A stretch of 64,000 nucleotides of DNA from contig JBBPEB010000011.1 of assembly GCA_039096225.1 (NCBI GenBank), positions 62,001-126,000 on the forward strand. Reading direction: 5' to 3'. Numbering within the stretch: position 1 is the first letter of the stretch; each line of letters opens with the position of its first letter. Below the pieces are notes generated by a model, which searched no databases, was not told where the DNA came from, and saw nothing but the letters and a program-made list of their open reading frames with translations. This document shows positions 1 to 64,000 of the stretch, piece after piece. This DNA is from Blastocystis sp. Blastoise (taxonomy: Eukaryota; Protista; Bigyra: Opalinata). The position numbers and the translations under genes were made by a program.

Positions 1-49
1 AAACCGGTGATATATTCATAGACGGTTTTTTGTAAATCTCTATTTATCA

Positions 50-728
50 TAGAGACTTGCAAAATTATTCCCGCGGGAATTTTAAAAATTGCACTTCTTA
101 AATTGCACTTTTTTTATTTGAATTGACAAAAATGTATTATTGCCACAATTAGCTATATGTATGGTTGCTATGCTCTAGTCTTGATCAGTATATCTGTAAT
201 AGTGTGTAATTGTTTCATTTTTAAAGGAATTAATGTTCTTGTGGCACTTTAGCAGAAAATATTAGACATTCCATTTACAAAAGTCTTTTTAAATGGTCTT
301 AAAGATTGATATATGAAACTAAAATGCATTCTTAGTGTTTCTAGTCATATACAACTGAGAATTATAAAAGTCACTGTTAAATTATAACGAAATTAAGTGA
401 TTATCCTTCAAATTATTTTATGTGGATTTATCTAACATTTTATCTTTCATTATTATCTAGATTATATATAAAGCATCTTAGATATGAAAAATAATATAAA
501 GAAGAAAATATGACAACACATTTCCCCATTCATTTCCATAAAAATTGAAATTTAATTTTTTTTTACCAAATTCAATTCGATACAAGACATCATTATAAGC
601 TCATTTATGAAGGTTCCACTTGAAACAACCTATTTAAACCACTTAATTGTGGCAAAAGTTAAAAAATTGCACTTTTTTTTTTGTGACCCTAAAAATTGCA
701 CTTTTTACCCGGGAATGTCAAGTCTCTA
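50..728. mobile_element. Non-autonomous hAT-like DNA transposon (MITE), 679 bp
   Basis: Terminal inverted repeats are TAGAGACTTG (50-59) and CAAGTCTCTA (719-728). The 8-bp flanks ATTTATCA and GTTTATCA match 7/8, as expected for a target-site duplication (TSD). AAATTGCACTT occurs twice near each end and CCC(GC)GGGAA at both ends. No ORF. Confidence 0.75.
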
Positions 729-1653
729 GTTTATCATTATGTAACGAATATATGATGTTATTATATTTTAAAAAATACGCATTGTAAATCAATGTTATAT
801 ACTGGCATGTATCTATTTGTACTAACTTTTTATATCTTAAAGTAATTTCGTTACACATCATTTGCTTTTTTTTAATAATTCATACTCTCTTTAGTCATTT
901 TATGCCTTATTATGTCAATCCTAATAAGAAACTATTTTTAAATTTAAAATTCATGTTTTATCCAATTCTTACATTTTTGTATTCTTTATTGTTATTAAGT
1001 TTCTTAAACTTCTTCTATCATCTCACAATAAAATAAACTACAATTGTTTATTTAATTGAAATATATTTTTTTACGATTCATAATGACTCGTAATATACAA
1101 TAAACTATAATTATAAAAAGTGACAATAATGCGTCCCATATTGAAATTTATTTGAATAACACGATATCTTGAACATTTTCATTCCACAATAGTTCTTTGT
1201 GTACTATCTCTAAGAACTTTTTTGATAATCATCACTAATCCTACTTATAGAACACATAATATCAATTTATAAATAGAAAAAAATGCATTTGTTAATTCAA
1301 ATATTATGAAAACTATACGGTTTGAATTCTTTTTTTTGGTTCGATTTCTTCCAGCTATCTTGTGTTTTTCTTCTATTTATTTAATTGTAATCTCTTCAAT
1401 TTCTATTAGAAATACTTTTCCTTTATTTAACTAACTAAGGTATAATTATATATTCATTCTTAAATTACTTTTTTTACAATTATGTTGAGATAATTCAGTA
1501 TTGATATGATTTTTAAAGTTAAAAACGATCTCATTTCATATCCTCAATATTGTTGAATCTAATATTTATATAAATGATATATGTTCTATAGAATTCACTG
1601 TTCCTATTGTAAACAAAGTTTTCAAAAACTCAGATATCTGAAACCAATCCAAT

Positions 1654-5404
<3,751 letters not shown>

Positions 5405-5627
5405 AATCAATTTTCTTTTTTTCAAATAAACAATATTTGATTTCATTCTCTATTATAAAAAAAAATATGCATATGCATAATATTTGTTTAGTTTACATTA
5501 TAATTAATTGAACAACAACAACTTTTAAAATTAAAATGAAATAGTACAATGCATTTTTTTTAGTACAGGAATATGCGATCACAAAATTATATTTTTTATA
5601 TAATAGATAGAAAAATAATAATCGTCT

Positions 5628-6333
5628 TTAACATTTAGCTCTAGCTTTTTCCATTAATTCAAGAGGTTTTGTGATATTCTTTAAATTAGTATCTACTACT
5701 TCACCATTACAAACCATTTCATCTAAAATAAAATGAGCACGCTCAAGATTAAACATAATCTATATATTATTATGTTTATTGTTTTTTATTATATATATAT
5801 ACATCTAATTCACACTATATATTATCATTTTGGAATATTATTTTTGTATTGTTGGAAATACATATAGAAATATAATTAAATAATAAATAAATAATAAATA
5901 AATATAATTAAAATAATAAATAAATAAATAATAAAAACATACAACATTACCAAAGAATTTATCTAATGTTTCAACATAACAATGAATAAATTCAAGAATA
6001 CCAATTTCATTCTATAAAAATAATAAATAAAAAAAAATAAATAATAATAATTTATACTACAAAAAGAATAATAATTTAATAATAAAAAAAAAAACAATAT
6101 ACATCTTCTCCTTCAAGATCTACACCAACAATAAAGAAAATAGAAGCATAACGTCTGAAAATAATCTTATATTTATCATATTCAATGAAATTACATTGAT
6201 TATCCTTTACACCAAGACATTTACGAACACATTCACCTTCAAGTTGTACTCTTTGATCAATGTTTAAGAACTCGTAATAAACAGACATACGAGTCTGACC
6301 TAATTTATTAACAATCAAGAAAAATTGGATCAT
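5628..6333 (-). CDS. AP4S1: AP-4 adaptor complex sigma subunit, copy A (4 exons)
   Basis: MIQFFLIVNKLGQTRMSVYYE..IIFRRYASIFFIVGVD / NEIGILEFIHCYVETLDKFFGNV / CELD / IMFNLERAHFILDEMVCNG. This is the clathrin adaptor small-chain signature, closest to sigma-4. Confidence 0.88.
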
Positions 6334-6638
6334 ATTTAATGTTTAATAGTAGAAGAGACTTTACTTAATTTAATAATGAAAACACATCTAAAATAAAAAA
6401 AATGTTTTGGGGTTTTAATGGGAATACTTCAATCTTTGGGTGATCTTTGCTAGTTTCCAAGAATGCCTGTCTATGTCGCCTTAACACGACAGAATGCTAT
6501 TGTATTGGAAATATGCCAATTTGCTAATAGAACATTTATAAGACACAACTTATCGTGAATAAGAAATGATTTTTTTAATAAAATAGTGAACCAGTTTATC
6601 TTCAATACTAAGCTTACTGTTCTATTTATTATTTTACA

Positions 6639-7298
6639 ATGATCCAATTTTTCTTGATTGTTAATAAATTAGGTCAGACTCGTATGTCTGTTTATTACGA
6701 GTTCCTCAATATTGATCAAAGAGTACAACTTGAAGGTGAATGTGTTCGTAAATGTCTTGGTGTAAAGGATAATCAATGTAATTTCATTGAATATGATAAA
6801 TATAAGATTATTTTCAGACGTTATGCTTCTATTTTCTTTATTGTTGGTGTAGATCTTGAAGGAGAAGATGTATATTGTTTTTATTATTAAATTATTATTC
6901 TTTTTGTAGTATAAATTATTATTATTTATTTTTTTTATTTATTATTTTTATAGAATGAAATTGGTATTCTTGAATTTATTCATTGTTATGTTGAAACATT
7001 AGATAAATTCTTTGGTAATGTTGTATGTTTTTATTATTTATTTATTTATTATTTATTTATATATGTATTTCCAACAATACAAAAATAATATTCCAAAATG
7101 ATAATATATAGTGTGAATTAGATGTATATATATATAATAAAAAACAATAAACATAATAATATATAGATTATGTTTAATCTTGAGCGTGCTCATTTTATTT
7201 TAGATGAAATGGTTTGTAATGGTGAAGTAGTAGATACTAATTTAAAGAATATCACAAAACCTCTTGAATTAATGGAAAAAGCTAGAGCTAAATGTTAA
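6639..7298 (+). CDS. AP4S1: AP-4 adaptor complex sigma subunit, copy B (4 exons, including 12-nt micro-exon 7112-7123)
   Basis: Encodes the same protein as copy A, with the same three GT-AG introns; stop TAA at 7296-7298. Confidence 0.88.
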
Positions 7299-7974
7299 AA
7301 CATATACATTTATATGAAAGTGATTGTTTCGTTTCTTCCTTGTATTATATGTTCTTCTGTAATTATACATATATATATTTAATGAATATTTTAAATTCTT
7401 TTGTTTGTTATCATGTGTTATACATATATATAATACACTAGCTGTATCAACAAGTACATTTGTTGATTACTTCATCTCATTTTCAAAATTCTATAAATAC
7501 GTGTTCATGATCGTTTCTTCATTTAAAACAATTCGTTTTTATTGGTCAAAGTTATTATATAACAAAAATAGATAACATTTTTTTGAAAGAATACTCAATT
7601 TTCTTTTTTCTTGTATCTAAAATCATCACAAAGATTTTTTACAATTCATTCTATATATAGAAATGTATACAATGTGACTCTATCCTGATATCTCAACTTG
7701 ATCTTGATAGGGAAATCCTATTAGAACAAAAATATGAACATTTAATTTTTGTGTGTTTTCAACAACAATATGATTTGCTATTATTTGATGATTCGCAAAT
7801 CATCAATCAGATTCACCTAATATCGGCATCTGATTGGTTTTTCGTTGAGATTTCAAATTGAGATTTTTTTGATAAAAAGGAGATTGTGCTCTCTGTTTTT
7901 GGTTCCTTTATTGTTTCTTCAATTCGTTTATTATTTAATTGTTTATTATTCTTAGTTAAATAAGATTTTAAAAA

Positions 7975-8686
7975 ATGAATAAGTTATTCTTATTAAGTAT
8001 GCTTGTAATGGTAGCATACAGCCAACATTTTGGCTTTGATCGTATGAATGGTGACTTACCTGGATATCCTATCGATCTCATCGAGAACCCAACATGGCAA
8101 GAATGCGAAAGACTTTGTAATGAAAACCCTGAATGTGAAATCTGGGCTCTTCAACCTGCTAATTGTCCTGCTACTCAATCGAACAATGCTAAATGTTGGT
8201 TAAAGAAAGGTGAAACAACATTTGCTTTGAATAATTGTAGAGTTTCTGGTGTTAAGGATATTTCTCTTACTAAAGTAGCCTTTGAACGAGCTACTCTTGG
8301 ACATATTCTTCCTAACGGATGGATTAAAAACTGGTTGAATCAACAAGCTGAAAGTCTTTCAGGACATTTACAAGAATTCTGGGCTGATATTCAAGATTCT
8401 TGTATGAAACGATTATTATAGATATATATATGTTGTTTTTATTGAATATAAATACTATTATAGATATATTATTGCTTTTTAATTAATATATAATACATTA
8501 AATAGGATTATATATGTATATATGTATATATATATATAGCCTGGATAGGCGGTAATCACGATGGCGGTTTACATGAGCGTTTTCCCTATTGGATGAACGG
8601 CGTTGTTCCTATGGCTTATGAACTAAATAACACTAAACTCATTAAACAAGTATTATATTATTATATAGTTTGAGTTTTGTTATGTA

Positions 8687-8717
<31 letters not shown>

Positions 8718-8819
8718 GGTTGAGCAGTTAGTATCTTTTGTTCTCGAGAATCAGAGTACTGACGGATGGATTGGTCCTGATGATGCTACAGATGCAGATC
8801 AATACTGGTCCAAGTATAT

Positions 8820-8864
<45 letters not shown>

Positions 8865-9194
8865 GGTTCCCTATGATCAATGTATTATTAATATACAGAG
8901 AAGCTAATCCTGATGATACACGTATTATTCCTGCTGTTAAGAAACTTTATCATGAAATATTTAATAGAATGTTAAAGGTATATATATATATATTATATAT
9001 ATATATAATATATATATAGGTTCCTTATACTGAGACTAGTTGGTCAGGTGCTCGTTGGGCTGATCTCGTATATACTGTTCATAAAGTGATGGAAGAAGAA
9101 ACAGATAAATGTATATATATATATATAGTAAAGAATATAGTTTTATATTTATTGTATCCCATTTAATATAAATATTATAATAATACTCGAATTG

Positions 9195-9230
<36 letters not shown>

Positions 9231-10640
9231 CTGAGAAGCAGTTCTTATTTGATTTAGCTGAATTGGCCCATAAACAAGGTTTCGATTGGGACAAGTGGTA
9301 CAATGAGAGAATTCCCCACGGGAGTGCTGAAGCCAATCAGTATACTCATGGAGTCAACAATGCTCAAGCCATGAAGGGGTGCGCTGTCTGGTCTCGTCAA
9401 TCTCGTGATCCTGAATATAAGAATAAATGCTTAAAATGGGTCAATACTATTATGGAATATCATGGACAAGCTTATGGTTTATATGCCGCCGATGAGCATC
9501 TCGCGGGCAGAAATCCCTCTCGTGGAACAGAATTATGTACGGTTGTTGAATGGATGGAATCCATGGATATTATTGGATCTATTCTTGGTGATTCTCGTTT
9601 CTTTGATTATTCAGAAATGGCTGCTTATAACGCTTTCCCCGCGACTATGACCAGCGATATGTGGGCTCATCAATATCTTCAATTAGCCAATCAGGTTGAA
9701 GCTAAGCACATGGGTATGAGGGATCTATAATCATTTTTTCTCTCACTATATATATATATATATATATAGATCCTCATCCATGGGTTTATGATGGTCCTGA
9801 TTCTATTTTGTATATATATAAATATTTATATAACTATATATATATATATAGATATGGTTTAGAACCTAATTTCGGTTGTTGTACTGCTAATTTTAATCAA
9901 GGTCTTCCCAAATTTGTTCGTAGTATGATTATGAAGGGTGACAATAGCTACGTCATCGCTCTCTTAGGACATATCCTTTATATATATATATATATATATA
10001 ATATATATTATTTATTTATTTATTATTTCTTTAATAATATACCTTCTTTCTATAAGGATGAGGATGTAGTTATAGAAGTCACTTCCCTCTATCCTTTCGA
10101 AGATACATATACTGTTCATGTGGATTCCAAGAAAGATACTTCTATTCTTCTTAGACATCAATCTTTTAGTGATGGTATGATGATTAAACTTGATGGATAT
10201 ATATATGAATTAAAAGATACAGAATATTATGGATTTGGAAAGGTAGAAATAAAGAAGGGAGTTCACGATATAATCGTTGAAAATCACTATCATATCAGAG
10301 CTGAAAAGAGATTTAATGATGCTATCAGTATGTACAGAGGTGGATTATTATTCTCTCTTCCTATTGGTGAACAACGTAACGTTCTTAGAACGTATTATAT
10401 GGATAGTAAAGACTATGAAATGCTTAATACTACTGCTTGGAATTATGGTATTTATATGGATATTGAACACCCAGATAAATACTGTTCCTTCGAGCACGTG
10501 TCCGCCCCTCATAAAACAGAACCTTTCTCTATTGATAATCCCCCAGTCAGAGTATACTTATTCTCGTCTCTTTATTATTAGCATTTATACAAATTCATTT
10601 ATTATTCATATATTTATATATATCTTTCTTTCTTTCTCTA

Positions 10641-10679
<39 letters not shown>

Positions 10680-10850
10680 CTTTAGCTTGTCTGTTCCGGT
10701 GCCTCTATCGAATGGGGTCTTGAAAATAATAACGCTGCTCCTCCTCCACAATCTCCTGTAAAGCCTATTGGTGAGAAACAAGAAATTGTTCTTGTTCCTT
10801 ACGGTAATACCGATATACGTATCTCCGAAATACCCTCCTTAGAGAATTAA
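7975..10850 (+). CDS. Secreted GH127/GH146-like (DUF1680, beta-L-arabinofuranosidase-like) glycoside hydrolase with N-terminal PAN/apple domain
   Basis: Signal peptide MNKLFLLSMLVMVAYS, then a PAN-like segment (ECERLC..C..CWLK). Catalytic-domain motifs: PNGWIK, ERFPYWMNG, HGVN, ADEH, GTELCTVVE, CCTANF, YPF and LVPYG..RISE. About 9 exons. Confidence 0.85.
9971..10042 (+). other. AT-AC U12-type intron in the GH127-like gene
   Basis: ATATCCTTT...TTTCTTTAAT-AATATAC. Removal gives ALLGPSFY, matching the family's (L/Y)GPS motif, in place of a 24-aa YI-rich insert. Confidence 0.85.
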
Positions 10851-11338
10851 ATATATTAACAGATTTCTGTATATATATATAATTTGTCTATTTCTTTATT
10901 TCAACTCCATTATTTCATTATTGTATAATGTGATCTATATATTGTTGAGTTATGACATTTTATATTATTTAAGTACTATATATGTATATGCTAACTTATA
11001 AATAAAATGATTTTTTAAAAATAAATAGTGATCAAGAAATTTATATAAAACAACACACGAATATATTATTATATCAAAGTAAATAATATATATAGTTGCT
11101 GTATTTTCTGTTTAACACTATTGATTTATATTCATTTATTTATTAATAGAATGCAATATAGTTAAACTAATAATAATGAACAATAACAAAACTATTTTTT
11201 TTATTTCTAGGAAATTTATTCCCATTCTTAATTAAAAAACAAATCACCCAAAATTTCTTCAAACTATATAAAAATATACATAATAATAAATATAATAATA
11301 AATATAATAATAAATATAATAATAAATATAATAAAAGT

Positions 11339-12618
11339 TTACCCAATATAACCAAGAATATAATGTATTTTGTATTGTTGAAGAAAGTGAGTGTTCCCGC
11401 GATTCGAGAAGCTTATATCGTTTACATTCCAAGAATAGATCGATATAAAAGAGTGTCTATAATGATATACATGGATATATAGAAGACTAATAAAAGTCAT
11501 AGATATATAATAATAACTATATAAATAAGTGTAATAGAATATAGATACAGTATATCCATAAGGAAGCAATATAGTGCGAATACAGTCAAAGGTTTTGATT
11601 AGGAATCCTAAGTCGATGGGAAACAGAGATGCATATACTGCTACAGAACGCAGATTAGAATAGATAATTTTTTGAAGTTCAAATCGTTCTTGAGGTGAAT
11701 AAGTATTGATATCTCCTTTAATATTACGATCTGTGAGTACAGAAACAAAAAGATTTATGAGTTCGTCATCAAATTGAAGAGATTCGAACTTCTTTTGGAA
11801 CTTCTTTGTATTATGTGTTCTCAGTCCTTCTTTTAGAATGTTCTGGAAGTTACTGCGAATAGCATCATGATCACCTATATATATAATATAATTTAATATA
11901 TATAATATAATATTAAATATATATAATATATACTATTAGCAATAGAGAGTATAAAATCAGAATATAAGAATAGAAAGGAGGGATTTAAATGATGATATAA
12001 ACCATGGTCCAAAATAACCTATATAATAATATATAATAAAATATTAAATAATTAATAAACTATTATATATAATTAATAAATAGAATATATACAAGTTCTG
12101 TGAAGCCATGATTATTTCGGACAAGAATGTTTCCCCCGTGGGGATCTGCATGAATATAATGATATTTGAATACCATGTCTAAATAGAGGTGAATGAGCGA
12201 AGGAACTGCAGATGATAACGTTGTTAATGAAGAAGGGTCATTCATAGCTTTATCTATTTGTGTTCCTTCTTCGAAGGACATTGTGAGAATACGATGAGAA
12301 CAGAACCGTGGGTATACTTCCGGTACTTTTAAATAACTATATATATATATTATATATACTTAATTGGATAATATATTCATATCGTGTGATTCTTATAGAA
12401 TAAAATAATATATATATATATATAGAATAGATACGAATAAGGTTTGATCATTTCTGTGCATATTTTCATGTTTTCAGTCTCATTCAGAAAGTTTAATTCA
12501 ATAGGTAAATTGTGAGACATTTCTTCAGCAAACCAGGTGTAATCGAAAGAAGGGAATACCAAAGATATAAACTATATATATATATTATATATATAAGAGG
12601 AAGAGATAGAAGAAAGAG

Positions 12619-12670
<52 letters not shown>

Positions 12671-12723
12671 TTTGAATACTATTTGTACAAATGCCATATC
12701 TAACGGTTCAGTCTCATATAATC

Positions 12724-12792
<69 letters not shown>

Positions 12793-13368
12793 GATGTTGT
12801 ATCTTGACAGCTACTTCTTCTCCTGTACGTAGCTTGGCTCGATGCACCTATATATATAATATATAATATATAATATATAATATATAATATATAATATATA
12901 ATATATAATATATAATATATAATATATAATATATAATATATAATATATAATATATAATATAGAATATATAATATATAATATATAATATATAATATATAAT
13001 ATATAATATATAATATATAATATATAATATATAATATATAATATATAATATATAATATATAATATATAATATATAATATATAATATATAATATATAATAT
13101 ATAATATATAATATATATAACTTAAAAAAAAACATAATAAATATGAATTCAAAAGAAATATTATATATATATACTTGACCAAGTGACGCTGAAGCAATAG
13201 GTTTCTTATCGAATTCGATAAAGATATCTTGTAACGGTTTCCCCATATCTTTCTCGAGGATATATTGTACTTCTTGGAAGGTTGATTCTAAAGTAGAAAA
13301 TAAACATGGTTTTAAGTTATTTATATATTCAGGAGGAAATAAATAAGGCATATTAGCAATTGTCTATA

Positions 13369-13411
<43 letters not shown>

Positions 13412-14297
13412 TATATTATTCAAATAACTTTTGATAATATATATATACCTGTCCTGTTTTGACATATATGCCTTCATTCTTCAAGACAATTTGACATAAT
13501 AATTTACTATTACGATCGTGAATTCTGCTCTCTATATCATCCTATATATAGAGATAATAAGTATAGTAATATATCATCATTATAATAACATAATAAATAA
13601 TAATAAAAAAGAACAACAATAAACATAATAAAGATAACAGTAATTATAAACATAATAAAAATAACAATAATTATAAACAAAATAAAAATAAAATAACAAT
13701 AAAAATAAAATCACAATTAAAAAATAAAAGTATAAATAAAATCACAATAATAACAATAAAATAAACACAATATACTGTATTCGTAACATGGTAATATTTT
13801 CTTAATATAGGTAAATAGATATAATAATTCCAGGCATAATCGCCCAATATCCGCGGTAATGCGACTCCCATTCGGAGACATCGCATAACAGATCGCCAAT
13901 AATATTTATATCTATATATATACAACCCAAATTATTATTATAAAAGCCATTATAAAAAATTATAAAATTATAAAAATAAAACAATTACATACTCTTTTTC
14001 AGCAATACAATCTCTTGATGATAAAACTTGTTTTTTAAGTGCATAAACATATTCTTTGATTAAATTACCCCAAATTGATTCGTTTCCACAATATGCATGC
14101 TTTGTTTCAAAAAGTGGCTGTTCATTATATTTTTCCATGTTTTTAGGTATAATTTGCTGCAAATATTTTTTATTTTTGAAAGTTGTAAAGTCTGAAGCAA
14201 GCGCATACTTTAATGGATAAATTAAATATAGAGATCCAACAATAGTGAAGGATATTTTACAAAATCTTAATGTACGTGCATATATTTGTGTAGACAT
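11339..14297 (-). CDS. ABC1/ADCK (UbiB-family) atypical protein kinase, ADCK1-like
   Basis: Exons encode [59 protein letters not shown] and LDHG. Confidence 0.88.
12726..12791 (-). other. 66-nt intron consisting only of G(TA)32G
   Basis: Removal joins KIQHR to GLYETEPLD in frame. The intron holds nothing but the TA repeat between its terminal G residues. Confidence 0.85.
12848..13118. repeat. Intronic 7-bp tandem repeat (ATATAAT)n
   Basis: Direct inspection; it produces the YILYIIY pseudo-ORFs. Confidence 0.9.
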
Positions 14298-15135
14298 TAG
14301 TTATATTAAGAATTAATATTATGTGTTTATTAATAACTGACTTTGTGTATATAGACTTGTATATTTATTGTTGTAAATATCATTGAAAGAATTGTTTTTT
14401 TGCTTCCAAAACTAGAACAGTTCCAAAAAAGTCGTTTTTTATTTCTCTTTTTTACGAATATAACATACATATGCATTTAATTTGAATCTAATTGCTTCAA
14501 AGTATTTATATATTCTTTATGCTATGAAAATCTATTAATAATTTTATCACAGAATAAAAATGATTTTGATGTAGTTGATTTTAAAAGATAAATGTTTTAT
14601 AGATTTAAAAAAAAGAAATTGAATACATAAGAATATTGAAAAGTATTCATTAAGTTCATTGTTGTACAAATATAAAAATTATTGGAGTTATTATTTTAAT
14701 TATTATTATATAGAATAGATATTTTATATTGTGTTACTATGAAAAATATATTTGTATATGATATAGTGAATAATAGGTGAGAAAACAAATGATTATTAAA
14801 ATACCTTAGTGATTTATAATAATATAAATTAATTATAAGCTATAATGACCCAATTGATCTTTTTAATGAACAAATTAACAATTATGACAATTATAAGAGA
14901 AAAAACTAAAAAGAAAACTGATTTCCAAATATAGCAAACTTTATTTATACATGACAAAATTAGCAAAGAATATACATTGAAATGATTATTAATAAAGATG
15001 AACACTAGAAAGCAAAATACTTATGAGTCATCATCCAAGAATGATGCTTCTCAGCAATCTTTTTGATATTCCCTTTAGTAGTTCACTATTTTTTTGTATT
15101 TGATTTAAAATCAAATCAAACAAATACGTTATTTT

Positions 15136-15275
15136 CAGGGTTCGCTACAAAGACTCTGCTGGGGTACAAAACTCCTAAAAGAGCCAGTTTTAAGGGTACT
15201 TCTGGCGGCTCAAGGCGTAGGTACAAAACCTTCTGGGGTAGACCCCTTACCCTGGGTAGGCTATGGCGAACACTG
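15136..15275. mobile_element. 140-bp hAT-type MITE (family also at 30185 and 50081)
   Basis: Ends are CAGGGTTCGC and GCGAACACTG. There is a perfect 8-bp TSD, GTTATTTT (15128-15135 and 15276-15283). It is a GC-rich island and a reverse-complement homologue of the 30.2-kb copies. Confidence 0.9.
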
Positions 15276-15534
15276 GTTATTTTAATGTAGTTATTTCATA
15301 TATAAAAAAGGAAGTGACCCTTAAAATCACGGGGAATTCTTTTTGATGAAAAAAAAACAGGAAAGTTGGAAAAAAGGACATTCTTTCTAAAAGATTTCTT
15401 TGTTAAAGCTTTGATCTATTTTGAAGGACATTTTATAACTAGTATTACTAGAGTTTATATAAGTGTAGATATAGAAAAGTAAGTCTTTTGTTATTGTTTT
15501 TTAGTTTAATGAACATAATATAGGATAAAAAGTC

Positions 15535-18038
15535 ATGGAACAATTCGAAAAAGAAAGTGTCTTATTTCAGTATGTGCTGCTTATTTTATTTCTTCTAAAT
15601 TTATATGTTTAAATTAATATAGGAGTCATCAGCGCTCATTAAAGTTAAAGACTAGTGAAGTTATTGTTACTGCAGGTGATAGTTTTTTATTACCTATTCT
15701 GATTAACAAGCCTAATACAATTTTACAATGGATCTTTCATACTCAAGATTATGATATTGATTTTGGTGTTACAGGAAGAGAAGTAGATTTAAATGATCCT
15801 ACTCAGGATCATTCTAAAGTTGATGAGGATGGATTTGAACCTGATATCGTTGAGGTTCAACGTTGTCCTGCTAATGTTCCTCAACAAGGTCAAATTGTTA
15901 TTCCTCAAACAGGTATGTATTATATTCTTTGGGATAATAGTTATTCTTGGATAAGAGAAAAACATATTGTTTATTCGGTTGAACTTGTTTTCCCTGAACC
16001 TACTGTTGAAGAAGCTAGAAGTCTTGGAGTGTATATATTTTATTATATTTTATAAATGATTTTTTTTTTTAGTAAGCTTTCATTGTTTATTTTTTTATAA
16101 AATTTATATTTATAAATTTATATTAGATTTCATTTTTTATTATAATTATATATTTATATGATGAATTATTATTATTATAAATTTATATTTTTTCTAATCA
16201 ACAAATATATTTCTATTTAGTAAGATTGTAGAAGAGATTGAAAAACATAATCAATTATCAGATAATTATAATAATGAGAGTAATACATTAAAGCAATCAA
16301 TTTCTACTTTAGAGAACGATATACAAGAAAAACAAGATTTAATTAAGAAGTTACAAGTATAGATTATAGATTTATAATTATTACTTATATTTATAATGAT
16401 TTCTTATTTTTTTTGTTTCTATATATATGTAAATATTTATAATGATTTCTTATTTTTTTTTGTTTCTATATAAATATGTATATACTTATTATATAATCTA
16501 TATAGGAAGAGATATCTGTATTTGAAGTTGAAAAGAATGAAAAGACTGTTTCTTACAACAGTATTATAAATAAGAAGAAGCAAGAAGATGATATCCTTCA
16601 TAATTGTTATGTATTATCTCCTTTTTATTTGGAGGGAAATCGTATATTTAGTTATTTATCAGGAGATGATCTTGTTCGACTGTATATATATAGATTATTA
16701 TAATTAAATCTATTATTGTTGAATCTATTATTAATAATTGTTTAATATTTATTGCTATTATTATTACATATTTATAGTCATTGTGTGAATCAATTATTTA
16801 AGAAGAGCGTTCAACAGGATTATATATGGCATGATGTATTTGAGAGGGAATCAAAAGATCAATTAGCTCTTTTATTAGTATATATATAGAGAAAATTATT
16901 ATATATATACTATTCTATAATTATATAAATATAGAGAAATAATTGGATATTACAGAAATGGCATTTATTTAAACCGGATCAACAACCTCCTGTATATGAT
17001 TATTATGCTCATCAAGAACAGAAGAAGAAGGAGAAAGAAGAGAAGAAGGAAGATATTCACGTTGAATCTATAATTGAACCTGTTAAGGAAGAAGGTGTTG
17101 TTGAAGAAAAGAAGGAAGAAGAAGAAGCTGTTGTTGTTGAAGAAAAGAAGGAAGAAGAAGAAGCTGTTGTTGAAGAAAAGAAAGAAGAAACAACAATTGT
17201 TGAAGAAAAGAAGGAAGAAGAAACTGTTGAAGAAAAGAAAGAAGAAATTATTGTTGAAGAACCAAAGAAAGAAGAAGAAGCTATTGTAGAAGAAAAGAAG
17301 GAAGAAGCTATTGTTGAAGAACCAAAGAAAGAAGAAACTGAAACAGTTGCTGTTGAAGAACCAAAGAAAGAAGAAGCTATTGAAGAAGAAAAGAAAGAAG
17401 AAACAACAATTGAAGAACCAAAGAAAGAAGAAACAACAATTGAAGAACCAAAGAAAGAAACAACAATTGAAGAACCAAAGAAAGAAACAACAATTGAAGA
17501 ACCAAAGAAAGAAGAAGCAACAATTGAAGAACCTTTAAAGGATAATAATAATAAGCAAGAAGATAATTTGGTTTCTACTTCTCATCAAGAACGTTTAGGT
17601 AGTGAGTCGGAGATTGTTATGCATATAGAGACAGTTCCTGGCGAAACTCATGATTCTACTACTACTACTAGTGTTGATACTAGTAATATACCTACTGTTG
17701 AAGATAATAAAGATACTGAAACACAACAATTATCTAATTTAACTGAACTTCAGTTACTTTATTCTATTAAAAGTAATCAGGGATGGTATATCAATACTCA
17801 AGAACAATGCTATTATATTTATTTCTCAGATCCTGCTACTCAAAAATTTGAAGTATGGACAGGTCCTGTTTCTTTAGCCTTATTAGATCAATTATATACT
17901 AAAACAAAACATAGTAGTGTATTAATTGCATGTCCTGGTACTACACAAGGTCAAAGTGGCTATTATATCGATAGACATAGAAAAGTTACTCAATGGACTG
18001 TATCCAATCAAGGTTGGTCAGAAGTTATTCATAATTAA
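15535..18038 (+). CDS. GOLD-domain + coiled-coil + F-box-like protein with EEKKEE/EEPKKE repeats
   Basis: Exon 2 has the GOLD-type motifs WIFHTQDYDIDFG and GMYYILWDNSYSWIREKHIVY. Later exons give the F-box-like IFSYLSGDDLVRLHCVNQLFKKSVQQDYIW. An acidic repeat tract spans about 17080-17535. Confidence 0.72.
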
Positions 18039-19582
18039 GTAGACTTTATATAAGTCTTTCCAAAATATAATCCTTTTAAAAAATATTTTATTATATTACT
18101 TTACTATTTCTTTTCTTTTTATATTATTTTTGTGTCTACAATAACTAATCCTATATATATTATATTTTTCTATTATTATTGAAAGAAGAAAACAAGTAAT
18201 ATATTATGTATTATCTTTATTTTTCTATTATTGTCTACTCAACATCGATGACACTGTTCTCATTTATAAATATAAATTGTTTTGGTTTCTATAACGACTA
18301 TCATCTAAACTATATTTTATTATTATTATTATTATTTTTGATAAAAAGCAAAAATAAATGAAATCTAAGTTATCGAATCATATACAAAATTATCATACAC
18401 ACATGATAAGAACCTATTGATTGAATCCAATCCATTTAATTCTTTGACCTTTTAATTTCAATGATCTTCATTTCTTTGCTATTTCCTTCAAATACATAAA
18501 TATTCATAGACTAATTGACTTCCTTGTTGTTGTAGTATATTCACCCATTTATGATTTATAGGAAAAATTTCCAATAACAAAACGATATCTTTTAACAAAA
18601 CACAACTAGCTTCAATTCCAGATGACACATAGTTGGTTGTTATTTCTAAATGCTTTGTTTTATTGGATGAACGAAATTCTAGATATTTTTATTCGCTTAT
18701 CTTTACGTTGGAGTGACTCATTAATAAAAAGCAATTGAATTTACAAAAGACTCTTTCTTATTATCTTTTCGTCATTATGCTTGATTCAAATGCGCAATTT
18801 CATATTTCTAGTGTTTTGTTTATAAGACACAAATAAAACTCACTGATACATAAAATATAAATACAAATAAACACTTTTTCTGACGATAGAATTATTCATA
18901 ACCAACAACTCATAAAAGTAACTGACTTAAAAAAACATTTTTAAATATGATCTCATTTTTTTATTATGTAGAAAAACAATTTTGGACAATATGAAGTAAA
19001 TAGTGATTTCTATTTTCTTTTTAATATCATATAGAAACATTATAAATTTGCTGAACATTGTCTTTTTTACATAATTTAAAAAGAAATATAAGTAATTCGA
19101 GTTGTTGCATTCAAGTTAATACGTGATTCAAAGTCAACAAAGTAAGATTTTAATGTTAGAGAATATATCAAATAATGTATATATATATGTAATAAATTGG
19201 ATCTTTTTGTGTGTGGTATAGTGGTGAATCCTTTAATATTTCAACAATATAAAGAAGCCAAATGCCTAAACTGAAATATATGATGATACATGCATCGTCA
19301 TCAATCTCATAGTCAACAACAATCTCCATCGTCTTCCAGATTGTTTTTTAAAATCCCCGTAGATATAATTATAATTATTAGTTAAATATAAAAAATAATT
19401 CTGGGAAAAACGAGTTGATTCAATTTGGGATCTAATCTAAGAAAAGCCATTTGCTTCTTCTCAAGTAATCATTGGTGTTCTATTCAGATTTTTAAATCCC
19501 TACAGAGTCGTCTTTCGTGGAAATCGAATCTTTTTATCCAAGAGATCAGTGTTTTTAATGATTTTTTTATCTGTGTATTCTT

Positions 19583-21106
19583 ATGACCTTTAATCGAGCT
19601 TCCAAGTGTATCTCATTTCTATTCCATCATCTTCTAATTAAAATATAAAATAATATTTGACAAACAATCATATATTTGTTTTGTTTTCTTCATTTTTTAA
19701 TTATTTTGTTTTGTAGCTGTTGATACGATGAATGCTCTTAGAAAAATATTCGATATGACAAAGGAAGATATGTTAAAATTATCAACCTACTGTCAACAAG
19801 AAATTAAAAGTGGTTTAAAGAATGAAGTTTCTGATTTAAAGATGCTACCTTCTTTTGTTACAAATCTTGCTAAAGGTATATATAAAATAAATAATATTTA
19901 AAAAAAGAAAATTTTTTCTTCATTTAAGTGTAAATAATCTATTATATTTTATTACTTTATATAGGAACTGAAGTAGGTTATGCTTTAGCTTTAGATTTAG
20001 GTGGTACTAATTGTCGTGTTGTTAATTTCCATTTCTTAGGTAATGGTGTAGTTGAACCTGTTAAAGAAGTAAAAAAGACTATTCCTAAAGAATATATGTA
20101 TGGAACTGCTGATGAATTATATGGATTTTTAGCTCAAGCTATTAAAGAAGCTGATCCAGCTCCTAAGAGTAAACTTGGTTTTACTTTTTCATTTCCTTCT
20201 GAACAACATTCACTTAATGATTGTACTTTAGTTATTTGGACTAAAGGTTTTGCTACTGCTGGATGTGTAGGAAAAAGTCCTGTTAAACTTTTAGAAGAAC
20301 AATTAAAGAAATTAAATGTTGATGTTGAAATTGTAGCTATTTGTAATGATACTGTTGGTACTCTTATTTCTAGATCTTATTATGATCCTTTTTGTACTAT
20401 TGGTGTTATTTTAGGAACAGGTTCTAATGTAGCTTATTATGAAAAACTTGATAATATTATAAAATATGATAATAAGAATCATGATGAAAAGATGATCGTA
20501 AATATGGAATGTGGTGCTTTAGGAGATAGAGATCATTCTTGCTTACCTTTTTCAGAATTAGATGCATTTCTTGATCCTACTACACCTAATGTAGGTAAAC
20601 AAACTACAGAAAAGATGATGAGTGGCTTATATTTAGGTGAAATCACTCGTTTATGGATTATGGAAATGTGGCAAAAGAAAGAAATCTTTGTGGATCAAGA
20701 TTTATCAAAATTAATTTTTTCGAAACCTCATACTTTTGATACTCCTATTTTATCAGAAATATTACGTGATGTATCTGTTGATTTAGAACGTATTAATTAT
20801 ATACTTAAAGAACAAGGTATTGTCAATACTACTTATGAAGATAGAAGAAAAATATATGAAATTGTTGATTTAGTCATGACTCGATCTGCTCGTGTTCTTG
20901 CTTCTATTTTACATGCTATTTATCAACAAACTAATGATTTTGATACTCGTGGAACTGTTGGTGTTGATGGAAGTGTTTATAAACATGTTCCTGGATATCA
21001 AAATAAACTTCAACATGCTTTACAAATGTTAGGTCTTTCTCCTGTTGTAGGTCTTGCTGAAGATGGATCCGGTATTGGTGCTGCTCTTATTGCTTATACT
21101 GCTTAA
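19583..21106 (+). CDS. HK: Hexokinase (3 exons)
   Basis: LKMLPSFV, ALDLGGTNCRV, LGFTFSFP, WTKGF, NDTVGT, GVILGTGSN, NMECG, EKMMSGLYLGE, DGSVY, EDGSGIGAA. The start at 19583 is inferred from an in-frame upstream exon; 19728 is the alternative. Confidence 0.95.
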
Positions 21107-22070
21107 GTCATTTGCAATGCTTATATAAATATATATATATTTTTTTAAAAAGAAAACTATATATTATCTATTTTTTTTTTATCATTTGTATTATTATCAA
21201 TACAATTTGTATTATGTGTGTTTTTTAATCTATTTATATATGTATACTTTATTATTTTATCCTTTTGAATATATATGCTTTTTTTTCTTTACTATTTTTG
21301 TTATTATCGATTGATTTCTTGTATTATTTGTGTTTTTTTTCTCTTTTATCAATCTATATATAACACTATATCTGTGTGTATTACTTTATAATATTCTACA
21401 TATACTCATAAATATTTTATCTTATTTCTTATTACAATTATAAATTGCCTTCTATATAGCCTATACTAAATTTTTATTTTATTTTTTTAAAAATAAACAT
21501 TCAAGAAGATTTTGCTTCATTTATTTTTGTTTTGTTATTTTTTATTATTTATTTGTGTTTATAATCCTTTTAAAGATCAATATAATATAAAACAAATAAC
21601 GTTATACCATGCTTTCCTTATTCAAATTAAATTTTTATATTTTTAAATGTATATTATAGTTTTATTTGATAATATACGGCTTGCATTCTATGTAAATAAA
21701 AGAAAAACTATAATATAACTACAAATATCACCCAAAAAATCAAAAGTTATTTCTAATTAGAAATTGATTTGTTAAGAAATATATAAGTATGAATGTTCAC
21801 AATATTTGTAAACAAAAAAAAGACAACTTTTTTCTTTTATAAAAAGAAACGATCAAGAAAAAGTTCCCACAATAAAAAAAGAAATAATTCTTAGAAACAT
21901 GATTATTCACTTTTCTCGTAGTATTTTATTTGAAAAATCAATCAAATTGAAAAGACAACTTTTTTGTTTTATTTTTGTCAAGAACACCTAGCATTCTATT
22001 ATTTATTCAATCATATTATTATCTTTAACTAGTAGAATTATACTGTGTCAATTTTGTTAGGAAAATAATT

Positions 22071-25292
<3,222 letters not shown>

Positions 25293-25716
25293 TGATAACT
25301 TCTATATATATATTTATGATATTATTCTCACATTATTCCTTTCTTTTTATTTATATATTAATTCTACTTTTTTTCAAATTATGTTTTTTTCCTTTTATTT
25401 TTCTTTTTTGTTTTTGTTACAATAAATCTGCGTTTCCCATAAAGTTACTATTTTGTTTTTTATATTATTCTTATATAAATGGATATTCATACATTATAAA
25501 AACTTCTATGACAATTAATGAATATCAATAAAACAATTCTGTATAGTATTATAAGTACAGAGAAGTCATAACGTTTTACTTACAAAATATAGGATACAAT
25601 AAAGGTAATATAATTGATTAATAGATAATATTTTTAAATAATAGATACACATTGATATTTCAAAAAAAAATATAGATATATATAGAAATAAAAAAAGAAA
25701 AATCGTAAACGGATAC

Positions 25717-30051
<4,335 letters not shown>

Positions 30052-30184
30052 ACTAATTAATCAATATAAAATAACAATATTATCCAGGTAATCAATATAT
30101 TAAATAGAGTATTTCATTCAGCATGAAAATCAAAATAAAACTTGAACACTTTTCTTTATATATAGGGAGATATGTACTTTGTAG

Positions 30185-30472
30185 TAGGGTTCGCCATAGG
30201 TTACCCAGGGTAGGGACTCTACCCCAGAAATTTTTTTGTCCTACGCCTTGAACCGCCAGAAGTTTTCTTAAAACTGGCTCTTTTGGGAATTCTGTATCCC
30301 AGCAGAGTCTTCGTCAGCGTTCGCCATAGGTTACCCAGGGTAGGGACTCTACCCCAGACATTTTTGTCCTACGCCTTGAACCGCCAGAAGTACTCTTAAA
30401 ACTGGCTCTTTGGGGAATTGTGTATCCCAGTAGAGTCTTCGTATTGAACCCTGGTCTTCGTGTTGAACCCTG
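30185..30472. mobile_element. Nested pair of ~140-bp hAT-type MITEs (inner copy 30315-30453)
   Basis: The outer copy starts TAGGGTTCGCCATAG. The inner copy CAGCGTTCGCC...GAACCCTG is flanked by GTCTTCGT on both sides (30307-30314 and 30454-30461). The outer end GTTGAACCCTG then resumes. A degenerate half copy follows at about 30480-30545. Confidence 0.9.
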
Positions 30473-31394
30473 CCAAAAAAATCTCTTCAAAACTGAATCT
30501 TTTGAGACAAGTATATCCCAAGAGAGTCTTTATGGCAAACATTTCACGAAAATTAACCAATTTTTTATTTTAAATTTTGATTGTTTTTTCTTTATAATAT
30601 CTATTTAAAACACTTTACACAGAATGTATTGTCATGAAAAATACGTTGACCTCAATATAGAAATCAAAAATAATCATTTCACTCAAAATTGAAATAATAG
30701 GATGATATGTAAACGATAAAAAAATAGTATCGATGCGTTTACTGGTCCATGGAAAAGACTAATGAGTAGCTTCAGAATGAATTCATTGCTTCTCCTTTGA
30801 AATCAACATATTTTTCTTTTCTATGTCTTGATATTTCATTAGTATGTGATTTCTATGGTGGAATCGATTAATTCTAGTATCATTCGTTATGATAGCTTGG
30901 AGAACCTTTCTTATTCTCTTGATTTTTAAATGAATTCTATCATGATTTCATATAAAAACAAATTCTTGTGTCTATACTATTTAAGATACAAATGATATAC
31001 TATACAAGATATTGTATAATAGTTCTTAATTCATCTATAGTGAATGCTAAACATAGTATTCCAAACAAAAAAAATTCTATCTATTTTTGGTCTTTACATA
31101 TAAAGTATTCTAAATACACTCACTATTAAGAAAATGAGTTTTTTTTTATTTATTCATTTTTAACTATTAAGAATATGTAGTGTTCAAAATATTTTTTTAT
31201 ATAACGAATAGAATGATATATGTATATATTCTTTTAGAATCTAACAACACAAGTTATTCTTATCATATATTCATATGAAAACAAAGGATAGAATTAACAT
31301 AAGATATATATAAATGATCTATGACTAAATAAATAAATAAAAAAACAATAAACAGAATTAAAAAATAATACATAATAAAAAGAAATCATAGTAT

Positions 31395-32489
31395 TTAACT
31401 TTCACTAGGATTTGTAATTAATTGAAGAATATGTGTTCCATTGAAATGTTCTTTAATACGATCATATTCACAATCTTCACAGAAGTATATAGCTTTACAA
31501 TTAATACACTTGAATCGAATTCCTACAATTCGATTCGAACCACAAAGACAACAACGATACTGTTTATCATGTAGAATATAGTTATCTTTATCAGGTAAAT
31601 CATATTGAAATTTCATCTTTGTTTCTTTAGTAATAATTGGTTGATATTTCTTAGCTTCTGGCCAATTAAATTTGAAGCCACAACCACTTTGGTAATTTCC
31701 ACCATCTGTATCTTGACCACAAATCATACGCTCACAACCACTTATTCTTTGAATAATACGATTACATCTTGGACAGTAACGAGACTCCCTAGCTAAACGT
31801 AATTCATCAGCTTTTAATGCTTCATAATTATCCTTTACTCTCTTTGCTTCTTTTTCAAATTCTTCTTTCTTTGCCTTCCAATCTTTAAAAACACCCTTCA
31901 TTTCTTGTCTTTCTACCATACGATCATATTTTGCACTAGCTCTCCATTGATTATATTTCAATTCCATAAAATCTCTTTCTAAACAACCAACAGAATAATG
32001 AGCCAATTTTTCACATATAGTACAGGTACAAGTATGACATTTAGGACATTCAATATCCATTCTAACAGTACGGCACTCATTTGAAACAGGAAGTAATAGA
32101 CCACAATCTGGATTGCAACAACGAATACTAATAGATCTATTAATCTCTTTTGCATAATGATCAGATAAAACAGTACAATAATGTTCAAACTCAGGATTAT
32201 TTGAATCACCATTGCACATAACGCAAGCATATTCATCAGGTTTCAAGATATACTCTACATCACTGCAAAAAGGGCATTTAGGGAGGTTGCCATTTTCAGG
32301 AAAGCCACTAAATTGTTGGTGAAGACATTCGTAGCACACCACATGATGATGTTTACAATTCATCACATACATTTCATCAGCTGTTTTTTCAATGGAACAT
32401 ACACTACAAAATAAATCAGGTATATCAAATACAGATTCTTCTTCAACATTAGGATCAAAAGATTCATAATTTTCACTTGGATTATCCAT
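31395..32489 (-). CDS. RBR (RING-IBR-RING) E3 ubiquitin ligase-like protein with C-terminal ZZ finger
   Basis: RING1 CSVC..C.HHHVVCYEC..CPFC; IBR CCNPDC..CPKC..CTIC..H..C; Rcat CPRCNRIIQRISGCERMIC..C..F.W; ZZ CCLC..IVGIRFKCINC..FCEDC. The CDS has no introns. Confidence 0.85.
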   Translation of the reverse strand: MDNPSENYESFDPNVEEESVFDIPDLFCSVCSIEKTADEMYVMNCKHHHVVCYECLHQQFSGFPENGNLPKCPFCSDVEYILKPDEYACVMCNGDSNNPEFEHYCTVLSDHYAKEINRSISIRCCNPDCGLLLPVSNECRTVRMDIECPKCHTCTCTICEKLAHYSVGCLERDFMELKYNQWRASAKYDRMVERQEMKGVFKDWKAKKEEFEKEAKRVKDNYEALKADELRLARESRYCPRCNRIIQRISGCERMICGQDTDGGNYQSGCGFKFNWPEAKKYQPIITKETKMKFQYDLPDKDNYILHDKQYRCCLCGSNRIVGIRFKCINCKAIYFCEDCEYDRIKEHFNGTHILQLITNPSES

Positions 32490-32692
32490 TTCTTCTTTTA
32501 TAATTTTCCTATAAACAAAAATAAAATTTAAAAAATACACTTTTTATTTAAAAAACAACTTTTACTAGAATTCATTTTTTTAGTTCACTAGATATTCATA
32601 TATAGTTAAGAACTCATTAAATTATATTTTTATATATAAATATCAGCACAGCAATATCATAACAGTTCTTTCTATATTCATGTTTATAAAAT

Positions 32693-32789
32693 CACTATTA
32701 GGCACTTTTGACCTTTTAGAATAAATGATTGGCAGAATTCACATTTTTATCCAATCATTTTTCTTAAAACGTCAAAATGCCTAATAGTG
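32693..32789. mobile_element. 97-bp fold-back element with CACTA...TAGTG ends (CACTA/CMC-type MITE candidate)
   Basis: About 40-bp imperfect inverted arms: CACTATTAGGCACTTTTGACC..ATGATTGG and CCAATCAT..GTCAAAATGCCTAATAGTG. AT sits on both flanks. Confidence 0.6.
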
Positions 32790-33577
32790 ATGTAGTTTTA
32801 ATACAAAGATAGAAGAATTATAAAGAAATGTAGAAGAATAGTTTTTTAAACAATAGGTTTCAAAGTAACTAAAATAGAGAATGCATCGAAAAGTTAAAAT
32901 AATAGGTATAATTAAAATAGTAATAATTATTTTAATTTAATTAGCACACAATTACTAGTAATAAAGGATATATATATATTAAAAGTTATTGTATCAACAT
33001 AAATTTTTATAGTTTTATATGTTTTATATTTGCTATAGTTACTAAAAGGAATCAAAACATCCATGTCTTCTATGATTGTTGTCGATTTAGACCATATAAT
33101 TCTTTAAATATCATAAAATAAAATTATAGTCACTGTATAGTACATTATAACTTGATTGAAATATATTTTGCATACAAAAATCATTTATCAAATTTTTTTT
33201 AACTTGTTTATAGAATGGTTTTATAGAAGAAAAAACTTTTAACTAAATTTTTTGACCTCTTTTATTGTGAATAGAATACATATTTAATTCAATGTATTGA
33301 TCTAAGACATCAAGATACTATTTCGAAAAGATAAAATTGGTATAATTAAAGAATCTATAATAATCTTTGTAATAATTCTTATAATGATAACAACATACAA
33401 CAAAACAAAGAAATATACAATTTGAGAATAATAAATACATTAAATAAAACTTAAATATATATTCTAAAATTAAATTGAATATAGTATATGACAAAAATGA
33501 AAAAGAAATAATTTAAAATATGATATATTTAAATATAAAAAATGTTTGTAATATATATATATATATATAGGTAATTA

Positions 33578-34431
33578 TTACTTCTTACGAATAGGAAAAG
33601 CTCTTTCAAAAATAGGTAAAGTTAAGTCCGAATAAGCTTTTAATTTTGTTTTCTATATATGTATAATAAATTTATTTTATAATAAATAAAACATAATATT
33701 AAATAAAAAATAATATTAAATAAAACATAATATTAAATAAAAAATAATATTAAATAAAATATAATATTAAATAAAAAATAATATTAAATAAAATATAATA
33801 TTATATAAAATATGAAAAATAAAATATAAATATATAAAATATTAAAAAATAAGATATTAAAAAATAAAAAAATATTAAATAAAAAATTATTATATAAACT
33901 AAATAAACAATAAAATACATTGTCTTCAGAGAAATCATTAGAAACTGTAACAATTGAATCTCCTACAGCTGATACAGATGTATTATCTGCTATATCTCCT
34001 TCAACATGTGTTTTTGGAGCAATTTTACAACCTGATCCTATTGTTTTTGTATTAGGTCCAATAAAGCATCCTGCTCCAAATTCATTTGCATCTCCTATTA
34101 ACTATGTAGAAAATAAGAAAACAATAAGAAAAAATAAATTTATAATAATTATCTGAAAAAATACTTCACAACCTTCAATTCTAGTCCCAACATGTAACGA
34201 ATTAAACTTACCGATATTCATTCCTGGACATCCTTCAGGACATACGATTTTGCATTTGTCTTCAATAATCGTTCTATCACCAATAATGATAGGGCCACCA
34301 ATGGCTTTGATTTGAACTCGTGGATGAACGACAACAAATTTTCCTATTGTAATATCACCTTCAAGGATACAATCTCTAGAGATCTTGCTTAAAATAGGAA
34401 TAGCATAAACTTTCTTTTCCTTGGTTGCCAT
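33578..34431 (-). CDS. DCTN6: Dynactin subunit 6 (p27), left-handed beta-helix
   Basis: ILEGDITIGKFVVVHPRVQIKAIGGPIIIGDRTIIED..MNIGKFN..IGDANEF; 3 exons. Confidence 0.85.
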
Positions 34432-34623
34432 GGCGTAATAATAAAAAATAGTTTAAAAAATGAAATATTCAAAGTTTTTTATATTATTTTACTAAAATCC
34501 GACAAAATAAACATGATTCGTTATTATGGTCAACAACAATTTGTTTTAATCCTTAATTCTTCTTTATTTTATTGTACATATGTTTTATAGTGTTTTAGAT
34601 GTTGTTGAATATAGATATACAAT

Positions 34624-36691
34624 ATGAATAACATGAATTTGAAAGAATTTTTTGAACAATCCAATTGGAAAGATTTTGAACCAGAGCCATTGGAAGAAAT
34701 ATTTACTAATATATGTCCGATACAGTATACACGAGATTGTAAGCATATTCAATTGTGTTTATTATAAAATATATATATATTTTTTGTTAGTTTTGCTTCT
34801 TACAAGTTATTTTAAAGGAATCTTACGTGATAAAGAATTTTCAGAAAGGGCTTATCAATTAACATATCTTGTTATTAAAATAGATCCATCGAATTATTCA
34901 GCATGGTATTTAAATCAAATTTCTTCTGTTAATTTTTCTCATTGTTTATGAGTATAGGATTCATCGTCAGAAATGTATGGATAAATTAAATATTCCTTTA
35001 GAGTCTGATTTTGCTTTATGTGATTCTGTAATACAAAAAAATATAAAAAACTATCAAGCATGGTATTTTATATATAGATTATTTGACTTTTTTTAATTAT
35101 ATATAGATTATTTAGTTTTTTATTTATTTATATTATATATAGATTATTTGACTTTTTAATTTTATTATATATAGATTATTTATTTTTTTATTTATAATAT
35201 ATATAATATTTGACTTTTTAATTTTATTATATATAGATTTTTTAATTTTTTTATTTATAATATATATATAATATTTGACTTTTTTATATTATATATAAAT
35301 ATATAGGATGCATAGGAGATATATTGTGAGTCATACAAGTATTTTTGCAATATATATATATATATGATGAATTAACTATAGATAAATATGAGCAAGAATT
35401 AGAATATACAAAGAATATATTAAAAAAAGACGCTAAAAATATGCATGCTTGGCAACAACGTCAATATATTAATGAAACCTTTGACCAATGGGATGAGGAG
35501 TTAGAATACACAGCTAGTATTATATTTATTATATTTTTATATTATTATATTTTTATATTATTATATTTTTATATTATTATATTTTATTTTTATTATATTT
35601 ATTATATTATTATATTTATTATATTTATTATATTTATTATATTTATTATATTTATTATATTTATTATATTTATTATATTTATTATATTTATTATATTTAT
35701 TATATTTATTATATTTATTATATTTATTATATTTATTATATTTATTATATTTATTATATTATTATATTATTATATTTATTATATTTATTATATTTATTAT
35801 ATTATTATATTTATTATATTTATTATATTATTATATTTATTATATTTATTATATTATTATATTTATTATATTTATTATATTATTATATTAATTATATTAT
35901 TATATTAATTATATTATTATATTTATTATATTTATTATATTATTATATTTATTATATTTATTATATCATTATAATCATTATGTTTATTATAAATATATAT
36001 AAAGGTTTATTAGCTGAGGATATTCGTAATAATAGTGCATGGGTACATCGTTATAATACTATTCAACATCTTTATTCTATTCAAAAAGATGAGTCAATAT
36101 TAAAAGAAGAGATTGCTTATATAAAAATATCATTACAAATAACAATGCATAATACTTCTATATGGACATATATAAGAGGATTTATTCGTGATTATTCTAC
36201 TCCTTCTATTACATCACTTGAAAACTGGATTCTCGTTCTCTCTGTATATATATACATATACATATATATTACTATTATTTAATAAATTACATCATTATTC
36301 TATTAAAAAATATATTATTATTATTTAATATAAAATTTACATCATTACTCTATTAAAACATATATTATTATTTAATAAATTACATCATTATTCTATTAAA
36401 ACATATATATTATTATTTAATAAATTACATCATTATTCTATTAAAACATATATATTATTATATATAGAATGCCATACATGAAAATGAATATTGTTTATTA
36501 ACATGTGCTGATATATATATTAAACGTCAACAACCCGAAAGAGCTATAGAAGTATATCTCTTTATTCTATTTTTATCTCTTATATTCTATTATTCACTAT
36601 TTACTTATTATAGATGTATACACAATTACAAAATGTATGTCCATTTAGAAATCAATTATGGACTAATCTTATCAGCAACTTACAACATTAA
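34624..36691 (+). CDS. FNTA: Protein farnesyltransferase/geranylgeranyltransferase-I alpha subunit
   Basis: N-terminal WKDFEP..ICPIQY..YFKGIL..EFSERA. PFTA repeats PSNYSAWIHR, KNYQAWMHRR, AKNMHAWQQRQ, IRNNSAWVHRY and HNTSIWTYIRG. Confidence 0.9.
36273..36460. repeat. Intronic minisatellite (ATTACATCATTATTCTATTAAAA.. unit, about 4 copies)
   Basis: The unit recurs at about 36286, 36337, 36380 and 36424. Confidence 0.8.
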
Positions 36692-37753
36692 TTCAAACAC
36701 TATTCTTTATATTGTTTATTTTGTTATCTCTTCTTTTTTTGTTATTATTATTCCTTCAATTATAAATAGTTTTGTTCTCTACATATAATTATTACTTTCT
36801 CATTTCAAATTACTCTTCAAACCATTGTTTTTTTTTCATAAAAAAAACAGAATATAATCGTGATATTCTTTTATTATTATCAATAATCATTTTAAAATGT
36901 AAATAATTAATTTTCATGTATTCTCAAACTCAGAAGTCTCTCACCAAGAGTTCTCCAATTTTATATTATTAAATATCCAAAAAAAAAAATCATCTATACT
37001 GCACATATTAATTCTATGCTTCATTCGTCATAACAATCCTTTTATTTTTTTTTTAAACATTATCTTTGATTAATGAATCAAGAAAACATAAAGTCATATT
37101 TCATAAATAATTCACATTTATACTAATTCATAATGTCATTTATTGACTCATAAGTATACTAAACAATTTATAAACTATTTTCAAGACCATAATTCTTCTT
37201 TTTTTATAATCTCCCTTTTCAACTCTTCCTATTTATTTCTATTCTCAACTTAGATATTAGTTCTGTATTCATTAGTCAATCATTTGCCAACAATATATAC
37301 CCATAATTATAATAATAATAATAAACGGATCAACAAATTGTTTTTAAAAACTAAACCATGTAATGGTCTAATGTAATCACTACAAGTTTTTTCTAATTTA
37401 TATATTCTCATCTATTGTTTTAATTAGAATTGAGAAATTAATTAATTTTTATTATCTACTAAATACTTATTTTAAAAAAAAATATATAAAACATTTTCTA
37501 TCTTCATTTCTATCATTTTCCAATCATTTTTTATAACAAAAAATATTATGTATAATGACCCTATACTATTTATTTTCTATGCTTATATAAAGGCACATAT
37601 ATATGTTCAGAATTTAAGTTTTTTTAAATGCTTTCAGAAACGAGCGGCGAATCTATAAAAAACTACAACTCCACATTCCTTTCACATTCATCATTTTCTC
37701 ATTTTTATTTTTTCAAAACATTTTTCGTATTTAGTTATTAATACATTACAATT

Positions 37754-37849
37754 ATGGACGCCGTTTGTGAAGCTGCTTGTGATGGTGCTGGTGAAGTCGT
37801 CTGCGAAGTTTTATCTGTAGCCCTTCTTCCTTGTTGCTCAATCTTCTAA
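37754..37849 (+). CDS. 31-aa Cys-rich micropeptide ending in CC-SIF (CaaX)
   Basis: MDAVCEAACDGAGEVVCEVLSVALLPCCSIF*. It is a GC-rich island in about 2 kb of AT-rich DNA, uses C-ending codons (GAC, GCC, GTC, TGC, ATC, TTC), and has the same C-terminal tetrapeptide as the next gene. It falls below the ORF-track cutoff. Confidence 0.7.
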   Translation: MDAVCEAACDGAGEVVCEVLSVALLPCCSIF

Positions 37850-38910
37850 ATGCGCACGTATTCTGAATATATACTTTCTTTTATTGATGCTAATCAGTGA
37901 TAAACATAATATTAATAATAAATGCATTTCATTTTTCCAATTTAGGGGTTATCATAAAGCCAATAAATGACATTTTTGTTTTGTTCTTTTTCCATATTTA
38001 TTCATATATACATCACTATAATATTCAATTTCGCCGTTCATTATTTTATTTCGTTCTATTACTCTCCAATCTGAATTTTACTGAACGATTTTATTCTATT
38101 GAACAAAATAATGTTTATTTTTTTCATAAGATAACTTGATTACCTTTTAAAAACGTTCCATTATTCTTGGAGACATGTTTGATATCAACTTTGATATACT
38201 GAATAGATCATTAGGAGATTTCGTCACATTTACTGAATAATCACTATTGCTACTATTTATTATATATTATTAATCTCTTATAGTTTTTATATCGTTTCTG
38301 ACATATGAAATACACTTTAATCAGGTTTTTTAGAAATTGATGAACATATTAGAAGTTTGGCTATAATAATGAAACAATATATTAAAATTGATAATTTATC
38401 ATTATCTTTATTTAAATTTTATTTTTTTTTGATAATTAATATAATTTTATAAGTAAAATTGTGAAAAAAAAAATGAAAAATAATAAAATTTTTTTTTTGT
38501 TTGTTCTACCGTTAAATGAGTTAACAATTATATAATTAATAATTGTTCATAGATTGTATATGTGTTTTCAACATGATTCAGGCATTTATTAGGTCATTCT
38601 CACACATACACTTTCTATGAAACTGTTCTTCCTAAATTCAATTTGTTAAAATATATAATAGATTAATGTTGAAATAATATTGTCATATTACTAAATCTAA
38701 CTGACTGTCCAAACAATAATAAAAAGTGCAAAAACAAAATCAATAGCAATAAAAATACTAAAGACAAATAACTGTTTTTAGTACACTTTTTCTAAATCGA
38801 ATATATTTATGAAGTATCTTATTCTTGTTTTCAAACTTCTATCATTTATTTTTTGATTTCAATCAATTAATTCTACTTTTCTCTTTGTTTATAAATACTA
38901 AGTCTTCATA

Positions 38911-39501
38911 ATGCAACAAAATCTCTCATCCAATGTCAATAACAATCCTGCTCCTCTTAATAATATAAATGCAGATCAAACTCCTATCACAAATGCAAAT
39001 ACTGATGCTACACCTGTTGCCAATATCAATACTAGTGCTGCTCCTGTTAATTGCGATAATATTAATCCTAATCCTATAAATGATGTCAATAATAATAATC
39101 CTAATCCTGTAAATGGTGTAAATAACAATCCTCCTAATCCTGCCAATTATGTAAATAATGGTTCTTATCCTGTAACTTATGCTAATAATGGTACAGCTCC
39201 TCTCACATATGCTTATAATGGTTCTTATCCTGTAACTTATGCAAATAATGGTTCTTATCCTGTAACTTATACTAATAATGGTTCTTACTATGTCGCCTAT
39301 CCTAATAATGGATCTTATCCTGTAACTTATGTAAATAATGGTTCTCTGCCAGTCATTTATACAGTCAATGACTCTCAACATTCTAAGAGTAGTTCTGGTG
39401 AATGCTGTCCTGGTGGATGCTGTGCAACATGTTGTGCTGACAGCTGTTGTAGTGAATGTTTATGTAATGTTTGTTGTGGAAACGTCTGTAGTATTTTTTA
39501 A
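38911..39501 (+). CDS. Asn/Pro/Tyr-rich repeat protein with CYSTM-like Cys-rich tail ending in CSIF (CaaX)
   Basis: Intronless 196-aa ORF with 10-aa repeats NNGSYPVTY(A/V/T) (30-bp unit, about 7 copies). Tail: ECCPGGCCATCCADSCCSECLCNVCCGNVCSIF. Confidence 0.8.
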   Translation: MQQNLSSNVNNNPAPLNNINADQTPITNANTDATPVANINTSAAPVNCDNINPNPINDVNNNNPNPVNGVNNNPPNPANYVNNGSYPVTYANNGTAPLTYAYNGSYPVTYANNGSYPVTYTNNGSYYVAYPNNGSYPVTYVNNGSLPVIYTVNDSQHSKSSSGECCPGGCCATCCADSCCSECLCNVCCGNVCSIF

Positions 39502-40199
39502 TAAAATAAATATTTTTTGTAAATGTTTCTCTATCTTTTAATTACTTTTATATAAATTTAAAAATTCATTAAATTTATATCTATCTATTTTCATTTGATA
39601 TTATTATTATTATTGTTGTTTTCTTGTCTATACTTGTTTTGTTATTTATAAACAAATAGTACATACATTTTCTTTATTAAACTTTTATTTACGATTAAAA
39701 AAAAATTTATGAAAACTTACATTAATTTGAAATGAAAAAAAAGGATTTCTCACGAATATTTATAGAGAAACAGTCATATTTTGAAAATTTCATAGAAAAA
39801 AGTTTTCTTTCTTTTTATGTTTATCAGATATTACTAGCTTTGCAGAAATTATCAAACATTTTATTTTACATGAAATACTACTTAATAAGCCTAGATTTTA
39901 TTTTATTCATTCTATTTTGTGTTTTTTGACATATATAATCTACAGAATTGGATAATTTCGCTACTTTTAAGGATGATCCATTGAATCATAACACAAAACA
40001 CCTCATATATCATTTTGATCCTTTTAAACAACTTAATATTACATACATTATATATTTATAAAAAAAATTAATTCATTAAGAAAACAACAACAATAGCAAG
40101 TTAACACAATCACACAATATAATATACAATAATAAATAAAAAGAAATTATTGAATAATCACATTAAATATCAAAGAAAACTAAATTGTGCTATTTAACA

Positions 40200-40864
40200 T
40201 TATTTTGATGGAAATAAAGTATGACATAAGTAGGAAACACACTATATATTGTAATAATATATATTAATATAATAATTAAATAGACTTGTACAAAGTGAAT
40301 ATTTATATATATATATACTTGAATAAGTTGCATTGGAGGTATATAATTATTATATTTACGAATGTATCTATAAATATTTCTATACAGTGAGATATTCTGT
40401 TCAATTGTCATAGACACACAATTTGTCGACTATATGTATAATAAAATAGGATATTATTATTATTTTTAGTATAGAGTATATATATATATATACAATATAA
40501 TCAATAAGACTATTCGCTTGATCTTCTAAAAGTTGTTTATCTGACAAGGATAATCGTGGGAATATATATTCAGTATGCATAGCAGAAGATCCTAGAATTG
40601 TGTTTTCACTATCACGTGAAGAAGGTGGAGTATCTTCTATATATATATATATATATATAATTATAAAAAAAAAATACCTTGTGAAAGATCTTTGGAATAG
40701 GACGAGTCTATAGAATTATATCGACTTCCCGCGGGATTCTTGTAGCTAGAAACACTTTTCTTTGGACTATTCACAGATTCTAAAGAACAAGTGTCAGAAA
40801 TACTATTCCTCAATGGGGAAACTGGAGGATCTCCTTTTAATTGCTCGTTTACATCTTTCATGAG

Positions 40865-40900
<36 letters not shown>

Positions 40901-43900
40901 AATCTTATGAATAATAATACTAGATATATATATACTATATAGATATAATACATAGATATACTTTTTTTATTTGTAATATAGTCACAAATCTTAAATAGAT
41001 CATAACCTAATTTCTTCTTAAAAGTAAAAACCATCGATTCAACTTCTTCCACGAGAGCATGTGCTAACCGGATGACACGTCGACCATCAGAAGTGTCTGG
41101 ATTATATTCACATGCATTCAATTCAATTAAATGAATATCATTCATAAAAGAATCTATATAATAATAATAATATGTATTCTAATAGTTATGGTTTTTTGCT
41201 CAATATATATATATATATACCAATAGTTGTATAGTCTTCTTGGTCTATTTTCTTACATATATCTTCAATACATATTGGATTTGATATTATCACGTGATAA
41301 TCAGGAACTTCTTCTGGATCTATTGGCTCAATAAACTCTCTATATTTGGATTGTTTTTGAATAGATGTGACAACTTCTCTTAAAAAGATACGAAATTCCC
41401 TTAATTTATGTTCATCTTCTTCCTGTTTCCATTCAATTACCGCGGTATCCGATTGTTTTGGTGAAGATACTGGAGCAATTGGAATAGTAGAAAGAGAAGT
41501 ACTATATATATAATTATTATAAAGTTGATTCTATAGAGTTCCTAGAAAAAATTACAAAATAATAAACAGAATAATAAATAGAATAATAAATAGAATAATG
41601 AATGTAAATATGTATATAAATTATACATAAATATAAATTATATATAAATTATATATAAATATAAATAAAAATTATATATAAATAAAAATTATATATAAAT
41701 ATAAATAAAAATAATAAAAAACACAATTATACAATGATTCCAATAGAATAAATGATAGCAATCTATATACCGATCACATATAGTTTTTGTAGGTTCATAA
41801 ATGAGGTCAGGAAGTAGATGATGGTAATATTCTTTATATTGATTTCTATCTGGTTGAGGAATAGAGAGAATTGCGGGATAACAACAATCAGCAGAGAATA
41901 AATCTTTGATTTCCACGGGAAGTGAATCAAAAGGAATAGAAGAAGATGCTAAGAAAAGTAGAGGAGCAGAAGAAGGAATAGACTATATATATTTATTAAT
42001 AAATAGAATAATAGTATATATATAAATTTTACATTGAGCGTATTTTCTAAACATTTTTGAAGTGAATTTGAAGCTTGTGAATACCAACTATTTATATCTT
42101 GAAGATAAATAACCGCGGGACTATGACTATACGCTTCTTCAATTTTTTGACACAATACCTCTTCTAATGGAATTCCTATAATTAATATAATATAATTATA
42201 ATAGAATAATATAATAATATAATAATATAATAATATAATAATATAATAATATAATAATAAAATAATAAAATAATAAAATAATAAAATAATAAAATAATAT
42301 AAAATACTTACCGTCTTTGAATAGATTATTATAATTGAGTATATAGCAATTAATAGTATCCATATAGTATAATACTGCTTTCATAACAATATCTGTGCCC
42401 ATACCTGCGTTACTACAGAGAAGGACACGAGGTCTGTATATATACCCACTATCATTCTTATTAATATAATGAATAGAGGAAGAAAAGGAAGAAGCAGGAG
42501 TAGATCTAGTTTTAAGTATACCTTCTTTCTGTTTAGACATACACTTAGGACAATACCAAGGATCATCCGTATCTAATCGCGGGAATACAGCATTCTTAGG
42601 GATACAATTATAATGATAAGCATTAGGACAAGTTTCACAAACAATTAATTCTCCTCCTTCTTTACAAATACTACAAAAATCATTATTGAGATTCCCATAA
42701 ATAAGATCAATTTGATCATGAATAGAAAGAGGAATTGAAGGGGGCAAAGACTGTATAGATGGAAACTGGAGAGGAATAGTATTCTCATCAGCACGTGGAG
42801 TTCTCTCTGAAATATCACTTTGTATAGATAATATATCTTCAGTACTTTCTTGATTTCTTGATATATCATTTGTAATACGAGAATTTTCTATTTAGAATAT
42901 ATGAATAGATAAATATATAAATATATAATAATCATACCTTCTTCATGTTCTCTTCGAGATTTATTCATTCTCCTTTTCTTACTTGGTCGACCTCTCTTTG
43001 AAGACACTGATTTCTTATTGGATAATACTGTATCCTGTTCTGAAATAGTATTTTTTGGAGATACTAATGGATCCATAGATAGATCCTTCTTTAATAATAA
43101 ATTGAAACTATTTATATCCATATAATTATCTATATTTTGGTCGTTATTGGTATCTTTATGTATATTCTGATTCATATTCTTATCTTTATTTATATTTTCA
43201 TCTTTAGAACAAGAAGAGAATTCTTGTTTAATATGTTGAATATCCATAAACATTTGATTCTGAATAAATGAATGTATATCATTCCCATGGAAATTATCAT
43301 CTGTATTTGAAGAATCCTTAGATTGTGGATCCAGAAGAAGAGAATCATCGTCTTCAACTTTCAAAGAGAAGAATGGATAAATATCATATATACGATAGAG
43401 TAACTTTCTATATATAGGATAGAGTAGAGGATGCAATGTATAAGGAAGAGGAGTAGCATATATAGAGGAAGATCTTTGAGAAGAAGGAATAATAGAATAA
43501 AAAGAATCTAAGAAATCTTGTAATGTAATTTGAATATGTTCTATATCAACTAATAACTTTTCACTACTTGTATATACCTATAGATTATAGTATAGTAGAA
43601 GAAGAACTATTCTTATTTTTAATTTTTTATAATCAATGTATTATAGAGTAAGAATAAAGAAAAATAAAATAATAATAATAATTTATATAAGAATAGTATG
43701 TATATAATAAATTATTATTTCTATTTATTTTAATTATAATTATTATTATTTATTTTAATTATTATATACTATATATATTATAAATAAATATATATATACT
43801 TGTGGATAAGTACGTTTGAATGCTTTTAATACAGTTTCATTACATAATCCTTTTATATCTGCACCCCCAAACCCGCTCGTCCATCCCGCCAACATATTTT

Positions 43901-45084
43901 TAAATTCAATCGATAATGGAGGATTCCAATTCTTTGTATGTATATCAATAATACTTCGTCGACTTGAAAACGAGGGTAATTTAAAATATAATTCCCGGTC
44001 AAATCTACCTGGTCTTCTTAATGCTGGATCAATAGAATCAACTCTATTTGTGGCCCCAATAACTATTACTTGTCCTCTACTATCTAATCCATCCATTAAC
44101 GCTAATAACGTTGATACTATAGAAGAATGAATCTGATCCTATAAAAAGTATGTATAGTTATTTATATTTATTGGAAATACATTTATAAAAAGGTTTATAA
44201 ATATATAAAAAAGGTTTATAAATAAATTAATTAATTTATAAATAAATTATTTAAGAAATATATAAAAATTTTATAAATATATAAATAAATTAGTTAATAA
44301 ATAAATAAATTAGTTAATAAATAAATAAATATATATATCTTTAAATATACTTGTTTACTGCTTCTAACAGGCGTTAGTCCATCGATTTCATCAAAGAATA
44401 TAATACTAGGTTGATACTTCTTGGCCTGATCAAATAATAAACGCAATTGTTTCTCCGCTTCTCCTACCCATTTAGAAAGACAATCAGCTCCTTTTCGCAT
44501 AAAGAATGAAATAGATTGACCATTCTATATATATATGTATATAGTATTTCTATATGATTACTATAAATAAAAATATCAATATATATAATAAAATATAAAA
44601 ATATCTATACAACAGAACAGGAATTCGCTAGAGCACGTGCCATGAGGGTCTTACCAGTACCTGGTGGACCACAAAATAATACCCCTTTTGGAGGGGAAAC
44701 GGAGAAACTAGTGAATAATTCTGGATATAACAACGGGAATAATACCATTTCTTTCAGTGATTTAATATGATCATCTAGACCTCCTATATATAATTGAATA
44801 TATATATAATTTAATATATATATATATCTATATATACCAATAGATTCCCATGTAATGGATGTATCTATTTGAAGCGGTTGAATATCACTAGATAATTGAT
44901 CCTTTTTACTTATATTATCTATATATATAGAATAGTATATATAGAATAGTATATATACATTGTTTATTAAGAGGTAAACTTAATAAGAATTCTTTTGTCT
45001 TCATTTCATCTCGCTTAATATACTGGTCAGCATCGCTGGAATCGTCTGAATCTGATGAAGAACTACTGTTATGGCGGTGATCTA

Positions 45085-45121
<37 letters not shown>

Positions 45122-47256
45122 GTATATATATAATAGTATATATACTTCGTGTTGTTCTTTTTCGTTGTCTTTTCTTCGTTGTTACAGAAGGTGTTGGAGA
45201 TACCTATATATATATATATATATACATTATTATCATTATTATATACATGTTTTCGTTCTCTTAGATCATACTTCGTTTTACGAGATTCATTTTCACTACA
45301 TGGGCCTATATATATATATAATAATAATAATAATTATTATTATTATAATATATACCTGAATGAAGCTCTTCACTATATGACGATTTCTATATACATATAT
45401 GTACACAAATAATATATATATATACCTTTGTATTTCCTTGTCGTTTTTTCTTCCGTTTATCCCTGTTTTCTTGATTTACTAATACAGTTGTAGAAGGACT
45501 TGAAGTGATTCTTTTATTTCTATATAATAATAATAATAAACATAAATATCATAATAAACACAATAATAATAAACATAATAATACTTGTGGATATCTATTG
45601 ACTTTGTTTGCTTATCACTAACAAAAGGAGATACAGGAGAAGATGAAATATGAATAGATGTATCAACAGATATATTATTATAAGATTCTTTATTTAATAG
45701 AGGAGACGAAGTATAGTCATTTATAGCTTCAGGAGTGAATTTATTGTGTTCCAAAGACTCTGTATCTTGAGGGTTCTGTACAATATGTTGATATTGTTCC
45801 GATATTGATTCATTCATGAAAGATTCATTGTTAGTGTTGCTCTCTGACTGAGATAGTGTTTTCGTGTTTATTGATATTAATGGAGTTGATGAAGTAGATA
45901 TATTACTGTTAGGTATAGTAGACGATGATGTGTGAGCACTATTTAATAAAGAAGAAATGGAGAGACTAGAGAGATCTGTCTGAATTTGAGGTTTATTATC
46001 TTCATTATTATTATCAATATTATTATTATCTTCATTATTATTATCTTCATTATTATTATCTTCATTATTATTATCTTCATTATTATTATCTTCATTATTA
46101 TTATCTTCATTATTATTATCTTCAATATTATTATCTTCATTATTATTATCTTCATTATTTCTCTCAATATCCATATTATTCTCTTCATCTTCCATGGAAA
46201 TAGACGATTTACGACTATCTTTATCATTATTCGATAAATTCTCTTCTTCATTTATAGATTCATTCTCAATATCAGATATAGATTTCTCATTGTCTTTCTC
46301 TTTATCATCAATAAAATCATTAATAGTATCTTTGGACAGTATAATATCTTTATTTTTATGATGACGATGATGATGATGATGTTTCTCTTTTTCCTTTTTT
46401 TCTTTTTCTTTTTCTTTTTCTGTTTCTTTCTCTGTTTCTCTATGTCGTAAAGGATAACGTGATGATATAATTCGATATTTTGAATTATGATTCTTGTTCT
46501 TATTATTCTTTCTCTTCCTTGATTGATAGGTATTATTATTATCTGAATCATCACTTGATTTCTCACTATTTATAGAAGAAGATGATGATGATGATGAAGA
46601 AGAAGAAGAAGAAGAAGAAGAATTATCTGAATCATCATTATCATCATCATCATATCCAGAACGATCTTCTGATGAATCATATAAATTAGAATCACTTGAA
46701 GAAATCTCTGATTCGTTCTCTGTTTCTTTAGTATTACTCTCCTTCTTTACAGAAAATTTACTATTATTCACATGATAATCCTCATTAGTAATACTACTAT
46801 TACTACTAGAGGATGACGATACACTATCATCATCTTTAGAATATTTTGATCGAGGTTTTTTAGACGTATAAAAGTGCTATATACAAAAGAGATAATTTCT
46901 TTAATAAAAAAAAATACATCGAAGGAGATATTACGTTTCTTTTGTGGCGTATAATCCTTTGATAGGAAAAAATCAGCAGCTAGAAATACAAAAAAATTTA
47001 GAAAACACCTAGATTAATATAAAATACATACAATCATCACTATCATCGACAATTGGAATCTGTTTATGTTTTATATTTGCATGCTTTTTGTTCTGTGATT
47101 TCCGTTTCATGGCTTTTCTATACAGAATCAAGTAATTAATAAGAAAAATATACTTTTTATTGTTGAAGGAGCTGGGTTGATTATCCTCTGAGTCGCTATC
47201 ACTCTATATAATATTATTAATACATATTTAAATAAATCTATTACATAGGATTTCAT
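40200..47256 (-). CDS. ATAD2: ATAD2/Yta7-like AAA+ ATPase with bromodomain and an inserted PHD finger
   Basis: Acidic N-terminus; GPPGTGKT; RKGADCLSKWVGEAEKQLR; IIFFDEIDG; ATNRVDSIDPALRRPGRFDRE; degenerate second AAA (YRPRVLLCS..G); bromodomain FIEPIDPEEVPDYHVIISNPM..LIELNACEYN. Confidence 0.92.
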
Positions 47257-47407
47257 AATCAATAATAAAGCTTAATGTTTTTTCGATATAATCAATTATT
47301 CACGTTAATATTTATCTTGATTCACGGGTACACTAATATAATCAACTTTATATTGCTTATTCAGTGTGAATATGAGAAAATAATTTTTTTATAATTAATT
47401 TGAAAGT

Positions 47408-47442
47408 CGCGGGGAACACCGAAAAATGAAAATAGCGGGAAT
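47408..47442. promoter_or_regulatory. E2F-like GC motifs upstream of ATAD2
   Basis: CGCGGGGA and GCGGGAAT (ATTCCCGC on the minus strand) lie 150-190 bp upstream of the inferred ATG, in otherwise AT-rich DNA. Confidence 0.35.
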
Positions 47443-47826
47443 TTCATTTTTACTTTTTTTATTTTTTTAGAATAAATAATGAATACGAAGATGATCAATG
47501 AAAGTAATATTAATTAAGGATCTCTATGTTTATATAAATCTCAAGAATATATCAATTTTGGATTCAAGTACCGATGAGTATTCTAAATGTTTTAAATGTA
47601 TTTTTGAAACTAGTTTATACCCTGACTATTGTGCATAGCATCTAAGAGATGATGATGATTAGATTACATATATATATATTTATGAAAAGGAAGCAATGAT
47701 TTTAAAGAAAACGAAACAAATAAACAAAAAGAGAGTCTTCATTAACTAAATATTTGTATCATGTTCGCAACACAGAATGCATTATTTTAAATAAACTTAG
47801 AGAGATAGCTTTTAATAAATCATTCA

Positions 47827-49958
<2,132 letters not shown>

Positions 49959-50080
49959 CAATTAACTAAAGAAGATTATACTAAAATTCCAATAATCAAT
50001 TAGTATACAAAAACATAATGACGTTAACAACAATGAATACAGCTCGGTTATCGAATAAAAAAAACGACGTAATTTTCGTC

Positions 50081-50372
50081 CAGTGTTTGTCACGAAGACT
50101 CTCTTAGGGTACAAACTTCCTCAAGAGAACTATTTTTTAGGTATTCTTAGGCTCTCGAAGCGTATAGTGAAATCACGTCTAGGGTAGGCTCCTTGTGCAT
50201 TAGGTAGTGTATGGCGCAGGGTTCGCCACACTGTATTTTCAGTAAGGTCTGTACTCCAAGAGAGTTTTTATCTACGCCTTTCGCGCCTAAAGATACCCAT
50301 AAAACTGGTTCTTTCAGTAAGGTCTGTACTCCAAGAGAGTCTTCGTGGCGAACCCTAGTATGGAGAACCTTG
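50081..50372. mobile_element. Second nested pair of hAT-type MITEs (inner copy 50217-50357)
   Basis: The outer copy starts CAGTGTTTGTCACGAAGACTCT. The inner copy CAGGGTTCGCCAC...GTGGCGAACCCTA is flanked by GTATGGCG and GTATGGAG (7/8 TSD). The outer end AACCTTG follows. Confidence 0.82.
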
Positions 50373-50578
50373 AAAAATAATAATTCCACAATAAAAAAAT
50401 ATTTGTTTCATTTTTTAATTTAAAAGGGAGAATTCTAGAAATAATGATGATTCTAAGAAAAGAGTCGTTGTAAAAAGAACTTCGTCAAAGAATTCGAGAG
50501 AACAACGAAGTATTCTAATAATACGACAAGATTCTTTTCATTTCTTTATACTTGACTATTAATATAATAAACTAGATA

Positions 50579-51537
50579 ATGAATTTCTTCTTGAAAGTAT
50601 TTGTTTCTCTATCCATATAATCAAAAACCTATAGATAATAAATTACATCAAATCATTATTTGTGGCTATCATATGGGTTTCTACTGTTGTTGTTGTGTGG
50701 TGTCTTGTGTCTCTGTCTGTAATAATCAGTAAACTTGGATTTCATTCACTTGGAGATTATTTAATGAATTGTGTTAAAGTATTCTTAGATTATTTCATTA
50801 TTCTCATCGAATATTATTATATTTGTTTTTTTTTATTTTTCGTGTTATTGTTTTTATAGAAGACTTTTGTTTCTGGTTGTGCTCTTGGTATGTCTAATAC
50901 AAGAATTGTATTTACAGGTGATCTCGATAAGTTTAAAGAAACATTGAATTCTCCTGCTGTTGTCATTTGTAATCATCAAACTTATTTTGATTGGTGGTAT
51001 ATTTGGTTAATTGCTGATTTTTATCATAAAGCACGTTCATTAAATATTATGTTAAAAGCATCTCTTCAGTATGAATATATATATGTAAATTCATTTCATA
51101 ATTATCTTTAGAATCACTTTTTTTTAAAGTATATATTTATATATATATAGAAAAGTACCTTTGTTAGGAACAGTTATGAAGAGAGTTGGATTCTTATTTT
51201 TAGAACGTAATTGGGAAAAAGATAGTAGTAATATTGATGCCTATATGAAACAATTCTGTGCTAAAGATCGAAATGATTGGCTATTAATATTCCCTGAAGG
51301 TACTACTAGAAGCAATGGTAGATATTTATGTTATTTTTATTATGTTTTTTTTTTATTTTGTTTTCTTTGGAATATATATATTTTATATTTTATTATTAGA
51401 ATATGTTTTTTTTTTATGTTTTCTTAGTGGAATATTTATAGTTATTTTATAGAATATATATATATATAGGTACACTTCAAAAGTCGATGGCTTATGCCAA
51501 GAAAACAGACCGTCCTATCACTGGTGTATATAAATAA

Positions 51538-51573
<36 letters not shown>

Positions 51574-51625
51574 TATCTTTAGATGGTACTCTTACCTCAT
51601 GCTACTGGATTAGCTTCTATCTTAA

Positions 51626-51666
<41 letters not shown>

Positions 51667-52478
51667 TTTCATTTTATTTCATTTTATTTATTTCTTTTAT
51701 CTATATATATATATATAGAGTATGTATATTAATCAAAAGATTCATGGCACACAATCTTATATTTATAACATGACTATGCAGTTTACTACCTTTGACGGAA
51801 CTACCCCTAACGGATCGTTCTTAGGAGGTACTTTCAATGGAAAAGGAATTCCACATTTACTTACTTTTACTACTGAACTATATTCTATAATATATATTCT
51901 ATAATATATATATTCTATAATATATAATAAAACATTTTTCTTTTGATTTATTAAACTCTCTATATTCATTTATATAAACTATTATAATTCTCTCTATCAA
52001 CTTTAATGTCTATTTATTATTTTTTTAAATTAAATTATTTCTCTTTATATATGTTCATATTTATATAGCGTCACCCTATAGAGTGTCATATACATATTGA
52101 AGTAGATACTATTGATAGTGTTCTTCAAGGAGCTGTAGAACAAGAAGAAGTTATAAAGAATACTGAACAATGGCTTGATGATAAGTATGTCAAGAAAGAT
52201 CAAATGATCACAAAATTCATAAAAGACCAACAATTCAAACTAGAAAATAATGATAAAAAAGTATTTTTCTATTTTTAAACAGAATCTTATAGTCTTTCTT
52301 CTTTTTTTCTAAATACTTATTTTTACGAATACTAAATATCCTCTATATATAGATTGTTCTTGACTATAAGTATATTCGACGTTTCTTAGGTATTTTTGTT
52401 GTTATTATTAGTTGTGTTATTGGATATGGTATTTTTTCTCTTCTTAAATACATTTTTCTTTTACCTTTCCGTCTCTAA
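50579..52478 (+). CDS. Lysophospholipid acyltransferase (AGPAT3/4/5-LCLAT1-like), paralog B
   Basis: VICNHQTYFDWW, FLFLERNWEKD, LLIFPEGT and VLLPHATG. One intron (51878-52068) lacks a GT donor. Confidence 0.85.
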
Positions 52479-53073
52479 TGACTATGAACAAGTAATAATA
52501 GTATCTATTTTTTCACGTCTATATATTGTTTATTTCATTCATTTTCTCCATATTATCGATCGTAGATCATGATTGACCCTTTATTTTCTTTTTTGTCTTT
52601 TTTTTTACACTCTCTCTCTTGTGTCCATTTATTAAACTCACTTTCTATATCATCAATTTTTTTTTTGTTTAGTTATAAGTTAAATACTTCTTTCATAAAT
52701 ATCAGAAAACAAATAATCAAAAGTATTCTTCACATAGATCTTTTATTATCAACTTATATGTTTTTCAACCTCAGTTGAAAAATTATTTAACATCGTATTT
52801 ATAGAAAAAAATGAAAATATTTTAAATTCTTGAAATCACTTTCTTTTTATTCTTGAAGAACAAATATATAATATTCAATATAGTATTTATCTATTGAATA
52901 ATGAAGACACTCATGATTAATTCAATTTATTCATAAAGAGACCATATCATTTCGAAAACTATAACTGACAGAAATCAATTACTCCTACACTCTACATTAT
53001 TTTGACCAAACAAACCAGAATATATTCAAATTAATTTTCATAATAAAACTAGAGAATTCAATAAATATAACAT

Positions 53074-53429
53074 TCACTTTTTAACGGATTTAGTTTCTTC
53101 AAACACGACATGCTTTCGAACAATTGGATCATACTATTGAGAAACATGAATAAATTTATATATGTTTTATATTTCATTTCATTTGAATATAATCTATCAT
53201 ATATATACCTTTACTAATTTTAATTTGCGATCCATTTTCATGGGATTCTTCTTTGTTGTATAAGCAAATCTATATAAATATGATTTTATTTATTTATTCA
53301 GTATTTTTAAATTGAGAAAATATATTTATATACCCTGTTCCAGCTTTACTTAATAATTTAACAACAACATTAAAAGCCTATTTCTATTTTAAAGATTCAA
53401 GAATAAGTTATACATACGTTTTTACCCAT
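53074..53429 (-). CDS. MRPL33: Mitochondrial ribosomal protein bL33m (4 short exons)
   Basis: Spliced product MGKNAFNVVVKLLSKAGTGFAYTTKKNPMKMDRKLKLVKYDPIVRKHVVFEETKSVKK*, a zinc-free L33 signature. Absent from the ORF track. Confidence 0.9.
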
Positions 53430-54559
53430 TCTAAATATAAATAATTAAAAATTATGTAAACTATAAGGAATGAAAAGAGAAAAAATATAAAAAGAACAGT
53501 TCCTTTTCTATTTTTTTATGTAACCACGGTTTTTTGTAAATAAACACCACAATTTCCATAAGTTACTTATAAAAATACCTTACTAAGAATAATAAATGAA
53601 TCAACATCAATAAAACACTTAGACTTTGTAAGAAGGGAATTCAACTAATTTCAGGCTGTTTTGTTTTACTTTCATCAGTTTTCTATTTTGTTGTGCCTAT
53701 TGCTATGAATTCTTAACCATCTCTCAATTTCTAATATTTTTTTATCCAACCATATTTGTCAAATGACAACCACAGCGTTTACTTATGTGGAAATATAATT
53801 CATTCCAATCTCAGAAACAGTATCCTAAGATATATTGTTTCTTCTACTGTTCACTTTTATATCCCAGTATATATATAGTATATTTGTTTCTTAATAAAAT
53901 TATATTTTTATTTAAATTTTAACATATATATATTATTATTAATCACTTTTTTTTCATCTTATATTTTAATATTGTTTTTATATATTTATACTATCAAATA
54001 TTGTATATATATAGAGAGATCTATGTCATGCTATCATCAAACGATAACTGTTACTCATTCATCTGTAGCTAAAATACTACATCGATAATTATACTCACGC
54101 AATCATTATATGACTTTGAAGTATTATACAGAACCTTATCGGATGATAGCATTGAATTAAACAACTTAATCTCGCTATTTATTATCATATACTCTTCTTA
54201 TTTTATTCATTCTCATTTTTCATTCTTATATTATCTATATACAAAAATTATTTTATTTTTATTTATTTAGGGAATTGTTATTATCGATATTTTATTAAAT
54301 TTTTTTATATTCTTTCTTATTGTATAAACATTCATTGTGAGATTATGTTGTTCTTTACTTTTCTATCTCTCTATTTATTAGTTTTAAGAATTTTTTGCTT
54401 CTATTATTCAAATCAATTGTCAATTCTTTTTATGTAAACATATTCTTGAACAAAAACTATATATACATACTACTTATTGTTCTATAATCACAATTTTTAA
54501 AATATAAACGATTTTTTATATTTTACAGATAGCGAACGAAGAGGAGCTTATTATATATA

Positions 54560-55160
54560 TTATAACTTAAAAGAAACATTAATACAAAATAACTTATTGT
54601 TATTTCCATCAGTAGCATCCAATTTAAATGAATAATAGCCAGGAGGAGTAATAATTGGAAGTCTTGTCTTCATGGTAATAGAGGGATACATATTCGATTC
54701 AATAGGACAAGATGGATTTATTATTTCTATTTTACCTAATCCAAAAGGCATTTTTATTTCTTGATAACCACAAATACCTGCATATCCAGTAAGAACTGCA
54801 GTCTAGAATCAAAAGTATTTAGAATCAATCGAACAAAATAATAGTATATAGATACTCCAGAGGCTGTTGCTGTCACTTGAATTGTACCATTATAAAATTC
54901 TCTTGTTGATTTTCCTTGGTTAGTAATGAGAATCAACTCTTTACCTCGTTCGACCTCAGTTATTTCCATATTATAAAAGAAAACCTATACATAAATAATT
55001 TTATCTTAGTTTCTCATATAGTATTTATTTATCATACTGAATAATCTTTGTTGCCACAATTAGTGACAATCGGAATCACCAACATATCACGAAGATTTGA
55101 ACCAAAAGCAACGCTTATAAATAGTATAGCAACTGTGAATACTTTTAACATCATATTCAT
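54560..55160 (-). CDS. Secreted ML-domain (NPC2/MD-2-like) lipid-binding protein
   Basis: Signal peptide, then TNCG, ICG..CPI and RLPIITPPGYYSFKLDATDGNNNKLFCINVSF; 3 exons. Confidence 0.78.
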
Positions 55161-56180
55161 AAATGATTATTATTTATTGAGTAAATGAAAAAAAAAGAAA
55201 ATCATACAAAATATCCAAAAAATCTTCGTAAAAACATATCATTCTAGGAATATGATTATATCACGAACTAGAGATTCTCATATTATCTGTATCATCCAAT
55301 AAACCTATATCTCTTAATTTAATAAGATATAAAAATAGAATTTGAATGAAGATGAGCACGAAACGAGGTTTTATAGTTTCATATTATTTTATTGATCAAT
55401 TTAAGAATAGACTGTTATTTATAAAATAATTGTTATATATATAAATATAAATATACTGCTAACGCCAAGCAATTAGCATTTTTTTGTATATCAAATTAGA
55501 ATAATTTTGTTCATTCAATGTTCTATTTGTTATTTAACTGTACATCAATTTTTTAAACAATTATTTTTTAGGACTAAATCTATATATTCGGATTTTCATT
55601 CCATAATTAACATGATGTATCTATAAATAATATGTATAAGTATTCAATTAAGTTTATTTATACTTTATGGATCAATATTTCTTTATTTTAAAGAATACTC
55701 AAATGATTCTAACTATTAATCGTTAACATCTTGCTTTAAAACACAAAAGTAAATAACTCCTATATGACTCACTCATTTTTTTGAATTGATTTAAGGACAA
55801 TTAATAGTATTAGCAACCATGAAGACCATAATATTATCACTAAAACTAAGAATCAAGTAATAATTCTTCTATCTCTAAATATGTTGCAGCATCTATGTCC
55901 TATGAAGAATTAAAAAAGCATTAAAATGAAGACATACATATAATCTGAATCTGAAATCAAGCCTGTAATGTACCAAATTGATCAACAAATAGTCATCTTT
56001 ATTTTGTGGAATATCCATAACACTTTGAATACGATTCTATAATCATATTATATCTTTTTAACACAAAAACTGAAATAATCTGATTATTTTTCATATTAAT
56101 AATTCAGTATATAAAAAAGAACTGAAAATGTTTCATTTCCATTTCATTTAAAAATTATTCATAATTTAGCATCGTAATAA

Positions 56181-57039
56181 ATGGATTTCATGAAGACAGC
56201 TTTTGATGAAGTATGTACACTATTTGGAAATATGAAAAACCTTGAGATAGGCGGAGATTGCATACGAAAAGCGTGAAGTACCCATCGGTTGTGTTTTTGT
56301 GTATAAAAACAAGATTGTAGGTCGAGGAAGAAATATGACAAATGAAACTGGAAATGTATTTCTTGATAAATTTTGATATTCTTATATGAAAATATAGGCT
56401 ACACGTCATGCAGAGATGGTAGCTATTGATAAGATGTTAGAAGAAGATAGTTTTGATCCTTCTTTATTTCGTGAAACTGATTTGTATGTTCTAGTCTCTT
56501 TTTTTTTATTTTTATATTTATATATCATTGATGACTTGAATAGATATGTAACTATCGAACCATGTATTATGTGTGCATCAGCTCTATCACAAATAGGTAT
56601 TCGTAAAGTATATTTTGGTGCTCATAATGATAAATTTGGAGGTTGTGGATCTATTTTATGTATTCATAATGATAGGTAAATATTTTTATTTTTATTTTTA
56701 TTTTTATTTTTATTTTTATTTTTATATTATTTTTATTATTATATTATTTTTATTTTTATAGTTATTTTTATATTATTTTATTTTTATTTTTACTTTTATA
56801 TTATTTTAATATTGTTATATTATTTTTTTTTTTTATTTTTTTTATTTTTTATTATTTTTTTTTTTTAATTTTTTTTTTATTTTTTTATTTTTAGAACATA
56901 TGGAGAAAAGCATCATCAATATGAAATTGAATCAGGTCTAATGAAAGAAGAAGCTATTCTTTTATTACAGAAGTTTTATAATAGAGGGAATATAAATGTA
57001 CCAGAAGAAAAACGAAAACGAAAACATTATGATGAATAA
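56181..57039 (+). CDS. ADAT2: tRNA adenosine-34 deaminase catalytic subunit (ADAT2/Tad2)
   Basis: [55 protein letters not shown] and [11 protein letters not shown]. Confidence 0.92.
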
Positions 57040-57244
57040 ATAAAAAAATATATAACTACACTAATTAGTTTTATTTATAAAATTAAGTAATTCATTCACT
57101 ACAAAATATATAGATGTATAATTAATAATAAATTCCATAGTTAGAAAAAGACACACGAAATAAAGTATCTATATATATATATATATAAAGCAATACCAAA
57201 TAATCAAAAAAACAAAAATATGTTTAGAAAAAGAGCTTTTTAAT

Positions 57245-57701
57245 TTATTTATTTAAGATATTCATAATATTATCGACATTAATCACCTATATAATAAAAA
57301 TGTATATATATAAATATATATAGTCAAATATACTTGATTAAAGATATTCGTAATTGGAACAGGTTTATGATTCTTATACGCGACAATTAAGAAGAAGGAT
57401 GACAGTAATAATTTGAATGCAATAATATTCAGGAATACTAATAAATAGATCAAAGGATGCACAGAGGGTAAATATTGAATACAAACACGTAATATCTATA
57501 TATAGAGAAATATATATAGTTATATAAATATATATTAATATATATAGTTATATAAATATATATTAATATATATAATATGTATATTATTTGAATATTATTA
57601 TAAATATATTAAACAAAACACTTACATATATATATAATATTCGAAGAATATAATAAATATTATATATATATAGAGTTAAAAGTAAAATTAGTCAATGATT
57701 C

Positions 57702-57747
<46 letters not shown>

Positions 57748-60700
57748 AGAGCGGACACCCCTAGTATTCCTAGTCCCATACGATCAGATATCATATGACT
57801 TGGCTATATATATAAGGGCATAATATATACATGTAAAGAGTGAAATTATAATATATTGATTAAGATAAAGAATAACTATAACTCAACTGAAAGTATATAA
57901 AAATAATATTTTATTTAATGATATTCCTATTTGAGAAACAATGGACCAAAAAAATAATAACAAATAAAAATATATATAAAAATAAAAAAATACATCAAAA
58001 TAATTATCAATATAAGAAGCAATATAATCGCGATTAAAGAGAACTGTGAAGTTTCTGTACATCTTAGGATTGATATTATTTTGTTTACATGTAAATGCAT
58101 GTTTAATCCAATCTGCAACCTAATAAAATTAGAAGAAGATAGGATATATATATATATATATAGAAAAGATAAAAATATATATGTATATATATAAAACTAG
58201 AAAAGATAAAAATATATATGTATTAGAGAATTTTAAAATGATATAATTATACAATAATCTGATGAATATGAAAAGAAATATATAAAAAAAAGAAAGTGCT
58301 AATTAATCTAGAGTAATATATACGGTTTCTAGGATAATGACATTGATGGATAGTTCAATATAAGGTTTGATATTTTCTTCAGTACAGTAATAGAGAAGTA
58401 GAGAGAGACAAAGAGCAAGAATAAGATAGAACATACAGATAACTTCTAGAAAGACATATAAAAAAATAAGATATAGATAGAGAAAAAATAAAGAGAAAGA
58501 TATAAAGATATATAAAGATATATAAAGAAATAGAGAGATATAGAAAAAAATAAAGATATAAGTATACTCAATATAAGAATATTACTATATATAAATCTAA
58601 AGATAGAGATAAAGAAACAGTATTAAGCATGTAGTAAATATAATTGAATCCAATAAAACAAGAATCAAGATAATGAATATTATAGATCTAAAAAAATATA
58701 TACCTCTGACAGCAACATAGAATAGTCCTACTTCATCTGTTTTCTTAAATACTTGTTTACGTATATCTTTAAAGTTAGTAATTAAACTTAAAGAATAAAA
58801 TGTATCATCTTCAGTCTATAGAGAGTATAGGAAATTGATAATATAATATAAATAATATTTTAATTATTATGTTTTATTATTATTATTATTATATACAAAC
58901 TTTCATATATAATAAGGAAGAAAATAGAAAAATAGAGATAAACAAAAAAACAAATAACAAATACATTCTATATAAATATATATATATACACTCATCATAA
59001 TACAGTTACACATAAAGTAAATATAGAGATCTAATCCAAGGACGATTTCATTAAGACATGCGAATAGAAGATCGATAAGAAGGAGACATACATTCTTAGC
59101 ACGTGATTCATGTTCAAAGACTATATTTCTCAAATGCATATATAAAGTGTTACAAAACTCCTATAAAGATGATATTATATGTATTTATATATATATATAT
59201 ATATATATTGTTTATATAATCTTATTAAAATAAATAAAAACTCATAACTATTATGAATATAAATTATAAATTAATAGAAGCATACATGTTCTGTTTTTGA
59301 GAAAAGAGCTGCAACTACGTCTGTAAATCCAATAATAATAAATAATTTAAAATGAGTTTGACTTTTAATATAATGATAAATGAAAGAGATATTAATTCGA
59401 TTCATATATAGCACTGTAACTAGAACAAGGAATAATCGAATACAATCAAACATAAACCCAATAATCTTTTCCTTCTGTTTTCGTTCTTCTATATGTTCAT
59501 ATATTACTGATGTATCATTAGTATGATTGGATAAAGCAAGTGGAGGTAGTTGAACTGGGTTCTTTATTGCAGAGAATGAAGGAGAAAAAAGAGATGTTGA
59601 AGAAGAGAGAGGTCTACCGGAAGGATTAATAGTAATATCTTTTGATGTCTTTTGAGTATGTAAAGTATCATTTGTCATTGATTGTTGAGGGGATTCAATT
59701 CTATTCGTTTCTCTTTTAGATGCTGAAACTGTCTCCTTTAAAGAAGTGATCGATAAATTGGGTTCCGATAGATCTATAAATATATATTGATTATAAATAT
59801 AGGCTAAAAAGAAGAATAATTAATTTTTGTAATATTTAGTAGAATAAATAGAATAGGTATAATAAGTATAATAATTATAAATATTATAATCACAAACAAT
59901 ATAATCATAAATATTATTCAAAAACATTATAATCAAAACTTATAATCAAAAATATTATTCAAAAAAAATACATATCTAGCATATATCTATACTATGAGAC
60001 TTGGAATGTTGTGAGAAAGAGGAAATAGAGGATTCATCAAAACTAAATATTGTTTCGTTCCCCTTTTTCCCTTTTTTATTAAGTTTTCCTTGTGTATGTT
60101 TTGGTGACGATATTCCATGAATATTCGATTTCTGACTATTTGAACGATGTATATCATGTGATTTATTTGATTGAACTTTCTTTTTAATTTCAGTGAATAG
60201 AGATTTGCATTTCATATATAGATAACCTATAGATAAAAAAAATTAAAATGAATAGATATCTATATAAAATAGAAAAAGATTTTTTATATATAAATATATA
60301 CGACATATAAGATATGGAGAATATATAAATATAAAATATAAGGCGCGAATAGGAATGAATGTAATAACGTATAAAATAACATCAAAACACATCAATAATA
60401 ATGGAATTGCAAATATGGTGTATTCATATATAGATTTAGGAATATTCCATAGTTTTAATCGACAATATTTATAACTGCTCAAGGACGCTCGTGATTGCCA
60501 ATTAATCAAAGACTAACATAATAGTTATGCTTTAAAAAAAGAATGAAAAAACTTACAGAAACCATATCTTTGAAATTATGAGGAAACACCTTTGGCTGAC
60601 TCTGTTGAGATGATTTAAATGGAGTGTTTGCATAATCGTTGAACGTTTCCAACAAATCATCACTAAAAAATAAAAATAATCATCTTCTAATGTATATCAT

Positions 60701-60904
60701 ACTAGGATTTTTCTTTTTTAGGAACTTGCTTCTGCTCTATTTTTTCATCTGACACTTGTTTTGTCTAGAATATATTCAATAATAGAAGTGATTGAACAAA
60801 AATACTCGGTTCTTTTCTTCTTTTAAAGTTTCTACCTCTTTTTCTAAGTGATCAATCTTCGATAATAATAAATCTATTGTTTTTGAATCCATAGATAAAC
60901 TCAT
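57245..60904 (-). CDS. TAPT1: TAPT1/Emp65 (DUF747) family multi-pass membrane protein
   Basis: IPKSIYE..CFDVILYVITFIPIR, ISFIYHYIKSQTHFKL, TNFKDIRKQVFKK and VADWIKHAFTCKQN.I. Some exon boundaries are approximate. Confidence 0.75.
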
Positions 60905-61491
60905 AAACAAAAAGATAAGTTAGAACTTTCAGTTACCAGCTTCTTCCCACAGACATATCGAGAACTGGCCCTAAGAACTTCTGTCGGATCAATTTTTAGT
61001 CGATTTTCAGTAGAATTTTGTTCTTTGTATTCTATCGAATTATTTCTCTCATATATATCTTTATTTCTTCTATTGATTATTTCATAATAAACAATATTGC
61101 CTCTTTGATGTAGAGAATCAATTGTTTATCTAGAAGTACTTGATTAACAAATTAATTTTTGATTATATTAATGTTTATACCATAGATTGTCCCAAATTTA
61201 TACATGCATTCTATAAATAATAAAATAAAAGAATTAGATTCAAAATAGAATTCAACTATTGATCAATAATTATTTGTTTACTTTTCAAACACACTCCATA
61301 ACAACTCACAAACATATATATTATCATAAAGAATGTATTTTATATTTTTTTATAAATAAAATTAATTCTAGAAAACAATTATGAAATTAAATATAATTTC
61401 TAATATATTTTTTAATTTTTATTTGAGATCCTTTATTTTTTTAATTTTAATTTTTTTTTCTTAATAAATAGTCATTAGATTCCTTATTTAA

Positions 61492-63010
61492 ATGTCTTGG
61501 ATTCCAAATACTGAAGTTTTTCAGTTTCTTGTGGACATCTTGAATGAGATCAATACATTAGGTGAGAATTCGACGAATGATTTATATCAGGTATGCTTAA
61601 AATAACTATACTGATACTAACTATATAATAGAAACTTGAGAAATATAAGAAACAACCTGATTCTGTTTACTATTTATCGTATATTTATGCATATGGTGAA
61701 GAGAATAGTGTTAAATTATCTGTGAGAACCTATGCCGGATATTATTTGAAAACAATCTTGAACGATAAGAATTATATATTGGATTTGGATCATTTGGAGT
61801 ATATAAAAGAATCGATACGTTGTGAACTTCGTGATGAGTCATCCTGCTTAAAGCAACTGACTAGATCTTTAGTAACAAGTACATTACGACGAATTTCTAT
61901 AGCTAATTGGCCAGAATTATTTCAATGTTTGTACGATATACTTATTTCATATCAAAAGTCTTGTGTTGAAGATGTATTTTTATGTCTAAGTCAAATAGTT
62001 GAAGACTGTGATGAAGAATTACAATCAGACTCTATGGCAGTTTTGATTCCGTTTCTTGAACCCTTACTGAATAGTATGTGCGTCAAGCAAAATAACATCA
62101 GAAACTCATCTCTACAATGCTTATATAATATACTCTTATTGAAAACTACTCTGCTAGATCATTATTATGATATATATATAAATGTATATATTATTTATTA
62201 GTATTGTAATGTGTATTTATATCTATTGTTTTTTTTATTGTAATATATATTTATATGTATTGTTTATTATAGTATCTTTATTGCCTATTTTTCTTTATAT
62301 TTGGTTACTATTATAATCACTACTTGATTCATTTCTCTATATAATCAATATATATATATTAACTATTATAATTTCTTTGTTTATTATTCTATAAATATAT
62401 ATTGAATAGAACTTGTTTCAATTGTCTTCAGATTCTTCTATAACTGTTCGTTCTATGGTTATTTCAAGTCTTTCGGAATTATTTTTTCAGAATCCATCGA
62501 TTTTCCTCTCTTGTTACCCTTCCTTCTTTTCTATATTATGTATTCTCCTTAAAGACACAGATTCTACTATATCTACACAAGCAACAGGTATATATTTTTT
62601 ATAAACTATTATATATATATATATTTATAATATATATTTATAATTTATATATTTATTTACTATAGACTTTTGGACGGCATTTATAGAAGTAGATTATGAC
62701 ACTATTCAATCTGTTCTATATACATATATATCGCAAGTTATTCCTATTGTTCTGAAGGTAATTATATATATACATATATATTATATATATATTTGTTTTT
62801 CTTCTACACATTCAATAGTTCTATATTTATATCTTTAGAATATTCGATTAGAAGAATCTGAGATCTATGACATATCTTCCAGTCCTTTCTTCCTTGTCTC
62901 CTCTTCTATTCATTCTCATTCGTATAGTGAACATGTCAAGTATATTCTTTGATTATCTATATATATACAAATTAATTTATTTATAATTTGATTAACTAAC
63001 ATAATCACAT

Positions 63011-63047
<37 letters not shown>

Positions 63048-63225
63048 TTTATTCTATTAATAGTTGTCTATTCTCTGATATATAAGTCTCTCTTCAATAT
63101 ATTTCTATTCTTTATACATCGTGTTATTTGTTCTATACATTTGTTTTATAAATATGTTCTTCTAAATCTTTTATCCTATTTTATATTATATATATGCATA
63201 TATATATAATTTAGATAACAATCTT

Positions 63226-63272
<47 letters not shown>

Positions 63273-64000
63273 CATAATAATCTTTCTCTTCTCTTATTAG
63301 AGATGATATATTTAATATAACTTATGGAGAATGGACACTTCGAAAAGCGTCAGGTACATGCTTAGAACAATATGCTTCTTATTACCCAGATCTTATTATT
63401 CCATATTGTACTGAATCTATTCTTGTATATATATTTATAAAAGTTTACTATCTTTTAATGATATATTTTCTTTGTTTATTCTCCTCTTATTCTATAGGAA
63501 TCATTGTATTCTTCTGAGTGGATCACTCAAGAAATGGCCGTTGTCGCTCTTGCCGCCATGGCAAATGGCGCGCAAACGCAACTCTATCCTTATCTACCTA
63601 CATTTATTAAGTATATAAATTATTTATGTGTTTTTTTATATATGAGTAGTTCATATATTTTTTCATTTTTTTATATATATTTTTATCTTTCCTATTCTTT
63701 AATATATATATATAGAGTTCTCTTTCCTATTCTTTAATATATATATATATAGAGTTCTCTTTCCTATTCTTTAATATATATATATAGAGTCCTCTTTCCT
63801 ATTCTTTAATATATATATATAGAGTTCTCTTTCCTATTCTTTAATATATATATATAGAGTTCTCTTTCCTATTCTCTGTGATCCTCCTAATACATCATTA
63901 TTTTCCTCTATAACTTGGACACTTGGCAAGTATTCATTATATATACTAGAGAGAGAAAAACAAAGCTTCTTACCAAATATGATCCATATACTACTACAAG
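61492..64000 (+). CDS. TNPO1: Transportin-1 (karyopherin beta-2)-like HEAT protein, continues past window end
   Basis: MSWIPNTE..; RTYAGYYLK; NWPELFQCL; LSQIVED; DFWTAF; WTLRKASGTCLE; QEMAVVALAAMANG; ITWTLGKY. Confidence 0.75.
63686..63876 (+). repeat. Five tandem ~35-bp copies spanning a 3' splice site
   Basis: Unit AATATATATATATAG|AGTTCTCTTTCCTATTCTTT. Only the last copy continues into open exon sequence. Confidence 0.9.

Follow-up and report, generated by a model that had tools for sequence, protein, structure and literature searches.

The window, i.e. the whole stretch of 64,000 nucleotides that was analysed, is part of the genome of a gut isolate from a tortoise, Blastocystis sp. 'Blastoise' (strain Rus-B), which has a GC content of 23%. 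Within it we characterized three neighbours, a prenyltransferase subunit gene (FNTA), an ORF of 31 codons (the micro-ORF) and an ORF of 196 codons. All three are found on the plus strand, and both small ORFs end in CSIF, as an earlier note on this DNA had described. The features of the locus are:

34,624–36,691, plus strand: FNTA, multi-exon gene for a CaaX protein prenyltransferase alpha subunit (FNTA/RAM2 type)
37,654–37,662, plus strand: TATA-like element TATAAAAAA, 100 nt before the micro-ORF ATG, in a stretch of ~30% GC
37,754–37,849, plus strand: micro-ORF, stand-alone, ATG to TAA, 31 codons, product ending CCSIF
37,976–37,985, plus strand: TTGTTTTGTT, 127 nt beyond the micro-ORF stop, candidate motif associated with 3' ends or polyadenylation
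38,911–39,501, plus strand: 196-codon ORF, intronless, with Asn/Pro-rich N-terminal part, tandem repeats, Cys-string tail and CSIF end
39,056–39,345, plus strand: tandem repeats within this ORF, 33 nt x 3.2 copies and 30 nt x 6.6 copies (TRF and repeat search)
39,395–39,498, plus strand: its Cys-string tail, 13 Cys in 31 residues, ending VCSIF (from the translation)
39,634–39,643, plus strand: TTGTTTTGTT, 133 nt beyond the stop of the 196-codon gene

Judged from its sequence, the first gene encodes the alpha subunit of FTase/GGTase-I and is closer to it than to the alpha subunit of RabGGTase. It contains PPTA repeats (PF01239) above cut-off at window positions 34,844–34,909, 34,998–35,084 and 35,387–35,470. 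When the exons were compared with the PDB, FTase/GGTase-I alpha was matched with an E-value of 4.5e-13 (51.8 bits) versus 2e-3 (21.6 bits) for RabGGTase alpha, and another exon match to FTase/GGTase-I alpha had an E-value of 3e-11. The repeats and the PDB matches support the earlier assignment of the gene as a prenyltransferase alpha subunit. Some of its introns are extremely AT-rich, with 0% GC across 35,600–35,899. The other PPTA locus of the genome, located on contig C16, is RabGGTase alpha.

The micro-ORF has a GC content of 48% (0.65, 0.48 and 0.32 at the three codon positions) compared to ~20% in its flanks, a value matched by just 0.5% of the 93-nt segments across the 64 kb. The bounds of this GC island are those of the ORF, i.e. 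it begins at the ATG and stops at the stop codon. With 0.32 the GC3 lies near that of EF1A (0.35) and above the 0.08–0.18 of ordinary genes. When scored for EF1A/actin-type codon usage, the micro-ORF ranks first among the 202 small ORFs of the window, and from FNTA to the 196-codon gene no other ORF scores. The score is positive in its own frame alone and has sharp edges, rising at the ATG and dropping at the stop. A pyrimidine occupies the third position in 24 of 31 codons (P = 0.003 versus local base composition). Synonymous-site tests were moderately significant, with P = 0.03 versus ordinary genes. The encoded product contains five Cys and, with five D/E but no K/R, is acidic. Its residues follow a four-residue register, with acidic residues at positions 2, 6, 10, 14 and 18 and Cys at 5, 9 and 17, after which a hydrophobic stretch and the CCSIF end follow.

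Several other assignments were considered. An in-frame TAA at 37,739–37,741 precedes the micro-ORF and no AG occurs from there to the ATG, such that the micro-ORF cannot be a downstream exon. The upstream in-frame ORF at 37,628–37,741 was ruled out as N-terminal extension, its codon score being negative. A non-coding RNA was rejected as well, given no Rfam match and no excess folding (z = +1.06), as was a fragment of a repeat or transposon, the locus being single-copy in the genome. GC-rich islands occur also elsewhere in the window, where not all of them are exons.

Tandem repeats with a unit length divisible by three keep a reading frame open even in the absence of selection. The micro-ORF, which is just 31 codons long, has a 12-nt period at 37,765–37,796 (TRF) and might thus be untranslated: the GC-rich island would be a non-coding element, e.g. 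a regulatory site made of 12-nt repeats or a transcribed but untranslated proto-gene, the CCSIF would have arisen by chance and, of the two ORFs, the 196-codon gene alone would encode a real CaaX protein. This explanation, which we consider rather unlikely, also draws on the modest outcome of the synonymous-site tests, on the GC-rich islands of non-genic elements in the window and on the database searches. The product had no homologue in the searches and no paralogue in the genome, was absent from the ESM Atlas and had no exact match in a collection of 15 billion proteins; a PDB search gave no match either. Its absence from the protein collection and the Atlas also means that the micro-ORF may be unannotated. 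The repeat, however, spans only a third of the ORF, while base composition and codon score are bounded by ATG and stop in one frame alone. Furthermore, the last five residues of the product are identical to those of a Rac GTPase of this genome (see below), whereas a random ORF ends in CSIF with a rough chance of ~1e-5 per ORF.

The sequences flanking the ORF bear on the same question. TTGTTTTGTT occurs five times in the window compared to 0.27 expected occurrences, and all copies are on the sense strand 3' of genes. Of 23 defined gene ends, 7 are followed by the motif TGTTTTGT within 400 nt in sense and none in antisense, with EF1A (+55) and a 122-codon gene ending CCSIF (+76) among the former. 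The sense-strand 3' motif at +127 of the micro-ORF speaks against an untranslated element. The same holds for the gene spacing: if the micro-ORF were no gene, FNTA and the 196-codon gene would be separated by a spacer of 2.2 kb compared to a median of ~0.7 kb in tortoise isolates (PMC10690189). On the 5' side, TATAAAAAA may be the core promoter of the micro-ORF; this is weak evidence, since such strings are common in an AT-rich genome. Altogether, GC content, codon score and 3' motif are strong sequence signs of coding, independent transcription and heavy use, in agreement with the earlier note, which had suggested that the short ORF may be an unannotated gene. The micro-ORF is probably a real coding gene, and its codon usage suggests that the product is made in large amounts.

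Both small ORFs lie on the same strand only 1.06 kb apart and end in CSIF, such that they could share one transcript, with the micro-ORF being a uORF in a long or spliced leader or both arising from alternative processing of a single locus. Candidate splice sites exist for such an arrangement: a GTATTC follows the micro-ORF stop at 12 nt, and the second ATG is preceded at 8 nt by a pyrimidine-rich AG. A 3'-end-type motif separates the two ORFs, however, at a distance from the micro-ORF stop that is similar to that found behind the downstream gene. Moreover, the codon optimisation of the micro-ORF exceeds that of the downstream ORF, which would be unusual in a regulatory uORF. We therefore regard a common transcript as improbable.

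The 196-codon ORF reaches a codon score of 0.68 bits per codon, at least that of the reference exons. Its 33- and 30-nt repeats encode units of 11 and 10 residues of the Asn-Pro and NNGSYPVTY type. In the tail, which has a 15-nt period at 39,395–39,423 (TRF), the Cys residues occur mostly as CC pairs with polar or small residues in between. The protein belongs to no Pfam family, and no homologue was found by word-based search or in a JGI metagenome scan. A phmmer search against 1.84 billion representatives returned 32 matches, all of them on unrelated tandem repeats and none with the Cys tail; an exact match in the 15-billion-protein collection was not found either. AlphaFold2 provided a model with a pLDDT of 43, which is too low for a fold search, with one short strand per repeat at a pLDDT of ~60 and values below 50 for the Cys tail. 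As a lead only, the ESM Atlas contains a beta-solenoid look-alike with a TM score of 0.58, the Atlas model itself having a pLDDT of 0.56. The N-termini of both the 31- and the 196-residue product are not hydrophobic, as judged by eye on the translation.

The earlier note had proposed that both proteins may belong to one family, with GEVVCEV of one loosely paralleling SECLCNV of the other. BLASTP aligned the four residues CSIF alone (E = 0.99), and this parallel was not recovered. Even CSIF is encoded by different codons at all four positions in the two ORFs, and neither ORF has a paralogue in the genome. With no similarity past CSIF, the proposed family is not supported.

Both ORFs carry the CaaX pattern, with Cys in fourth position from the end, the stop directly after, Ile as a2 and Phe as X. 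Genome-wide, C-S-I-F-TAA occurs 28 times compared to 4 times for a composition-matched control, and a Cys is found at position -5 in 7 of 34 CSIF ends. The proteins are spread over many contigs. Among them, a Rac GTPase ends with the residues CCSIF, identical to the end of the micro-ORF product, a Ras-family locus lies directly upstream of a CCCSIF end, and a thioredoxin-like protein has a CSIF C-terminus. Going by these occurrences, CSIF is a common CaaX box of Blastocystis sp. 'Blastoise' and not peculiar to the pair studied here. The identical Rac end agrees with the earlier reading of CaaX box and adjacent Cys as a lipidation signal, and makes the CCSIF of the micro-ORF a credible prenyl and palmitoyl signal. 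A tandem pair with similar ends, 122 codons ending DDCCSIF and 59 codons ending DDCCCIF, was found elsewhere in the genome:

Genome G000, contig C4 (locus L097), 5058–5426 and 6104–6283, minus strand: Gly/Pro/His-rich pair, intronless, GC-rich, codon-optimised and low-complexity

A scan of the genome for further micro-ORFs that end in C-x-I-F and use optimal codons gave 63 hits compared to 7 in controls, but these were mostly dispersed repeats and included no other convincing micro-protein.

The enzyme that would modify these ends is encoded in the organism, as the earlier note had supposed: besides FTase alpha, FNTB (FTase beta) is found on contig C5. The genome also contains ICMT-like matches, while a GGTase-I beta or any third beta subunit and an Rce1-type protease were not detected in it. 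Since Rac and Ras-like GTPases have CSIF-type tails and FTase beta is the sole detectable beta subunit, these data suggest that FTase is responsible for all CaaX prenylation in tortoise-clade Blastocystis.

A more far-reaching explanation of the locus, along the lines of the earlier note, would be a dedicated lipopeptide system, in which FNTA and two abundant substrates are co-regulated and the 31-residue product is processed and exported as a farnesylated signal similar to fungal a-factor. Size and CaaX end fit such precursors, and the codon usage points to high expression. That the two ORFs following FNTA both end in CSIF is furthermore unlikely by chance; by a rough estimate the probability is less than 1% even if the pair is counted as one event, which leaves some room for a functional link. 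Five Cys and a CC pair are, however, typical of a retained palmitoylated anchor and not of an exported pheromone, and the micro-ORF does not occur in multiple copies. FNTA is a single housekeeping FTase alpha that must serve Rac, Ras-like and other CSIF proteins too. No coding-quality Cxxx ORF was found within ~10 kb of FNTB or ICMT, and the pair of contig C4 is far from every prenylation gene. We consider such a system very improbable. A search of the word index with the FNTA exons gave no match by which synteny could be followed, the JGI scan with FNTA returned one distant match on a 1.4-kb contig, and contigs of other Blastocystis lineages, found via the hexokinase gene, had no further gene in common with the window. 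With CSIF proteins scattered over the genome, the link to the modifying enzyme is not supported, and the adjacency of both small genes to FNTA is probably a coincidence.

The explanation that we favour, though with chances no better than even, is that of two separate lineage-specific genes encoding low-complexity Cys-bearing, presumably cytosolic proteins that would be fixed to membranes by a lipidated C-terminus, with the neighbourhood to FNTA most likely due to chance. The Cys of the CSIF box would be prenylated, most likely with farnesyl, given that the genome has no detectable CaaX prenyltransferase subunits other than FTase alpha and beta. S-acylation would then follow at the neighbouring Cys, which is Cys27 in the 31-residue product, whereas the 196-residue protein offers up to twelve further tail Cys for it. 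Cdc42-palm, paralemmin and H-Ras, with their prenyl-palmitoyl tails, match this scheme. The 31-residue product would be little beyond a Cys-studded acidic helix held by two lipid groups; the 196-residue protein would combine a disordered head of repeats with an acylated Cys-rich tail and is unrelated to CYSTM/CYSPD. The two ORFs with their codon bias and base composition, the CSIF box on genuine GTPases and the FTase genes are observations, whereas transcription, translation, lipid modifications and function are inferred for both genes. From the earlier interpretation the coding micro-ORF, the lipid-anchor signal and the FTase are supported, while the joint family, the CYSTM relationship, the enzyme link and the pheromone are not.

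If expressed, the 31-residue product would show that a eukaryote can make an abundant, self-sufficient protein from little else than a lipid anchor and a short acidic Cys-helix. The micro-ORF would then also be a gene missing from the annotation of a recently published genome, for which assembled transcripts below 100 bp had been dropped (PMC10690189). In a broader and less likely picture, the micro-ORF would make an abundant free-standing farnesylated and palmitoylated micro-protein that would form, together with the 196-residue protein and the C4 pair, a repeat-evolving class of low-complexity peptides on a CC-S/C-I-F anchor in tortoise-clade Blastocystis, with a single FTase replacing GGTase-I. 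If true, the 31-residue product would be among the smallest non-pheromone CaaX proteins, and the peptides of this class could line or buffer membranes on their cytosolic face, e.g. through chemistry of thiols, metals or redox in an anaerobe. An FTase carrying all CaaX prenylation would also bear on FTase substrate specificity in Blastocystis. A clustering of enzyme and substrate genes would be the most striking claim if true, yet it is the least supported one.

Compared to known systems, the 196-residue protein appears similar in overall build to CYSTM/CYSPD proteins (PF12734; yeast Cpp1-3, plant PCC1 and CDT1). These are small and have a variable, non-globular head rich in Pro or Pro/Gln, while the Cys-rich module forms their very C-terminus (PMC2804304) and acts as a palmitoylated anchor and not as a transmembrane helix (PMC10840359). 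The Asn/Pro-rich head of the 196-residue protein is predicted to be disordered or of low confidence (AlphaFold2), and its Cys module is terminal. As their hallmark, CYSTM proteins have a hydrophobic helix at the C-terminus that contains 5-6 Cys, of which 3-4 are in a row, and that precedes an acidic residue (PMC2804304). In contrast, the tail found here is polar with CC pairs and a CaaX end, which CYSTM proteins do not have, and shows neither a row of 3-4 Cys within a hydrophobic helix nor a terminal acidic residue. The protein is also longer than the yeast prototypes (<150 aa), and the micro-ORF product has a single CC pair and no head. In agreement with these missing hallmarks, PF12734 matched neither protein at E <= 1 and nothing genome-wide at E <= 10, which speaks against the previously considered CYSTM-like anchor.

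Precursors of the a-factor type have ~30-45 codons, stand alone and end with a CaaX box; they belong to systems with proteolytic maturation, a dedicated ABC exporter, a receptor and usually a mating-type context. In size, as a stand-alone ORF and in its CaaX end the micro-ORF is similar. It differs by its stramenopile host, its five Cys including a CC pair and its single copy, and for the pheromone role brought up before, nothing in favour was found. The Gly/Pro/His-rich pair of contig C4 resembles the pair of the window in that both are small, intronless, low-complexity and in tandem with a similar end. It is, however, clearly paralogous, whereas micro-ORF and 196-codon ORF are not detectably related, and it has a different repeat chemistry and no prenylation gene nearby.

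Prenyl-palmitoyl anchors of the Cdc42-palm, paralemmin and H-Ras/RhoB type are alike in having one or more Cys directly before the CaaX box. Paralemmin combines its CaaX box with two upstream Cys (PMC2148134). Cdc42-palm ends with CCIF, i.e. X is Phe as in both small proteins here, which is used by FTase and GGTase-I before the adjacent Cys becomes palmitoylated (PMC9868626). Unlike these anchors, the two proteins have no polybasic region, and in place of a folded domain it is a 26-residue acidic Cys-bearing stretch in one case and a disordered repeat protein in the other that carries the putative anchor.

The prenyltransferase alpha gene and the two downstream ORFs proposed in the earlier note were found where it had placed them. 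FNTA is a spliced alpha-subunit gene with PPTA repeats in three exons, and both ORFs end in C-S-I-F-TAA:

34624-36691 (+), FNTA, FTase/GGTase-I alpha gene
37754-37849 (+), micro-ORF of 31 codons
38911-39501 (+), ORF of 196 codons

Genes of the window, which has a GC content of 23%, follow the standard genetic code and are spliced in the ordinary way. The Blastoise genome comprises 34 contigs with 33.3 Mb. For strain Rus-B, an isolate from a Russian tortoise, 33.3 Mb, 23.1% GC, 8,547 genes and long, AT-rich introns were described (PMC10690189). A further ORF of the window matches a deposited protein:

20096-21103, hexokinase ORF of 336 residues, 100% identical to NCBI protein WA158_008314 of 'Blastocystis sp. 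Blastoise'

Elsewhere in the window two identical 42-codon ORFs lie inverted and 1.4 kb apart (5628-5756 (-) and 7170-7298 (+)), an arrangement that points to an exon or gene end duplicated in inverted orientation.

The sequence of the micro-ORF argues for coding. Its GC content is 48% while the flanks have about 20%, and only 0.5% of the 93-nt windows in the 64 kb are as GC-rich. Islands that reach at least 45% GC over 93 nt also occur outside obvious exons, at 30161-30477 and 50129-50375, and GC-richness alone is therefore no proof of coding in this genome. By codon position the GC content of the micro-ORF is 0.65, 0.48 and 0.32. The third-position value equals that of EF1A (0.35); ordinary genes of this genome have 0.08-0.18. 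Its codons GCT/GCC, GGT, GTC/GTT, CTT, TTC and ATC are those favoured by EF1A and actin. With a codon table built from EF1A and two actins, the micro-ORF scored 1.11 bits per codon, the highest value among the 202 window ATG-ORFs of 25-45 codons; the second, an exon fragment, reached 0.58. The score sets in at the ATG and drops at the stop, the remaining five frames score negative, and between FNTA and the next gene no other ORF is of coding quality. Of the 31 codons, 24 have a pyrimidine in the third position; P is 0.003 when this is compared with the local base composition and 0.02-0.03 when it is compared with the usage of ordinary genes.

A structural RNA is not indicated, with no match in Rfam and a folding weaker than that of shuffled sequences (z = +1.06). 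The 301 bases around the micro-ORF occur once in the genome. It lies 1.06 kb from either neighbour, and the spacer would measure 2.2 kb without it; intergenic spacers in the tortoise-isolate genome have a median of about 0.65-0.72 kb (PMC10690189). A terminal exon of a spliced gene was also considered, since the CCSIF of the Rac gene of this genome sits on a 17-codon last exon. This was rejected: an in-frame TAA is present at 37739-37741, and no AG occurs from there to the ATG. Counting against coding are the shortness of the ORF, a 12-nt tandem repeat that makes up a third of it, and the lack of homologues or paralogues in the reachable protein collections and in the genome. Weighing these points, we consider the micro-ORF to be probably a translated gene and, judged by its sequence, a good candidate for an unannotated, highly expressed, lipid-anchored micro-protein.

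A decamer, TTGTTTTGTT, was found 127 nt beyond the stop of the micro-ORF and 133 nt beyond that of the 196-codon gene. The window holds five copies (0.27 expected), each of them following a gene in sense orientation:

TTGTTTTGTT sites: window 19676, 21527, 33399 (-), 37976 and 39634; also in the further DNA stretches L025 and L097

Within 400 nt past gene ends its 8-nt core occurred in 7/23 cases in sense and in 0/23 in antisense orientation. The gene ends with the core include EF1A (+55) and a 122-codon gene ending in CCSIF (+76). Overall, TTGTTTTGTT / TGTTTTGT is enriched about 20-fold; its sites are in sense orientation, 50-420 nt beyond a stop codon. It looks like a variant, one T longer, of the TGTTTGTT element, a marker of mRNA 3' ends in human Blastocystis subtypes. 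The genome paper reports the TGTTTGTT element as not enriched in tortoise isolates (PMC10690189).

CSIF ends also occur elsewhere in the genome. For C-S-I-F-TAA with a TCN serine codon we counted 28 occurrences against 4 for a composition-matched control, and with AGY serine 6 against 4; dispersed repeats account for some of the excess. A Cys directly precedes the box in 7 of the 34 CSIF ends (less than one expected). Among the carriers of CSIF is a Rac GTPase that ends with GGGCCSIF on its last exon (contig position C30:79391-79405) and whose other exons match Rac1/Rac2 (E 1e-22). On the window's own contig a Ras-family locus lies immediately upstream of a CCCSIF end. A thioredoxin-like protein of the genome has the C-terminus GCSIF. 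A tandem pair is located on contig C4 at about 1848557-1849783:

L097 5058-5426 (-), Gly/Pro/His-rich intronless ORF of 122 codons, 52% GC, ending in DDCCSIF
L097 6104-6283 (-), tandem paralogue of 59 codons, 0.7 kb away, ending in DDCCCIF

Both members are intronless with 52% GC, belong to no Pfam family, and their exact sequences are absent from the protein collection. CSIF, often CCSIF, is thus the ordinary CaaX box of this organism, and the common CSIF end is therefore no evidence for kinship of the two FNTA neighbours. A genome scan for more such micro-ORFs (C-x-I-F, optimal codons) returned 63 hits, compared with 7 in controls, mostly repeats, and no further convincing micro-protein. Dispersed repeat families raise the genome-wide counts of CaaX-like ends: identical 15-mers read ...CFCLIF-stop at 13 sites (e.g. 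C3:1575309, C14:1336998, C16:963871) and ESLCFIF-stop at 9 sites (e.g. C8:49016, C19:2520). They are probably mobile elements or multi-copy genes.

The internal parallel between the two products that the earlier note had drawn did not hold: BLASTP aligned CSIF only (E 0.99), and all four codons of the box differ (TGC TCA ATC TTC vs TGT AGT ATT TTT). The 31-residue product contains five acidic residues and no basic one. The acidic residues are at positions 2, 6, 10, 14 and 18 and Cys at 5, 9 and 17, such that both would form stripes if the peptide were helical; it continues with a hydrophobic stretch and closes with CCSIF. The 196-residue protein comprises an Asn/Pro-rich start, tandem repeats of 11 and 10 residues, 13 Cys within 31 residues, and CSIF. 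AlphaFold2 modelled it with low confidence (pLDDT 43), with a short strand per repeat and a disordered head and tail. Pfam gave no family for either product, and an exhaustive search of 1.84 billion representatives matched unrelated tandem-repeat proteins only, none with a Cys tail.

Two FNTA exon translations matched FTase/GGTase-I alpha chains (E 4.5e-13 and 3e-11) far better than RabGGTase alpha (2e-3). The sole other PPTA locus of the genome, on contig C16, is RabGGTase alpha. Only two beta-subunit loci were found with the Prenyltrans model, one being FTase beta (105 bits vs 34 for GGTase-I beta) and the other RabGGTase beta; a six-frame search of the genome, within its limits, detected no GGTase-I beta. 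The subunit loci bearing on this are:

C5:200546-201762, prenyltransferase subunit locus
C2:929195-931024, prenyltransferase subunit locus
C16:1599859-1600445, prenyltransferase subunit locus

Tails ending in F are substrates of FTase and GGTase-I alike, and an adjacent Cys is palmitoylated afterwards (PMC9868626); the same picture holds for paralemmin (PMC2148134). As GGTase-I beta went undetected, the FTase to which the window FNTA contributes the alpha subunit probably farnesylates the Rac, Ras-like and small CSIF proteins alike, and Rho-family GTPases of Blastocystis sp. Blastoise may be prenylated by FTase. ICMT-like sequences were found in the genome, and a search there for an Rce1-like protease gave none. 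An FNTA intron (35530-35975) is made up of TATTA/TATTTAT-type repeats that extend over about 450 nt, 300 nt of them with 0% GC, and ORF finders take it as a long Ile/Phe/Tyr frame joined to the exon. A hexapeptide-repeat (left-handed beta-helix) ORF (34102-34431 (-)) with weak matches to Hexapep and eIF2B-epsilon LbH is arranged head-to-head with FNTA, at a distance of about 190 nt from the FNTA ATG.

A lipopeptide family next to its own modifying enzyme, as had been suggested, was not supported. FNTA is the single housekeeping alpha subunit, CSIF genes occur on at least six contigs, and the other mini-CaaX tandem pair is distant from any prenylation gene, all of which counts against a meaningful neighbourhood. 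Within 10 kb either side of FNTB, the FTase beta gene, and of the best ICMT match, no Cxxx ORF of coding quality was found. For a link counts that real CSIF genes number about a dozen among 8,547, two of them being the next two neighbours of FNTA, which is unlikely by chance. A rough, post-hoc estimate puts the probability at about 1e-5 for two independent genes and at less than 1e-2 when the pair is counted as a single event. In more distant Blastocystis contigs synteny is already lost around the nearby hexokinase gene. On balance a functional link of FNTA with the neighbouring CSIF ORFs appears unlikely.

To a-factor, the micro-ORF product is alike in size and CaaX end alone. In overall build the 196-residue protein would resemble CYSTM/CYSPD proteins, in which a disordered head is combined with an acylated, Cys-rich module at the C-terminus (PMC2804304, PMC10840359). 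Membership in that family is not supported: PF12734 matched neither this protein nor anything else in the whole genome. The protein also lacks the consecutive Cys residues within a hydrophobic helix and the acidic residue at the terminus, and it ends in a CaaX box, which is not found in CYSTM proteins. By analogy, the predicted tails would act in the manner of the prenyl-palmitoyl anchors known from Cdc42-palm, paralemmin and H-Ras.
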